Assembly: GCA_963790475.1 (NCBI GenBank)
Contig: CAWBOS010000010.1
Location: 1,664,001 to 1,728,000 of the forward strand
DNA length: 64,000 nt
Source: an uncultured delta proteobacterium
GTDB taxonomy: Bacteria; Desulfobacterota; RBG-13-43-22
Direction of reading: 5' to 3'
The notes below the pieces were generated by a model. The model was not told the origin of the DNA, searched no databases, and saw nothing but the letters and a program-made list of their open reading frames with translations. Each line of letters starts with the position of its first letter. The first letter of the stretch is position 1. Positions 1-64,000 of the stretch are shown in pieces. Both the position numbers and the translations under genes were made by a program.

Positions 1-1401
1 AGCCCTGTTATCCGCACCCACCTGGTCAAAGCCTTGAGCGTAAAAATAGGATGAGAATTTTAGCAATAATTCGGAAGTGACATCTCTATAAACATTTACC
101 TTCTCCACCAGCACCGACCTATACCAGATTTCTCCCCGGCTCAGTAGGGTCGCGGCGGCGGCGATGCCGATACTTCCGAATACCTGCCGAATGACCGTGT
201 AAAGTCCGGTAGCGGCAGGCAAGAGCGGTTTTTCGATAGTGGACAAGGCCGCCGTGCTTAAAGAGGTAAATATGAGCCCGAAACCGGCTCCCTGTAGAAA
301 CTGGGGGAAAAATATATCCCAATATCCGACCGAAAGGGAGAGGCGCGAAAACTGGTAGAAGGAAACACCGGTCATAAAGAGTCCCACCCCTATCAGCCAT
401 CTCGGCCCCGTCTTGTTATAGAGTCGGCCGCCAACCGGCATGGCGATGAGCATGGCAATGCTTCTCGGCAACACCATCAGGCCCGAATCAAAAGCGGGAT
501 AATTAAGGAGTTGCTGTAAAAAGAGTGGGAGGGTGAAAAGACCCCCCATCAGGCCCATGCCCAGGAGACCTCCGAGAAAGGTTCCTGTGCTGAAATTGAT
601 ATCCTTCAAGATTCGTAGATTAACCGCCGGTTTATCGGTAGTCAATTCCCGCCAGATAAACAACAGAAAACCTATGATGGAGGCCGCTGCCAGATATTTA
701 ATTAAATTGGATGAAAACCAATTTTCCAGATTGCCTTTTTCCAAGAATATCTGAAAGGCCCCCAGACCCAAGGCCATGAACATCAAGCCCGCAAAATCCA
801 TCTTCCCTTTTTCCTTGACCAGATAAGGCGGATCTTTAATGTACCGTAGAACTAAAAGGATGTTGATGATTCCTATGGGAACGTTGATATAAAAGACCCA
901 GGGCCAGGAATAATTATCGGTAATCCATCCTCCCAGGGTAGGGGCCAATGCCGGACCTAACATAACACCAAACCCATAAACGCCCATGGCCTTGGCCTGC
1001 TCTTCGGGGGGGAAGGTTTCTCTCAATACCGCCATGGCCGTGGGTATGAGGGCGCCGCCGCCTATTCCCTGAATAAGACGAAAGACGATTAAGGAGTTCA
1101 AATTCCAGGCCAGTCCGCAAAGCATGGAAGAAATGGTAAAAAGAAATACGGAAATGTTCAGGAAACGCTTTCGTCCTAACCGGGAGCTGAGCATGGCCAC
1201 AATGGGCATGATGATGACGCTGGAGAGAATATAACCGGTCGCCACCCAGGATATCTCCTCCACGGAGGCGCTGACCGACGCCCTTATGTGGGGAAGGGCG
1301 ACATTGACGATGCTGCCGTCCATGGCCGCCATAATAGTACCGGTCATGACCGTTATGGCGATCATCCACTTGTTAACCGGGCTTTCGTGTTGTTCGTCCA
1401 C
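1..1401 (-). CDS. emrB: DHA2 (EmrB/QacA) MFS multidrug efflux permease, 3' end runs off the window
   Basis: Manual translation from GTG at 1401: MDEQHESPVNKWMIAITVMTGTIMAAMDGSIVNVALPHIRASVSASVEEISWVATGY..., typical DHA2 N-terminus. Lies 7 bp downstream of an EmrA-like gene. Absent from the ORF track because it has no stop inside the window. Confidence 0.9.
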   Translation of the reverse strand, partial: MDEQHESPVNKWMIAITVMTGTIMAAMDGSIVNVALPHIRASVSASVEEISWVATGYILSSVIIMPIVAMLSSRLGRKRFLNISVFLFTISSMLCGLAWNLNSLIVFRLIQGIGGGALIPTAMAVLRETFPPEEQAKAMGVYGFGVMLGPALAPTLGGWITDNYSWPWVFYINVPIGIINILLVLRYIKDPPYLVKEKGKMDFAGLMFMALGLGAFQIFLEKGNLENWFSSNLIKYLAAASIIGFLLFIWRELTTDKPAVNLRILKDINFSTGTFLGGLLGMGLMGGLFTLPLFLQQLLNYPAFDSGLMVLPRSIAMLIAMPVGGRLYNKTGPRWLIGVGLFMTGVSFYQFSRLSLSVGYWDIFFPQFLQGAGFGLIFTSLSTAALSTIEKPLLPAATGLYTVIRQVFGSIGIAAAATLLSRGEIWYRSVLVEKVNVYRDVTSELLLKFSSYFYAQGFDQVGADNRA

Positions 1402-1408
1402 GGGACCT

Positions 1409-2455
1409 CTATTTGGCAGAGAGTTTGGACCCGGTGGGACGGCTCACGTCTACGTCGGGAACAACGGACATACCGGGCCATAAGGGATGGTCCGGGTCAA
1501 AAGGGGTATCGATAGTGATTTTCACCGGGATACGTTGTACAACCTTGATGAAATTACCGGTGGCGTTCTCCGGAGGAAGCAGGCTGAAGACTGAACCCGT
1601 GCCCGGTTGGAGGCTGTCGATATGTCCTTTGAACACCTTGCCGGGATAGGCGTCGACTTTTATCTCGACCGGCTGGCCCACCGTCATTTTCTTGATTTGA
1701 GTTTCCTTGAAATTGGCCACGATCCAGGGATTCTCTTTGACGATGGAAAACAAGCTCTGACCTGGTTGAACATATTTTCCGACATCAATATTCTTCATCG
1801 CGATAATTCCCGAGATGGGGGCGGCAACCACCGTTTTTGAGAGATCCAGGTGGGCCCTATCCCTGGCGATTTTCGCCTCTTTGATCCTGTAATTCTGGGT
1901 GTTCAAGCGGGCTTCCAGCGTTTTTACCCCGGTCTCTGCTCCTTCCACTGCCGCCGCAGCCGCTTCTTTCCGGGCACTGGCCACATTCAAAACCGACTCC
2001 GCGTGTTCATATTGACTGGTAGTGACCAATCCTTCTTTATACAGATTTTTGCTTCGTTCCAATTCTTTATTAGCCAGGATTTCTTCGGCCGAAATGGCAT
2101 TCAAACCGGCCCGGGCTTGTAAAAGACCCTTCTTCTTTTCCTCCACAGAAGCTTGGATTTCGCTTTCTTCCGAGTTTAAGCGGGAAATGTTTTCCTTCCT
2201 TTCTTGAAATACCGAGGAGAAATCATCAGGGGCAATTTCGAGCAAAGGCATTCCGGCTTCAACCGATTGGTTATCTTTAAAATTGATTTTGACCACCCGC
2301 CCCTTGACCTCTGCGGCAATGGGGACAATAGTCCCGGCTACATAGGCATCCTCCACCTCTTCATGAGAAAGAGAACGGATAAAATAGGCGGCCAGATAAA
2401 TGCCCCCGGCCAAAACTACCAAAACGACTAATCCTCTGAATCCCCATTTCTTCAT
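1409..2455 (-). CDS. emrA: HlyD/EmrA family membrane fusion protein
   Basis: N-terminal TM helix, coiled coil, 'ANFKETQI' and 'FSLLPPENATGNFIKVVQRIPV' signatures. Confidence 0.93.
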   Translation of the reverse strand: MKKWGFRGLVVLVVLAGGIYLAAYFIRSLSHEEVEDAYVAGTIVPIAAEVKGRVVKINFKDNQSVEAGMPLLEIAPDDFSSVFQERKENISRLNSEESEIQASVEEKKKGLLQARAGLNAISAEEILANKELERSKNLYKEGLVTTSQYEHAESVLNVASARKEAAAAAVEGAETGVKTLEARLNTQNYRIKEAKIARDRAHLDLSKTVVAAPISGIIAMKNIDVGKYVQPGQSLFSIVKENPWIVANFKETQIKKMTVGQPVEIKVDAYPGKVFKGHIDSLQPGTGSVFSLLPPENATGNFIKVVQRIPVKITIDTPFDPDHPLWPGMSVVPDVDVSRPTGSKLSAK

Positions 2456-2799
2456 GAGCGTTTTCGTACCCTCCCAAGCATTTCAAGGGACCTTGTCCCG
2501 GATGGTTAGTATAGGTCCGCTTCTTTACAATTTATTCAGTTTATTATTCAGCCCCTTGACTAAAGTTATATATTTTATCAGGCTTGAGTTTATTTATCCA
2601 CAGTTAATTTTATCGTTAATTTTATCGTTTTCAAACCAGGTTTTTTTTAACCCCTTTGAGGAAAATTCGCCTGAGATTTTAAACATATTAACCTTTGGTA
2701 AAACTTATCTTGATATCTGGATAGCTGTGATATATACAGTCTAGTAAAACAAGTCAGGCAAACATTTTTTTCAACTTTTCTGTAGAAAGGAGATTTAAA

Positions 2800-4518
2800 A
2801 TGGAAGCAAGGACCTATCCTGAGTACAGCACCAATTACCCTCTGCTCCTCACCACCTTTATGAAAAGGCCGGTTAGAGTCTATCCTAATGAGATCGGGAT
2901 CGTTTACCGCAACCAGTTCACGGCTGAATATCAGCGATTCACCTGGGGCGCATGGTATAAACGGACCTGTAAATTAGCCAATGCCCTCAAAAAGCTGGGT
3001 ATCAAATCCGGAAAGCCGGGGGAACCCGGCGATCGGGTCGGTACCATGGCCCTGAATACCCACCGTCATATGGAACTTTATTATGCCGTCCCCTGCTCCG
3101 GGGCCATGCTCCATCCCATCAATGTCCGGCTGGCTCTGGAACATATCATCTATACCATCAACCATGCCGAGGATACGGCCATTTTCTTCGATGATATTCT
3201 CCTGCCCATGGTGGAAGGCATCTATGACCAGATTAAGGGCAAAGTGAAAATTTTTGTTTATATGTCCGATAAAAGAGGGCTGCCTCAAAGCAAGATCGAA
3301 AACCTTTATGAATACGAAGCCCTGCTGGAAGCGGAACCGGACACATACGAGTGGCCCCATCTTCATGAGGACACTTATGCCACCCTGTGCTATACCACAG
3401 CTACCACCGGTCTTCCCAAAGGAGCTATGTTTACTCACCGGGCCCTTTATCTGCAAACGATTCACCTAATGGCCATGACCTCAATCAACAATGATCCCAG
3501 CACGGTGTATGTTGGAGAAAACGGGGTGCCCATGATGACCACACCCCTCTTCCATATCCATGCCTGGTGCCAGCCTTTTGCCTATGTCTTCAGTGCCCAG
3601 AAAATCGTCTTGCCGGGAATGTTCACGGTAGATGGTTTTTGCGATCTGGTTCAAACCGAAAAGGTAACCAGCGTGGCGGTTGTGCCGACTATTTTGGCTC
3701 TAATTCTGGAGTATAAAGATATCGACAAGTACGATCTGAGCAGTCTGAAGTCCGTGGGGGTAGGCGGCGGGGCCCTGCCTTTGGGTTTGAAGTCCAAGGT
3801 CGAGAAACGGATTCCGGGATTCAGTGCCGCTTCCGGATACGGTATGACCGAAACGGCCCCGGTGACCATAACGGCTTTTGTTAAGAAATATATGAGAGAT
3901 TGGCCCAAGGAGAAACTGGATGAAGTTAAGGTAAAAACAGGACTTCCCGTGCTTGGGCTGGAAGTCGATGTGGTAGATGATAAAGGAAAACCTGTACCGC
4001 ATAACAACAGCACCATCGGCGAAATCATTATTCGCGGCCCCTGGGTTATGGAACGGTATTATAAAAATCCGGAAAAAACAGCCGAAGTCTGGCATGACAA
4101 CTGGTTTCACACCGGAGACATGGCCACGGTGGATGAAGAGGATTTCGTCGTCATCGCCGACCGGATGTCCGACGTGATCCGCAGCGGCTCGGAAATGGTC
4201 CCGACTGTCCTGCTGGAAAACCTGGCCGGCATGGCCGATTTTGTCCTGGAGGCCACCATCGTGGGGGTTCCCGATGAGGTTTGGGGGGAAATCCCCATGG
4301 CTCTGGTCAAACTGGTCCCCGGTTCCAAGGCCACCGAAGATGACTTTATTAAATTTCTGGAGGCTGAAGGTGTGGCCAAGGGTAAAATCACCAAGTGGAT
4401 GCTGCCCAAGCTGGTGGCCATTGTCGATGATGTGCCCAAGACCAGCGTGGGAAAATACAACAAACGGGATATCAAAAATAATGTGAAAACCTACCTGGAA
4501 AAAGCCAAGAGGATGTAA
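2800..4518 (+). CDS. Fatty-acid--CoA ligase (AMP-binding, AlkK/medium-long chain type)
   Basis: YTTATTGLPKG P-loop, GYGMTET, WFHTGD, PKTSVGK; AAGGAG RBS; close paralog at 38935. Confidence 0.92.
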   Translation: MEARTYPEYSTNYPLLLTTFMKRPVRVYPNEIGIVYRNQFTAEYQRFTWGAWYKRTCKLANALKKLGIKSGKPGEPGDRVGTMALNTHRHMELYYAVPCSGAMLHPINVRLALEHIIYTINHAEDTAIFFDDILLPMVEGIYDQIKGKVKIFVYMSDKRGLPQSKIENLYEYEALLEAEPDTYEWPHLHEDTYATLCYTTATTGLPKGAMFTHRALYLQTIHLMAMTSINNDPSTVYVGENGVPMMTTPLFHIHAWCQPFAYVFSAQKIVLPGMFTVDGFCDLVQTEKVTSVAVVPTILALILEYKDIDKYDLSSLKSVGVGGGALPLGLKSKVEKRIPGFSAASGYGMTETAPVTITAFVKKYMRDWPKEKLDEVKVKTGLPVLGLEVDVVDDKGKPVPHNNSTIGEIIIRGPWVMERYYKNPEKTAEVWHDNWFHTGDMATVDEEDFVVIADRMSDVIRSGSEMVPTVLLENLAGMADFVLEATIVGVPDEVWGEIPMALVKLVPGSKATEDDFIKFLEAEGVAKGKITKWMLPKLVAIVDDVPKTSVGKYNKRDIKNNVKTYLEKAKRM

Positions 4519-4590
4519 AGAAGGAGCAAACTTAAAACTTCATTTGAAGTTGAGCCATTATCCTTCTTAACCTTTTTTAATGAGACTTCC

Positions 4591-4632
4591 AGTCCTTGAG
4601 CGCCAAGAATTTTCTCCTGGCGTTCAAGGACT
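4591..4632. terminator. Hairpin between convergent genes, likely terminator
   Basis: AGTCCTTGAGCGCCA...TGGCGTTCAAGGACT inverted repeat (one G-U pair). Confidence 0.55.
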
Positions 4633-4690
4633 TGTTAAAATTCTCTATTCCTGTCACTAAATTCATATCATTTCAAATGAGTGGTAAGGC

Positions 4691-5581
4691 TCAGACCACC
4701 ACCAGCCAAACCCCAACCACACTTACAATAACCCCAATAATGGCAAACCTCCTCGGTTTTTCCCCGAGGATGAAGATAGCAAAAGGCAAGGCAAAGAGAG
4801 GGGCGACAGCAGTCAAAAGCACAGTTTTCCCTGCACCGATCAGTTGAATCGCCGATATGTATCCCACGGCGGCCACCCCGTAGGTGAGCAGACCGGCGGA
4901 AGCAACCAGGATCAGATTTTTTCTGCCAATCTGCCTAAACGATGTTTTTCCCTTTTTCGGACCTGAATGAAATAAAAATAATAAAACAATCGCCGAAGTG
5001 GAAATCCTGAGTCCTGCGGCAACAAAGGGATCGACTCCGGTCACACCGATTTTCAACAGGATCGTTGCCCCGGTCCAGGTCACGATGGCGATCAGTATGA
5101 AAAGCAGGCCCTTGGGGTTGATCCGTTTTTTATCCCTTGAGTTGCCTCCCTGCCCCCTGGATGAAGTCATCAAGTAAATGCCCAGGACCACCAAAACGGC
5201 CCCGGTTATGGTAATCCAGGTAAACTGTTCGCCTAAGAATAAAATTGCCGATAGGACCGCCAAAAGGACAAAAGCGCACTGGGAAAGAGGGAAGGCGATA
5301 GAGATATCCAAAAGGGCCACACTTTTGATATAGATCGTATCCCCGATGGCCATGGCCAATACGCCGGAAATGACCACATAGACCAAAGATCCCCAGGGAA
5401 TATGGGAAAAAGCTTCGTATCTGCCTGTAACTATAATCAATAATATGAGCAGTGCCGAACCGACCCAGGTGCGAAGGGTGTTGATGACCAGTGAATCGAT
5501 CTTATCGGCCACCAGTTTAACACAGATACTGCTGATCGACCAGGCCAGCGACGTCAGCAGCGCGATACCCGCTCCAAGCAT
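4691..5581 (-). CDS. DMT/EamA family transporter
   Basis: About 10 hydrophobic helices in two EamA-like repeats, each ending in LGE. Confidence 0.9.
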   Translation of the reverse strand: MLGAGIALLTSLAWSISSICVKLVADKIDSLVINTLRTWVGSALLILLIIVTGRYEAFSHIPWGSLVYVVISGVLAMAIGDTIYIKSVALLDISIAFPLSQCAFVLLAVLSAILFLGEQFTWITITGAVLVVLGIYLMTSSRGQGGNSRDKKRINPKGLLFILIAIVTWTGATILLKIGVTGVDPFVAAGLRISTSAIVLLFLFHSGPKKGKTSFRQIGRKNLILVASAGLLTYGVAAVGYISAIQLIGAGKTVLLTAVAPLFALPFAIFILGEKPRRFAIIGVIVSVVGVWLVVV

Positions 5582-5719
5582 AGCTTTCTCCGCACCTGCC
5601 CTAATAGTGAAATACGATTGCTCTTAAAGCCTGCCTACCAGGGGATAATCCTTAGATCGGGCCGGCAGGCCATTCACCGCTTGGCTTTCCGCAAATAAAT
5701 ATCCTCTGTAATCTGCTTC

Positions 5720-6316
5720 TTATTCGTGAATTAACTGAAGCCCAATCCGGTCCCAGGTCGCACATCTTTCAATTTTATCAAAAATAGACTGGGCTCTATT
5801 CCAGGGACGATCAAATAAGGCAACCCTGGTGTCCATGGTTTGAGATATATATTCAGCCATGGACAGAGAGTCTTCCACAGCCAGACCAAATTTCATGGAC
5901 GAAAGGTCATTCATTGAAATAGCGATCCTGTGATCTGTGTCCGGTCTGGAATATTTATCCACCATGATGAAAGAATCGTAGGGAACCTTATGCGAAGAAA
6001 GCCATTCCAATGAGGTCTCATAAGTGGAAGTTAAACGACCGGTCACTATGGCGATTTCATACCCCTGGGCGGCCCAATTCTTTAAAACTTCTATTGCCCC
6101 ATCAACGGGGTCTAATCCCAGTATTTCTTCCGGCCGGTGAATGAGCTCAAAAAAATAATCATATTCTTCCTGACTAAGCCCAAAAGCTTCCTGGAAATTG
6201 AAGGAGGTAATTTGCTCTAATCCGACCTCCCTTCCATATTCCCTTTTTAACAGTTTGCTGGACGCCAGAGTCGTTTCCGACAAAACATCATCCAGGTCGA
6301 CATAAATGGGTAACAT
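5720..6316 (-). CDS. HAD-superfamily 5'(3')-nucleotidase-like (NT5C) protein
   Basis: DxDxV motif I (VDLDDVL), IVTGR motif II, VEDS and DRPWN C-terminal motifs. Confidence 0.8.
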   Translation of the reverse strand: MLPIYVDLDDVLSETTLASSKLLKREYGREVGLEQITSFNFQEAFGLSQEEYDYFFELIHRPEEILGLDPVDGAIEVLKNWAAQGYEIAIVTGRLTSTYETSLEWLSSHKVPYDSFIMVDKYSRPDTDHRIAISMNDLSSMKFGLAVEDSLSMAEYISQTMDTRVALFDRPWNRAQSIFDKIERCATWDRIGLQLIHE

Positions 6317-6393
6317 AAAAAGACTCCAATTTGTTTTCTCTATTAGGGGAATTGAACGATAATGACTTCGAAGGCACAGTATTCCGAATTTAT

Positions 6394-6669
6394 TTATAGA
6401 TGCCCTTTAAGATGATCGCCTTTATAGATATTCTTACGATGACCGATTCTGAGGATTAAGACATCGTTACCTAATAAAGCGTAAATGACCCGACAGTCCC
6501 CTACTCGAAATTTACGTAGCCCGGCAAATGGTCCTTTGAGGACCGGATTGAATTCGGCTTTTCTCACAAGCTCCCGTTCAATCCGGTCAAGGAGACGACC
6601 GGCCTCCGCTCTGGACAGCTTTTTTAAATCACGATGAACTGACTCTTTGTAAACGATATTATAAGCCAG
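6394..6669 (-). CDS. relE: RelE/ParE family toxin with non-canonical CTG start (missed by ORF track)
   Basis: Manual translation: (L)AYNIVYKESVHRDLKKLSRAEAGRLLDRIERELVRKAEFNPVLKGPFAGLRKFRVGDCRVIYALLGNDVLILRIGHRKNIYKGDHLKGHL*; overlaps the antitoxin 3' end. Confidence 0.85.
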   Translation of the reverse strand: MAYNIVYKESVHRDLKKLSRAEAGRLLDRIERELVRKAEFNPVLKGPFAGLRKFRVGDCRVIYALLGNDVLILRIGHRKNIYKGDHLKGHL

Positions 6670-6877
6670 GAGATTTCCTCAGCTCTTTGCCGGACACAAC
6701 AGGATCTGTTTTATCATGGAGCCGATCGAGGGCAATCTGCAGGTCTGCGTAATCTTCTATGTAGGATTCTAACGCTTTCTGAATAATGAAAGAACGGGGT
6801 CTCTCTGTTTCCTTGGCCATGTTGTCCAATCGTTCGGAAAGTTCCTTGGGCAGTCTGACTGACAGGGCTGTACTCAT
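6659..6877 (-). CDS. Ribbon-helix-helix (CopG/RelB-like) antitoxin
   Basis: MSTALSVRLPKELSERLDNMAKETERPRSFIIQKALESY RHH pattern; upstream of and overlapping relE. Confidence 0.88.
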   Translation of the reverse strand: MSTALSVRLPKELSERLDNMAKETERPRSFIIQKALESYIEDYADLQIALDRLHDKTDPVVSGKELRKSPGL

Positions 6878-7032
6878 GAAGTGCCTCCTGGTTCATTTGT
6901 ATTACAATGTAGTTAGTCGCAACTTAAGTCAAGCATATTTGGAAATGAAATTCAATCCGAGAGGAATCGTTTAAAAATTGAAGATTATCGGCAAAGCAAA
7001 AGTGACAGAATGTTCAGGACTGGTAAAGGCCA

Positions 7033-7272
7033 TTACCCCCCATTCAGGGCCTGAAATATCAGGACCTGTGATCCGGGGGTCAGCCGTTCGTCCTTCGGTA
7101 AAATCCGGCTGTCCATCAATACCGTTCCACCCCGTTCGTCAGAAATATTCAGACGGGCCAAAAGGTCGGCAACCTTCGACCCTTCGGGCAGGTCCACTTC
7201 AAGACCTTTCTCAAAATCGTAATCGGAAAAAAGGTCACTCAAAGTCCCAAATAATTTAACAGTGATTCTCAT
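7033..7272 (-). CDS. MoaD/ThiS family sulfur-carrier protein
   Basis: MRITVKLFGTL... ubiquitin-like fold pattern with C-terminal GG; likely true start 7272, not 7476. Confidence 0.85.
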   Translation of the reverse strand: MRITVKLFGTLSDLFSDYDFEKGLEVDLPEGSKVADLLARLNISDERGGTVLMDSRILPKDERLTPGSQVLIFQALNGG

Positions 7273-7443
7273 CAGGAAAAAGTTTGCACTATGGATATGG
7301 TAACGTTTTAGCTGTTTAATATATGCCTTTTGCGACAGATCCACGGCGACATCTTCAGACTTTCTTCCGGGCGGACCCCCTATGGATACCCTACGGGGCC
7401 GGCTTTCGCCTGGAAAAACTTGCTCACACGCACGGGCCGGCAA

Positions 7444-7474
7444 GGTACTGATTGACAGGTCGTCAATCAGTACC
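7444..7474. promoter_or_regulatory. Perfect 13-bp inverted repeat (operator or RNA hairpin)
   Basis: GGTACTGATTGAC-AGGTC-GTCAATCAGTACC in the moaD/marR divergent intergenic region. Confidence 0.5.
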
Positions 7475-7597
7475 ATTCTTCTGTCTGTCTTGGTCTGCCT
7501 TCGTCCGTTGCAAAAATAAAGTGTATAAGGGGACTAACCAAATGTCAAAATATATGATACGATCCTATTTATTTCTGAGTTCCTTTTCAAGAATCGC

Positions 7598-7652
7598 TTG
7601 ACTTATGCCTGAGATTAGGTAATATTATGTTACTATCATAAATGCATACTAT
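7598..7652 (+). promoter_or_regulatory. Promoter/operator shared with 17824-17878
   Basis: TTGACT -35-like hexamer, GTAA-N7-TTAC palindrome; 35/43 identical to 17824-17866. Confidence 0.7.
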
Positions 7653-7673
7653 CCTTGAGAAAAAGGAGTCAAC

Positions 7674-8117
7674 ATGAGAGAAAAACAAATGGAACAGATT
7701 TCCCAGAATGCACTTGAACTCTTTCCATTGCTGAAGCGCCTTTTCAACGGAGATCCCCGAGACCCGGCGCTTGTACCGCTCCGAAACCAAACCTTCAGTA
7801 TCCTTCGGATATTAATAAGAAACGGACCGCTTCCGGTCTCGGCTGTCGGCAAGCGATTGCTCATCGCCAAACAAAACATGACCACACTCGTCGATAAGCT
7901 TATGAAAGAGGGTTTGGTTGAACGGAAATTGGATGCCACGGACCGGCGCGTCATTAACGTCTTCATAACCAAAAAGGGGATTAAATTTTTACAGGACAGT
8001 ATGCAGGGCTTGAAAAAAATCGTGAGTCAAAATTTATCGGAGCTTAGTGAGGAGGACATTGAATCCCTTTATAAAGCTTTTCAGACCATCAGAACCATTG
8101 CCCCAAAGTTAGGCTGA
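7674..8117 (+). CDS. MarR family transcriptional regulator
   Basis: Winged helix with 'TTLVDKL...GLVER..D..DRR....IT.KG'. Confidence 0.93.
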   Translation: MREKQMEQISQNALELFPLLKRLFNGDPRDPALVPLRNQTFSILRILIRNGPLPVSAVGKRLLIAKQNMTTLVDKLMKEGLVERKLDATDRRVINVFITKKGIKFLQDSMQGLKKIVSQNLSELSEEDIESLYKAFQTIRTIAPKLG

Positions 8118-8191
8118 AAAATTATTTGACTACCAATCCATAAAAAGGTGGGGTTCCGGACCTCACCATAACCAGGAAGGAGAACGGAATC

Positions 8192-8983
8192 ATGACCAAG
8201 CAAGAAATTTTATTTAAGAAAGAGGATGGGATCGCCACGATTACCTTGAATTGTCCGGAGAGAAAGAATTCATTCTCCATGGACATGATCGACCACTGGG
8301 TCAATGCGCTGGGACAATGGCGGACCGACCCGGAGGTCAAGGTCATCGTCTTGACGGGGAGCGGCGACTCTTTTTGTGCCGGTGCTTATTTTGCTCCGGC
8401 TCAGGACGGAGCCGTTGCGGCCCCTACGGCTTTTGATCACAAAACCAACTTATGGGAACGGATCCACCGTATCCCTCTGACCCTGGAGGATACGGATAAG
8501 CCGGTGATCGCCGCCCTGAATGGGGTAGCTGTCGGCGCCGGGCTGGACATGGCCCTGATGTGCGATATTCGTTTTGCCGCCGAGTCGGCCAGGTTTTCCG
8601 AAGGGTATGTTAAAGTAGGATTCGTTCCGGGAGACGGCGGGGCCTACTATTTACCCCGACTGGTCGGGGTAGCCAAAGCCCTGGAGCTTCTTATGACCGG
8701 TGACTTTATTTTCGCACCGGAGGCGGAACGCATCGGAATGGTCAACAAGGTTTTCCCTGACGACCAACTGATGGACGAAACCTATAAATTCGCCCGGCGG
8801 CTGGCAGACGGACCGACCAAGGTCATTCAACTGATTAAACGCGCCGTCTACCAGAGCAGTCGTGTGGATTTGAGAACGGCTTTGGATATGATCTCCTCTC
8901 ATATGGGCGTTATTCGTACGACTAAGGACAGTCAAGAGGCCATGAAGGCTTCCATGACCAGACTTAAGGGTGGGAAAAAATAA
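8192..8983 (+). CDS. Enoyl-CoA hydratase/isomerase
   Basis: FCAG, KPVIAALNGVAVGAG, CDIRFA crotonase motifs. Confidence 0.93.
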   Translation: MTKQEILFKKEDGIATITLNCPERKNSFSMDMIDHWVNALGQWRTDPEVKVIVLTGSGDSFCAGAYFAPAQDGAVAAPTAFDHKTNLWERIHRIPLTLEDTDKPVIAALNGVAVGAGLDMALMCDIRFAAESARFSEGYVKVGFVPGDGGAYYLPRLVGVAKALELLMTGDFIFAPEAERIGMVNKVFPDDQLMDETYKFARRLADGPTKVIQLIKRAVYQSSRVDLRTALDMISSHMGVIRTTKDSQEAMKASMTRLKGGKK

Positions 8984-9986
8984 AAAAGTCAAACCAAAAA
9001 GGTGCCCATTGAAAGAAATCGTTCAAGAAATCGCCCCGGGCCTATACCGGATCAGCATCCCCCTGGCCTTTGGGCTCGATTATGTCCATACCTATGCCGC
9101 AATTGACCAGGAGCGGGTCGCCCTTTTCGATACCGGGCCCTTAATGCCCTCCAGTTTGTCCCTATATCAAAAGGCCTTGGCCGGAATCGGGAGATCGATA
9201 GAAGATGTAGATCGGATATTCATCACCCATTCCCATGTGGATCACTGCGGGTTCGCCGGACAGATCAAAAAGATCTCCGGCGCCCGTATTTTTCTGTCGG
9301 AGATTGAATTCGAGGCCATAACCCGTGCCCATCAGGATCAGCCAAAAATCGACACGCTGGGGCATTTTTGGCGACAATACGGACTGGACGAAAAAACCAT
9401 TCATACCTTCAGTGCGGTTTTAGACGCCTTTACGATGGCAACCGCCCCATTTACTACGGATCATTTTTTAAACGACGAAGAATTCATAAAGTTTGGAAAG
9501 CGAACCTTCCAGGTTCTCTTCACCCCCGGCCACACCCGGGGGCATATCTGTTTCTTTCTGCCGGAAGAGCAGATTCTTCTGGCCGGCGATTGTATTTTGC
9601 CGCACATAACACCCAACCTGAGCCCCGACCTCACCTGTCCCTCGTTTCTGCCCCTGGAAAATTTTCTAAGCTCGCTGGAGCGGATCGGCGCTTTGCCGGT
9701 CCATAAGGTCTATCCCGCCCACGGGGAACCTTTTAATAATCTCAAAGGGAGAGTGGAAGAAATTATTGAACATCACATTCAACGAAAGGACCTGACCTTA
9801 CAATCCGTTACCCGGGATTCCCAAATGCCGGCTGAGATATCCAAAAAGATTTTCGGGGACTCTCTTTCCGGTTTTGATAGAGGCCTGGCCCTTAATGAAA
9901 CCTATGTCCATCTCCTGCAATTGGAAAAGGAGGGACGAATTGTAAGGGCAGAAAATGACGGACTGATATCTTTCAAAAAAATTTAA
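8970..9986 (+). CDS. MBL-fold metallo-hydrolase with C-terminal winged helix
   Basis: THSHVDHCG, TPGHTRGH, AGD, PAHG motifs; start may be TTG 9009. Confidence 0.9.
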   Translation: MGKNKKVKPKRCPLKEIVQEIAPGLYRISIPLAFGLDYVHTYAAIDQERVALFDTGPLMPSSLSLYQKALAGIGRSIEDVDRIFITHSHVDHCGFAGQIKKISGARIFLSEIEFEAITRAHQDQPKIDTLGHFWRQYGLDEKTIHTFSAVLDAFTMATAPFTTDHFLNDEEFIKFGKRTFQVLFTPGHTRGHICFFLPEEQILLAGDCILPHITPNLSPDLTCPSFLPLENFLSSLERIGALPVHKVYPAHGEPFNNLKGRVEEIIEHHIQRKDLTLQSVTRDSQMPAEISKKIFGDSLSGFDRGLALNETYVHLLQLEKEGRIVRAENDGLISFKKI

Positions 9987-10046
9987 GTCACCGTACTTCC
10001 GCCAGAGCCGGGAGGCTTGAAAATATTAGCCCCTCGAAGGGGCTCA
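9986..10046 (-). mobile_element. Possible orphan IS200/IS605-type end remnant
   Basis: Two adjacent hairpins AGCCCCTCGAAGGGGCT and CTTCCGCCAGAGCCGGGAGG, resembling IS200-type right ends; no transposase nearby. Confidence 0.4.
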
Positions 10047-10073
10047 AAAACAAAAGCCCAAACCCATTAATGC

Positions 10074-10200
10074 CGTCTCCCCGGCGAACCCCGGATCGGG
10101 TCCGGGGCAGGCGCCGGGGTCCAGGGGTTTCTCAGGCTATGGAAAGTTTCTGGATTCCGGCTGGAGTCTATCCCGCACTTGATGCGGGACCGAAATGACG
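10074..10200. repeat. REP/REPIN-like palindromic element (family A) with nested hairpins
   Basis: CGTCTCCCCGGCGAA...GCCGGGGTCCAG ... CTGGATTCCGGC...CCGAAATGACG; related to 30644-30723 and the reverse complement of 58869-58969. Confidence 0.75.
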
Positions 10201-10324
10201 ATCCAGAGGTTAATTCATTTTAGAAAAATATCTCTGACGGGGTATTGGAAAAATAATTGATACTCTTCGGGCCGGTCTATCCCTATTGTTAACAGGCCAC
10301 ACTACAGTGTTGAGGAGATTAATA

Positions 10325-11686
10325 TTGTCACATTGGGCCTATGATTCGGTTTTCTATCACATTTACCCGCTCGGATTTTGCGGCGCTCCGCCTGAGAATG
10401 ACTTTTCCTCCCCGGCCGATCACCGTCTGGAACTGCTCTACGACTGGCTGGGGCATTTACAGAATTTAGGCGTCAATGCCCTGTACTTGGGGCCGTTATT
10501 TGAAGCCAGCGCTCACGGTTATGATACGGCCGACTATTTCCAGGTGGATCGTCGCCTGGGAAACAATGAAATGTTATCACGCCTGAGCGCCGTTCTCCAC
10601 CGGAAGAATATTCGCCTGATCCTGGACGGGGTCTTCAATCATGTGGGAAGAGATTTTTGGGCCTTCCGTGATGTCCTGAAGAACCACCCTCAGTCCGCTT
10701 ATTGCGACTGGTTCCAGGGACTTGATTTCCACAAACACAGCCCCTATAACGATCCCTTTACCTACGAGGCCTGGAACGGACATCATAACCTGGTCAAGCT
10801 CAACCTAAGCAGCCCTGCGGTTAAGGGTCACCTCTTCCAGGCGGTGGATATGTGGATTCGTGAATTTGCCATCGACGGCCTGAGATTGGATGTAGCCGAT
10901 TGCCTTGACCTCTCTTTTCTAAAGGAGCTATCGGCCTTTTGTAAAAGTCGCCGTTCCGATTTCTGGTTAGTGGGAGAGGTGATTCACGGTGACTACCGAA
11001 AATGGGTCAACCCGGAAACCCTGGATTCGGTCACCAACTACGTCGGATTCAAGGGTTTGTACTCAAGCCATGTGGACAAAAATTATTTTGAACTGGCCCA
11101 TACCCTGAATCGCCAGTTTGGAGAAAAGGGGATGTATCGGAATCTTCCCCTCTACTCTTTTGCCGATAACCATGATGTTAATCGTGTGGCCAGCCAGCTC
11201 AAAAACCCGGCCCATCTCTACCCGCTCTACAGCCTGTTGTTTACCATGCCGGGTGTCCCTTCGATCTATTATGGAAGTGAATGGGGCATCGAAGGGAAGA
11301 GAACCAGCAGAACGGACCAGGCCCTTCGGCCACGTCTTGACTATTCCCAGATCTCTAAGAACAGCCCGCACCCTGATTTGCCCGGAGTCATAAGTCGCCT
11401 GGCTCAAATCCGGCACCAATCCGAAGCCTTGCGCTACGGTAATTATCGCCCGCTTTTGGTCAAATCCGAGCAATTGGCCTTTGCCCGGCAAACACAGGAG
11501 GAGTATGTAATTGTGGCCGTCAACGCTGCAGACAAACCGGTTCCTATTGAATTACCGGTCCCGGTGAGCGGGAAGAAGCAGTTGATTGATCTTCTGAACA
11601 AAGGCGACCATTTCCCGATCCATGGGGGAAAAGCACGCATCCCTGCTTTAAATCCCTGTTGGGCGCGGATCATGACCGTCAAGTAG
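10325..11686 (+). CDS. GH13 alpha-amylase family (neopullulanase/cyclomaltodextrinase-like)
   Basis: HGYDT, DGVFNH, DGLRLDVA, GEVIHG, FADNHD catalytic regions; TTG start after GAGGAG. Confidence 0.92.
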   Translation: MSHWAYDSVFYHIYPLGFCGAPPENDFSSPADHRLELLYDWLGHLQNLGVNALYLGPLFEASAHGYDTADYFQVDRRLGNNEMLSRLSAVLHRKNIRLILDGVFNHVGRDFWAFRDVLKNHPQSAYCDWFQGLDFHKHSPYNDPFTYEAWNGHHNLVKLNLSSPAVKGHLFQAVDMWIREFAIDGLRLDVADCLDLSFLKELSAFCKSRRSDFWLVGEVIHGDYRKWVNPETLDSVTNYVGFKGLYSSHVDKNYFELAHTLNRQFGEKGMYRNLPLYSFADNHDVNRVASQLKNPAHLYPLYSLLFTMPGVPSIYYGSEWGIEGKRTSRTDQALRPRLDYSQISKNSPHPDLPGVISRLAQIRHQSEALRYGNYRPLLVKSEQLAFARQTQEEYVIVAVNAADKPVPIELPVPVSGKKQLIDLLNKGDHFPIHGGKARIPALNPCWARIMTVK

Positions 11687-11756
11687 CCGGCAGACTTGTG
11701 GATTTTACATGCTATTGAAATGAGGAATTATTGGCTGAGTAACTATCTTACTATTT

Positions 11757-14288
11757 TTAGCGACAACTCCAAACCCTATAAAGCCCCACGGCCCATTCCA
11801 TTAACGCCTTCTCGGCAATCGTCGGATCACTCAACTCTCGGTCCTGGTGGGCTACGTATTCATTTCTAAAGGTGTAGATGGTATCTGCCACCTGAAATAA
11901 ATCAGTTTGCGACAGGCCGGAAAATTTTTCCCGGACCGTTTCAAAAACGCCACCAACCCTTCGTTGTGTAGTCCGAGTATATTCCAGACACCAGCGTAGA
12001 AGTCCTATAGGCATCAACCCGTTTTGATCAACGAGAGTCCTTTCCAGGTTGGTTGCCTGGCGTTTATGAAAGTTGGCTTCCCCAACAGGCAATTCACTCA
12101 GATCAAGATGAAAAAAATCGTAGCGTCTATTTCGATCAGACGGGATTTCTTCCTGCAATTGCCTCAAGATCAGGGCCTTGGCTGCTTCATCCATTGGGCC
12201 GAGAAGGGGAGTAAAAACCGGGGCGAAAGAAATTACTTTTTTCTTTTTTAGAAATTGAAACAAAGCTAGGGGCATTTGGATCCTCATCTTTTCCACAATT
12301 TCATTGGCAAAAAGATGCCGTCCTTCATATTGAATTTCCGCGGACTTTGTTCCCCCTAAAGGCAGCGGTTCATATTTGGAGAATTCCTTTCGAATATCCC
12401 TTATCGTCATATTTTCCAGCCTGGGAATCCGGCTGTGCCCCGGAGAAATGGACGGCAGAAGAATATTGAGTTTTTTTACTTCCTTATTCTCCCGATCCGG
12501 GAAAATGGTCACTGTACTCTTAGGAACCTTTTCCACGTCCACCACTTCGATGATCAGACCTTCTTGGCTGAGTTCCTGTTGATAGAGACTCACAAAGGCG
12601 TTATGTTCGACTACGGTAACTAATTCCGAGGCCCCTCCGACGGACGGCGTCATTCGTCGCAAACCCCTTCCGACGGTCTGTTCCGGCAAGATATTAGCCT
12701 TGGAGGTATAAGGGCGAAGGGGAACAATGGTGGTCACGTTCTTGACGTCCCATCCCTCCCGAAGCATAAGGACCGAGACAATGCACTGATAAGGACTTTT
12801 GCCCGAATCCAGGTCACGAGAAAGCTCCCGTAAGATGGAGAGATTCTCTTCGCTGATTTCTTTCTCGCTCTCCACAAAAACCGGATAGCCTTTCTTCTTT
12901 CCCCCGACCCATCTGATGGTTCCTTTCAGGTTGGTATGAAGGTTGATCGTTTTGCCGTTTAACTCCAAAAACAGGGGATCGGAATTCAGCCGCTTGGTGA
13001 TCTGGTCGGCCGCTTCGGTATCCTCGCTCATAACAAAAAGCAACGGCTTTTTATCGCTTTTAATCCATTCTTCTTTAGACTTCAGCCACCGTTGGTAACC
13101 CATCATCAGATGTTGTTCAAATTTCTTCGAGGCATCTTTGCTTGGGGTTTCCGAAAGACCTTCTCTCCGGCCGATAATCGGGGTCTTGACAATGCCGCCG
13201 TCAACCGCCTCGCCCAGAGGGGCATCGCAAATAACGTGCTGAAAGATACGGCCATGATTGTCCTTAGGCGTGGCCGAAAAATCCAATTGGGCCGCCAGCC
13301 CTCCGCCGGTCCTGTTATTAATTTCCCGTTGCAGAAATCCGACCGCTTCATTCCAGGCCGAGCCCGGGTCCCAGAGGTGGTGGGCTTCATCATTTAAGAC
13401 CATAACCCTTTCATGGGCCGTAATCTGCTGACGAAGGGCCTTTCCGGTATCCAGGGCGCTTCCTTTGGAGACCTCTGGTCCCATCCATCCATAGGTTTCG
13501 GCCTCTTTCCGGGCCTTCCTTTTTCCCGGGTCATAAAGGCGGTGGATATTGGTAAGATAAAGAGTTCCCCCTGTGGCCGCACCACCCGGGGAATCCTGAA
13601 GGACCACGGTCAGATTAAAATCTCCTTTCCAGGCCACCGGGATCAATGGATCGCTGTCAAAGATACGACCATTTCCAAAGTCTTCCTTAAGCCGTTCAAA
13701 GACCGTCAGGTTGGGGGCAATTACCACAAAATGTCTGGCCAAAGGGGAATCGCTTTCCCGTAGAGAATGGAAGTAACTCCAGACAATGGCCAGGCTCATG
13801 ACCTTGGTTTTCCCGGCACCAGTAGCGAGTTTGAAGGCGTACCTGAGCCATTGGTCCTCGGCCGGATTGACCCCCAGGGCAGCCGTCTCCCGATCTTCTC
13901 CGCCAAATTCGGAAATGACTGATGACAGGCTCTTTAGTCCACGGACTTCATAAAGATAAATAAAAGTTTCAATAGCCTCCCGTTGACAAAAATAATATTT
14001 AAAAGGAATGCGTTCTCCGGCAGGATTCTCAAAAATATGGTCCCGCTCAAACCAATGATATAACAGTTCCCGGGTGGTATCCGAGGCCCCGGCATAATCC
14101 GTTTCCCGCCAATCCTTGACGAATGATCGAAGGTTGTTGGCAATGACTATGGAGGAAGGTCGTCGGCTTTTGACAACCTTGGCCGGTTGTCCGGACTTTC
14201 GGCCCGAACACGGTGGAAATTCGGTTCTTCATGAGAGGCATAAAGGTTCAAGGGCAGCGGGATTAATGATGGGGCTGGGCATTGACAT
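11757..14288 (-). pseudogene. Type III restriction (Res) SF2 helicase subunit, disrupted
   Basis: Walker A KLATGAGKT just upstream of the tracked ORF; NDEAHH, FSATP, LREGWDV, EQTVGRGLR motifs; in-frame TGA at codon 20; no PD-(D/E)xK nuclease motif seen. Confidence 0.8.
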
Positions 14289-14323
14289 CTCCCTTTTCAG
14301 AGAAAACCGAATCGCTTTAAGGT

Positions 14324-14773
14324 TTAAATCGACGCTGAGATCAGGGATTCGCCCTGGAGGGCGAGAAATTCTTTTGCGCTGACAATTTTAATCTGTCCGA
14401 CTTCATTAAGGTCAAGCAGGTGTTTATCCCCGGAGACAACAATTGGGGCCTTAGCTTCTAAGGCAAGTTCAAGAAAAATGGCATCTTCCTGATCCTCGAT
14501 TTTGATCCGTTTGGCTTTGGCTGCTGACCGTCTGGAAATAGCATAGAATTTGCTTTCAAGAATTAGGGTTTCAATAAGAGTCTCGGGGTTTCCTCCACTT
14601 TTCTCAAGAATTTTTCTGAATTTTTTTCTCCGGATAACCCTTTCAAATTCCTCTATGGTCGATTGGCTCTGAACCAAGGAGTGCTTCTCCAGAATAATTT
14701 TCAAAGCCTGAGAAGGGGGGCCTTTCCACAAAACGGCTGAAACCAACACATTGGTATCAACGACGATGTTCAT
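14324..14773 (-). CDS. PIN-domain toxin (putative TA toxin)
   Basis: VVDTNVLVSA, D.ED..FLELA, VSGDKHLL. Confidence 0.9.
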   Translation of the reverse strand: MNIVVDTNVLVSAVLWKGPPSQALKIILEKHSLVQSQSTIEEFERVIRRKKFRKILEKSGGNPETLIETLILESKFYAISRRSAAKAKRIKIEDQEDAIFLELALEAKAPIVVSGDKHLLDLNEVGQIKIVSAKEFLALQGESLISASI

Positions 14774-14993
14774 TCTCTTTCCTTGCCTTGTGGATTTCCT
14801 TGTTTATTTCTTCCATGGTCATAAAATCTTCATCCGGTTCGGCAGAAAAATCCAAAAGAGAATGAGGTTTTTTGATGATCAGGCTGTTTCCTTCTATGAT
14901 GGCAATAAATTTCTTTCGCCTCCCCAACCACTTTCTCAAGATTGAATTGGTTTTTAGAGTCTGTCCGTCCGAATAGATAACAGTAGTTTGCAT
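14757..14993 (-). CDS. Putative antitoxin (AbrB-like) for the PIN toxin
   Basis: Small upstream overlapping gene; AGGAGG RBS and TATAAT upstream; 'MTMEEINKEIHKAR' tail. Confidence 0.7.
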   Translation of the reverse strand: MQTTVIYSDGQTLKTNSILRKWLGRRKKFIAIIEGNSLIIKKPHSLLDFSAEPDEDFMTMEEINKEIHKARKENEHRR

Positions 14994-15049
14994 TTTATGT
15001 CCTCCTTGGGTTTTCCCCTTTTGCCCTTTTTGATATTATACCTCAATTT

Positions 15050-15690
15050 CAAATGATGCTCAAAGGGCTTGCCTTCCTGCCAGTTGAAGTCCACGGCCCA
15101 AAAGTCAATGAAATCAAAACCGCTTTTAATGGCCCGTTCTTTGAGCACTGCCAGTTCCTTGCTCGGCACCTCGGCCAGACTGGGAATAAATTTTTTTAAC
15201 TTAATATCCAAACGACGTTTCCCCTCTTTGGTACTGTAAACCGGCTCGGCTTCCAAAACGGCCATTTCCAGAAAAGGCGGGGGATTGGTACGACTTTTCT
15301 CCATGATCTCCCGAGGGATGGGGATCAGCTTGATCTTGACCCCTTCCGCGGCCTCCAGTTCATGGCAGATCAACCTGAGGTCCATCTCAAATTCCCAGGC
15401 CAAGCAATGGATTTCTTTCGCCCCGGCCTCATGGGCCGCCTTGACCACCGGGCTCAACTCATTTCTTGAGAAAATACTGTCTATCCCACCCGCATGGACA
15501 AAGGCCTGCCCTTTACGCCCATGAATCAAGCCATTAGTATTGGGCAACAGCTCGGCCCGGTAGAATTCCAAAACCCCTAAAGGCAGGGCGGCATACCCGG
15601 CCCCGGTCATACTGGTGCCCAGGTCGCGAAAGGCCAGCATATCCGCATACCAAAAGTACTTGGCCCATAAAGCATTTTGTCCGTTTTCCG
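15050..15690 (-). pseudogene. Chimeric remnant: DUF4065/Panacea-like antitoxin fragment fused to the C-terminal part of a Type III Mod methyltransferase
   Basis: AKYFWYADMLAFRDLGTSMTGAGYAALPLG followed in frame by VLEFYRAE...LAWEFE...FIDFWAVDFNW...PFEHH; no DPPY or FxGxG motifs. Confidence 0.65.
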
Positions 15691-15737
15691 GAGAAGAATG
15701 TCATAGAAATCAATGATTCAAACCTAATACACTTCAA

Positions 15738-16079
15738 TCATAAATTCAAAAGAATCCGAAGACGATCTTCCACAGCGGCCATTGCTTGCTGGGAAACCAG
15801 GCCCAACCGCTTGGAAAGCCTGTCTTTGGAGACGGAACGAATATCTTCACATTTGATGAAGCTTCGTTTAAGAAGTCCTCCATCGGAAATTTCAATGGGA
15901 ACATGGAAGGGTATCCCTTTTTCCTTTGAGGTGATGGGCATAACTACAATAAGCTCAGCCGGGCCCTGGTTAAACAGATCTACAGAGACAATAAGGGCAG
16001 GCCTTCTTCCGAATGGCTCGCGCCCCCGCGTGGGATTCAAATCAACCAACCAGACTTCTCCCCGTCGTGGTTCTGCCAT
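15738..16079 (-). CDS. mazF: PemK/MazF family toxin
   Basis: RGEVWLVDLNPTRGRE..GRRPALIVS, PITS, IRSVSKDRL. Confidence 0.92.
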   Translation of the reverse strand: MAEPRRGEVWLVDLNPTRGREPFGRRPALIVSVDLFNQGPAELIVVMPITSKEKGIPFHVPIEISDGGLLKRSFIKCEDIRSVSKDRLSKRLGLVSQQAMAAVEDRLRILLNL

Positions 16080-16083
16080 ATTG

Positions 16084-16329
16084 TTAGTCCCTTTGACTAT
16101 CGGACAAGGTGGCTTCCCACTGTTTTCTTTCTTCCAGCTCCGCCTTCCAATTCTTGGAGTTTTCTTTTAATACCAAATAAGCCTTGTTGGCTTCTTGAAG
16201 AAAACGATGGCGACGGTACTCCTCAATCGCCGCATCCAGGACGGTTTGAAGCGATTTCCTCTCCTGCGCGGCTATCTCCCGCAGAATATTGCTGGATTCT
16301 TTACTTATTCGAATGGTTGAACTTGACAT
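16084..16329 (-). CDS. RHH-type antitoxin partner of MazF
   Basis: TIRIS...LREIA...LDAAIEEYRR...WEATLSD; 4 bp upstream of mazF. Confidence 0.85.
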   Translation of the reverse strand: MSSSTIRISKESSNILREIAAQERKSLQTVLDAAIEEYRRHRFLQEANKAYLVLKENSKNWKAELEERKQWEATLSDSQRD

Positions 16330-16436
16330 GGTCTCTCCTTACCCAGATATCGGTTACATATGTGTATACAAAAAAGTAACCGAAATTTCAACCTATTTCT
16401 TGAGAGGGCATTTTTTAGATCAGGGATTTTTTAAAG

Positions 16437-16560
16437 TCAAAACCCAAGATTCCGGAGGATGGATTTTGAGCCTTGTCTGTTTCCCGCGCCTCTTCCTCCA
16501 GAGTATTCAATTCCTCCACGATCTCGGCCATGGCCGGTATTCCTCCTCTTCAGCGAGGTA
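16437..16560 (-). pseudogene. C-terminal remnant of a Type I RM M subunit (HsdM-like)
   Basis: Frameshifted YLAEEEEYRP/AEIVEELNTLEEEARETDKA/KSILRNLGF*, resembling HsdM C-terminal coiled coils. Confidence 0.5.
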
Positions 16561-16740
16561 GAAATAAAGACAGGGAGAAATATTTAGGGTCCTATATATC
16601 CCCCCGGCAATCGGCCCAATCTCCTTAGATTTTTTTCCCTCCACTGTTTTTTCTTCTTTTTTTCCCTTTGATCGTAATCTTATCTTATTCTATACTCCAC
16701 CATCAAAGGATATTTTCTATCTGATAGGGAGGAGGAGCCA

Positions 16741-17640
16741 ATGGAAGCGATCTGGCAGTGGGGCATCAACCTCATCATGACCATACAACAGGTCCACGGG
16801 CCGGTGCCGGACAGCATCTTCCGTGGGATAACTTTCCTGGGCGAGGAGCAGTTCTACCTCCTCTTTCTGCCTCTGATACTGTGGTGCTTCGATTACAGCT
16901 TTGGCGCCCTCCTGGCTGTCTTTTTTCTGCTCTCAAGCTCTCTCAATGTCATGTTGAAAGATTTGCTGCAGCAGCCTCGTCCCTTCGACCTCAATCCCGG
17001 CCTGAAGCTGTCCCAGGCAACGGGATATGGCCTGCCCAGCGGACACGCGCAGCTAACAGTCACGGTTTGGGGCGCCATTGCCGACAGGGTGAAAAGGCCC
17101 TGGTTCTGGTCGTTGACGGTGGTGTTGTTGCTGCTGATAGGATTCTCCCGTGTTTACCTGGGTGTACATTTTCCAACAGATGTGCTGGCCGGATGGATTA
17201 TTGCCGCACTATTGCTGGCTTTTTACATCAGGTTCAGCTCCCGGATGGGGAAGTGGTTGGCCGACCGGCACTTGGGACTTCAACTTCTACTGGCCGCAGG
17301 CGTGCCCGTTTTGCTGCTTGTGCCCAATCCCTCCCTGGAGGGACTCACCATCTCGGGCACGTTGTTCGGGGTGGGTGTTGGTTTGGTATTTGCGCGCCGT
17401 TACGTGCCTTTCAGCGCCCGGGGACGCTGGTGGAAACGCCTGGTTCGTTTTCTGGTCGGTATCATGGTGCTGTTGGCGCTTTACCTGGGGCTTAAGGCCA
17501 TGTTCCCGGCTGATGGGTCAGTGGCCGGGGCAATAGGCCGTTTCCTGCGCTATGCGCTGATAGGCGGTTGGCTGGTCATCGGCGCCCCCTGGCTTTTCCG
17601 GCTGCTGCGCCTGGCGGAGGCCTGCCGTTCAATCCCTTAG
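16741..17640 (+). CDS. PAP2 family membrane phosphatase
   Basis: K....PRP, PSGH, SRVYLGVHFPTDV motifs. Confidence 0.92.
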   Translation: MEAIWQWGINLIMTIQQVHGPVPDSIFRGITFLGEEQFYLLFLPLILWCFDYSFGALLAVFFLLSSSLNVMLKDLLQQPRPFDLNPGLKLSQATGYGLPSGHAQLTVTVWGAIADRVKRPWFWSLTVVLLLLIGFSRVYLGVHFPTDVLAGWIIAALLLAFYIRFSSRMGKWLADRHLGLQLLLAAGVPVLLLVPNPSLEGLTISGTLFGVGVGLVFARRYVPFSARGRWWKRLVRFLVGIMVLLALYLGLKAMFPADGSVAGAIGRFLRYALIGGWLVIGAPWLFRLLRLAEACRSIP

Positions 17641-17823
17641 AGTCGATGGCCGACACAACCTCTCATATCCTTAACTGGAGAAAACAAACAATTTAAAGCA
17701 GATCCATTAGTAAAATTCAATCTCCACTATCTCTGTCAATACCAAAGATTTCATAAGTCCCTCATTCAAATTTTGACCTGCCAACTAATTTTTTTATCAA
17801 AAAAAGTCTTTTTTAAAAATAAC

Positions 17824-17878
17824 TTGACTTTTACTTGAGAATAGGTAATGTAATATTACAATCATATTTTTATACTAT
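17824..17878 (+). promoter_or_regulatory. Promoter/operator shared with 7598-7652
   Basis: TTGACTTTTACTTGAGAATAGGTAATGTAATATTACAATCATA...ATACTAT. Confidence 0.7.
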
Positions 17879-17917
17879 AATAACAAATAACCAAAAGAAC
17901 GCGGAGGTTTTCTATCT

Positions 17918-19534
17918 ATGTTGGTCGATGATTTTTCATTAGAAACCGTTGAGGCGGGAGGTTATCCGATACAAACCTTCAAAAACCGCTTCCCGAATTT
18001 GTGGGAAATGTTTTTTCATAGCGCTTCCACTTATCGGGATGAAATATGTCTGATCGAAGGACAAAGGCGGATCACCTTCGGACAGGCGGCGGATCTGGCG
18101 ATTCGCCTGGCTGCCCACATCAAAGAAAAAACAGGTGCCGGCCGCGGTGACCATGTCGGCCTCTTGATGGAGAACTCTATCGGTTTTATTATTTCCTTTT
18201 GGGCCATCCAGAAGATGGGGGCAGTGGCGGTTATTTTTAATACCCGCTTAGCCGCGCCGGAACTGAAGCGGCAGCTACAATTTTCCGATTTGAGAGTACT
18301 ACTGTCTTCCCCGCTTTTGTCATCGAAAGTTCAGGAGATCCCTTCTCAAGAACTCAATTTCCACCAGGTGGTACTCGAGTATGACCGGCTGATGCACCTC
18401 CCCGGAGGGGAACAGACACCGCCTTCGAAGGGGATTTCCGAAGATGATACGGCCTTTATTCTTTTCACCTCCGGGACCTCGGGGACACCAAAAGGGGTTA
18501 TGCTCACCCATCGCAATATTATTACTTGCGCCTTCAGGTCCGGCGCAACGATCGCTCAGGGATTGGCCCTGGCTGCTTCTTCAGGCTCCCCGGTCCAGGA
18601 ATCATCCAAAAAGCAATATATGCTGATCGTCGCTCCCCTGTTTCACATCATGGCCATAGAGCAAATGTCGGCGGCCGTATTTCTGGGACGGGGCAGTATT
18701 CTGCTGGCCTCTTTCAACCCCCAGGAAATTATGGAACTTGTAAACCGGGGAGAACTCTTTGGCCTTACCGGAACGCCGACCATGTATTGGCTGCTCCTTA
18801 ATAAAACGGCCATTCGGCGATCTAAAGTGGAAAGTATCAGGAGGCTTGGTTTTGGCGCGGCCCCCATGGCGCCCGATTTATTGAAAGAACTAAAAGAAGT
18901 TTTTCCTTCTGCCCGCCTCAGGAATGGCTATGGACTGACCGAAGCCCCTTCCATCAGCGCCCTGCCCGACTTGTATATGGAAACCCATCCGACTTCGGTC
19001 GGAAAACCGACCTTATGTACCAAAGTAAAGATTGTCGATCCCCTGAGCCGAGAAGAACTGGGATCGAATGTTGTGGGTGAATTGGCGGTACGCGGCGCCC
19101 TGGTCACCAAGGGGTATTACAAAGTGCCGGAAGAAACCGCCAAAGTGTATCAAGAGGGATGGTTTTACACCGGCGACATGGCCTATCAGGATAGGGATGG
19201 ATTCCTCTTCCTGGTTGGACGCAGCCGGGAGATGATCAATCGTGGAGGAGAAAATGTCTACCCGGTAGAGGTGGAAAATGTCCTCCATCTTCACCCCAAA
19301 ATTCTGGATGTGGCCGTTTTTGGCCTGCCCGATCCGGTCATGGGCAGCATCGTGGTCTGTGCGATAGTCCCCAGACCGGGTGCCGGAAAAATTACAGTAC
19401 AAGAAATACAGGCCTACTGCCAGGATCAATTGGCTCCTTATAAAATTCCTCAGAAGGTATTCTTTTTAGCCGAAATGCCGACCAATCCGGGAGGAAAGGT
19501 GATGAAGAATAGACTCGTCGAACAATTTTCCTGA
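17918..19534 (+). CDS. Acyl-CoA synthetase (class I adenylate-forming)
   Basis: FTSGTSGTPKG, GYGLTE, YTGD, RGGENVYP, PTNPGGK. Confidence 0.93.
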   Translation: MLVDDFSLETVEAGGYPIQTFKNRFPNLWEMFFHSASTYRDEICLIEGQRRITFGQAADLAIRLAAHIKEKTGAGRGDHVGLLMENSIGFIISFWAIQKMGAVAVIFNTRLAAPELKRQLQFSDLRVLLSSPLLSSKVQEIPSQELNFHQVVLEYDRLMHLPGGEQTPPSKGISEDDTAFILFTSGTSGTPKGVMLTHRNIITCAFRSGATIAQGLALAASSGSPVQESSKKQYMLIVAPLFHIMAIEQMSAAVFLGRGSILLASFNPQEIMELVNRGELFGLTGTPTMYWLLLNKTAIRRSKVESIRRLGFGAAPMAPDLLKELKEVFPSARLRNGYGLTEAPSISALPDLYMETHPTSVGKPTLCTKVKIVDPLSREELGSNVVGELAVRGALVTKGYYKVPEETAKVYQEGWFYTGDMAYQDRDGFLFLVGRSREMINRGGENVYPVEVENVLHLHPKILDVAVFGLPDPVMGSIVVCAIVPRPGAGKITVQEIQAYCQDQLAPYKIPQKVFFLAEMPTNPGGKVMKNRLVEQFS

Positions 19535-19560
19535 ATTGGATGTAAAAGAAAAAGTTTTTG

Positions 19561-19752
19561 TTCACCGCAGACGCAAAGGACCCAGAGAGAATCATTCTTA
19601 TTCAATCCCCTGAGAGGCGGGATTGAATAACCCAGTTCTGGCCTCCATTCAAACAATCACCCGCAGGGTAGGGAATGTTATTGATTGCCAGCCCCTCACC
19701 GGCAATCAATAAAAATATTTTTTCTTTGCGCCCTCTGCGTCTTTGCGGTGAA
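19561..19752. repeat. MITE/REP-like multi-hairpin element (family B)
   Basis: Terminal IR TTCACCGCAGACGCAAAG / CTCTGCGTCTTTGCGGTGAA; internal hairpins TTATTCAATCCC..GGGATTGAATAA and TTATTGATTGCC..GGCAATCAATAA. Confidence 0.7.
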
Positions 19753-19813
19753 AACAGTTATTTTAATAGGCCGAACTTCAAAAAAAAAGCAAATGACAGA
19801 AAAGGAGAAAAGA

Positions 19814-20974
19814 ATGGACTTTCAATTGACGGAAGAACAAAAACTTTTCAAACAATCGGTACATGATTTTGCCGATTCTCGTATCGCGCCGATGGTGGAC
19901 TATTGGGAGAAAGGAGACCTTTCCCTGGCGCGGAAGGATCTCCTTTCCGAATACCGGGAGTTGGGCTTGCTGGGTATTACCCTTCCGGAGGAATATGGCG
20001 GCCAGGGACTGCCGGCGATTTACGCCATCCTGGCCATGGAAGAGCTGGCCAGGGTCACCACCAGGGCCTCCGGTGTGGTCATGGAGAGCAGTTTCGGGCC
20101 GATACGGGCCGTGGAAAAATTCGGGACGGAAGAACAAAAGCAACGATTTATTCCCCCCTGTGCCCGCGGTGAGAATTTTATGTCCGTCGGCATGACTGAA
20201 CCAGGAGCAGGATCGGCACTGACCGACTTAACAACTCGGGCCGTTCTTAAAGGGGATCACTATGTGGTCAACGGCCAAAAAAGATTTATTTCCGGAGGAG
20301 GCCATTCGGACTGGTATATGGTTTATGTCCGCTTGAGCGATCGTAAAGGACACCAGGGAATCGGCGGAATAGTGGCCGAAAAAGGCACTCCGGGATTTTC
20401 CTTTGGAAAACAGGAAGAATTCATGGGTCTTCACGGCATGCACAGCTGCGATCTTATTTTTGAAGACTGTCTAGTCCCCAAAGAGAATCTGATCATTCCC
20501 GAAGGCGGTTTCGCCAAGTTGATGCAGGCCTTTGATGTGGAACGCTGCGGGAATGCCACCCAATCGCTGGGGATCGCCTGGGGCGCCCTGGAGGCAGCCA
20601 AAAAATATTCCAAGGAACGAACGGCCTTCGGAAAACCCATCTGCGAATTTCAGGCCATACAATTACTCCTGGCGGATATGGCTATGAAGGTCGAGGCCGC
20701 CAGGCTCCTGATCTACCGGGCGGTGGTCAATGCCGGTAATGGATTGCCCTCGGTATTCGAATCTTCCGTGGCCAAATGTTTTGCCAATGAAATCGGCAAG
20801 GAGGTTACGGACATGGCCATGCAGGTCTTCGGCGGGTACGGCTATTCCAAAGAGTACCCCATCGAACGTATGCTGCGGGACAGCCGCGGCTGGCCCCTGG
20901 CCGGAGGTACGGTTCAAATTCAACGGATCAACATCGCCTCGGCTATGCTGGGAAGAAGGTTTGACCAGAGATAG
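19814..20974 (+). CDS. Acyl-CoA dehydrogenase
   Basis: MDFQLTEEQ start after AAGGAG; MTEPGAGS, NGQKRFIS, QVFGGYGY. Confidence 0.93.
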   Translation: MDFQLTEEQKLFKQSVHDFADSRIAPMVDYWEKGDLSLARKDLLSEYRELGLLGITLPEEYGGQGLPAIYAILAMEELARVTTRASGVVMESSFGPIRAVEKFGTEEQKQRFIPPCARGENFMSVGMTEPGAGSALTDLTTRAVLKGDHYVVNGQKRFISGGGHSDWYMVYVRLSDRKGHQGIGGIVAEKGTPGFSFGKQEEFMGLHGMHSCDLIFEDCLVPKENLIIPEGGFAKLMQAFDVERCGNATQSLGIAWGALEAAKKYSKERTAFGKPICEFQAIQLLLADMAMKVEAARLLIYRAVVNAGNGLPSVFESSVAKCFANEIGKEVTDMAMQVFGGYGYSKEYPIERMLRDSRGWPLAGGTVQIQRINIASAMLGRRFDQR

Positions 20975-21001
20975 AGACGTTTCAATAATAGGGAGGGAAA
21001 A

Positions 21002-21133
21002 ATGAAAAAGAGTTTCAGGGGATTCATTTTATTTTTTATTGTTTTCACCCTAATAGGGACGGGCTTAGTCTCTGAAACCGGTGCGGCGGAAAAAGTACAG
21101 TACGGCGGTACGCTCACCTATTTGAAAAGGGGG
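21002..21133 (+). pseudogene. 5' fragment of an ABC (family 5, peptide/nickel-type) substrate-binding protein gene
   Basis: Signal peptide then AAEKVQYGGTLTY; ends at the intron 3' junction and does not resume after the intron. Confidence 0.6.
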
Positions 21134-23067
21134 ATCGAGGTAGGACAGCCAGTTACCCGACTGCCCCCTCACAGACCCCGGCGTGCAGAATTACCGCACC
21201 GGGTTCCTCAGAATTATTCGCTTGGGTGCTTCTGCCCTCAAAAGGCCATTTCCAGTTGCTTCGGCAATTTCTTTTCCGTTATCCGTGGTTTCTCTATCCG
21301 GAAATATTTCAGAAGTTCATTAAAACCAGGCCAGGTGTAACTCTTACGCTGGCTTCTCCGATTCAGACGCTTGAATAATATCCTCATCGCCCGATAGTAG
21401 AATGATGCCAGACTCTTAAAGTTCCCAATCACTCCGTAGTAATTGTAATACCCCCGAAGCTTCGCATTGAGTTTACTGAAAAAGTCTGTCATCCGTAGGT
21501 TGATGTTCTTTCTACACCATTCGTCAAAGTTCTTTATGGAATTCTTGTACTTCTTCCGGGAGGTCCGTTTCCAAATGTGCACTTTCCCTGCTCTGCTCGT
21601 CCTCCATCGAAATTCAAATCCCAAAAATTCAAACATGGCCTTGTCTTCCCTGTGCAGCCGACTAAAACGGATTATCCGTGTCTTTTCTTCCGCCAAGGTC
21701 AGACCGAACTTCCCCAGACGTTTGCCCAGCACATCATAAAACCGCTGGGCATCCCTCTGGCTTTGAAAGGCACATATAAAGTCATCCGCATATCTGCAAT
21801 AGTATGCCTGCCCGCAATGCGCTTTCACCACTTCCTCAAACCACTCATCCAAAACATAGTGTAAGTAGATGTTGGCCAATATCGGCGATACGATTCCTCC
21901 CTGGGGTGTTCCCGTTATGGGATCGATCACCCGGCCTTCTTCCAATACACCGGCCTTTAGCCACTTCCCTATCAAGCCCAGAAACGGCTTATCATCGATC
22001 TTCTTCTTCAGCATCTCCATCAACAGGGTGTGATCGATTGCATCGAAAAAGCCTTTGATATCAGCTTCGACAATATAGTTGAATCCCCCGAACTGAAGCT
22101 TTGTGGATACCTCCTTGATCGCATCCAGTGCTCCCAGTTTCGGCCTATATCCAAAGCTGCCAGCCTTAAATATCGGCTCGTATATCGCTTCCAGTATCTT
22201 GGCTACTGCTGTTCGCAGCAGCTTGTCTTCCGTGGCCGGAATCCCAAGAGGTCTTGTTTTCCCTCCTGGTTTCGGTATGAAACGCCTCAACACCAACTTC
22301 GCCCGATACCAGCCCCCTTTGACCCGCTCGACCAGGTCAACTATATGATCTGTCAATCTCTCCCCGTATTGCCAGTAGGTCACCCGATCTACTCCAGGCG
22401 CTGACTTCCGGTTCATAAATCTCCAGCACCAATACAGCATCTCTGCGTCGATCCGTCCCATCAGGTTCTGAAATCGGTGGTCTTTATGTAGTGCAGATTT
22501 CTCCGCTATTCCCCGCAGTGAGGTTTGCATTAATTCTCCAGCCCGACTTTGTCCGGTTAATGTTTCCTTTGCAGACTACATAATCCTGCTCACCCCTTCC
22601 CCCTGTGATCGGCTCTACCGTCTCTGAGTACTATGAGTGAGTATGACTCCCTGACCGTCTTCGGCACGCCTCCTTTTTCTCGTTGGACACGCCTACCTGA
22701 TCTCCCTTCTTCTCAGGAACTGTCAGGGTCTCCCAGGTTCCATAGTGCTTCTCTTCATACATGCCACGCCCTTCTTCCGACACCGGCAGACCCTCCAGAT
22801 TCTTGCCCTTAACGAATCCTTTGTTTCGGCTTCCGTTCAACGTATAACGTCGCCATCTGCTTCATATGAATTACGATGCTGTATCATGCTTCAGGAGAGC
22901 ACCCCTCTCCCTGTGGCCTATATGATTCCCTGTGTACGCTTCGTGTGGGTCGTTCAACCACTTGTCTATCCTTCCCAGTCACGCAACACTCGGTACGGGT
23001 GGTTGGCTATTCCTTACCCGACAGGGACTCTCACCCTGTAAGAAACACCAGGCTTGGCCTGGCGCAC
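21134..23067 (-). mobile_element. Group II intron (bacterial class E-like, IIB), full length, 1934 nt
   Basis: 5' GTGCG at 23067; DV at 21206-21174 and DVI with bulged A ending ...CCTACCTCGAT at 21134; EBS1 ACGTTG (22843-22838) complementary to IBS1 CAACGT in the 5' exon. Confidence 0.92.
21238..22530 (-). CDS. ltrA: Group II intron reverse transcriptase/maturase (no endonuclease domain)
   Basis: APGVD, RPLGIP, EADIKGFFD, GTPQGGIVSPILANIYLH, RYADD, FLGF, LRGYYNYY. Confidence 0.96.
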   Translation of the reverse strand: MQTSLRGIAEKSALHKDHRFQNLMGRIDAEMLYWCWRFMNRKSAPGVDRVTYWQYGERLTDHIVDLVERVKGGWYRAKLVLRRFIPKPGGKTRPLGIPATEDKLLRTAVAKILEAIYEPIFKAGSFGYRPKLGALDAIKEVSTKLQFGGFNYIVEADIKGFFDAIDHTLLMEMLKKKIDDKPFLGLIGKWLKAGVLEEGRVIDPITGTPQGGIVSPILANIYLHYVLDEWFEEVVKAHCGQAYYCRYADDFICAFQSQRDAQRFYDVLGKRLGKFGLTLAEEKTRIIRFSRLHREDKAMFEFLGFEFRWRTSRAGKVHIWKRTSRKKYKNSIKNFDEWCRKNINLRMTDFFSKLNAKLRGYYNYYGVIGNFKSLASFYYRAMRILFKRLNRRSQRKSYTWPGFNELLKYFRIEKPRITEKKLPKQLEMAF

Positions 23068-23507
23068 ACGTTGTCCATTTAATTCAAAATCTTTTTATTT
23101 TTGGGCGCAAAGTGGGTGTCCCTCCACTTTTGTTACCCTCGCCCCTTGGAGCAATCTCAACCATTGGAACCAAGCCGTCAATGGCTCGGGCACACAATTG
23201 CCTGAACCGGAAAATTTTCTCGGTCTTGATCATCCATCTTTATAAATTTTGCCATGTCTTATTTTCTTCAAGTCGAGCCAGTCCTCCTCGAAGAAGAAGG
23301 GCGACGGCAGCAAAATGGCCTGGCCTCCGGAGGAAATTATTTATCTCTGAGATGGCGGCGAACAATTCGAGCGATATTGATTGCCGCACTATATGCCTCT
23401 TTGGGGGAGTTCGGCCCAGAGGGGCTTACCCCCCGTAGATCGGGACGTTGGTTCTAAGTTGCATAACTTCCATACTCGTAAGTTGTTTGACTCCCTATCA
23501 TTATTAT

Positions 23508-24029
23508 TTAATCCCATGACCTCCGGTGCCAAAACTCTCGTTTTAGTCCCTCGTAGAGGTTGAAGACGATCGGGCAAATCTGGCAATTTGAAAAAGCCTG
23601 GTTGACCCTGAAAATGAATTCCCGCTTGTGCAAGTGGGGAAATGAGCGACAGTCGGCCGGCCTTTGGTCATAAACAGTACAACGATTGTCCTTCAGAAAA
23701 GGACAGGGAAGGGTATTGAAGGTCTCACCTTCTCCGTCTTCGTCCGTCCGCAGGTATCGGGCACGAAAGGCACTCACGGGCAGGCCCTGCGCTTGTGAAA
23801 GCCGTTTTACATCCGCCTTAGTGAGAAGAGGCCGGGACACCCGGCAGCAGTTAGCGCAGGAGGTGCACTCGATCCTGGAGGATAGTTCCCGGTACAGTTG
23901 GTGAACCTTGGAGTCGATTCTGTGAATCGACCAATTGGAGCTTTTCAAAAAACATCGGAAAGCCCAATTAGCCTTTTCCCGAAGCCGGGCGAGTTTTTCA
24001 ATCCTGTTGATATCGGTCTCTATTTCCAT
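23508..24029 (-). CDS. YkgJ family CxxCxxCC cysteine-cluster protein
   Basis: CTSCANCC, PCPFL..NRCTVY..RP..CRSFP. Confidence 0.88.
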   Translation of the reverse strand: MEIETDINRIEKLARLREKANWAFRCFLKSSNWSIHRIDSKVHQLYRELSSRIECTSCANCCRVSRPLLTKADVKRLSQAQGLPVSAFRARYLRTDEDGEGETFNTLPCPFLKDNRCTVYDQRPADCRSFPHLHKREFIFRVNQAFSNCQICPIVFNLYEGLKREFWHRRSWD

Positions 24030-24111
24030 CCCTATCAAGTCCCCAACATTGGATGTCCCCTAAGATATCTTTGGACTGGGTCAGGTCCATTTTCCTTGCA
24101 TTTGTTTATTA

Positions 24112-24312
24112 TCAGCGTCTATCCGGATTAAATTTAATCACCCGCATATTCGGAATATGATGGTAATGTTTGGTATTGGCCGTTAGAAGGACTTCCGAAG
24201 TATTAATACAAGTAGCCGCAATCAAGGCATCGGCCAATTCCAGGGAGTGACTTAAAAAGAATTCCTCAATAAAGATCATGGCTCGTGTTGAAATATCAGA
24301 ATTGAAAGGAGG
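24112..24312 (-). pseudogene. VapC/PIN toxin C-terminal remnant
   Basis: ...STRAMIFIEEFFLSHSLELADALIAATCINTSEVLLTANTKHYHHIP...; N-terminal DT motif and start are missing. Confidence 0.75.
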
Positions 24313-24410
24313 ATTCTCCCTACACTTTTTTCTTCTTGATTCTGTTTTTTCGTTGCCTTATATTTTCCCTTCAAAAAGGAAATTCTTATCTAAATGGTCC
24401 AAGGTGAAAG

Positions 24411-24692
24411 GTGAAAGGGAAAATACAAAAGATAAAAAAGGCTAATCAAGATGAGTCTTCAAAACTGAGGCCTTGCAACTCCAAACTTGAACCGCCCGCT
24501 TTTGTCAGACGCCGCCGCTGTTCGGATTGTCTTTATTGCCAGGTTTGCTCGCTGGAGCGCTGCCGTCTTTGCTGGGCCTCGAAAACGAACCCCCAAAAAA
24601 AATTGTCCATGGCCGAACAAATCGCCCTCTATAATCGAATCAATAAAAAGAAAGTAACCAGGAAGAAAAAAGATTCTAGCGCCAGGTCCTGA
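24411..24692 (+). CDS. Small basic Cys-rich hypothetical protein
   Basis: CSDCLYCQVCSLERCRLC cluster followed by LSMAEQIALY. Confidence 0.55.
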   Translation: MKGKIQKIKKANQDESSKLRPCNSKLEPPAFVRRRRCSDCLYCQVCSLERCRLCWASKTNPQKKLSMAEQIALYNRINKKKVTRKKKDSSARS

Positions 24693-24757
24693 CATTTCTA
24701 TTTCTGGTCAGCGAATTTCTTTGGAGAGTTAAAGAACAAAAAGACGGATGAAATGAA

Positions 24758-24783
24758 AAGCCGGGTCCAAGAGGACCCGGCTT
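24758..24783. terminator. Bidirectional intrinsic terminator
   Basis: AAGCCGGGTCC-AAGA-GGACCCGGCTT between convergent genes. Confidence 0.75.
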
Positions 24784-24824
24784 CTTCGATTTGCCTGCCA
24801 TTTATTTGTTGCAGGTCCCTTTTT

Positions 24825-26108
24825 CTATTTTCTTTCTTTTTTCCTGGTCTCGATGGCTTCCCAGCGTTCCCTCCAAGGCTGCCAGAAGGGAATCTGTTTT
24901 TCCTTGGGGAGATCAAAAATATTCAGGGGTTTTCCCCTGAATTTCTCGGGCCCAGGCCATTTTTCAACCTCCTGCATCAGCTTTTCCAGATAGAAATCGG
25001 AATCGCCCAGATAGAGCTGTTTGGTCTTCCCCCTTCTGGAAAAGAGGGGCAAAAGCCCTCGATCCACTTCATAGCCGACCCCGGCCAAGACCTGGTGACC
25101 GCGCCAGCAGGCCCTCTCATGAGAATCGCTGGTCCAGGCCTTGGCCATGGCCACTTCCAGATTGCAGGGAAGGTTATCATTGAGTTTCCATACCGCCTGA
25201 TAGGTCAGCCACCTGGAGGCATCCACTTCGCTTAATAGAAAGACACAATGGTCCTGTACATATTGGTTGATGCCGATGGGCATATCGAACTGGACCCTGG
25301 CCTTGGCATATCCAACGGTAATTTCCAATACGCGTTGTCCGGCGCCGACCATGTCGGCGCAAAGTAGAACAGCCCCTTTATTCATGACCTTTTCCAGAGG
25401 CGCCCAGCCTTTATGGAGGGGACCGACCATATTCTCCCTGGGGATCTTAACCCTTCGGAAGGCAACCTCGCACTGTTTGTCGCCTGCCGTCGTCTCCAGA
25501 ATTTCATAGCTTACTCCCGGGGCTTTGGCATCCACCAGAAAAAGGGTGATGCCGTCTTCAGGTTTATTCCCCTTTCGGGTTCTGGTAACACACAGCAGAT
25601 AATCGGCAATATGGGCATCATGGACGAACAGCTTCGTCCCATTGATGATATAATCATCCCCCTTGGGAGTGGCGCTTACCGTTACCCCTTCGGGCTTCCA
25701 GGCCGTTCCCTCCCAACTGGATTCCGGTTCGGTCAGGGCCAGCGAAAGGATCAGTTCTCCTTTGGCAATCTTCGGCAGCAGGTCCGCTTTCTGCTTATTA
25801 CTCCCTGCCTCCAAAACAGTCAGACCGCCTAAAATAATCGTGGACAAATAAGGACTGGGCAGCATGGCCCTTCCCATTTCCTCGAACAATATGGCCAGGT
25901 CAAAGAAACTGCCCCCCTTCCCTCCAAATTGTTCCGGATATCCCAGTCCCAGCCACCCTTTCCCGGCCATTTTCCGCCAAAGCTTCTTTGAAAAACCCTG
26001 ATCATCTTCCTCCATTTCCCGGACAAAACTCTCGGGGCATTCCTTTTCCAGAAACGCCCGGGCCTCTTTTTTCAGTCTTTCCTGCGCTTCGGTAAGAGAA
26101 AAATCCAT
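24825..26108 (-). CDS. Acyl-CoA dehydrogenase (FadE27-like partner subunit)
   Basis: MDFSLTEAQ, LALTEP, NGTKLFV, HQVLAGVG. Confidence 0.9.
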   Translation of the reverse strand: MDFSLTEAQERLKKEARAFLEKECPESFVREMEEDDQGFSKKLWRKMAGKGWLGLGYPEQFGGKGGSFFDLAILFEEMGRAMLPSPYLSTIILGGLTVLEAGSNKQKADLLPKIAKGELILSLALTEPESSWEGTAWKPEGVTVSATPKGDDYIINGTKLFVHDAHIADYLLCVTRTRKGNKPEDGITLFLVDAKAPGVSYEILETTAGDKQCEVAFRRVKIPRENMVGPLHKGWAPLEKVMNKGAVLLCADMVGAGQRVLEITVGYAKARVQFDMPIGINQYVQDHCVFLLSEVDASRWLTYQAVWKLNDNLPCNLEVAMAKAWTSDSHERACWRGHQVLAGVGYEVDRGLLPLFSRRGKTKQLYLGDSDFYLEKLMQEVEKWPGPEKFRGKPLNIFDLPKEKQIPFWQPWRERWEAIETRKKERK

Positions 26109-26147
26109 AATCCCGCTCCTTTCTGTGTATGGCAATACCCTTTTGAG

Positions 26148-27380
26148 TTATTTTTTCTTTTCCTGCAAAGATTCGGCGATGACTTTATTAAACTTGGCCG
26201 GTATTCTGGGTAAACCCAATCCTCTGCCTGCTGCGACAATCTTATTCACTTCCAGTGTGCCGGCCGGGTGGACGCTGCGGGCGATCTGCCAGCGGCGTTC
26301 AACCTTTCCTGCGAATTTGGCCCATTTCGACCCGGAGCGGAGTTGGCCGTAAAGCCCCAGGATATTCATCATGTTCTCCGGATGCTGAGTCGAAATGAGT
26401 TTATTAAAAAAGCCGCTCAAGTCATAAGGTTTCGAACCCAATTCTTTCTTTTTAGAATGCCGCCAAACCGCTTCCCAGGCGATGAGTCTCTGGATCTCGA
26501 TATCGAGAGCCATCTTGGCCAGGGTCTTCCGAACATCGGGATCCTTAATGAGAGGAACTCCGTTACGTTTTGTTTTTTTACAAAATTGAATGAATTCCAC
26601 CAACATCCGTTTATGGGTGGCGGGATTACCGGTGCCGCTGCGTTCGAATTCGAAGGCGGCCATAGCGTGGTAGAATCCTTTATTGAGCTCTCCGAGAAGG
26701 TTTTCTTTGGGCACCTTTACGTCTTTATAAAAGATATTCACCTGGGTGCCGAAACCCATGGTTCCCTGGGCCTGGTAAGTGATACCCGGTGTATCTCCCG
26801 GAACGAGAAAAAGGCTGATCCCCTGATGTTTTGGTTCGGTATCGGCGGTCCGGGCCAGGGTATAAAGGTAGTCAGGTTTTACCATTGTACTGATAAAAGT
26901 CTTCTGGCCGTTTAATACATAATACTCACCCTCCGGAACCGCTCTGACTTTCTGGTTGGCTTCGTCCGAACCGGCCTCGGGTTCGGTAAAGGCCTGGTTC
27001 CATATAGCCGTCCCTTTGGCTATGCCGGGCAAAAACTTTTTCTTTTGTTCCTCCGTCCCGAAGATCTGAACGGCTGGTCCGGCAATATGAAGTCCTGAAA
27101 AATTGGGCCACCGTCCTCCGGTGTATCCCCATTCCTCCTCCACGACTCCCTGCTCGATCGGGCTGAGTCCCAGCCCACCCGTTTCCCGGGACCATCCAGG
27201 GGTCAGATACCCTTTGCTGCCGGCCTTTTTTTGGAATTTCATCCAAAATTCGGTCTGGGCTTTGGTCAAGGAAAACATCGTTTCCACGCCCGGATCAAAA
27301 TCTTCCGGTATTTCGTTTAAGAAAAATTCCCGGGCATCCTTTCTCAACTTCTCCTGCTTTTCAGTAAATCCGAAGTCCAT
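26148..27380 (-). CDS. Acyl-CoA dehydrogenase (FadE26-like subunit)
   Basis: FTEPEAGSD, NGQKTFIS, FEFER, AGT.E.....RGLGLPR. Confidence 0.9.
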   Translation of the reverse strand: MDFGFTEKQEKLRKDAREFFLNEIPEDFDPGVETMFSLTKAQTEFWMKFQKKAGSKGYLTPGWSRETGGLGLSPIEQGVVEEEWGYTGGRWPNFSGLHIAGPAVQIFGTEEQKKKFLPGIAKGTAIWNQAFTEPEAGSDEANQKVRAVPEGEYYVLNGQKTFISTMVKPDYLYTLARTADTEPKHQGISLFLVPGDTPGITYQAQGTMGFGTQVNIFYKDVKVPKENLLGELNKGFYHAMAAFEFERSGTGNPATHKRMLVEFIQFCKKTKRNGVPLIKDPDVRKTLAKMALDIEIQRLIAWEAVWRHSKKKELGSKPYDLSGFFNKLISTQHPENMMNILGLYGQLRSGSKWAKFAGKVERRWQIARSVHPAGTLEVNKIVAAGRGLGLPRIPAKFNKVIAESLQEKKK

Positions 27381-27810
27381 ATCCTTCCTCCTTATTCAAG
27401 GGTTAGTTGAACTTTATCGAGATCGGAAATTAGAAGTCTCCCTCACCTCCTCTCCTGAACATCCCGAATTTCCCCAAACAGTTCAAGGGTTGGCCTTCCG
27501 GAGTGAAGACCGCACAGTATTTAATATCAAATTTGGGGGATCGAAAAGAAATGCCTTTTGGGATCGGGTCAGAGATCATCGCTCTTCTCGGGATCGTAAA
27601 AAGGAGGGGTTAAAAGCAATAAATCATAGTGTTTTCTATATCATAACTTTTTAATTAGTCAATAGCTTATTAAAAAAAGAAAGCGGGATCAGGGTTTGAT
27701 CAGAGGCGCGGGGAAGATCCCCTTGTGGGTAGGGGGCCCCCAGGGGACTAAAATAATCGGCCTTTTCTTCATAATGAAGATTCCCAACAGTTAGGTGAAG
27801 GCCATTTTTA

Positions 27811-29529
27811 TCAGAAGCTAAAAGTACTGTCCATCTCCTCATCGCTGATCATAACCACGGTATTGTGCGGCGGAAGGGGTTCCTTATAAAAATATTCTGG
27901 CAGCCGATCATCCCGGTTGGTGAACCCTGCTCGGCGATTAAAATCCAGTTCGGCCTTTAAAACGCGTATCCCCATTTCGGTTATGGCCTCCGGACCAAGC
28001 TGGGTGCCGAGTTTGGCATTCAACACCTTAAGAAAGGCCGCGCCCCCTTCCGGTGTGGACATGGCCCCCAGGGTAAAGACGCAAAGACCGGTGCAATCCA
28101 GTGCGGCCACGGCAATCTGGGCGTTTCGCGAGGCCTGGACCTGGCCGTCAGGTTTCAAAGGATTGAGACGTCCGGCCAGGGAAGGGCCGACCAGATTTCC
28201 GGCCGTATGATCGGCACCCATGGGAGAGGTGGAATAAGTAACGGCATTGCCTTGCAAGCCCCGGGGGTCATAGGCGGAAATACTCTGTCCTTTAACCACC
28301 GGGACCCGGCGGTGGTTGAAATGTTGCCCCACGGCCACTGGGCCGTTGCCCAGGATTCGACCCATCTCTGTCCCCTTGACGGTTTCTTCCACCATCTCCA
28401 CGGCGGCCTGGAAATCTCCGAATTTTTTATACCCGGCATCCATGGCCACGGCGATAGCCACACCGGTACTGATGGTATCCAGTCCGATGTCGTCACAGAG
28501 GAAATCCAGTCGGGCTATGGTATCCAGGTCACCGATCCCGATCATCCCCCCCATAGACCAGATAGTCTCGTATTCCAGGGAAGAGGTTATATATTCACCT
28601 TGTTTATCAACGTATACATTGGAACAGTGAATAATGCATTGGCTGCAACCCATATGGCTGGGATTCCCGCCCCTTTCCTTGATGACTTGGGCCAGTTTCT
28701 CTCCGCTGATCTTTTCCCAATCTTCAAACACCCCCTTGCGGGCATTGTAACTGGGAAAGGCGCCCATGGCATTCACCGGGGCCACCAAACCGGCCGTCCC
28801 CAATTTCGGGAGGACCTGTCCGGAATGGGGAAAGGCCCGGATCGCCTTAGCGAAGGTCCTGGCCGCTTCCCGAAAGGCCTCCGGATCGACGATGGCATCA
28901 GGACTGTTTCCCCCCTGATCCACCACCAGGGCCTTCAAACCCTTGGACCCCATTACCGCCCCCAAGCCTCCCCGTCCCGCTGCCCGACAGGGACGGCCAT
29001 CGATATCCGATCCCTGGATGGAGGCGACTTTCAGACCAAGTTCTCCGGCCGGGCCAATGCCGATCACCGAATTCTTTTCCCCATAGGACTCCAGAAGTCT
29101 CACCACCAGTTTATAGGTCCGCATTCCTTTGAATTCATTGGCCGGTAAAAGAAAAGCCTCCCCTTTTCCATCGATCCGCAAAAGATGGAGTTCCCCATCC
29201 GCGGCCTGCCCTTCCACAATAACGGCCCCAATCCCCAAACGTCCCAGGGCGGCGGCAATCGTGCCTCCACAATTGCTTTCCTTGATGGTCCCGGTCAAAG
29301 GGCTTTTGGCGCCGACTGAAATCCGGCTGGTGTTGACCAGACTCGTTCCACTTAAGAGTCCCGGTGCAAAAATGAGCTTATTTCCCGGACCCAAGGGGTC
29401 GCATTTCGGGGGGACTTCGGCATTGATCATCACCGAAGTCAGACCACGTCCTCCCAGACCGAGATAACCTTCGGGTAATTTCTCAACCCGGATGGTTTTT
29501 TTGGACATATCCACTCTAATAATTTTCAC
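27811..29529 (-). CDS. aor: Aldehyde:ferredoxin oxidoreductase (tungstopterin AOR family)
   Basis: KSPLTG, GRGGLGAVMGSK, CSQCIIHC, EYET, DDIGLD, DRLP. Confidence 0.93.
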   Translation of the reverse strand: MKIIRVDMSKKTIRVEKLPEGYLGLGGRGLTSVMINAEVPPKCDPLGPGNKLIFAPGLLSGTSLVNTSRISVGAKSPLTGTIKESNCGGTIAAALGRLGIGAVIVEGQAADGELHLLRIDGKGEAFLLPANEFKGMRTYKLVVRLLESYGEKNSVIGIGPAGELGLKVASIQGSDIDGRPCRAAGRGGLGAVMGSKGLKALVVDQGGNSPDAIVDPEAFREAARTFAKAIRAFPHSGQVLPKLGTAGLVAPVNAMGAFPSYNARKGVFEDWEKISGEKLAQVIKERGGNPSHMGCSQCIIHCSNVYVDKQGEYITSSLEYETIWSMGGMIGIGDLDTIARLDFLCDDIGLDTISTGVAIAVAMDAGYKKFGDFQAAVEMVEETVKGTEMGRILGNGPVAVGQHFNHRRVPVVKGQSISAYDPRGLQGNAVTYSTSPMGADHTAGNLVGPSLAGRLNPLKPDGQVQASRNAQIAVAALDCTGLCVFTLGAMSTPEGGAAFLKVLNAKLGTQLGPEAITEMGIRVLKAELDFNRRAGFTNRDDRLPEYFYKEPLPPHNTVVMISDEEMDSTFSF

Positions 29530-29716
29530 AATACCGCTCCTAATTAATACAGGCGTATTAATTTCTTGAAATAATTCTATTTCTATCTATGATGATGTTA
29601 AAAAGAATTCCGCCGAGAAAGGAAAAGAGCTGATAACAAGATAAACTTACCATAATCTCCAACCCATGTCATCCCGGATTTCAGGGAGGTCATGGCCTTT
29701 AATGAAGGGGAAAACC

Positions 29717-30544
29717 ATGGACAATAGATCGGAAGAAAGGTTGCTAACAGCTCAAGACGGGATAAATATTTTAATGACCCGAAATTTCAAAGACCGTCCC
29801 AGGGCGGTGGTGGTAATCGTTCATGGAATATGTGAACATTCAGGGCGCTATGACCACACCGCCTCCCGGTTCAATGAATGGGACTATTCGGTTTATCGAT
29901 TTGACCTCCGGGGTCATGGACGTTCCGGAGGCCAGCGGGGATTTGTAGAAAACTATGAACGTTTTATTGACGATACCGACCTGGTCCTTAATGTCGCCCG
30001 GCAGGAAAATCTCGGACTTCCGATCTTTCTTTTGGGCCACAGTATGGGAGGATTTATATCCGTAGCCTATGGGGTTAAGCACCCGGACCGTCTTTCCGGG
30101 CTTATTCATTCCGGGGCGGCGGTCATGGTCCTCCCGGCGGTGAAAGATCTGGGAGAGAACTTCGATTACAACGCAATGGCTTTATCCCCTGTTCCTAATT
30201 CCCTGTCCAACCTGATCAGCCGGGACCCGAAGGTCGTCAAGGCTTATGACGACGATCCTCTGGTGCTCAAAGAGTTTACCATGAAGCTTATGGGAGAAAT
30301 TTTTATCACCGGAGTGAATTGGTTGTTGGAGAATATGAGTAGCTACCGTTCTCCCTGCTTAATCCTTCACGGCGGGGATGACCAGATCGTCCCCGCCGAG
30401 TCCTCACGAAATCTGTATAATCGAATCGCCTCAACGGACAAGCAGATCAAGATCTACGAAGGTCTCTATCACGAAATCCTGAACGAACCGGAAAAGGAAA
30501 CCGTGCTCACTGATATCCATCAATGGATCGAAGACCGGATTTGA
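29717..30544 (+). CDS. Lysophospholipase/monoacylglycerol lipase (alpha/beta hydrolase)
   Basis: VHGICEHSGRY, DLRGHGRS, GHSMGG, HEILNE. Confidence 0.92.
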   Translation: MDNRSEERLLTAQDGINILMTRNFKDRPRAVVVIVHGICEHSGRYDHTASRFNEWDYSVYRFDLRGHGRSGGQRGFVENYERFIDDTDLVLNVARQENLGLPIFLLGHSMGGFISVAYGVKHPDRLSGLIHSGAAVMVLPAVKDLGENFDYNAMALSPVPNSLSNLISRDPKVVKAYDDDPLVLKEFTMKLMGEIFITGVNWLLENMSSYRSPCLILHGGDDQIVPAESSRNLYNRIASTDKQIKIYEGLYHEILNEPEKETVLTDIHQWIEDRI

Positions 30545-30643
30545 AATATTGAAAGATGCACAGAATTTATTCACCCCAGTAAGAGCTTTAGCCTGCGCTC
30601 CTCTCCTAATCAATACATAAACCACAAATTTCTCTTACGAAGT

Positions 30644-30723
30644 CGTCACCCCGGAGAAAGCCGGGGGTCCAGGAGAGTAAGCACGGTTAGAAACACTGGA
30701 TTCCGGCTTTCGCCGGAATGACG
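30644..30723. repeat. REP/REPIN-like element (family A)
   Basis: CGTCACCCCGGAGAAAGCCGGGGGTCCAG...CTGGATTCCGGCTTTCGCCGGAATGACG. Confidence 0.8.
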
Positions 30724-30876
30724 AACGCGGGCCTTTGATGTTTTTTTAGGATCTAATCAATAGTTGAGAAAAGTATCACATCTTTTAGTCTAAGAGTTTT
30801 CCTTCTACATTATCATGCTTGATGTTGCCCTCAAGGATATGAGCCTTTCATTGGTAATCTTGAACCCTGTTTTTAA

Positions 30877-32142
30877 TTACTTCCTCTCAATAATCATACA
30901 GATCCCCTGACCGCCGCCCCCGCAGATGGTTTCCAGTCCGTACCGGCAATCCCGGCGGGTCATTTCGTTGACCAGGGTGGTCAAACGCATGGTCCCGGTG
31001 GCCCCGATGGGATGACCCAGAGAAATACCTGAACCGTTTACATTGACTTTGGCCTCCATGGCCTGGTCATCAAGACCCGAAAGGCGGCCGTCGGCCAGGG
31101 CTTGAACGGCAAAGGCCTCTTGAACCTCGATCAAATCGATCTGGTCAATGGTCAGGCCGACCTTTTGCAAAGCTTTGTTGACTGAGGCCGGAACCGCCGG
31201 ATAGGTCAGAGTCGGATCCGTAGCGGCCACTGCGCAGGAACGATAATAGGCCAGGGGTTTTGCACCCAGGGCCTTGGCCTTTTTTTCCGAGGCCAGGACC
31301 ATCACGGACGCACCGTCATTCTCAGAGGAGGAGTTCCCCGCCGTACACACACCGTCCTGGTAAACCGGACGTAGTTTGGCCAGCCTCTCCAGCGTGGTAT
31401 CCCTTCTCGGCCCTTCATCCGTATTGAAAAAGAGGGGCTGGCCGTCTTTCCCTTTGCCGAGGGGAATGGACACGATTTCCTGAGCGAATTTGCCGGCATC
31501 CTGAGCGGCAATAGCCCGTTGATGGCTCCGGAAGGCCCAGCGATCGGCCTCTTCCCTGGAAATATTTTCTTTCTTTGCCGCCGCCTCGGCCCAGGTCATC
31601 ATGGAACTCAATTCACCGTAGCGGGCAACGGGCTGAGACATGACCCTGGCCCTCTGAATACGGTCATAAAAAGGGAGGCCCCACATGGCCAGGGCCCCAT
31701 GCCCCCGGGGCATGAAACCATACTTTTCGTGGTTTTTACCACCGAGTCCCCATCTGATATCTCCGGGGATGTAAAGTTCGGCCTGACTCATACTGTCCAT
31801 CCCGCCGGCAATGACGATGTCCGCATCACCGGTCTGGATTTTCAAGGCCCCATAGTAGATGGCTTCCAATCCGGAGCAGCAACGCCGGTCCAGGACCACC
31901 CCCGGAACCGTATCCGGCCAATCGGCCTCCAGAACAGCCATGCGCGCTCCATTGGCACATTCCCCGTTCTGATAAGCGGTCCCCATGATCACATCTTCGA
32001 CAAGGGCCGGTTCGATATTGGCCCGCTTGACCGCTTCGTTAAGGACCAGACTCCCCAGTTGGTAAACCGGGATGTCCTTTAAAGCACCGCCGTAACTCCC
32101 GATGGGGGTACGGACACAACTGAGAATGACTACGTTTTCCAT
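30877..32142 (-). CDS. Thiolase (acetyl-CoA C-acyltransferase)
   Basis: RTPIG, RRCCSG, QEAFA, GHPIGATG, CGGGGQG. Confidence 0.94.
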   Translation of the reverse strand: MENVVILSCVRTPIGSYGGALKDIPVYQLGSLVLNEAVKRANIEPALVEDVIMGTAYQNGECANGARMAVLEADWPDTVPGVVLDRRCCSGLEAIYYGALKIQTGDADIVIAGGMDSMSQAELYIPGDIRWGLGGKNHEKYGFMPRGHGALAMWGLPFYDRIQRARVMSQPVARYGELSSMMTWAEAAAKKENISREEADRWAFRSHQRAIAAQDAGKFAQEIVSIPLGKGKDGQPLFFNTDEGPRRDTTLERLAKLRPVYQDGVCTAGNSSSENDGASVMVLASEKKAKALGAKPLAYYRSCAVAATDPTLTYPAVPASVNKALQKVGLTIDQIDLIEVQEAFAVQALADGRLSGLDDQAMEAKVNVNGSGISLGHPIGATGTMRLTTLVNEMTRRDCRYGLETICGGGGQGICMIIERK

Positions 32143-32262
32143 AAATTTTTCTCCCTTTTTTGTAAGTAAATAAAATTTATCTCTTTTTGTGAGGTGGGCT
32201 ACAATTCCAGATAATGGAAAGAAATATAGAATAAACCGAGAAGCAGGGTCAAGGAGAAAAAA

Positions 32263-33720
32263 TTACAAAGACGGACGGCGGAGGTGATGATCCGTGGTCT
32301 GCTCAAAGGCGTAGGCAGTCTGGAGGACTTTTTCCTCCTCGAAATGGTTTCCCAGGATTTGCAGCCCGATAGGCAACCCTTGCGCACTAAAACCGCAGGG
32401 CAACGATAGACCGGGGATACCGGCCAGATTGGCCGATATGGTGAAGATATCGGTCAAATACATCTGCAAAGGATCGGAGACCTTTTCTCCCAGGCGAAAG
32501 GCCGGCGTAGGGGCCACCGGGGTGATGATCAGATCACAGGTCTCAAAGGCCTTCTGAAAATCCTGATGGATCAGAGTCCGCACCTGGGAGGCCTTTCGAT
32601 AGTAGGCATCGTAATACCCGGCCGACAAGACATAGGTCCCCAGCATGATCCGGCGAATGACTTCCGGACCAAACCCTCGAGTGCGGGTCTTTTGATACAT
32701 CTCCATCAGACTGCATTCATCGGGATCTCGAAATCCATATTTGACCCCGTCATACCGAGCCAGGTTGGAACTGGCCTCGGCCATGGCAATGATATAATAA
32801 ACGGCAATGGCGTATTCCGTATGAGGCAGGGTAATTTCCCTGCAGACGGCCCCCAGATCGGTAAAAACGGTAATGGCCTTTCGTATCGCCTGCTCCACTT
32901 CGGGGTCCATCCCGGTCACAAAGTATTCCTTGGGAATTCCCAGGGTCAATCCCTTTACACCCTTTCGCAAATTAGCGGTGTAATCCGGCACCTCCCGCGG
33001 GACCGAAGTGGAATCTCGGGGGTCATGACCGCAGATAACATTCATCACCAGGGCGCAATCAGAAACTTCTTTGGTCAGGGGTCCGATTTGGTCCAGGGAA
33101 GAGGCATAGGCGACCAATCCGAATCGGGATACCCGGCCGTAGGTGGGCTTCATGCCCACCACTCCGCAGTGGGAAGCCGGTTGACGGATAGACCCCCCGG
33201 TATCCGATCCTATGGCCGCCAGACATTCTCCGGCGGCCACGGCGGCGGCCGATCCCCCACTGGACCCCCCCGGGATGTAGTCCGGATTCCAGGGATTATG
33301 CGTATTTTTGAAGGCCGAATTTTCCGTCGAAGAACCCATGGCAAATTCGTCCATGTTGGTTTTGCCAAGGAGAACGATCCCCTCTTTTTGCAGTCGGCTC
33401 ATAACCGTGGCATCAAAAGGGGGAATATAATTTTCCAGGATCCGCGAGGCACAGGTGGTTTTCATTCCCCGGGTGGAAATCAAATCCTTAACCGCAATGG
33501 GAATGCCGGTCAAAGGGCCGATCCGTCCTCGGGAAATTTCTTCATCGGCCTGACCGGCCTGTTCCAGGGCCGATTCAGGGGTCAGCGTGATATAGGCCCC
33601 AACTTTAGGTTCCACCTGATCAATCCTGTCCAATACGGACCTGGTCAATTCCAAAGAACTGACCGTTCCGCTTTTTAATTTTTCGTGGGCCTCGCTAATG
33701 GTTAATTCATAGAGTTCCAT
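32263..33720 (-). CDS. gatA: Asp/Glu-tRNA amidotransferase subunit A
   Basis: [51 protein letters not shown]. Confidence 0.97.
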
Positions 33721-33736
33721 GGGGCACCTTGATTTT

Positions 33737-33828
33737 TGTTACTCGTTACTCGTTACTGGTTGCTCGTTTCTTGTTGAAGTTAATTTTATTGCTTTTAACG
33801 AGTAACAAGTAACCAGCAACAAGCAACC
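33737..33828. repeat. Inverted heptamer tandem repeats (GTTACTC/AACGAGT-like)
   Basis: gttactc-gttactc-gttactg-gttgctc ... aacgagt-aacaagt-aaccagc-aacaagc between gatC and gatA. Confidence 0.7.
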
Positions 33829-33833
33829 GGCAG

Positions 33834-34118
33834 TTAAATCACCTTGGGCACCACAAAGGCCGAGCCCCCCTGTTCCGGGGCCAGGGCCAGGACATCCTCG
33901 CGATCCAGGGATGGAAGAACCCGATCTTCCCGAAAGGCATTGGACAGATGCAGGGCGTGGGTCGTGGGTTCAATACCGGAGGTATCCAATTCTGACAATT
34001 TTTCCATATAACTCAGAATATTATTGAGTTGCTGAGTGACGGTGTCTATCTCTTCCGATCCCAACTGCAACCGGGCCAGAAAGGCGATATGCTCCACTTC
34101 CGGTTTGGAAAGTTTCAT
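33834..34118 (-). CDS. gatC: Asp/Glu-tRNA amidotransferase subunit C
   Basis: VEHIAFLARL, LDTSGIEPT, FRED, FVVPKVI. Confidence 0.95.
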   Translation of the reverse strand: MKLSKPEVEHIAFLARLQLGSEEIDTVTQQLNNILSYMEKLSELDTSGIEPTTHALHLSNAFREDRVLPSLDREDVLALAPEQGGSAFVVPKVI

Positions 34119-34124
34119 TGGATA

Positions 34125-35159
34125 TCAAACCCTTTTCCAGAAATTTTTTTGAATGGACCAGACCTTTTCGATGATCGGCAAGTCCGGACGAGGGTCAGGA
34201 TGTTGTTCCTGGGAGGAAAGGATGGTTTCTCCCCGAAGCTCATTAAGGACTGCCTTGACCGAAAGGTTGAGACCTTCCAGATGATATCCTCCTTCCAAGG
34301 ATAATAACAACCGGCCTTGACAGACCTCCTTAGCCAATTCCATCAGGGTCTGGGTCATTCGGGCAAATCCTTTGGGAGTCACCAGCATTGCCCCCAAAGG
34401 GTCCTCATAATAGATGTCAAACCCGGCAGAGACCAGGATGAGATCGGGCTTGAATTGACGGCCTATGGGCTGGAGAATCCTTTCAAATATCTGGGCATAG
34501 TCTTCATCCTGATAACCGCTGGAAAGGGGGCAATTGACCGTATACCCGCAGGCCGGGTCTCCACCTACCTCACCCACAGCCCCCGTTCCGGGATAATAAG
34601 GGTACTGATGAGTGGAAAAATACAGAACCCGGTCGTTCGCCCAAAAAGAGTGCTGAGTCCCGTTGCCGTGATGGAGGTCCCAATCGACGATCAGGATCCT
34701 TCCCAGACCGCTATGCCTACGGGCATACTCGGCGGCCAGGGCCACATTATTGAACAGGCAAAACCCCATGGCCCGATAGGCTTCAGCGTGATGGCCCGGC
34801 GGCCGGATGAGGGCAAAGCCGTTATCGATCTTCCCGGCCAGCAAGGCATCTATCAATGCGAAAAGACCTCCGGCGGCCATCAGGGCCGCTTCATAGGATT
34901 TAGCGGAAGTCTGCGTATCCGGGTCCAAAGAGACAAAAGACTTTCCAGACGTGGAGGCTATCTTTTTAATATGTTCCGGAGTATGGATATAAGCCAGCTC
35001 CTCCGGGGTGGCCAAGCGGGGCTGGATAGATTTCAACCGGCCGGAAAAGCAGTCTTCCAGCATCTGATAAAGAACTTCCAACCGTTGGGGGCTTTCCACG
35101 TGGGGAACCCCCCGAATATGTTCCAGATAGATGGGGTCTTTTACAATGCCGGTTTTCAC
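34125..35159 (-). CDS. Zn-dependent histone-deacetylase family protein (class II-like)
   Basis: RPPGHHA, GFCLFNN, DWDLHHGNGTQ, SAGFD, LEGGY. Confidence 0.94.
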   Translation of the reverse strand: MKTGIVKDPIYLEHIRGVPHVESPQRLEVLYQMLEDCFSGRLKSIQPRLATPEELAYIHTPEHIKKIASTSGKSFVSLDPDTQTSAKSYEAALMAAGGLFALIDALLAGKIDNGFALIRPPGHHAEAYRAMGFCLFNNVALAAEYARRHSGLGRILIVDWDLHHGNGTQHSFWANDRVLYFSTHQYPYYPGTGAVGEVGGDPACGYTVNCPLSSGYQDEDYAQIFERILQPIGRQFKPDLILVSAGFDIYYEDPLGAMLVTPKGFARMTQTLMELAKEVCQGRLLLSLEGGYHLEGLNLSVKAVLNELRGETILSSQEQHPDPRPDLPIIEKVWSIQKNFWKRV

Positions 35160-35360
35160 TGGTTACACCCTCCAATAAATTGGGAGTAAGTTAACAACAG
35201 GTCATGGAAGATGTCAAGAATGAAATCAAAGATCGGGTCTGGCCTTCTCTCGGGACGAATTGGTCAGTAATTTGGGCAAGAGGTCGGAATTTAAATTAAA
35301 TTCCGGCACAAGGCCAAATAAGTTTACCCCATTTTAATCATTTTTCAGGCAACTTCGAGA

Positions 35361-36710
35361 TCAAATCCTCCAGGGTAAATAGGCCTTCATAGTTTGACTG
35401 ACCTGTCGAAGCCAGGTTTGGGAGTAGATATAATTAACCATCATCCCGCATGATTCCATCACCCCACGGGGGAAATGATTGGCAGCAAAGTTTATGTTTT
35501 TCAGACCTACGGTTGCTCCATTGCCTAAGTGAAAATTGGCCACGGCATTGAGGGGCTTCCCTTGCCGATCTTTTTCCTGAGATATGTAAAAATAAACCAA
35601 ATCTGTCAAAGGTTTCTTTAATATTCTGAGGTATTCCGGATCTTCAATCCATCGCGGGTCGGAAAGAATTTCTAAAAGTACGGCACCGAGATCGGTGGCC
35701 TTTTTACCCGATTTTATATGATGGATTTCAAAGAGGGATTGTCGGATTTTTTCTGAAAATAATTCCAGTAAACGATCCCTGTTTATTTGGAAGGAATCAT
35801 ATTCTCCTTTGAGGAGCGGTTTGAAATATCGCTCCCAGAACCCCGGGATTGGGCTTAGGGTGGCAAAGGTTTTTATGCCAGGATAATTTTTTTCTAAGAT
35901 TTCGACGACCTGAAATATTAGGACCTTGCCCAAACCCAATCCGGACAAACCGTTTTGGGTATTGTTGATAGAGTAGAATATTGACGTGTCAGGGGATTTT
36001 TTATTATTAAAATGGTTTTCTTGTTTTTCGATGATCTCGTGGATAGAAGTAGCCATACCTCGGGTTAGGGCCGCTTCGATGAAAGTAATGGGTTCATCGG
36101 GCATGAGACGGTGATAAAGGGCAAAGCATCGGCGGTCCCCCCCAAGACGGGATCCCATCTCTTCCAGGTTGGCCATGGGATGGACCAGATCGTGTTCTTT
36201 AAGATATCTAATCTGGCGGTACGGAGAATCCAGAGTGATTTCGTTGAGAAAAAGGAATCCACCCTGGAACCAGAGATCAAAAAGCTGGGCAATATCCAGA
36301 TCCAACGGCTCCAGGTTTACCGGGTATTGACGTTGAGCGGCGATCACATCTGCCCTCAGATCCAGGAGAAATTTCAATCCGCCGGAAATGTTCAAAAAAT
36401 TTCTAAAGATCCGAATTATAGGGGATTCGATTTTCCGGCGGAGGTCGCTTAGGCCTCTAAGCCATTGAATAGAGTCTTTCCCTTCGCCGGTCAACACCAG
36501 GCGTAATTCTTTTTCAATTTCTTTCATGCTGATTTCAAATTTACGAATAACCGCCTCAAAAAACCAAGGTCGGTCTTCCAAAGGAATTGCTTTGTATTGG
36601 TCCTGGAATCTAATGATTGGTTCCGGCGTGGCTTCTTTTTGGGCCTGAATGGATTTTAACAGATCCAGGAGATCGTTGATTCTTTTTCCAGAACCTTTAC
36701 TCAGTTCCAT
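35361..36710 (-). CDS. Malonyl-CoA decarboxylase
   Basis: DRRCFA, FYSINNTQ.GL.G, FATLSPIPGF, ANFHLGNGA, GMMVNY. Confidence 0.9.
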   Translation of the reverse strand: MELSKGSGKRINDLLDLLKSIQAQKEATPEPIIRFQDQYKAIPLEDRPWFFEAVIRKFEISMKEIEKELRLVLTGEGKDSIQWLRGLSDLRRKIESPIIRIFRNFLNISGGLKFLLDLRADVIAAQRQYPVNLEPLDLDIAQLFDLWFQGGFLFLNEITLDSPYRQIRYLKEHDLVHPMANLEEMGSRLGGDRRCFALYHRLMPDEPITFIEAALTRGMATSIHEIIEKQENHFNNKKSPDTSIFYSINNTQNGLSGLGLGKVLIFQVVEILEKNYPGIKTFATLSPIPGFWERYFKPLLKGEYDSFQINRDRLLELFSEKIRQSLFEIHHIKSGKKATDLGAVLLEILSDPRWIEDPEYLRILKKPLTDLVYFYISQEKDRQGKPLNAVANFHLGNGATVGLKNINFAANHFPRGVMESCGMMVNYIYSQTWLRQVSQTMKAYLPWRI

Positions 36711-37163
36711 TTCCCGATTCCCTCATTTTTCTTTAAAGGATTTTATTTTGAAAAAATCGTTGTTAAGAAGGGATACCCTTTTGGTGACCATATTTATCGA
36801 TCTCGGTTATCTATTATCTATCTCGGATCGGCCAGATCTGAATTAGTTCTGATATTATGCTTTTTGACTTAGTTGTTGAAAAAAAAGTATAAGACAAGAA
36901 GAAGATTGTATCAAGAAGAAAATGGGATGAACGGCGTTGAGACCTGGGGGTTTCGGGGGAAAATGGGAAAGAATTGACTGACCTCTGGCTTGGGACTTCA
37001 GCTACTAATGTTAACCAGCGGTATGCGCTTCCCTGATAGATTACCAGTTGAATATATATTCCGCCCTGAAGTCTCTCGACGGCTCCATTAAAACCTTTCC
37101 TCGACTCCGATGCCTGGCTATCCTTCGTCAACTTTCTTGTTAAATCCGGAGATGCTTCGGGTA

Positions 37164-37532
37164 TTAATGGTTGGTTTTATCTGAAAAGGCCTTCAGCCTG
37201 TTGCGAAAAAAGACCTCGGCCTCCATCGTTACACCAGCGGAAAATCGGATTAGATAAGGTTTACCTGAAAAAGAAGACTTGGAGGCGCAAAGCCGGATGA
37301 AATCTTCGGCTGTTTTTACCCGATCACCGGCCATTTTGAGTTTGAAACGCAGATGATCCGCAGCCCTCTTGGCGTCATAGGCTTTTCCATTCCTGATGAA
37401 CTCCGCCCCATTCAAGGTTTCAATGGATGAAATCAGGTATTGTATTTTATTCGCTTCATGGGATTCCTGGGCAAAGGTATCGCCAATCATCAAGACTAAT
37501 AATATCAATAACCCTATCCGGATTTTTTTCAT
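37164..37532 (-). CDS. Secreted DUF5329-like protein
   Basis: Signal peptide; FIRNG, AADHLR.K, TAEDFI, SKSS.SGKPY. Confidence 0.75.
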   Translation of the reverse strand: MKKIRIGLLILLVLMIGDTFAQESHEANKIQYLISSIETLNGAEFIRNGKAYDAKRAADHLRFKLKMAGDRVKTAEDFIRLCASKSSFSGKPYLIRFSAGVTMEAEVFFRNRLKAFSDKTNH

Positions 37533-37539
37533 TTTGTTT

Positions 37540-38721
37540 TCATCGTCCGGCAACTGAAGCGATATGGATATTCGGCCTTCCGAATTCGGCAACAGTCGGG
37601 CTTAAATCCAGGGCTCGCCCCGGCGTCGTTGGCGCAATAAAGGAGTCGGGCTTCAAATCCCATTCTTTCAAAACTGAGGCCAGTCCATTCACGGCATCAT
37701 CAAAACCATCCCACCCAAGCTGAAAGACCTGAAAATGGGCCGCAATACTGAAATGGGCATTCAGATCCATATGGGCCTGAACGGCCTCAGAAGGTCCCAT
37801 GTGGAGGATGGAAAATTGCGGAGGAGATTGGTCTTTCGATTTCTGCGTTCGGAAAGGTGAAATAGGAAGGAGTGCCGCCCGGATCGGAGAAAAACGCCGG
37901 GCAATTTCGCGGAAATGGGGACCGTATCCGGTGTCCCCGGCATAATAAACGTTTCCTGAGGGGCCGGAGATGACAAAACCTCCCCAGAGAGTTTTATTAC
38001 GGTCCCAGGGGGTACGCGCCGAAAAGTGCTGGGCCGGTACCAGGGTTATTTTCACTCGGGGAGACAAAGAAATGGATCGCCACCAGTCGATTTCGTCCAC
38101 CTGGGGAATCCCCGATTCCCGGACGAGATCGAGGTCTCCGAGAGGCACAACGGCGTGAGGCGTGCCTTTCCCGGCCAGGCGTTTGAGCGTGGGCAAATCA
38201 AGATGATCGTAATGATTATGGGAAATCAGGACGACATCAATGGCAGGCAGGTCTTCGAATCGTATGCCGGGCTGCTTATGTCGTTTGGGTCCCGCCCAGG
38301 ATACCGGACTGCAGCGTTTGGACCAGATGGGATCGGTCAGGATATTAAAGGAATCCATTTGAATCAGGAAAGTGGAATGCCCGATCGGCGTGATCCGGAG
38401 TGTTCCCGTGGGTACACGAGCCACTGGGGGCGGCCCGGGAGTAAAATCCTTGATTTCCGGCCATTCGGGCCGATCGTTGTTGAATACCCACCTCCAAAGA
38501 TACCAAAAACTGCTTCGGTTTGGAGGATTATTCGGAGATGAGGGCGAGGATTGCGAAAGCCCGGGATTGAAGAATACAGTACCGTTGAAATGATCCGAGA
38601 CTTGTTGAGGTTTTCCAAGGGAAGGGCTTAGCTCCGGCCCGCGAGCGGTGAACGGCAAAAAAAACATTACCGCTAAACAAAAAACAAAAACTCCGATTGT
38701 TAGCCTTTTATTGCCGCCCAT
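37540..38721 (-). CDS. MBL-fold hydrolase (NAPE-PLD/RomA-like)
   Basis: GHST, TDPIWS, SHNHYDHLD, PAQHFS, AGDTGY. Confidence 0.9.
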   Translation of the reverse strand: MGGNKRLTIGVFVFCLAVMFFLPFTARGPELSPSLGKPQQVSDHFNGTVFFNPGLSQSSPSSPNNPPNRSSFWYLWRWVFNNDRPEWPEIKDFTPGPPPVARVPTGTLRITPIGHSTFLIQMDSFNILTDPIWSKRCSPVSWAGPKRHKQPGIRFEDLPAIDVVLISHNHYDHLDLPTLKRLAGKGTPHAVVPLGDLDLVRESGIPQVDEIDWWRSISLSPRVKITLVPAQHFSARTPWDRNKTLWGGFVISGPSGNVYYAGDTGYGPHFREIARRFSPIRAALLPISPFRTQKSKDQSPPQFSILHMGPSEAVQAHMDLNAHFSIAAHFQVFQLGWDGFDDAVNGLASVLKEWDLKPDSFIAPTTPGRALDLSPTVAEFGRPNIHIASVAGR

Positions 38722-38820
38722 ATTATTTCCTTTGTTTTCTCCTTGACTCGCTTTGGTTCATTTTATAGTCTTTTTCACCAAAAGCCAATTTTTATTGAAC
38801 AAGCCTGGAAGTCTGAAGGG

Positions 38821-38898
38821 AAAATTTCCCCTCCCCCCCCTTTGTTAAAGAGGTGTTTCAAGCTTCCCCCTTTGGAAAAGGGGGATCGAGGGGGATTT
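38821..38898. repeat. REP-like CCCCCTTT..AAAGGGGG palindromic element
   Basis: aaatttcccctccccccccttt... and cccccTTTGGAAAAGGGGGatcgagggggattt. Confidence 0.6.
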
Positions 38899-38934
38899 AA
38901 AATCTTTTTTAGTCTTAAAGGAGAGAAAATAAAC

Positions 38935-40650
38935 GTGAAGACCTATCCCGAATACAGCACCAATTACCCCCTGCTCCTGACAACTTTTATGAAAAGGCCG
39001 GTCAACCTTTATCCGGACAGAATAGGGGTGGTCTACCGAAGCCCGAAGACCGGCCGCTATTTCCGCTTCACCTGGCGCGAGTGGTACCAACGCACCTGCC
39101 GGCTGGCTAATGCCCTGCAATCGCTGGGGGTCAATCCCGGGAAAGCGAGGGAACCGGGTGACCGGGTGGCGACCATGGCCCTCAATCATCATGCCCATCT
39201 GGAACTCTATTACGCCGTTTCCTGTTCAGGTGCGGTTCTGCACCCCATCAATATCAGACTTTCTCTGGATCACATCGTCCATACCATCATTCATGGAGAA
39301 GATAAAATTTTGTTTTTCGATGATGAATTTCTGCCCATGGTAGAAACCATCTATGATCGGATTAAAGACACCGTTAAAACCTTGGTCTATATTTCCGAAA
39401 AGCCGGGGAAACCGGAAACAAAACTAAAGAATCTCCTCATTTATGAAGAACTGCTCGAGAAGCAGTCGCCGGAATTCGAATGGCCCTACCTTCATGAAGA
39501 TACCTATGCCACCCTGTGTTACACTACCGGCACCACAGGAATGCCCAAAGGGGTCATGTTCACCCATAGGACCCTTTATCTTATCAACATTCACAAAATG
39601 GCCAGGGATTTTCTAAATAACGACCCTGCCCTGGTCTATTCGGGTGAAAAGGAAGTAGTCCTGTTGAATACACCCTTGTATCATATTCACGGTTGGGGAT
39701 ACCCCTACCAGTTTCTCTTCTCGGCCAACAAACTGGTCTTCCCCGGAAAATTTACTGCTGAGGGGTTTTGCGAAATAGTCCAGACCGAGAAGGTGACCAT
39801 GTCCAATCTGGTGCCCACCAGTCTGGCCATGCTGATTGAGTATGAAGATTTGAAGAAATATGATTTGAGCAGCCTGAAGAATATCCAGGTGGGAGGTGCA
39901 GCCTTGCCCCTGGGTCTCAAAGCCAAGGCCGAGGAGTTGATCCCCGGATTTGTGGCCACCTCCGCCTACGGCATGACCGAAACCGCCCCCTCGGTTGTGG
40001 CTACCTTTATCAAGCAGGAGATGATAGACAAATCCAAAGAGGAACTGGATGCGATCCGGGTTAAAACAGGCCTTCCTCTGCCAGGGTTGGAGGTCGAGGT
40101 GGTGGATGATCAAGACCGGCCGGTGCCCCGTGATGATTCCACTATCGGCCAGATCATTATCCGGGGGCCTTGGGTCATGGAGCAGTATTACAAAGATCCG
40201 GAAAACACGGCCAAGGTCTGGCCCGACGGTTGGTTTCATACCGGCGATGTGGCCAGGGTCGATTCAAAGGGTTACCTGACCATCGCCGACCGGGTGTCTG
40301 ATATGATTCGCAGCGGGGCCGAGATGGTACCCACCGTACTGCTGGAAAACGTGGCCGCTTCCGCCGACTTCATCCTTGAAGCGACTTTTGTCGGCGTCCC
40401 GGATGCCAAGTGGGGCCAAAGACCCATGGCTATCGTAACCCTGGTCTCGGGTGTGAATAAAACCGAGGAAGACGTCCTTCAATATCTGAGAACGGAAGGA
40501 GTGGAAAAAGGAAAGATCGCCAAATGGATGCTTCCGGATTATATTCTCATCACTAACGATATACCCAAGACCAGTGTCGGGAAATTTAACAAACTCTTCA
40601 TCAAAGAGAATATGGCGACCTTTCTGTCCGGAGCAAAAAAAATGGTTTAG
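38935..40650 (+). CDS. Fatty-acid--CoA ligase, paralog of 2800-4518
   Basis: GTG start after AAGGAG; TYPEYSTNYPLLLTTFMKRPV identical to the paralog; YTTGTTGMPKG, PKTSVGK. Confidence 0.92.
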   Translation: MKTYPEYSTNYPLLLTTFMKRPVNLYPDRIGVVYRSPKTGRYFRFTWREWYQRTCRLANALQSLGVNPGKAREPGDRVATMALNHHAHLELYYAVSCSGAVLHPINIRLSLDHIVHTIIHGEDKILFFDDEFLPMVETIYDRIKDTVKTLVYISEKPGKPETKLKNLLIYEELLEKQSPEFEWPYLHEDTYATLCYTTGTTGMPKGVMFTHRTLYLINIHKMARDFLNNDPALVYSGEKEVVLLNTPLYHIHGWGYPYQFLFSANKLVFPGKFTAEGFCEIVQTEKVTMSNLVPTSLAMLIEYEDLKKYDLSSLKNIQVGGAALPLGLKAKAEELIPGFVATSAYGMTETAPSVVATFIKQEMIDKSKEELDAIRVKTGLPLPGLEVEVVDDQDRPVPRDDSTIGQIIIRGPWVMEQYYKDPENTAKVWPDGWFHTGDVARVDSKGYLTIADRVSDMIRSGAEMVPTVLLENVAASADFILEATFVGVPDAKWGQRPMAIVTLVSGVNKTEEDVLQYLRTEGVEKGKIAKWMLPDYILITNDIPKTSVGKFNKLFIKENMATFLSGAKKMV

Positions 40651-40699
40651 AGGGCACAAATTTTTCCTCTCGCCCGTTCCCTCCGGTCTCTTAAGCCCG

Positions 40700-40895
40700 C
40701 CGAGTTCTCAGAGAGGGACTTCCTTTTTCAGGTAAATCGTTGAGTGGGCCGATTTACCTGGCCCCGCTACCCTACGAGGCTATGTTTGCCGACAGGCGAT
40801 AGCTGGTTATTGATTGCCGGCCCGTTGCCGGCGCAACGGCGGGACAATCAATAAATTAGGTCATCCCTGCGACTCTGAGAGCTCTCTGAGAGAAA
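40700..40895. repeat. Multi-hairpin element related to 19561-19752 (family B)
   Basis: Hairpins CAGGTAAATCG..CGATTTACCTG and TTATTGATTGCC..ACAATCAATAA inside the outer IR TCTCAGAGAG/CTCTCTGAGA. Confidence 0.6.
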
Positions 40896-40964
40896 AGACT
40901 TTGTCCGGTTTTTGTCTGTGTGCGTCTGTGGCAAAAAGGTTTTTGATAAACAGCTAAAGTGTTA

Positions 40965-41369
40965 TTATTTTTTTACCTCCCATAACACATTAACAATGAC
41001 CCATCGGCCGTCAAATTTTGCCAGATGCATATAATCAATCCAGCCAGCCGCCTCCAATTTCACGCTGGCCATACCGCCATAGATATCCAAAACCGTCACT
41101 TCTTTCATTCGTTTCTCCGGAGGCGTTGCCTGGCCTTGACCCGAGCGCCAGCGTTCTGCCAGCCTGGCGGCGCTCATATTTTCCAGGGTGTCCTGGCCGG
41201 AGTCCGGATGGGTGCGGACGATTCGCTTGGCCAGATCAGGGTGCAGGCTTTTTATCCCTCTCTCCGGATCTCCCTGGTACCAGGCTTCAATATAATTCAT
41301 TACCGTTTGTTTGATGGCCTCTACGTCTGCAATGGAAGTTTCTTTATCAGGTTCTGTTCGGATCGTCAT
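40965..41369 (-). CDS. NTF2/SnoaL-like (lumazine-binding-2) protein
   Basis: YIEAWY.GD, LHPDLAKR, DYMHLAK.DG.W.IVNVLW. Confidence 0.85.
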   Translation of the reverse strand: MTIRTEPDKETSIADVEAIKQTVMNYIEAWYQGDPERGIKSLHPDLAKRIVRTHPDSGQDTLENMSAARLAERWRSGQGQATPPEKRMKEVTVLDIYGGMASVKLEAAGWIDYMHLAKFDGRWVIVNVLWEVKK

Positions 41370-41398
41370 CGCCTATCCCCCCATAGAAAATTGATTTT

Positions 41399-42907
41399 TT
41401 AGATAAGCCCCTCCCAGACCTTCCGTTCCTGCTTAAAGGGATCCTCGCTAATCTTGACTTCGGTGCCCAGTAGCATAGTGCTCCTCTTTTTCTGATCGTA
41501 AGGCGCCCATCGAGGAATATTTTTGTGGGTCGGATTTCCGTTTCGGGCAAAAGAAGTCCAGGCATCCATTATCTTCCCGCTGAGAACATCGGTTTCCGCA
41601 CTTCTTTTGGGGTAGATCTTTCTCTCCTTTTCTCCCAGTGCGCCAAATACAAAAGGTATTTCCAGGGCATGGCAAGCCCCCAGGATTCCCCCCATAGCCG
41701 GGGATCGATAAGTAAACAAATAAGAAAATACCTGGGATTGATGCCTGCTTTGGGCTTCGACCAACCGTATCGCCGGAATCCGAAATCTAAAATCAGTCAT
41801 GACCGCATCCAGAATATTCAATGGATCAATCGGCAGTTTGCCTTCCCTGGCCCGGGAATACGTTTCAATCAGTTGTTTAGCCTGAGACTCGTCTTTTCCA
41901 AATATTCTTAGTATTCTGTGAACGGATTTCAGTAACCCATTTTCATCAAAACCTTTTGCCGGCGGACGCATGGCCGTATATAATTTGGCTTCATCCTGGT
42001 TGGTCCCGACGATCAGCGAGATATCCTTGGCCAGGCCCTTACCTACGGCTGCAAGAGGATGTTCCAATAAAGTTTTTCCGTCAACAAAGATACCATAGGG
42101 AAAATTTCTTCCTTTTTGCCGGGCCTCCAATTCCAGTCGAGTTCCGACATCGACAATCTTTCGGGTGGGTATTTTGCGCAAGACTTTGATATCGAATTCC
42201 TTCAATCCCAGTTCCGATAGGATTATTTCGGTGTTCTTTTCCGCTGGCGGGTGATGCACCAAAGGATGGCAGACACCGCTTTGGGCAATCACCCGGTGGA
42301 AAAGACCTTGAGCCGCGGGCATGGCCATCAAGGCACAGACAGCCACGCCCCCGGCGGATTCCCCAAAGATGGTCACATTATCCGGGTCCCCGCCGAAGGA
42401 TTCGATGTTGTCCCGGACCCATTCCAGGGCGGTGATTTGATCCGATTGACCCAAGTTCGCTATTTCATTTTTAACGTATAAATATCCGAAAATGCCCACC
42501 CGGTAATTAATGGTCACCACGACCACATCGTCGCGCCGGGCCAAAGCGGAACCGTCATCCCAGGCACCGCTGCCGAAGGAAAGGCCTCCGCCATGGATCC
42601 AAAACAGCACCGGACGCCGCCGCTTATCCGTTCCCGGAGTCCAGACGTTTAGGTTCAAACAATCCTTTTCACTCTGCTCCCACTCCGAATCGGGACCGAT
42701 GAAGGTATCTATCCTTTGCGGTGAAATCGGACCGTATTGGGTGCAGTCCAGAATTGGCTTCCAAGGTTCTTTAGGAATTGAGGGTTTAAAGCGCAATTCG
42801 CCGACCGGAGGTTCCGCAAAAGGGATCCCTTTAAATATTTTTATCCCGTTTTCGGAATAGCCCCGAATTTCTCCCGCTCTGGTTTCAACGACATTTTTTG
42901 GGTTCAT
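41399..42907 (-). CDS. Type-B carboxylesterase/lipase
   Basis: DCLNLNVWTP, WIHGGG, FGGDPDNVTIFGESAGG, GACHALEIPFVFG. Confidence 0.94.
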   Translation of the reverse strand: MNPKNVVETRAGEIRGYSENGIKIFKGIPFAEPPVGELRFKPSIPKEPWKPILDCTQYGPISPQRIDTFIGPDSEWEQSEKDCLNLNVWTPGTDKRRRPVLFWIHGGGLSFGSGAWDDGSALARRDDVVVVTINYRVGIFGYLYVKNEIANLGQSDQITALEWVRDNIESFGGDPDNVTIFGESAGGVAVCALMAMPAAQGLFHRVIAQSGVCHPLVHHPPAEKNTEIILSELGLKEFDIKVLRKIPTRKIVDVGTRLELEARQKGRNFPYGIFVDGKTLLEHPLAAVGKGLAKDISLIVGTNQDEAKLYTAMRPPAKGFDENGLLKSVHRILRIFGKDESQAKQLIETYSRAREGKLPIDPLNILDAVMTDFRFRIPAIRLVEAQSRHQSQVFSYLFTYRSPAMGGILGACHALEIPFVFGALGEKERKIYPKRSAETDVLSGKIMDAWTSFARNGNPTHKNIPRWAPYDQKKRSTMLLGTEVKISEDPFKQERKVWEGLI

Positions 42908-43327
42908 ACTTCCCTCATGTTTGGTTATCATTATGATGATTGAACTCACTTCTTGAAGGCTGGAGTATAAAATAAGAAAAAGACAGGATCAAGGAGAAAA
43001 GCAAACCAATGGGGCAGGATAGAAGGCATCCTTGCTAATTTTTCATTTAACCAGCTATCGTTAAGGTTAGAAGCAATAAACGGGTAAACTTGCCAAGTAA
43101 GTCTTATTGCCAATCCAATTTCCGATCGCCTACCACGGTAGCGAAACATTGCCCATGAAATTTTTCATTTGAATCTATCTCCTTCTTTTTTCTGCAAGGA
43201 CGGGAATAAAACCCATCCTTCATATAGGTGTTTTCCCATTTGGTTATTCCTATGGGGACTTCGTATAGGTACTTTCTGAGAATCCCACTTCATTTCCCGC
43301 TCCAATTTTTGCGAGCTCTTACCTAAA

Positions 43328-43730
43328 TCACTTAGAGCCGAGTTCTGCAATGAATGACCGTGTTAATTGGACAGTTCCATCTCCCTTTATGCCTATGCCC
43401 ATCACATTTTCATGCCAGGGAGAAAGCCCATAGGTGATGATTTTTCCATCTTGGACCACACCTCTACCGCTATAAATACCATCTGCAAGTCCGGGATGTA
43501 TTTTATACAATTCGGGCATGTTAAGCGGATCTGTATAAAAAGCGAATTTCTTTCCCCTTAGGACACCTGCTTCCGCTAAGACAATGCCGGAATAGGCGTT
43601 GGCGGCAACGGGTTTCCCCTCTGACAGAGCTTTCTTTACTAACGCAATTGCTTCCTGCGGCACCGGTGGCCCCGGCATCAATCCGGCAGCCATGTGCGCC
43701 AGGATGATACCCTTATAGTTGGTTAGAATT
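43328..43730 (-). pseudogene. DJ-1/PfpI-like protein, N-terminally truncated
   Basis: GKPVAA....VLAEAGVL.GK, GVVQDGKIIT; N-terminal part missing. Confidence 0.6.
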
Positions 43731-43823
43731 TGACAGTAAAATGGATTGGGAAATTATTTAGGAGAAAAAAACAAGCCCCTATAAGGAGGTCTCCCTTTAT
43801 GGAGGCTTCATATTGGAAATTTC

Positions 43824-43901
43824 TCAAACTTCCACCTCATATCCGCTCCAAAATAAGGGATCAGACTCTATCTGAATCCCATTTTCGTTCGCTTTGGCCA
43901 T
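43824..43901 (-). pseudogene. Gene-start remnant (alpha/beta hydrolase-like N-terminus)
   Basis: GGAGG RBS then MAKANENGIQIES..., stop after 25 aa. Confidence 0.4.
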
Positions 43902-43989
43902 GATCATTACCTCCATTTAATGGTAAATGTCATCATTGAAAATCTCTAAACCTTCAATAATCGGGGATCGAAAAAATATAAGACTCGGA

Positions 43990-44130
43990 TTTATTGCCGT
44001 TTCACGGTGAATGATCTTTTCTAAATCGGCTACATGAGGAGGCTCGTCTTTCAAAACATTATCCCATACGATGTCACGATTGACGTCAAAGCAGCCATGA
44101 ATCAAACGATCTATCAAAGCCCGGCCAGCT
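43990..44130 (-). pseudogene. HepT/DUF86 toxin C-terminal remnant
   Basis: AG..DRLIHGCFDVNRDIVW...LEKII, a degenerate RxxxxHxY region. Confidence 0.65.
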
Positions 44131-44176
44131 CTTCTTCGTTTCTCAACTTTTCGTCCTTCACAATTTGTCCTTTCCC

Positions 44177-45082
44177 CTACGCTTTTCCTTTCATATATTT
44201 ATTAACGAAATCACCTACTTTTTCAATACCTTCTTGCCCTTCCGGCGCCCACGCAGCAAAAGCATGAAACACGTGAATCATATCTTCAAAAATCTCTAAG
44301 GTGACATCAACTCCTGCTTCTTTTGCAAGTTGAGCAAGCCGAGTTGAATCGTCATAAAGAATCTCGGATGTTCCTACATGGATGAGGAGCGGAGGTAATC
44401 CCCGGAGGTCCGCAAAAAGAGGGGAAACCAAAGGATTCTTTCTGTCTTTTTCTTCAACGTATTGACTCACCATGAACTCCATGCCTTCCGGTGATACAAA
44501 TGGGTCCAATTCTGCTCTGGTTTTCAATGATTCACCAGACAAGGTAAAGTCTGTTGCAGGAGAAAGACACACTGCCGCAACTGGAAGAAGCGTTCCTTCA
44601 TCTCGAAGTTTGATAAGGATAGTTAGCGTCAGATTGCCTCCAGCAGAATCCCCGGCAATTATTAAATTCTCAGGTTTAATTCCTTGGGATAGAACCCATT
44701 TATAGGCAGAAATACAATCATTCAGTCCCGCTGGAAATGGGTGTTCCGGGGCAAGCCTGTAATCGACAATTAAAACCCGCGTTTTAGATGCCCTGGAAAT
44801 TCCAGCTACAAGGTTTCGATGTGTATTAATTGAACCTGCTATCCAACCTCCTCCGTGGAGGTATAAAATAACATTGCTTTCTACAGCACCTGGAGTGGAA
44901 ACCCATTCAGCCGGAACTCCCCCGGCATCTATCGGAACGCATTTCACATCGTCAGGAAGTCCCGCCATTGTAGCCATTTGCTCTAAACCGTCTCGCATAG
45001 CTTGTACGCTTAGTTCTTCTTGCTGGAATTCTTGAAATTGTTTCACTAAATTAATTACATTTTGCATTCCTTCACTAATCAT
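44177..45082 (-). CDS. HSL-family (family IV) esterase
   Basis: YLHGGG, YRLAPEHPFP, GDSAGG, HVF. Confidence 0.94.
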   Translation of the reverse strand: MISEGMQNVINLVKQFQEFQQEELSVQAMRDGLEQMATMAGLPDDVKCVPIDAGGVPAEWVSTPGAVESNVILYLHGGGWIAGSINTHRNLVAGISRASKTRVLIVDYRLAPEHPFPAGLNDCISAYKWVLSQGIKPENLIIAGDSAGGNLTLTILIKLRDEGTLLPVAAVCLSPATDFTLSGESLKTRAELDPFVSPEGMEFMVSQYVEEKDRKNPLVSPLFADLRGLPPLLIHVGTSEILYDDSTRLAQLAKEAGVDVTLEIFEDMIHVFHAFAAWAPEGQEGIEKVGDFVNKYMKGKA

Positions 45083-45513
45083 CGGCTTATTCCTCCTTTT
45101 TCAACTTTGGAAAATAAGGACAGCACCTATTTTCCTAATGATCGAAAACATCATAGGAAAATATTGACTCTCGTTTTCAATTTTTTTTAAGAGAAAATCT
45201 TCCTAAGAAATACAATGAAAACTTTTTATGGAAAAAATGGATACCTGTTCAGCTATCACTTCAACCGGTTGTTTGGCCGTATAACTTACTTTAAAAAGCA
45301 ATTAAATGTTAACTTCACAGATACGGGTGAAAGGAAATCTTGGTTTGAACTGCATTTAAAATAAATAAATGAGGATGCGGTTCTGCTTTGTGCTGTGTGT
45401 GGTTCTTTGGTCTGTGTATATACCGGAAGATTCTGAAATGTCAAAAGTTTTTCCTGGGGAGGTCATAGGGGAAAAGCCAGGCCTCTGCTGATCAGCCGTT
45501 GTTTCGCTCCCCA

Positions 45514-48500
45514 TCAAAGCTTCCCCAAAATCTCCCGTGTCCTCTCCAGGTAATATTCCATTCCCATCTCCTGAAACATTCCTTCCGCCTCTTTCAGGTT
45601 TTCCAGGGCCTTTTCTTTTTCGCCCCCATCCAGGCAGAACTCGCCCAGGTACATGCGTCCCGGCGAATAGAAGGGTTTCAGTTCTTGGTCTTGTAGGATG
45701 GCCAATCCCTGAGAGAAACATTCTTCAGCCTTTTCAATCCGTCGTGGTTCCTTTTTGCCAAGCACTCTCCCGAGACCAACAAGTGCAAGGCCTTCCACTG
45801 CTTTTTCACCGTTCTTGCGAGAAAGGCTCAAGGCCTCTTCCATAACGGTTTTGGCATTTTCCAGATCGTTCAGGGCCAGGCCAATTTCACCCATAGTGTA
45901 ATGAGCAATGGAAATGGTTTGTACAACGCCAGTCTCAGCCCATATATGAAGCCCCTTTTCTGCCTTTTTTCTGCCGGTCTCGGGATCGCCAAGAAATGAA
46001 TGAACATGTCCGAGGAAACATAAGGCCATGGCTGCTCCCCAAGTAAACTTGGCTTCTTCACAATAGACAATTCCCTCCTCAAAGTGCTCCTTTGCGGATG
46101 TAAAGTCTCCTTTGGAGTAATAGAGCAAACCATAAAAAACCTGAGTTATTCCCAGAGTGGCCGGGTCACCGGTCAGCAAAGCATTAGAGAGGGCTTTCTC
46201 CATGAAGGCCTTTCCTTCTTCAAAACGCCCTAAGACGCCCAAGGCATCGCCGCAATATGAACAAATAAAAGAATATGGATTCAGAGATACAGTAAAGAAT
46301 TCGGATTCTCTTCCTTTTTTCTCGATAAGATGGATCACCTCGGGCATTTTATCAATGATCTTTTTATATTGGCCTAATGAATAGTAGGTAACACAAAGAG
46401 AAACACCAAGAGGGACCATCAAGTCAATATCCTGTGCCTTTAGGGTCTCTTCAAAACCCTCTTCCGTATACCTGATCGCTGTCAGATAATCCCCTGTTTG
46501 CGTGTAATAATTTCCCAACAAAGAATGGATTAATGCGAGACGTCTCGTGTCCCCCATCTCCTTTGCCAGCCCTTCGCCTTGCATAAGAAACCCGAAGGAA
46601 CCTTCCGGATATCCGAGAAGTGCCATCGGAGGTCTCATTAATAATATAATATCGATTATTTCTTTCTTCTTCTCATTGATTTCAGGTGGTCTGCTGAGAA
46701 AATTCACGGCCTCCTTATAGAAACCGTAAGCCTCCCAGAGGGCATGATTTCGAACCGCCTTTCCCCTAGATAACTTTAAGTATTGGCCACCCTTCTCAAT
46801 CTCTTCACTTTTGGAGTAATGATAGGCCAGGACTTCATAGAATTCTTCCAGGTTTCCGGCATAGATCTCCTCTATGGCACTTCCGATCCTCTTGTGGATC
46901 TCTTTGCGTCGGTTGGAGAGGAGGCTGTTGTAGGCCACTTCCTGGGTCAGAGCATGTTTGAAGACATATTCGAGCTCCGGGAAGAGGCTCTTTTCGTAGA
47001 TGAGCTCCAGTCCCTGGAGATTCAAAAGCTCGGACTTCAGGTCTTCCCTCAGGTCGCTGATGGCTTGTAGAATGCGGAAGGCGAACTCCCTGCCGATGAC
47101 CGAGGCCACTTGCATGATTCTTTTCAGGTTCTCCTCCAGCCGGTCCATCCGGGCGGCAATGATACCCTGGATGGTGTCAGGCACCTGGAGGTCTGAGGGC
47201 TTTTTGCTTAATATGAATTGATCTCCGCTTCTCTGGATTGATCCGTTCTCCAGTAGTGAGTGGGTCAACTCCTCCATGAATAGGGGATTGCCTGCGGCCC
47301 GGTTCAGGATAAGGCTGCTGAGTTCCGGGGCGGTTTCCCCCCTTCCAGGATGGCCCTGACCAGTTCGGCACTGGACTTCAGGGTGAGTTGATCCAGCCCA
47401 ATCCGGTTGAAGTAGGACTTGTTCCCCCAACTATGGGTGTATTCGGGACGGTAGAGCAAGACCAACATAACCTTCACATTGGCCAGCCAGCCGATGAGGT
47501 AGTCCAGGAACTCTTCGGAGGTCTTGTCGATCCAATGGAGATCTTCTATGACCAGTACCAGGGGACGTTCCTGGCTTTCCCTGATGAACAGATCTCGAAG
47601 GGCCTCAAAGACCTTTTCCCTTCTTTGTTTAGGTTCGAGCTTAAGGTAGCCCTCATCCTCCACCTTGAGAGAGAGGAGATCCTGAATCGGTGAGATGATC
47701 CCCTGAAGCTTCTCGTCAAGGCCTAAGATTCTTTCCCTGACCCGCTTGCGGATGACCATTTCCCGCTCACCTTCCCTGATTTCAAAAAAGGATCTCAGAA
47801 CGTCGAGGATGGGAAGATATGGCATGGCTCCCCCATAGTGGATGCAGTGGCCTTCCAGATAACCGAATTCTTCTTGAGGCAGTCGGTTTCTGAACTCAAA
47901 CAGGAGTCTCGATTTACCCACCCCGGCCTCTCCAACCATCCCCACTACCTGGCCGGTTCCGCTCTTTACCTTCTCGTAGGCCTCCATCAGGGCAGCCATG
48001 GAGTTCTTCCGACCCACAAACCGGGTAAGCCCCCTGGCCATAGACGCTTCCAGCCTGGTAGCTGCTCCCCCGGCCTTGACCAGCTCAAAGGCTTCCTGGG
48101 GCTCTTCCTTGCCTTTCACTTCCAATGGACCAATCGGTTTCAGATCGAAGTAGTCCTTGACCAGGCGGTGAGTGTCCCTGGAGAGAAGCACGGTCCCGGG
48201 CTGAGCCAGGCCCTCCATACGGGAGGCCAGATTGATGGTGTCCCCGATGGCCGTGTAATCCATGTGCAGATCGTCCCCGATGGAACCGACGACCACGGGA
48301 CCGGAGTTGAGGCCGATACGCATCTGAAATTCCCGGCCATAATCCTTCTTGATCTTCTCACTGTATTCGGCCAGGTCCTTCTGAATAGCCAGGGCCGCAT
48401 AACAGGCCCGCTGGGCATGGTCCTCATGGGCCAGGGGGGCACCGAACAGGGCCATGACCCCATCTCCGGTGAACTGGTTGATGGTCCCCTCATACTGGTG

Positions 48501-48878
48501 AATCTCATCCATCAGTATCCGCAGGCACCCCTCCATGATCTGGTGCACTTCCTCCGGTTCGAGTTTCTCCGATAATGAGGTGAAACCAGCCACATCGGCA
48601 AACATCACCGTGACCAGCTTGCGTTCGCCTTCCAGGGCACTTCGGGTGGTCAGGATCTTATCGGCTAAATGTTTAGGGGTGTAGGACTGGGGGTGGTCGT
48701 AGTTAATCGGGGAGGTTTCTTTGGGAGCTCGAAGATCTTGTCCGCAATCGCCACAGAACTCATCGTCGGGAAGGCATTCCGAGTTGCAATGCGGGCATAC
48801 TCTCAAAAATTTTGCCCCACACTTTCTGCAAAACTTTTTTGTTTCCGGGTTTTCAGTTTGACATTTGGGACAAATCAT
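45514..48878 (-). pseudogene. Double zinc ribbon + class III adenylate/guanylate cyclase + AAA (STAND) + TPR protein, split by one frameshift
   Basis: CxxC x4, FADVAGFT, GDGVMALFGAP, GDTINLASR, GEAGVGKS, EDLHW, GNPLF, TPRs; frame change at the G6 run 47337-47342. Confidence 0.88.
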
Positions 48879-49001
48879 ATTGCATCCCTCCTACCCCAAA
48901 CCGGTCCACTGTGAAGACTCATCCTGCTTTGGCGATAGTCTTCCAATACTGTAAGCAGAAATGGTCAAGCCAGCCATAGGGATTCATTGTGACCTGGTAT
49001 A

Positions 49002-49886
49002 TTATGCTCCCATTACCTCTTGGACAATTTGGGCGAGATCCTGTGGCGGCAGCATGGGTTCAGGATTTTTACTGCCCAGTATGTTTTTAAGTCTCGCCTC
49101 AACATTATTACTGAAATCGTGTGGTAATATATAAAAACGTTCCTCTCTTATGGCCTCAACGACCTGCCGACCTATTTCTTTTGGATCCATACCCCGTTCA
49201 ATCCAAAGTCCATAGGCCTTTCTAAATAACTCTTCCTCCTTGGTTAACCCCGGAGGTGGCGGTACCGAATCGGGTCTAAGCCTCTCAGATGAATGCATGA
49301 TATCTGTATTGACAGGGCCGGGGCACAAAACACTTACTTTGACTTTGCTCGCTCTATTCTTAAGTTCAAGGTGCATGGATTCTGACAAGGCCACAACCGC
49401 GTGTTTGCTTACCCCATAGGAGACATTCCAGGCGTTCATAACTATTCCAGCCGCGGATGCAGTATTCACGATATGTGCTTCATCCTCCTGTTCAAGCATT
49501 ATTGGCATAAAGGTGTGGATGCCATTGATTACACCCATAAGATTGACCCCGAGAACCCACCTCCAGGCCTCTAAAGGCTCCTCCCAGCTACTGCGTGCAC
49601 CATAAGCAACACCGGCATTATTGCACAAAACATGAACTTTCCCGAAGGTATTATGTGCCTGTCTGGCCAGTTCCTCTACCTGTTCAGGATCAGAGACATC
49701 AGTGGGAATTCCAATTACATTAGCCCCAGAGTCCGTAAATGACTTCAAGGTGACATTAAGTCTATCTGCATCAATATCCGCTAAAACTGCTTTCATTCCT
49801 AATTTAACAAAATTTTCCACCATCCCCCGACCAATACCACTGGCCGCACCTGTCACTACAGCTACCCGGTCATTAAATTCTTTCAT
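49002..49886 (-). CDS. SDR family oxidoreductase
   Basis: TGAASGIG, NNAG, YGVSK. Confidence 0.94.
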   Translation of the reverse strand: MKEFNDRVAVVTGAASGIGRGMVENFVKLGMKAVLADIDADRLNVTLKSFTDSGANVIGIPTDVSDPEQVEELARQAHNTFGKVHVLCNNAGVAYGARSSWEEPLEAWRWVLGVNLMGVINGIHTFMPIMLEQEDEAHIVNTASAAGIVMNAWNVSYGVSKHAVVALSESMHLELKNRASKVKVSVLCPGPVNTDIMHSSERLRPDSVPPPPGLTKEEELFRKAYGLWIERGMDPKEIGRQVVEAIREERFYILPHDFSNNVEARLKNILGSKNPEPMLPPQDLAQIVQEVMGA

Positions 49887-49940
49887 AAGGCCCCCTTTTT
49901 ATATTTTTTGTCAAAAGTTAATGAACTAAAGATTCCCGAT

Positions 49941-50084
49941 TCAGTTCCCCGGATTCCTAATTTTGTTCCAATTAAGAGCCATTAGTTTTCTCTGTTCAGG
50001 GAAGGCCACCTCAATCTCTCGACCGCACTCTTTGCAGAATTTGGTTGAGTCAGGAAGGTGTGTTTGACACTTGGGACACTGCAT
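49941..50084 (-). pseudogene. Zinc-ribbon N-terminal remnant of another cyclase-type gene
   Basis: MQCPKCQTHLPDSTKFCKECG... stops at 47 aa; similar to the start of the 48878 gene. Confidence 0.6.
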
Positions 50085-50202
50085 CTTCTTGCCTCCTGTG
50101 GAGGTTAGACCGATTATCGGATGGCCATTATTAAGAGTCCTAAAATAAAATAAACATCAACTCATAAGATTCGTTGGAAAAATAAAAGACTCTAATACAA
50201 GC

Positions 50203-51145
50203 TCACTTCAGACCCGCTTTGTGCAATGAATCAATATAATCATCGAATTCCGATTGATCTGGATAGGCATAAGCCACTGCTTCTGCATAGTTATCCAATG
50301 TGAACTTTGGATTTATTCTGAGGACTTCGGGAACTTCTGCCCGGGCCTCCCTCCCTCTGTTCATCAGGATGTAGGTTGAGGCCAGACCAACATGAGCGAA
50401 AATGTTATCAGGACTCCGCAGGATGGCCTCCTATAGCAGGTACCCAAATTTAAAAAGGCACCGGCCGAACCGATGGGGTTGAGTCGGATTGCTTTTTGAA
50501 ACATAGGAATGGCTTCCTTCAACCGGCCTGCCTCTAACAAACTCAGGGCATAGAGCCCATTGGCTAATGCCCCGTTTGGATCAAGGGCTATAGCCCGTTC
50601 CCCTTCGGCAATTGCCTGGTCATACTCCCTTTTTTGGCTGTAAATAGAGCCCAACAAACTGTGGGCAAGGGATAGGGAATCATCTATCGCCAGGGCTTTT
50701 TGAGCCAATTCCATGGCCTTTTCTAAAGACTCCCGAGGGAGCTTCGTGGAGCCAGTAATTGCATCCATCCAGTAGACCCAACCCAAAAATAGATAACCAT
50801 ATGGATTCTCTGGCCACTTAGCCACAATCTCCTCTGCGATCCGCCGAGCCGTGTTGTTGTCCTCGATAGAAAAAAGTTGAAGGTAATGAGACGCTTCCAA
50901 TCCCTTCAAGTAGCAATCGAGACCTTGCTTCCCCCTGAAATATTTTTCGTCCGCTTGGGCTTGTTCCCCTTCGGTCAGTTTCACTTGCATGGCCATTAGG
51001 ATCTTCATCGTAACCTCATCCTGCAGGGCAAACAGGTCTTCCAGGTCACGATCGTAACGCTCGGCCCAAAGGTGATACCCGCTAAGGGCATCAATCAATT
51101 GGGCGGTAATCCGAACTCGGTCACCGGACTTCTGGTCACTCCCTG
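50203..51145 (-). pseudogene. TolB-like/TPR C-terminal part of an adenylate-cyclase-type protein
   Basis: QKSGDRVRITAQLIDA.SG.HLWAERYDR..D.FALQDE, TPRs; frame break near 50430; ends ...DSLHKAGLK*. Confidence 0.8.
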
Positions 51146-53248
51146 GGCCAGCATCAGTTGGGCAACAGCCATGGTCAATCCATACTGAATCTTTTGAGCA
51201 TAATCGAGCGCCAGCTTTCCCTCATAAGACGCCTGATCGAGGTCTTTCCTGATAAAGGCGATACGAGCCAGATGGATATGGTAAAAAGCCCGCTCCCCAT
51301 TAGACAACTGTTCAACCCCGGACGACATCTTTCCCACCCACCCTTCGGCGCCTTTCAAATCCAGCCGGTCTATCAAGCCCATGGCCGCGTGGATATAAAA
51401 AAACCCATCAGCAAAATGGGCACCTGTTTCTCTTGAGATTTTCAGCCCTTCATTGACCGCCGCGATCATTTCCCGGTGTAGTCCGGGAAAAAGGGTGTAA
51501 TAGGCCTGAGCACTCCAAAAGATAATTGAACCGAACGGCTGGGCATAGGGGTAGCGCGATAATTGCCGCAGGCGGTCCAGCATAGGCAACGCCTCCTGCA
51601 CGCTGGTGTAGAACAGACGGTGAATGAATAGAGAAATTATCGCATGCACCTTGAAGGTAATAGTCGGCGGTAATTCCGCGATCTCCAAAGCGCGCCCGGC
51701 CCAGGTCTCGGCCTCCGGATGGGAGATATCCCCCATTACTGAAGCCGTGATCAGGCCGGCTATGACGGAAGCCTCCATTTCTTCATTAGGAAATTGCCCG
51801 ATAGGAGCCACAAGGTCAATTAGCACGTCATACCAGTGATCAAGGAGTTTATAATTATCATCACTCAAAAAAATGGCATTGACCATGCCCGAGGCCGCCA
51901 ATATGGCCCCGATAGTATCGCCCCCGGCCTGAAATCCGGCAAAGGTCTTCTCGAAGGTAAGCCGGGCCTGAGCCGGAGAAAAGGGCAGGATGCTCAATCC
52001 TTTCCAATAAGAAAGCCAGGGATTGGCCTCCAGCAGAGTTGCGGGCAGACTCTCCAGCCATTCCTGCAGAGGATGATGCCGGCCCTGTTTAAGCATATCC
52101 GGGGCGTGAACCAGCACCAGTCCCGCCAAGGCTTTCCAATCGCCAATCTCCCGCAGCAGGGAAACCGCGGCCTCGGTCTGGCCATCCTGCTCAAGGAGAA
52201 TGGCCGCCTGATGGAGCAAAGTCGATAGCGCTTCGGGGAAAAAAGTCTCCCGGGCGCGGGCCATCAGGAAATCCCTATACAAAGGATGAAACTGATAAAC
52301 AGGCTCAGTGGAATAATGCCTTTCGGTAAAGTAATTATTTCTGCTGAGTCTCGATAGAATCCTATCAGCATTAGAGAGGCCGGTAAGCTGTTCCGCTGCT
52401 TTTATGGTAATCTTAGGCAAAAAGGCGGTCTTGAGTAAAAAATCCTGGATCTCCTGATCTGTTTTATTGAAGAACTCATTCCCGAAATAATCGATGATCT
52501 CCTCCGGAGCCATCTTCCCAAACAAATGGGGCTCCACCCCCCTCTTCATGCTCTCCAGCATCAAGACCAGGCCGGCGACCCAGCCGTCGGCGGCCTGGTG
52601 CAATTGCCTGATGACGTCTTTTGAAGGGATCTCTTGGGCTTTCAAAGGCACAATCCCGCTCGTCTCCTCCAAGGTTAAACGGAGGTCATTCCAGCCGACC
52701 GTTTTCACCAATCCATTGATCCTCAACTTGACCAAGGCGGGTGGCAGGTCATGGCGGCTTATGATGAAGGCATTGATTCCGTCGGGTATCGCGCTGATCC
52801 CCTTATTGACCACCTCATGAAAATCGGATTCAGCCGGTACAGTCTGAAAATTATCCAGTACCAGGACGGAAGGCGGCTTAAGCCGGTTGAAAAGGTTCTC
52901 AAAGAACCTCAAGGTAAAGGTGGATATGCCTTGCAAGTATTCGGGGGTTAAAAGGGGCAGGGGTTTTCTTCTTTGAGGGGCTGCCTTCTTTGCCGCCAAC
53001 CCCAGGTAATTGAAAAAGGTAGCGAGATCCGCATCTCCTTCATCCACCTGGTACCAAAGGCAGGGAATCTTATAGGCTTCGAGGAAGCTGGCGACCAGAG
53101 TCGTCTTTCCGGAGCCGGCCGGGGCGGAAATCCAAGTCACCGGATATTTTCGTGTTTCATCAAGTAAGCCAAACAGCCTTTCCCTGGGGAAAACTCCCCG
53201 GATTCTCGGGCGCGTGATTTTGGCTAAGGGAGCGGGTCTCTCCGGCAT
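51095..53248 (-). pseudogene. MalT-like STAND ATPase regulator, C-terminally truncated
   Basis: R.RL, APAGSGKTT, LVLDN, GWVAGL, YQFHPL.RDFL; no DNA-binding domain; runs into the TolB/TPR remnant. Confidence 0.8.
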
Positions 53249-53431
53249 GGTCTCTCCACGACTTGATATCTTTTTATTTCAAGTTACTCTGCCATAAACA
53301 TTATTATATTTGGGTGCCACATTTAATAAGAGAGTACCGTTCGTCGTTTATCGTTCGGCGTTAGGCGAACCCCAATTTTAATGTTTTGTGGTGCCCGCCA
53401 GAATCGGGTATGAGGGTTTAATAGGCCAAAC

Positions 53432-53464
53432 AAAAAAACCCCACTTCAAGTCAGAAGTGGGGTT
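53432..53464 (-). terminator. Intrinsic terminator
   Basis: AACCCCACTTC-N6-GAAGTGGGGTT followed by a T tract on the minus strand. Confidence 0.75.
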
Positions 53465-53799
53465 ATATTATTTCTCTCATGGTTTGCCTCCCCAATAGGG
53501 TCCAATTCAAGAAAACAACAACACTTGATTTTAAAATATCAATTATTCTCTGGAATTGTCAAGTTTTTTCTGCCTATTCTGTTAATAATCTTGACTTATT
53601 TCGGATATTGGGTTCAAGGCTTCTATGAATCGGCCAAGATTTGAGCGGGGCAAAAAGAAGGAAAGCTCTATATCAGGAAGCATAAAGGATGCAATTCCCA
53701 TTGACGAAATCCACGGGAGACATTACTATCAAAACCTCGCCGAAAGCGAACAGGCTTCATAGGAAAACGAATATCTTAAAAAAGGAAGGATTACAAAAG

Positions 53800-54993
53800 A
53801 TGCTTAGACGTTCCACCATAACCTGGATATTTATTGCCGGGCTCATCCTCAGTCTGTTTTCGGTTTTATCAGTATCCGCCCAAACCAAAGAGGTTGCAGA
53901 AAAGGTTACGGCCAAAAATGATTACAGCCAGTCGTCCAACTGGTTGTGCCGGCCGGGAGGGCAGGATGCTTGCGCGGTTGATCAGGCCAGCACCATTATT
54001 GCAGCCGACGGCACCCTGACTCGGGAAGACTGGAAGGCCAACCCCGATCCGCCCATTGACTGTTTTTACGTTTACCCTACGGTATCCAACGATCCGACTC
54101 CGAACAGTGATATGATCGCCGGACCGGAAGAAAAAAGCGTAATTCAGCAACAATTTGCCCGGTTCGGCTCACAATGCCGGGTCTATGCCCCGCTCTATCG
54201 CCAAGTCACTCTGACCGCTCTTCGGGCCGGAATGACGGGAAAACCGATGGCGGTGGATATTAAGCTTCCCTATCAAGATGTTCTCGATGCCTGGAACTAT
54301 TACCTTCAGCACGACAATAAAGGGAGGGGCGTGGTTTTAATCGGTCACTCTCAAGGTTCGGGGGTCCTCAACTACCTCATTCAAAATGATATTGAAGGCA
54401 AGCCCATTCAGTCTCAAATCATTTCCGCCCTGCTGCTCGGTTCTCGGGTTCAGGTCCCGCCAAACAAAGACGTGGGTGGCACATTTAAAAAGATGCCTCT
54501 GTGTCGCAAGACCGGCGAGATCGGATGTATTATTACCTATGCCTCATTTCGATCTACGGTCCCGCCGCCGGGAAACAGCCGATTTGCTAAAGGCCAGGGC
54601 GATACGGTGGCGGCCTGTACCAATCCGGCGGCCCTCGGCGGCGGCAGCGGCGACCTGCATGCCTACCTGTCCTCCCGAGGCAGACCCGGTTCCCCTACGG
54701 AAACGTTCGCCTGGGTTACGCCCAAAAAGGAAATCCAGACGCCCTTTGTCAGTCTGCCCGGGATGCTCACCGGACAGTGTGTTTCCAATAAGCACGGATC
54801 GTATCTGGAAATTACCGTCCATGGCGACCCCAAGGATCCTCGGACTGATGATATTCCGGGAGATGTGGTGGTCGGAGGGCAGATTCAGGCCGATTGGGGC
54901 CTCCATTTGATCGATGTCAATCTGGCCATGGGCAATCTGATCGACATCGTAAAGCAGCAGACCAAAGTCTATCTGGAGTCAAAAAAGAAGTAA
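53800..54993 (+). CDS. Secreted DUF3089-like alpha/beta hydrolase
   Basis: Signal peptide; DCFYVYPTVS, APLYRQ, GHSQGS, CTNPA, WGLH..D. Confidence 0.85.
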   Translation: MLRRSTITWIFIAGLILSLFSVLSVSAQTKEVAEKVTAKNDYSQSSNWLCRPGGQDACAVDQASTIIAADGTLTREDWKANPDPPIDCFYVYPTVSNDPTPNSDMIAGPEEKSVIQQQFARFGSQCRVYAPLYRQVTLTALRAGMTGKPMAVDIKLPYQDVLDAWNYYLQHDNKGRGVVLIGHSQGSGVLNYLIQNDIEGKPIQSQIISALLLGSRVQVPPNKDVGGTFKKMPLCRKTGEIGCIITYASFRSTVPPPGNSRFAKGQGDTVAACTNPAALGGGSGDLHAYLSSRGRPGSPTETFAWVTPKKEIQTPFVSLPGMLTGQCVSNKHGSYLEITVHGDPKDPRTDDIPGDVVVGGQIQADWGLHLIDVNLAMGNLIDIVKQQTKVYLESKKK

Positions 54994-55113
54994 AAGAGGA
55001 AGACAGATTGTCTTGCCTTTCTTCAGGATGAGTTGATTCTGGGGGGGATTTTAAGATGACTCGTGTTTTAGAAATTTTCTTGACTTAAGCTTATTTATCC
55101 GTACAATGTACAT

Positions 55114-55383
55114 ATGATCCAGTTAAGGTTTGAGTGGGACAAGAAGAAAGAAAAGATCAATATCAGAAAGCATGGCATTTCCTTTGATGAAGCACGCACG
55201 GTCTTTTATGACGAGAAGGCTATCCAATTTTTTGATCCCGAACATTTGGAGGATGAGGACCGTTTTCTTCTTCTTGGCATAAGTTCTAAATTGCGGATTC
55301 TTATCGTTTGCCATTGTTTTCGGGAAAGCGAAACGGTCATTCGGCTTTTCTCGGCAAGGAAAGCGGACCAGGAAGAAGAATAG
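55114..55383 (+). CDS. brnT: BrnT family toxin, probably shortened by a premature TAG
   Basis: FEWD..K...N..KHGISF.EA..VF.D, IR..SARKA; frame continues past the TAG to a TGA overlapping the brnA ATG. Confidence 0.85.
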   Translation: MIQLRFEWDKKKEKINIRKHGISFDEARTVFYDEKAIQFFDPEHLEDEDRFLLLGISSKLRILIVCHCFRESETVIRLFSARKADQEEE

Positions 55384-55403
55384 GAATATTGGAGGCGAAG
55401 GAG

Positions 55404-55622
55404 ATGAAAGACCATTATGATTTTTCCAAAATGAAAGGGCGTAAAAACCCCTATATCAAATACCTGAAGCAACCGGTCACTATGCGGTTAGACAGTGAAA
55501 CCATTGCCTACTTCAAGTCGATTGCCGAGGAAACGGGCATTCCCTATCAAAGCTTGATCAATTTCTATCTCCGCGATTGTGCAGTCCACCGTCGCAAATT
55601 GGAAATGAATTGGGTTGGTTGA
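55404..55622 (+). CDS. brnA: BrnA/CopG-like antitoxin
   Basis: MKDHYDFS..KGRKNPY, VTMRLD, GIPYQSLIN.YL. Confidence 0.88.
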   Translation: MKDHYDFSKMKGRKNPYIKYLKQPVTMRLDSETIAYFKSIAEETGIPYQSLINFYLRDCAVHRRKLEMNWVG

Positions 55623-55720
55623 CCTGAACATTTGTCGGCCAGTGCCGAGAATAAGTATTCCTCCCACGCATCTCCCTGAAGCGCTACCGCAAAGATCTCT
55701 TTAGGTTCTTCCTCCTCACT

Positions 55721-56569
55721 TTAAACCGGCAGACCCAGCACCTTGGCCGGATTGTGCCTAACCATTTTGATGATCTCGTCTTCGGTAAGGCCATAAAGGA
55801 TCATGGTCTCGATAAACATTCGCATCCCTTCGACCGGAGGAGGATTGACGATCTGCCCAAAGTCGGTCGACATGATGCAGTTCTCCGCCCCTACGGCCCT
55901 GATGGCCTCGGCCATTTTGGCCGGATCTAACCTGCCGGTGGTAGGCATGGTTCCGACAAAGCAATGCTCAATCAAGGCCCCTTCCTCGACCATCCTTTTC
56001 TGTTCTTCGATAGTTGCGTTGCACCCGACAGAGACGGAAAGGGGATGGGTGATGATGGTTCGTGGCACCCCCACCACCTTTACCTCCCTTAAAAGGGCGA
56101 AAATTTCCGGTGTGGATATATGTCCGGTCGCCAGAGTCATATCATATTTTTTAATGAATTTCAGGATCTCCGTCACGGCGGGGAGGAGTTCCCCCTTACC
56201 ATCCAGAAGGGATATCCCCTTTCCCATAATCCCACGCCTCTCCAGGTCGCATCGTGATGTAAAAGTTGGCATCCAGACCATTTTTGTCCCGATCCTTCCG
56301 GCCGCCTTGACCGCAATAGGATTGAGACCCCCCACATCCTCATCCAAGGCCAGGCCGCCGAAAAGTTCGATTTCCGGCACGAACTGCCGGATAATGGTGG
56401 TCATAGGTGTGGTGACATAATGATGGCTTTTCAAAACGATCCCTCGCATCCCCGCCTCCCGGGCCTGGATGGCCGCTTCGTAAGCTGTTACCCGGCGGCG
56501 ACGAATCGGATCGGGCCCGACATGGATGTGGATATCGATAGCCCCTTTCATGAGTTCCGTAGCTTCCAT
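55721..56569 (-). CDS. DUF6282-like amidohydrolase-superfamily metalloprotein
   Basis: DIHIH.GPD, LKSH, WMPT, TGH, THP, STDFGQ. Confidence 0.8.
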   Translation of the reverse strand: MEATELMKGAIDIHIHVGPDPIRRRRVTAYEAAIQAREAGMRGIVLKSHHYVTTPMTTIIRQFVPEIELFGGLALDEDVGGLNPIAVKAAGRIGTKMVWMPTFTSRCDLERRGIMGKGISLLDGKGELLPAVTEILKFIKKYDMTLATGHISTPEIFALLREVKVVGVPRTIITHPLSVSVGCNATIEEQKRMVEEGALIEHCFVGTMPTTGRLDPAKMAEAIRAVGAENCIMSTDFGQIVNPPPVEGMRMFIETMILYGLTEDEIIKMVRHNPAKVLGLPV

Positions 56570-56597
56570 ATTTTTTCCTTAGAAAAAATCCCCCTTT

Positions 56598-57491
56598 TCA
56601 AACCGGACAACCAATGGACTCGGCAAATTCAAGCATCTCCCTGGCCATCTTGACCATGGCATAATCGATCATGTCTCCCTGATAGATGACCGCCGCACTC
56701 CCCTGCTTTTCAGCCGTTTCGAAGGTCTCGATCAGACCTTTAAAAAAGGCGACTTCCTGGGCCGAAGGGGTGAAGACCTCGTTGACAATGGGCACATGGG
56801 TGGGGTGCATCACGGTTTGCCCTCTGAATCCCAGGCTTCGGTTAAAAATGGCATCCCTTCTCAGACCCTCTGTGTCCTTGATATCCCACCAGGAACTGAC
56901 CGTTGGATAGGGAATTCCTGCAGCCCGGGCCTCCAATACCGCTTTGGAACGGAGATAGAGCGTTTCCGTCCCTTCCTTGGACCATATATAACCCATAGAC
57001 CTGCTGGCGTCGCCACCCGGTCCGCAGGCCAGGGAAAGGCCGGTTACTCTGGCACAGGAGGTGACAATATCATAAGCATTCCGCAGGGCCTTGGCCGTTT
57101 CTATGCCCAGGGAAGTATTGATCGTGCCAATGGCAACATTGTGCCGCCTTTCCAAAAGGGTCAGCATAGTATCCAAAGTCTTCATATCCTCCACCGTTTC
57201 CACTTTGGGCAAAGCGACCCCGTTAAGCTCCGGGCAGATCACGGCCTCCAGGTCATCAAAGGTCAATCCGGTGACAAAGCCGTTGACCCGGACATTGCAA
57301 ACCTGACCCTGGGCTGAAAGGGACTTTAAAGCCGCCTTGACTAAAGGCCTGGCGGCCACCTTTTCATTATCCGGAACAGAATCTTCCAGGTCGAGAATCA
57401 GTACATCAGCACCGTATTTGACGGCCTTTTCCATCCAGGCGGGTTTATGGCCGGGCACAAAAAGCAGTGAACGGGTTGGTTTCATCTTCAT
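56598..57491 (-). CDS. CitE/HpcH family CoA-ester lyase
   Basis: RSLLFVPG, DLEDSV, VRVN, LPKVE, IETA, HPTHV, MID. Confidence 0.9.
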   Translation of the reverse strand: MKMKPTRSLLFVPGHKPAWMEKAVKYGADVLILDLEDSVPDNEKVAARPLVKAALKSLSAQGQVCNVRVNGFVTGLTFDDLEAVICPELNGVALPKVETVEDMKTLDTMLTLLERRHNVAIGTINTSLGIETAKALRNAYDIVTSCARVTGLSLACGPGGDASRSMGYIWSKEGTETLYLRSKAVLEARAAGIPYPTVSSWWDIKDTEGLRRDAIFNRSLGFRGQTVMHPTHVPIVNEVFTPSAQEVAFFKGLIETFETAEKQGSAAVIYQGDMIDYAMVKMAREMLEFAESIGCPV

Positions 57492-57505
57492 CCCTCCTAA
57501 AAAAT

Positions 57506-57621
57506 AGGTATAAGGTTTAAGGTAGATTCACACCCCCTCCACTTTATGCCTTATACCATAAACCTTATACCTTATACCTTATACCTCATTCCGTATACCT
57601 TGTACCTCATACCGTAAACCG
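57506..57621. repeat. Heptamer tandem repeats (CCTTATA-like) with inverted copies
   Basis: aggtata-aggttta-aggta ... ccttata-ccataaa-ccttata-ccttata-ccttata. Confidence 0.7.
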
Positions 57622-57628
57622 AATTGTT

Positions 57629-58795
57629 TTATGAAAGCAGCTCCCTGGAAATGACCATCCGGTGGACTTCTGATGGCCCTTCCCCGATTCGACGGGTCCT
57701 CAATTCCCGGTACCACCGCTCCAGGGGCAATTCTTTGGCCAGCCCCATGCCGCCGTGAATTTGAATGGCCCGATCCACGACATTGATGGATACTTCACTG
57801 GCCATAAGCTTGGCCATGGAGGATTCGATTTCAAAGGGCTTGTTTTCCGCCCGGCAGCGGGCGGCATTGTAGACGACCAATCGGGCGGCATGAAGTTCAA
57901 CAGCGGAATCGGCCAGCATCCATTGAACCGCCTGCCTCTGGGAAAGAGGTTTTCCAAAGGTCTCTCTGATTTTGCTGTATTCAATAGCCATCTCCAGGGA
58001 CTCCTGGGCCACTCCCACACATTGGCCGGCGTAAGGAATACGGTTCTGGGTGAGAAGGGATTTTACCAGATCGAAGCCTCCGCCCTTTTCCCCCAGCATC
58101 TGCTCTTCAGAAACCAGACAATCTTCAAAGATGAGTTCAAAAGGGGCCTCCGGTCTGATAACCGGAATAGGATTGCTGATGGTATATCCGGGCGTTCCGG
58201 TTTCCACTATAAAGCAGGTGATCTCTCCTCGAATCCCGATAGGGCCGTCATCCGTCCGGACAAATACCGTTGCAAAATCCGAAACCTTGGCATGGGAAAT
58301 CCATATCTTATTTCCATTAATCACCCATCCCTTATTGGTTTTTTTAGCCCGGGTGCGGATGGCCCGGGCCGGGTCCGATCCTCCGGAAGGTTCGGTGATG
58401 GCAAAACAGCCGCGCATGGTCGATTGGACACAGGGCTTCAGGTATTTTTCTTTCTGGGCTTCGGTTCCCGCATAGAGAATAGGGATAATGGGATGGCCGA
58501 AGGCCTCGCAACCGGCGTTATACAATCCTTGGCGGTGCTTGGATACCTCCTCCATAAAAATAGTATTGGAGAAAAAATCCAGACCCGCCCCGCCGTATTC
58601 CTCGGGAGCGGAAGGCTGATACATGCCCATGGCCCTGGTCTTTTTCTGAAGCCTTGAAACCACTTCGTCCGGAAGCTTGATAGCGTCCGGGTCCTGGGTC
58701 TGTTCTTCGGGAATGATCTCGTTCTTAACAAACTTACGGACCGTGGATTGAAGCATCTTGAGCTCATCAGAAAGTCCATAATCATGACTAATCAT
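57629..58795 (-). CDS. Acyl-CoA dehydrogenase
   Basis: ITEPSGGSD, NGNKIWIS, QIHGGMG, RIGEGPSEV. Confidence 0.93.
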   Translation of the reverse strand: MISHDYGLSDELKMLQSTVRKFVKNEIIPEEQTQDPDAIKLPDEVVSRLQKKTRAMGMYQPSAPEEYGGAGLDFFSNTIFMEEVSKHRQGLYNAGCEAFGHPIIPILYAGTEAQKEKYLKPCVQSTMRGCFAITEPSGGSDPARAIRTRAKKTNKGWVINGNKIWISHAKVSDFATVFVRTDDGPIGIRGEITCFIVETGTPGYTISNPIPVIRPEAPFELIFEDCLVSEEQMLGEKGGGFDLVKSLLTQNRIPYAGQCVGVAQESLEMAIEYSKIRETFGKPLSQRQAVQWMLADSAVELHAARLVVYNAARCRAENKPFEIESSMAKLMASEVSINVVDRAIQIHGGMGLAKELPLERWYRELRTRRIGEGPSEVHRMVISRELLS

Positions 58796-58828
58796 TGTTG
58801 TCTCCTTTCTAAATGCCAACCTAAGGGA

Positions 58829-58992
58829 TTTGATGGTCTCGTAAAAAAATCACTGCACCCCGAGTTAAGTCATTACGGTCCCGCATCAAGTGTGGGGTAG
58901 ACTCCAGCCGAATCCAGTATTAAAAAGTAGTCATGATTCTTCTGGACCCCGGCTTTCGCCGGGGAGACGATTTTTTACGAGTCATCCTATTT
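58829..58992. repeat. REP/MITE-like element (family A) with outer terminal IRs
   Basis: Outer TTTGATGGTCTCGTAAAAA / TTTTTTACGAGTCATC; core 58869-58969 is similar to the reverse complement of 10074-10200. Confidence 0.75.
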
Positions 58993-59118
58993 GAATTAAA
59001 TATTTTATCAGTTATCGTTTCTCGTTTTATCGAACAACTAGCAACGAACTTTCCCTTGCTTTTAAAAGTGTTTACCCTCTAGATAACTCCCCAAATTATA
59101 CAATCTGAATGCCTAAAA

Positions 59119-59892
59119 TTATCGTCCTTTGTAAGCAGGTTTCCGTTTTTCCGCAAAGGCCCGCGGGCCCTCTTTGGCATCCTCGGTTGTTCTAAGAAAT
59201 TCCTGAAAGGCGGTTTCCAAACGGATACCATCTTCCAGGGGAATACTCTGAGACCGGACGGCTAACTCTTTCACGGCCCGTAAGGCCAGAGGTCCATTCT
59301 CGCAAAGTCGCCGGGCGTAATCCTCGGCGGTGGTCATGAGGTCTTTCAGAGGAACGACCTTATTGATCAAACCAAAAGCCAACGCCTCCTGGGCAGTCAA
59401 CCGACGTCCCAGGAGCAGCATTTCCATGGCCACGGCATAGGGGAGTTGTTTTAAAGCCCTTTGCGTGCCGCCATTGCCCGGCAGGATCCCTCGTTTGACT
59501 TCGGATATCTCAAAGACCGCCTTTTCAGCGGCAATGCGAATATCGGTCGCAAAAAGCAGGGTCATCCCTCCGGCCAGGCAGTACCCGTTTACGGCCGCGA
59601 TGATGGGTTTCCAAACCTCCAAACCGCGGTTCAGGATCATGTCTTTTTGGGTCAAGAAAAAATCGGCCTTTCCACGTTCTTGCGGAATAGCGGTCTTCAG
59701 GTCGGCTCCGGCCGTGAATGCCTTCTCGCCCGCGCCGGTAATAATGGCCACCCATATATCCGGGTTGTCGCGCACCTCGATCCAGGCCTGGGAAAGTAAA
59801 GCATAGACTTCCGGATCCATGGCATTCATGGCCTCCGGTCTGTTAATAGTAATGAAGGCTATCCGGTCCTTGACTTCGTAGTTCAGTTTCAT
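59119..59892 (-). CDS. Enoyl-CoA hydratase
   Basis: INRPEAMNA, AGADLK, KPIIAAVNG, EDAKEG..AF.EKR. Confidence 0.93.
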   Translation of the reverse strand: MKLNYEVKDRIAFITINRPEAMNAMDPEVYALLSQAWIEVRDNPDIWVAIITGAGEKAFTAGADLKTAIPQERGKADFFLTQKDMILNRGLEVWKPIIAAVNGYCLAGGMTLLFATDIRIAAEKAVFEISEVKRGILPGNGGTQRALKQLPYAVAMEMLLLGRRLTAQEALAFGLINKVVPLKDLMTTAEDYARRLCENGPLALRAVKELAVRSQSIPLEDGIRLETAFQEFLRTTEDAKEGPRAFAEKRKPAYKGR

Positions 59893-60115
59893 AACGGTTC
59901 TCCCTTAACGAGGGTTAAAAATAAATTTTATTATCCCCGCCTCTATCCTCCCCTTTTCATCCTGGCTAAATTTAAACTGCATGATATTATTTGTCAATTC
60001 TATTTGATCTATTGAACTAAAGATGATAATATTATATAAATATAAGGAATGCCACCAAGAAATTTCGCGGGTTCATTTGCGTTAAATTATTAAAGAAGGT
60101 ATTGAGGGTAAATTT

Positions 60116-61447
60116 ATGCCGACGAAAGATGATTTGAAAGCCAGGGTTTGCGAGGAGATCGATCGCAGGAAGGATAAAATTATTAAAACAGCGCTGCATA
60201 TCCTGGAAAATCCTGAGACCGGTTTCCGGGAGATAAAAACATCTCGTCTGGTGGGAGAAAAATTCAAAGAGTTGGGGATAAGCCATAGAGAAGGATTAGC
60301 CTTGACCGGTTTAAAAGGATCCATATCCGGAAAGGGTGCGGGACCATCCGTGGCCATTCTGGGAGAACTGGACTCCCTGATCATACCCGATCACCCGAAA
60401 GCGGACTTAAAAACCGGGGCGGCTCACGCCTGCGGCCATCATGCCCAGATAGGCGCGATGATCGGAGCGGCCGTGGGTTTCAGGTATTCGGGCGTGATGC
60501 CCTATCTTAGCGGCAAGGTGGTTTTTATGGCGGTTCCGGCCGAAGAGTATATTGAAATCAGTTTCCGGAACCGTTTACGAAAAGAAGGGGAAATCTCTTA
60601 TTTGGCCGGCAAGCAGGAGTTGATCAAGTTGGGGGAATTTGATGACATCGATTTGGCCATGATGACTCATAACCATAGTAATCCAAGAGGAAAGAAACTG
60701 GGAGTGGGCGGTACCAGTAACGGTATGCTGGCCAAACAGATTCAATTCCTTGGACGAGGGGCCCATGCCGGCGCGGCCCCCCATCAGGGCATCAACGCCC
60801 TGAACGCCGCCATGATCGCCCTTTCGGCCATTCACACCCAGCGGGAAACCTTCCGGGAAAGAGACGCCATCAGGATACACCCCATTATTACCAAAGGCGG
60901 CGAGGCCGTGAATATTGTGCCCTCCGATGTGCGAATGGAGACCTATGTCCGTGGTAAAACACTGGAAGCCATAAAAAATGCTAACGACAAAGTGGACCGC
61001 TGTCTGCGGGCCGGCGCCTTGGCGGTGGGGGGAAAGGTCCACATTACCACGCTTCCCGGATATTCTCCTATGATAAACGATCCTCTCCTGCAGGAAGTCT
61101 ACAAAGGAAATGCCATTTCTTTGGTGGGAGAGGACGAAGTCGGAGATACGGTCGGACATAACACCGGATCTACTGATATGGGGGACATCAGTCAGATCAT
61201 GCCGGCCATTCATCCTTACGCCGGCGGGGCCATAGGGTTAAGTCATGGGAATGATTTTATGATAAATGACTATGAACTCGGGGTCATTATTCCGGCGAAG
61301 GCCATGGCTATGACGGTCATAGACCTTCTGGCCGATGACGCCGTTAAAGGAAAAGAAATACTGGCCAAAAGCAAACCTCCACTCACCAGAGAACAATATC
61401 TGGCCCTGATGGACAGTTTATTGAAAGAGGAGGAATACGACAGTTAG
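60116..61447 (+). CDS. M20 family amidohydrolase
   Basis: PETGFRE, HACGHH, PAEE, HAGAAPH.GINAL, GSTDMGD. Confidence 0.92.
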   Translation: MPTKDDLKARVCEEIDRRKDKIIKTALHILENPETGFREIKTSRLVGEKFKELGISHREGLALTGLKGSISGKGAGPSVAILGELDSLIIPDHPKADLKTGAAHACGHHAQIGAMIGAAVGFRYSGVMPYLSGKVVFMAVPAEEYIEISFRNRLRKEGEISYLAGKQELIKLGEFDDIDLAMMTHNHSNPRGKKLGVGGTSNGMLAKQIQFLGRGAHAGAAPHQGINALNAAMIALSAIHTQRETFRERDAIRIHPIITKGGEAVNIVPSDVRMETYVRGKTLEAIKNANDKVDRCLRAGALAVGGKVHITTLPGYSPMINDPLLQEVYKGNAISLVGEDEVGDTVGHNTGSTDMGDISQIMPAIHPYAGGAIGLSHGNDFMINDYELGVIIPAKAMAMTVIDLLADDAVKGKEILAKSKPPLTREQYLALMDSLLKEEEYDS

Positions 61448-61453
61448 TTTCCA

Positions 61454-61726
61454 TTGGGTGCAGCCCTGACCCTTAACACCTCGATCAGGGCACGTTACTA
61501 CGGGCGTAAGGCCTTCGGGACTATTCAGGGAATGTCTTCGTTGTTCCTGACTCCGGTGGGAGTGGCAGTCCCCATCTACGCCGGCTGGGTATATGACTCC
61601 ACGGGCGCCTATACCAGCGCTTTCTGGTTGTTTACCATACTCTTAGCGGTTTCATCGGCCATATTACCCTTTGTCCGCCCCCCTAAGGCGCCGGCAATAA
61701 TAACCGATATTAACGCCAATGCCTGA
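61454..61726 (+). pseudogene. MFS transporter C-terminal fragment
   Basis: YYGRKAFGTIQG...PIYAGWVYDSTGAY..AF; only the last 2-3 TMs. Confidence 0.75.
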
Positions 61727-61960
61727 ACTTAAGAAGGGCTTCTGAAAAAACTGGGACGCCACGGGTGGGCATGACCGTAATATCCGCTCCCGCGGAAAAG
61801 ACCTCCTTTCCGGCACCCCGAAGTATCACCACCCTTATGGCCTGATCATGAGCAAGATCGTCAAAAGTTTGTGCGATATCAAAAAGACAATCCGGCGTCA
61901 GGGCATTGCGTTTGTCCTCGTTCTTGATGGTCAAGGTAAATATTTTTTTTTTGACGAAGA
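61710..61960 (-). pseudogene. Enoyl-CoA hydratase N-terminal fragment
   Basis: TLTIKNEDKRNALT...VVILRGAGKEVFSAGADI. Confidence 0.7.
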
Positions 61961-62049
61961 CGGGGAGAAAGGCTACATTGTAAATATTAATGTAATGTCT
62001 CGCCGTTTCCGAAAAAAAATAGCGATTTTCGAAAAAGAAGGAGAAATCG

Positions 62050-63033
62050 ATGAAACGAATGTGGGGTGGTATTTTTTTGGCGACCTTTATCCTCATGACC
62101 GTATCCGGGAATTTGTCATTTGCCGCTCAGACCATTAACCTCAAGCTGGGTCACGCCGTGGCCCCCGAGCATCCCTATCATCTGGGGGCGATGAAATTCG
62201 CGGAACTCGTGGCCCAAAAGACCGGCAATAGAGTGAAGATTGACGTCTATCCTTCCACCCAGCTTGGTAACGAACGTGATATGGTTGAAGGGCTTCAATT
62301 AGGGACAATCGACCTGGTCGTGACTTCTACCGGTCCTTTGGGCGGGTTTGTTCCTAAAATGTTCGTAGTGGACCTGCCTTTCCTTTTTCGTGATCGGGAA
62401 CATGCCTATAAAGTCCTTGATGGTCCGATCGGCCGGGGGCTTCTTGATGCCTTTGCCGCCAAGGGGATCAAGGGCCTGGCCTTCTGGGAGAACGGGTTTC
62501 GCCAGATCACCAACAACGTCCGTCCCATTGAGAAACCCGAAGACCTGAAAGGGATCAAGATCCGAACCATGGAAAATAAGGTCCATCTCGCGGCCTTCAG
62601 GGCCTTTGGGGCCAGCCCCACGCCCATGGCCTGGAGCGAGGTCTATACCGCCCTGCAACAGAAGACCATCGACGGACAGGAAAATCCGATAGCCATCATT
62701 TACCATCAAAAGATTTATGAAGTTCAGAAGTATCTGGCACTCACCGGTCATTTTTATTCCCCCACCCCGCTTTTGATGAGTTTAAAGGTGTTCAACGCGC
62801 TGCCCAAGGACATTCAGAAAATAATGCTGGACACCGCGCTGGAATGCGCGACTTATGAGCGCAATCTCCTTCGAGACTCCGAGGCCAAGCAACTGGCCGA
62901 GATTAAGGCCAAAGGCGTACAGGTGACCATACCCAACAAGAAGCCTTTCCAGGAGGCTGCCGCCCCCGTCTATAAGGAATTCAGAGACCAATTCGGCAAA
63001 GAAATAATTGAGAGGATCATCAACACGCGTTAG
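62050..63033 (+). CDS. dctP: TRAP transporter substrate-binding protein
   Basis: Signal peptide; LG.E, DLPFLF, ENGFR, DLKGIKIR, DGQENP. Confidence 0.95.
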   Translation: MKRMWGGIFLATFILMTVSGNLSFAAQTINLKLGHAVAPEHPYHLGAMKFAELVAQKTGNRVKIDVYPSTQLGNERDMVEGLQLGTIDLVVTSTGPLGGFVPKMFVVDLPFLFRDREHAYKVLDGPIGRGLLDAFAAKGIKGLAFWENGFRQITNNVRPIEKPEDLKGIKIRTMENKVHLAAFRAFGASPTPMAWSEVYTALQQKTIDGQENPIAIIYHQKIYEVQKYLALTGHFYSPTPLLMSLKVFNALPKDIQKIMLDTALECATYERNLLRDSEAKQLAEIKAKGVQVTIPNKKPFQEAAAPVYKEFRDQFGKEIIERIINTR

Positions 63034-63049
63034 TAAAAAAAGAAATGAA

Positions 63050-63110
63050 CATAGAGCATAGGGCAAAGGGCAAAAGGCGTGAGGCACGAGGCACGAGGCG
63101 AGAGACGAAA
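63050..63110 (+). repeat. Heptamer tandem repeats (GGCACGA/GGCAAAG-like)
   Basis: catagag-catagg-gcaaagg-gcaaaag-gcgtgag-gcacgag-gcacgag. Confidence 0.6.
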
Positions 63111-63179
63111 CCCTCAGAAAAACTAACTGGCAGAAAAGCCCTGCGCTTAATCAGACTGCGGGGGAATTGCGATAAATAA

Positions 63180-63668
63180 ATGTACTACATCGTTCGGGTC
63201 TTTAATAAGTTCGATCAGGTTCTGGCCAAAGCAGAAACGATGGCCTTGATCCTCATTGTTTCGGTCATGACCCTGGTGGTCTTCCTTCAAGTCGTTTTTC
63301 GTTATGCCCTTGGCCGTCCGCTGGTCTGGTCGGAAGAGATGGCCCGCTATCTTTTTGTTTGGCTGTCGATTCTGGGTGCCGCTCTGGGTGTTCAGAAAGG
63401 AGGGCATTTCGGTTTCGATTTTTTTCAGCGGATGATGCCCGAGCGAGGGAAACATTACCTCGGGATCCTGGTCCATTTTTTGATGGGGGCGGTAGTTCTG
63501 GTTATTCTTTTCCAGGGGATCACGCTGGTTCAAATGACCAGGCTGCAGGAGTCGCCGGCCATGTCCATCTCCATGGCCTGGGCCTACGCCTCTCTTCCGG
63601 TTGGTGCCGGGCTCATGACCGTTCACCTCCTGACCGCCTTATTGAAAGATTTAGTAAAGGATAAATAA
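63180..63668 (+). CDS. dctQ: TRAP transporter small permease
   Basis: QVVFRY, WSEE.ARY, GGHF, 4 TMs. Confidence 0.92.
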   Translation: MYYIVRVFNKFDQVLAKAETMALILIVSVMTLVVFLQVVFRYALGRPLVWSEEMARYLFVWLSILGAALGVQKGGHFGFDFFQRMMPERGKHYLGILVHFLMGAVVLVILFQGITLVQMTRLQESPAMSISMAWAYASLPVGAGLMTVHLLTALLKDLVKDK

Positions 63669-63680
63669 GGATAAATAAGG

Positions 63681-64000
63681 ATGGGGCTTATTCTCAGTAT
63701 AGCCTTTATCATTTTTATCGCGATCAATGTCCCCATCGCCTTCAGCATGGGAATGGCCTCGATTCTCGGGCTCCTGGTCAAGGGAAGCATTCCCCTGATT
63801 ATCGTTCCCCAAAAAATATTCACCGGCAGCGATTCATTCCCCCTCCTGGCTGTTCCCTTTTTCATTCTGGCCGGAATGCTGATGGATACGGGCGGGATCT
63901 CTCTCCGTCTGGTGCGGCTGGCCCAAGCCCTGGTGGGACACTTTCGAAACGGTCTGGGGATGGTCTGTGTCGTTTCCGAAATTTTCTTCTCCGGGATTTC
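63681..64000 (+). CDS. dctM: TRAP transporter large permease, 5' part
   Basis: VPIAFSMG, DSFPLLAVPFFILAG.LM..GG. Confidence 0.92.
   Translation, partial: MGLILSIAFIIFIAINVPIAFSMGMASILGLLVKGSIPLIIVPQKIFTGSDSFPLLAVPFFILAGMLMDTGGISLRLVRLAQALVGHFRNGLGMVCVVSEIFFSGI

Follow-up and report, generated by a model that had tools for sequence, protein, structure and literature searches.

A group II intron without an endonuclease domain, probably homing into the terminal inverted repeat of TIRYT transposons

The intron and its encoded protein

The window analysed here (the whole stretch of 64,000 nucleotides) carries on its minus strand a complete group II intron that separates the two parts of a repeated motif, with an unoccupied copy of the repeat, a palindrome and two gene fragments in the immediate neighbourhood (Table 1). 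Read on this strand, the intron begins with GTGCG from 23067 and ends with ...CTCGAT to 21134, and it is flanked by ...TTAAATGGACAACGT on the 5' side and by CCCCCTTTTC on the 3' side. Its ends agree with the GUGYG / AY rule (GUGCG at 23067-23063 and ...GAU to 21134) and are the same in its relatives. Rfam family RF02005 matches the intron with 112.9 bits (gathering score 49), covering model positions 1-225 of 225. The D5-D6 family of Rfam gave no report on the intron even at E up to 1, and domains V and VI were assigned from predicted folds. In the relatives compared the D5 triad is AAC throughout the clade of the intron; the usual triad is AGC.

Table 1. Features of the intron locus, in window coordinates (a slash marks the point of intron insertion).
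Feature	Position	Strand	Description
Complete group II intron	21134..23067	minus	1,934 nt; starts GUGCG, ends ...CUCGAU; from sequence, RF02005 and ends shared with relatives
Ribozyme, domain I to IV region	22770..23031	minus	Alignment to Rfam RF02005 (D1-D4 model)
Domain V hairpin	21173..21207	minus	2-nt bulge; predicted fold, kept in relatives
Domain VI helix and 3' splice site	21134..21167	minus	Unpaired A near 3' end; predicted fold, kept in relatives
Intron-encoded protein	21238..22530	minus	430 aa; RT and maturase (X) domains, YADD motif; from translation, Pfam and TIGR04416
EBS1 ACGUUG	22838..22843	minus	In 8-nt terminal loop (22845-22838); complement of IBS1 CAACGU; co-varies in relatives
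Putative EBS2 UUCAU (tentative)	22866..22870	minus	Pairs with AUGGA (23078-23074): 5 pairs, one G-U
5'-exon part of terminal-repeat motif, TTTTGAATTAAATGGACAACGT	23068..23089	minus	IBS1 23073-23068; IBS2 23078-23074
3'-exon part of motif, CCCCCTTT	21126..21133	minus	IBS3 = C at 21133; repeat ends at +8
Unoccupied second copy, rarer repeat variant GGAAGTTATGCAACTTAGAACCAACGT/CCCG	23441..23471	minus	Potential insertion point 23445/23444
Probable TIRYT transposase C-terminus remnant	23084..23239	minus	51-codon open frame ending at TGA (23086-23084) inside the motif
Palindrome	23109..23130		7-bp stem AAAGTGG (23130-23124) / CCACTTT (23115-23109); inside the decayed coding remnant
N-terminal gene fragment	21002..21133	plus	44 codons; signal peptide, then ...YGGTLTYLKRG; cut off at repeat/intron boundary

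The intron-encoded protein, whose ORF lies in domain IV, matches RVT_1 (3.4e-35) and GIIM (5.5e-4) in Pfam as well as TIGR04416 (343.7, cut-off 300), and its C-terminus extends about 33 aa beyond the GIIM match. No HNH, DNA-binding or endonuclease domain was found in it with Pfam. With both its ORF and its ribozyme complete, the intron is apparently intact, endonuclease-less and IIB-like, as far as its sequence can tell. Group IIC introns have a short EBS1, lack EBS2, possess a shortened D5 and insert after a hairpin; membership of this group was considered and rejected, given the 6-nt EBS1, the candidate EBS2, a D5 of about 34 nt and a motif hairpin that is not conserved.

The copy number of the intron in the 6.34-Mb assembly is 1; a genome search for further copies turned up nothing but distant RT genes, with about 30% identity. 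None of the contigs from four public sequencing runs joined across the intron. The runs other than X1 match the intron alone, at 90-95% likeness, and represent relatives in other contexts. X1 contains about half of the words and may be the source sample.

Pairing of the intron with its exons

A preliminary description of this DNA, made from the letters of the sequence, had reported the intron, an EBS1 hairpin, a second copy of the insertion site and a palindrome, and all four lie where it placed them. The EBS1 hairpin is composed of CGTT (22849-22846), ATACGTTG (22845-22838) and AACG (22837-22834), with a loop that is left unpaired by the D1-D4 model of Rfam. The exact complementarity to the site that had been claimed for EBS1 (ACGTTG, 22843-22838) is borne out, both by the window intron, in which 6 of 6 positions are complementary to IBS1, and by co-variation in relatives. 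EBS1 and IBS1 read ACGUAG/CUACGU at locus L081, a two-sided change, and the pairs found are UAACGU/ACGUUA at L002 and L004 and UAACGG/CCGUUA at L031; L098, L172 and L082 have one IBS1 mismatch each. The loop equivalent to the putative EBS2 pairs with the -7 to -12 bases of its own exon in L004, L081, L082 and L094, and L098 fits this pairing poorly. EBS3 would presumably pair with the C at +1.

Collection of the exons of homologous introns, which had been proposed as a check, recovered a shared motif along with the co-variation of EBS1 and IBS1. Among close-clade loci, 5' exons end in C[A/T]ACGT in 7 of 9 cases, and 3' exons begin with C in all 16 and with CCC in 14 of the 16; in the sister clade a C at the start occurs in 0 of 8.

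The target repeat and the elements that it bounds

The insertion site had been described as a locally repeated CAACGT/CCC motif; in the genome as a whole, a longer sequence alone is over-represented. Counted on both strands of the 6.34-Mb assembly, the 9-mer CAACGTCCC occurs 36 times, where base composition predicts about 45. It is therefore not enriched, and neither are its shorter cores. The ligated intron site, however, is part of a 30-nt motif, TGAATNNNNTGRACAACGT/CCCCNTTT, of which 20 further copies with up to 2 mismatches occur in this genome. At the same threshold the motif is present in 21 of 21 family genomes, with 223 matches versus 3 for the reversed control. When up to 8 mismatches in 30 are allowed, 12 sites other than that of the intron are recorded in the genome, and nhmmer returned 17 matches to the motif. 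Solo copies are also scattered between genes, and three fully matching sites in the genome are empty (C11:137337+, C6:805630- and C6:806658+). Since Rfam matched no family at the transposase loci and the C1 repeat cluster, the motif is not a known RNA. A conserved hairpin inside the motif (GGAC..GTCC) was considered as well and discarded, as it is not kept among the copies.

The 30-nt motif is the terminal inverted repeat of elements of about 1.05 kb that encode a Y1 (HUH) transposase. In an intact element, the Y1 gene at C6:805631-806614 has inverted copies of the motif at both ends, and 24 of 30 positions are the same in the two copies. The stop codon is overlapped by the downstream repeat, and the upstream repeat lies about 35 nt before the ATG, beside a TTGACA-17-TATAAA promoter-like site. 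The joined exons of the window intron are identical to the upstream repeat of this element, at C6:806655, at 28 of 30 positions. Inverted repeat pairs about 1.03 kb apart that enclose a Y1 gene occur in genomes G000, G016 and G013, and a TIRYT match adjoins 12 of 30 sampled motif loci; an association of the motif with Y1 genes had been put forward earlier as something to be looked for. Mapping of the repeat termini via element copies in three to four genomes places the outer end at +8.

The proteins of the elements match Pfam Y1_Tnp with 33-54 bits (cut-off 23), and the transposase sequence shows the motifs HVH and YIHLNP. Against NCBIfam REP_Tyr_transpos (cut-off 80), y3 scores above the cut-off with 92.4 bits, y1 and y2 below it with 54.9 and 70.7 bits. 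A C-terminal HTH is matched weakly by Bac_DnaA_C (E 0.0055 and 0.00079) and HTH_23 (E 0.0055), in all cases below the Pfam cut-offs.

TIRYT elements, or "TIRtrons", form subclass 2.1 of the RAYT-like Y1 proteins in the available portions of PMC6006769 and PMC3733652. In the same portions (Di Nocera 2013; Quentin 2018) they resemble the elements described here in their protein, which is RAYT-like, of the Y1 type, about 320-330 aa long and, in the present elements tentatively, equipped with an HTH tail. A further likeness lies in the inverted repeats on either side of the gene, which have GGGG at their start and of which one overlaps the 3' end of the gene. These repeats also occur, solo and paired, in a family of moderate size. 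The present repeat differs in that it fits the published GGGGWSAS consensus in part, its outer end GGGG(G)ACGT (GGGGACGT) agreeing at 6 of 8 positions with the consensus as quoted in PMC3733652. The earlier suggestion that Y1/HUH elements terminate in ...ACGTCCCC tails is supported, but the IS200 type named with it is not, the elements being TIR-flanked RAYT relatives without hairpin ends. Intron invasion of such elements is not mentioned in these texts, "intron" occurring 0 times in PMC3733652 and "group II" 0 times in PMC6006769.

Related introns occupy the same repeat

Close relatives of the intron, many of them 5'-truncated, occupy the same point of the same motif in other genomes and in metagenomes, and the repeat thus seems to serve this lineage of introns as a landing site. 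The specialisation on a repeated mobile-element end that had been surmised for the lineage is thereby supported, this end being the TIRYT terminal repeat. Several genomes and metagenomes contain relatives at 85-93% identity in different repeat copies, whose outer flanks are unrelated. In L174 the C-terminus of a TIRYT protein is followed by AACTGAATGAAATGAACAACGT and then by the intron, and TIRYT coding sequence is found about 600-700 nt or less from the intron in L082, L174, L179, L180 and L002. In every case the 5' exon is turned towards the TIRYT gene, the intron being on the same strand downstream in L082, L174 and L180 and on the opposite strand upstream in L179 and L002. The sites in L082 and L094 have an upstream half that is unlike the common repeat variants. 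Of 61 relatives that were searched, 10 contain intron DNA (among the other family genomes, 7 of 20), whereas the repeat is present in 21 of 21 family genomes.

The reading that we hold to be likely is that of an apparently intact, endonuclease-less, IIB-like intron residing in its cognate homing site, which is the terminal inverted repeat of the TIRYT/"TIRtron" elements of about 1.05 kb. It is unlikely that the intron is instead an immobile relic, that is, one old insertion inherited vertically with no current targeting of the repeat. Such a relic would agree with the single copy in the genome, where three perfect empty sites are unused, and with the unusual D5 triad. However, both ORF and ribozyme are intact, the relatives at 85-93% identity sit in different repeat copies with unrelated surroundings, independent truncations are many, and EBS1 and IBS1 have changed together in L081.

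Eleven 5'-truncated intron copies from G006, G007 and G019 all have different break points, which reads as the behaviour of a retro-element. Whole introns split by an inserted element were considered as a source of such "truncated" copies and rejected, the missing 5' part being absent upstream in L179.

Some truncated copies bear on a further alternative, namely that the intron exploits the DNA processing of TIRYT elements, either by reverse-splicing into the single-stranded or nicked repeat or by priming reverse transcription from a 3'-OH made by Y1 at the tip. The outer end of the repeat lies 8 nt downstream of the insertion point, and the truncated introns of L179, L180 and L182 are preceded by a complete repeat through +7 or +8; in L180, 9 nt of it (CCCCTAAGT) recur in the 3' exon that follows, and in L179 6 of 7 nt do so. 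This layout would be expected if target-primed reverse transcription started from a break in the bottom strand at +8/+9 and the cDNA was then aborted. An intron-encoded protein without nuclease would also suit such a route, as would the action of Y1 enzymes on single strands at forks, reported in the available part of PMC6006769. However, these are three cases only, with junctions placed by eye at a precision of about 2 nt, and no duplication is seen in L182. The truncated copies L185 and L231 join the 5' part of the repeat to the intron via GAAC microhomology, tandem repeat copies followed by deletion would give the same picture, and solo repeats far from any transposase gene are invaded as well. 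We therefore consider this route quite improbable. If it were true, the intron would borrow the nuclease that is absent from its own protein, and the copies with a complete repeat and a duplicated 3' exon would be scars that mark the TIRYT cleavage point. Both the movement of TIRYT elements and their cleavage site are treated as an open point in the available part of Di Nocera 2013 (PMC3733652).

The second repeat copy and the decayed element at the insertion site

The second copy, CAACGT/CCCG at 23450-23441, has the orientation of the occupied site, and the post-hoc probability of a second copy of the 9-mer within 400 bp in the same orientation is about 0.002, as calculated from the genome count. 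It has 26-28 nt in common with C6:21865-21890 and C11:162315-162342 and agrees at 18 of 20 positions with the repeat at transposon ends in a related genome (L180). The empty copy announced in the preliminary description is real, but it does not represent the same repeat variant. Its IBS1 is complete (6/6) and C is present at +1, whereas the putative EBS2 pairing amounts to just 2 of 5. Most simply, this nearby variant is empty because it has no EBS2 match.

Adjacent to the occupied repeat, the frame listed in Table 1 as a probable transposase remnant contains VPMVEIA (23170-23150), comparable to the IPMAEIA that the intact protein has about as far from the stop, and its stop codon falls within the motif, as in the intact TIRYT gene. 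At the DNA level, two other motif copies have similar sequence in the corresponding upstream region. A blastx comparison of 23040-23700 with four Y1 proteins gave short matches, VPMVEIA and DQDRENF, all with E above 0.1. Judging from these likenesses, the repeat invaded in the window probably belongs to the remnant of a decayed TIRYT element.

The palindrome within this remnant was considered as a structured target or a terminator and rejected as both, its folding energy being unremarkable (z -1.38) and a terminator scan raising no flag. As regards the 44-codon fragment, no Pfam match was obtained; a short DNA match to C6:100309-100350 was observed.

Synteny with relatives stops just past the stop codon of an acyl-CoA dehydrogenase gene at 20974, and G011 has a different gene next. 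No orthologous empty site or pre-insertion allele was recovered among 13 genomes of the same genus, and it is due to this break in synteny that neither a target duplication nor an empty allele was found. These observations, together with the following, also bear on an earlier proposal for 23068-23450, according to which this interval is a small non-autonomous cassette mobilised by Y1, with two CAACGT/CCC ends of which one is occupied and one empty. Both ends do belong to the repeat super-family, the interior has faint traces of TIRYT N- and C-termini, and decayed C-terminal TIRYT fragments beside the repeat are common in related genomes. Yet the two copies are direct repeats of different variants, whereas real elements have inverted copies, and the 380-bp interior, compared with intact elements and the whole genome, has no DNA match beyond the two motif ends and hence no other copy. 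The cassette is accordingly very doubtful, and the interval looks like the remnant of a decayed element, not a repeated cassette.

A possible route of homing and its strand

The TIRYT repeat TGAATNNNNTGRACAACGT/CCCCNTTT is oriented with its CCCC end outward. If the intron homes into this repeat, as preferred here, it would enter 8 nt inside the outer end. The spliced intron RNA would find its site by pairing of EBS1 with CAACGU (6 pairs), assisted by a tentative pairing of EBS2 with AUGRA (about 5 pairs) and presumably by one EBS3 pair with the C at +1. It would then reverse-splice into the site, and its own RT would copy the intron. Because the intron protein has no nuclease, priming on the nascent lagging strand at the replication fork is proposed, probably in the manner of RmInt1.

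The GC skew of contig C10 is positive over the first 950 kb and negative from there to 1900 kb, which suggests that the minus-strand intron at 1.686 Mb is co-oriented with the predicted fork, and therefore that its sense strand is the lagging-strand template. The skew is shallow (about -0.03 to -0.05), which makes the strand argument a soft one. As the repeat is conserved, multi-copy and mobile, it would offer the intron numerous sites where insertion does no harm, as well as transport from genome to genome.

Relation to known systems and significance

By analogy, the finding is one of homing into a mobile element, as known for RmInt1 in ISRm2011-2. In the available text of PMC4075523 and PMC8914252, RmInt1 of Sinorhizobium meliloti resembles the present intron in having an RT and maturase protein without DNA-binding/endonuclease domain, a target recognised through pairing with EBS1, EBS2 and EBS3 and through a few positions beside them, and a natural homing site inside a multi-copy mobile element. 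Insertion of RmInt1 is biased to the lagging-strand template, the strand that the GC skew suggests here. In contrast, the host of RmInt1, a class D intron, is a DDE-type IS and the site lies in the body of the element, whereas here the host is a Y1 (HUH) TIRYT element and the site lies within the TIR, 8 nt from the tip. Given that the site is located in the terminal inverted repeat itself, solo repeat copies are targets as well.

Group IIC introns insert after terminator hairpins. They, too, are endonuclease-less and land at a DNA motif that recurs and is structured or repeated, such as the integron attC in the available text of PMC7923331. The present intron differs from them by its 6-nt EBS1, plausible EBS2 and full-length D5, and recognition of its motif goes by sequence, since the copies do not keep the small GGAC...GTCC hairpin. 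Introns in IS605-family transposons are a further case of a retro-intron in an element with a Y1 transposase, but those covered by the available text of PMC4810608 have RT-HNH proteins and are occasional insertions, with no lineage-wide specialisation on element ends described there. On a link between introns and TIRYT/RAYT elements the literature surveyed contains incidental mentions alone; the supplements of PMC3733652, PMC6006769 and PMC4810608 (element lists, figure S9 on introns in IS605) may bear on novelty.

TIRYT elements are common and little studied experimentally, and an intron lineage that follows their repeat would be a natural marker of this repeat across genomes. It would also join RmInt1 as the second well-documented example of an intron that lacks an endonuclease and lives on another mobile element, here on the terminus of the element and its solo derivatives. 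The junctions of truncated insertions coincide with the tip of the repeat and may report DNA ends made there, and the repeat, with about 14 paired bases plus CCCC, is a well-defined natural target on which the choice of sites by endonuclease-less introns can be studied.

The intron target is the terminal repeat of a TIRYT element

Joined across the insertion point, the intron exons form a 30-mer that recurs at 12 other sites with eight mismatches or fewer and gives 17 nhmmer matches, and the pattern TGAATNNNNTGRACAACGTCCC, with up to two mismatches, has 20 further copies in this genome. The 9-mer CAACGTCCC, on which the preliminary description had relied, is not itself enriched in this genome (36 occurrences versus about 45 expected). 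The motif occurs in all 21 genomes of the family, with 223 matches versus 3 for the reversed control pattern.

On contig C6, two inverted motif copies with their CCCC ends outward flank an intact gene (Table). The downstream copy overlaps the stop codon, and the upstream copy lies about 35 nt ahead of the start codon, adjoining a TTGACA-17-TATAAA promoter-like site. The gene product contains a Y1_Tnp domain carrying the motifs HVH and YIHLNP, ends in an HTH region weakly like DnaA-C, and matches the NCBI RAYT model below cut-off. Three paralogues occur in the genome, one with a GGGGGACGTTG end upstream and another with a diverged motif directly 3' of its stop codon. Inverted repeats with the gene between them, spanning about 1.03 kb, are also found in the related genomes G013 and G016. 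The G016 element (L195/L216) comes from a different genus within the family; its protein and that of the C6 element share 98% identity, and it has two identical repeat-core matches (TGAATAAAGTGAACAACGTCCC and TGAATTAAATGAACAACGTCCC), a likeness suggesting recent horizontal movement. In another relative, G001, at least three inverted motif pairs lie about 1.04 kb apart.

Comparison of element copies with different flanks places the outer end of the repeat 8 nt past the insertion point (CAACGT|CCCCNTTT), with unrelated flank thereafter, and in a family-wide sample of 30 motif loci, 12 have TIRYT coding sequence alongside. This anatomy is that of the TIRYT/TIRtron elements of Di Nocera et al. (PMC3733652), whose main text describes RAYT-like genes flanked by inverted repeats sharing a GGGG-start motif, with some of the repeats present as moderately sized families whose copies are single, paired or clustered; the repeat found here fits the published GGGGWSAS consensus at 6 of 8 positions. 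In the main text of Quentin et al. such proteins form subclass 2.1, with DnaA-C or HTH tails (PMC6006769). On these comparisons, the intron target is shown to be the TIRYT terminal repeat.

The rest of the motif copies in this genome are solo, as in a cluster at C1:86-122 kb amid ordinary metabolic genes. Composite intergenic repeats downstream of metabolic genes cluster locally at C1:86,000-107,000 (L165, L166) and contain the terminal-repeat motif together with ...CAGACnAAAnAGACC...GGTTGAAAGATAAAATCA... and ...TCACTAACATCTTCTTCTGTTCTTTATG...; their ...cagactaaatagacc... tract also follows a second TIRYT gene (C6:223,9xx). On C12, an inverted half (GAGGACGTTGTGAATGAATTGGACAATGTGCCCC) precedes a motif copy, giving a palindromic layout of two tips without cargo.

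Coordinates of features and 5' exon ends (window positions unless a contig is named)
Feature	Position	Strand	Details
Group II intron, complete	21134-23067	minus	1,934 nt; starts GUGCG, ends ...CUCGAU
IEP open frame	22530-21238	minus	430 aa; inside domain IV
EBS1	22843-22838		ACGUUG
UUCAU loop (putative EBS2)	22870-22866		about 25 nt upstream of EBS1
Domain V, with base sequence	21173-21207		GAAC...
TGA of 51-codon frame	23086-23084		inside motif
VPMVEIA	23170-23150		in 51-codon frame
DQDRENF	23231-23211		further up
Empty repeat copy	23471-23441		GGAAGTTATGCAACTTAGAACCAACGTCCCG
CAACGT|CCC of empty copy	23450-23442
Signal-peptide fragment	21002-21133	plus	44 codons
Acyl-CoA dehydrogenase stop codon	20974
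Intact element gene	C6:805631-806614		328 aa
G016 element	G016:C5:297773-298843
Palindromic motif copy	C12:129096-129140		no cargo
Other reverse transcriptase (RT) genes	C10:894945-898154, C10:351975-352907, C13:43939-45135 and 214509-215705, C15:64431-65627 and 448049-449246
5' exon end, window			...aaatggaCAACGT
5' exon end, L081			...tcagaaaCTACGT
5' exon end, L082			...aaggtaaCTACGT
5' exon end, L084			aaCAACGT
5' exon end, L094			...aaattggCAACGT
5' exon end, L098			...cagtgaaCAACGA
5' exon end, L172			...ggtggaaAACGT
5' exon end, L173			...tcagaaaCAACGT
5' exon end, L174			...aaatgaaCAACGT

Intron structure and pairing with the target

The 5' part of the intron covers the whole Rfam D1-D4 model RF02005 (112.9 bits, gathering score 49), and in the predicted fold of the last 100 nt, domain V forms a hairpin with a 2-nt bulge and domain VI a helix. 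The usual domain V triad is AGC; the domain V base reads GAAC... in the window and throughout the intron clade, and GAGC... in the more distant relatives L092, L093 and L095, where the opposite strand shifts in step (G, not A). The intron-encoded protein (IEP) matches RVT_1 and, weakly, a maturase domain, and scores above the cut-off of the NCBIfam group II RT-maturase model (343.7, cut-off 300); a domain search of the 430-aa frame found no nuclease domain. The intron is single-copy in the 6.34 Mb assembly, and the remaining RT genes are about 30% identical to the IEP. Matches at four of the RT places are equal in score and in extent (30.5% identity over 413 aa), indicating at least one unrelated multi-copy retroelement family in the same genome.

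The EBS1 hairpin of the preliminary description, with its coordinates and flanks, is borne out. EBS1 and IBS1 co-vary, reading ACGUUG/CAACGU in the window, ACGUAG/CUACGU in L081, UAACGU/ACGUUA in L002 and L004 and UAACGG/CCGUUA in L031, establishing intron-target pairing at the level of sequence. The UUCAU loop can pair with AUGGA adjoining IBS1, and counterpart loops in several relatives pair with their own exons; its assignment as a putative EBS2 is tentative because of the poor fit in L098. EBS3 was not located in the intron.

Related introns occupy the same site

Relatives with IEPs 81-93% identical were gathered from public genomes and metagenomes, and 10 of the 61 related genomes, with this one counted in, contain intron DNA; double views of one locus were counted once (L045=L169=L226, L170=L229, L171=L230, L178=L227, L179=L228, and L168=L225=window). 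The 5' exon ends in C[A/T]ACGT at 7 of 9 close-clade loci, and C is the first base of all 16 of the 3' exons, of which 14 open with CCC (exceptions L170 and L182), versus no C-start among eight from the sister clade (IEP 70-75% identical, EBS1 UAACGU).

L174, which comes from another genus, shows in succession the last part of a TIRYT gene (...TTGVAMAVKG...), AACTGAATGAAATGAACAACGT and the intron. A search of 179 loci (160 + 19), the majority of them short contigs or distant relatives, placed TIRYT coding sequence no more than about 600-700 nt from an intron or intron fragment at L082, L174, L179, L180 and L002, and 1.8 kb from the intron at L092. Five family genomes contain 4 to 16 TIRYT matches each, fragments included, so that chance adjacency is estimated to be of the order of 1% per locus. 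In every adjacent case the 5' exon faces the TIRYT gene: in the window, L082, L174 and L180 the intron lies downstream of the gene and shares its strand, and in L179 and L002 it lies upstream, on the other strand, as sense-orientation insertion in an inverted terminal repeat predicts. The relatives occupy the same TIRYT repeat site, and the earlier proposal of a lineage specialised on a mobile-element end is upheld lineage-wide.

Sister-clade introns (L088, L089, L090, L093, L004, L085, L031; IBS1 ACGTTA) have in common the 5'-exon motif GCGCCGCTGA, placed about 8-12 nt ahead of the splice site; in L090 and L093 this motif makes up the 3' arm of a hairpin rich in GC (CAGCGGACGC...GCGCCGCTG). 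The target of this clade may be some other element, repeated or hairpin-forming. Clade member L002 lies against the 5' end, now decayed, of a TIRYT gene. L005 and L086 each have two introns joined directly, 3' end to 5' end (...CTGCGAC|GAGCGCC and ...CCCCAAT|GCGCGCC), as tandem or nested copies.

The window locus and its empty repeat copy

The 5' exon in the window contains a 51-codon frame whose TGA lies inside the motif, as in the intact gene. VPMVEIA in this frame resembles IPMAEIA, which lies about as far from the stop in the intact protein; the surrounding DNA is similar to the corresponding region ahead of two further motif copies; and DQDRENF resembles the N-terminal D(K/Q)DRE(D/L)F of TIRYT paralogues, each such match being insignificant singly. 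With moderate confidence, the invaded repeat is read as belonging to a decayed, internally deleted TIRYT element. The 3' exon is antisense to a signal-peptide fragment broken off at the boundary of the repeat. In comparison with five genomes of the same genus, synteny ends at or just after the acyl-CoA dehydrogenase stop codon, reaching 21005 in G011, which has a secreted hydrolase-like gene in place of the fragment; the loss of synteny just upstream of the fragment indicates that the region has been rearranged. By these comparisons, 20975-21133 and 23441-23560 form a rearrangement hot spot.

The second CAACGT|CCC copy is present as previously claimed. The empty copy has two 26-28-nt relatives in the genome and agrees at 18 of 20 positions with the repeat adjoining a TIRYT gene in L180. 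Four good copies of a related variant, TCAATTCAGAAACAACGTCCCC, are present in this genome, and L081 and L173 use this variant as their site. The empty copy is a genuine, rarer variant of the repeat. It matches IBS1 at 6 of 6 positions and has C at +1, but forms only 2 of 5 pairs with the putative EBS2 of the window intron, which is the simplest reason for its being unoccupied. The small bounded cassette once envisaged between the two copies is not supported, the intervening 380 bp being repeated nowhere in the genome and the copies being direct, not inverted.

Truncated copies, mobility and comparison with known introns

Retro-element scars, in the form of eleven 5'-truncated intron copies with differing break points, occur in three genomes. 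In L179, L180 and L182 the complete repeat, through +7 or +8, precedes the truncated intron; the junction coincides with the repeat tip, and in L180 the following 9 nt of the 3' exon (CCCCTAAGT) are duplicated on both sides. Target-primed synthesis at a break at the repeat tip would produce this layout; deletions between tandem repeats would produce it too, and L185 and L231 have GAAC microhomology joints instead. The tip-coincident junctions are the basis for a bolder and improbable reading, in which the intron would prime from a break at the element tip.

On C10 the GC skew switches at about 950 kb, and the intron, at 1.686 Mb, occupies the G-rich strand, so that its sense strand is the lagging-strand template. 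By analogy with RmInt1, the intron would reverse splice into transiently single-stranded DNA at forks, the nascent lagging strand would serve as primer, and +2 to +4 would be recognised by the IEP. With one intron copy in this genome, three sites that match fully stand empty, and intron DNA was found in 7 of 20 other family genomes and the repeat in all; both observations weigh against a highly active element.

Literature links between group II introns and tyrosine transposases (Y1/IS200/REP or TIRYT) were found in two mentions only: occasional introns in IS605 (PMC4810608), and a table entry for P. putida with 2 of 9 introns near REPs (PMC1525189). The main texts of the two TIRYT papers do not mention introns (PMC3733652, PMC6006769). 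Like RmInt1 in ISRm2011-2, this is an endonuclease-less intron at home in a multi-copy mobile element. Homing of such introns in mobile elements is known; what differs here is the kind of host element and the site, a terminal repeat with its solo derivatives.
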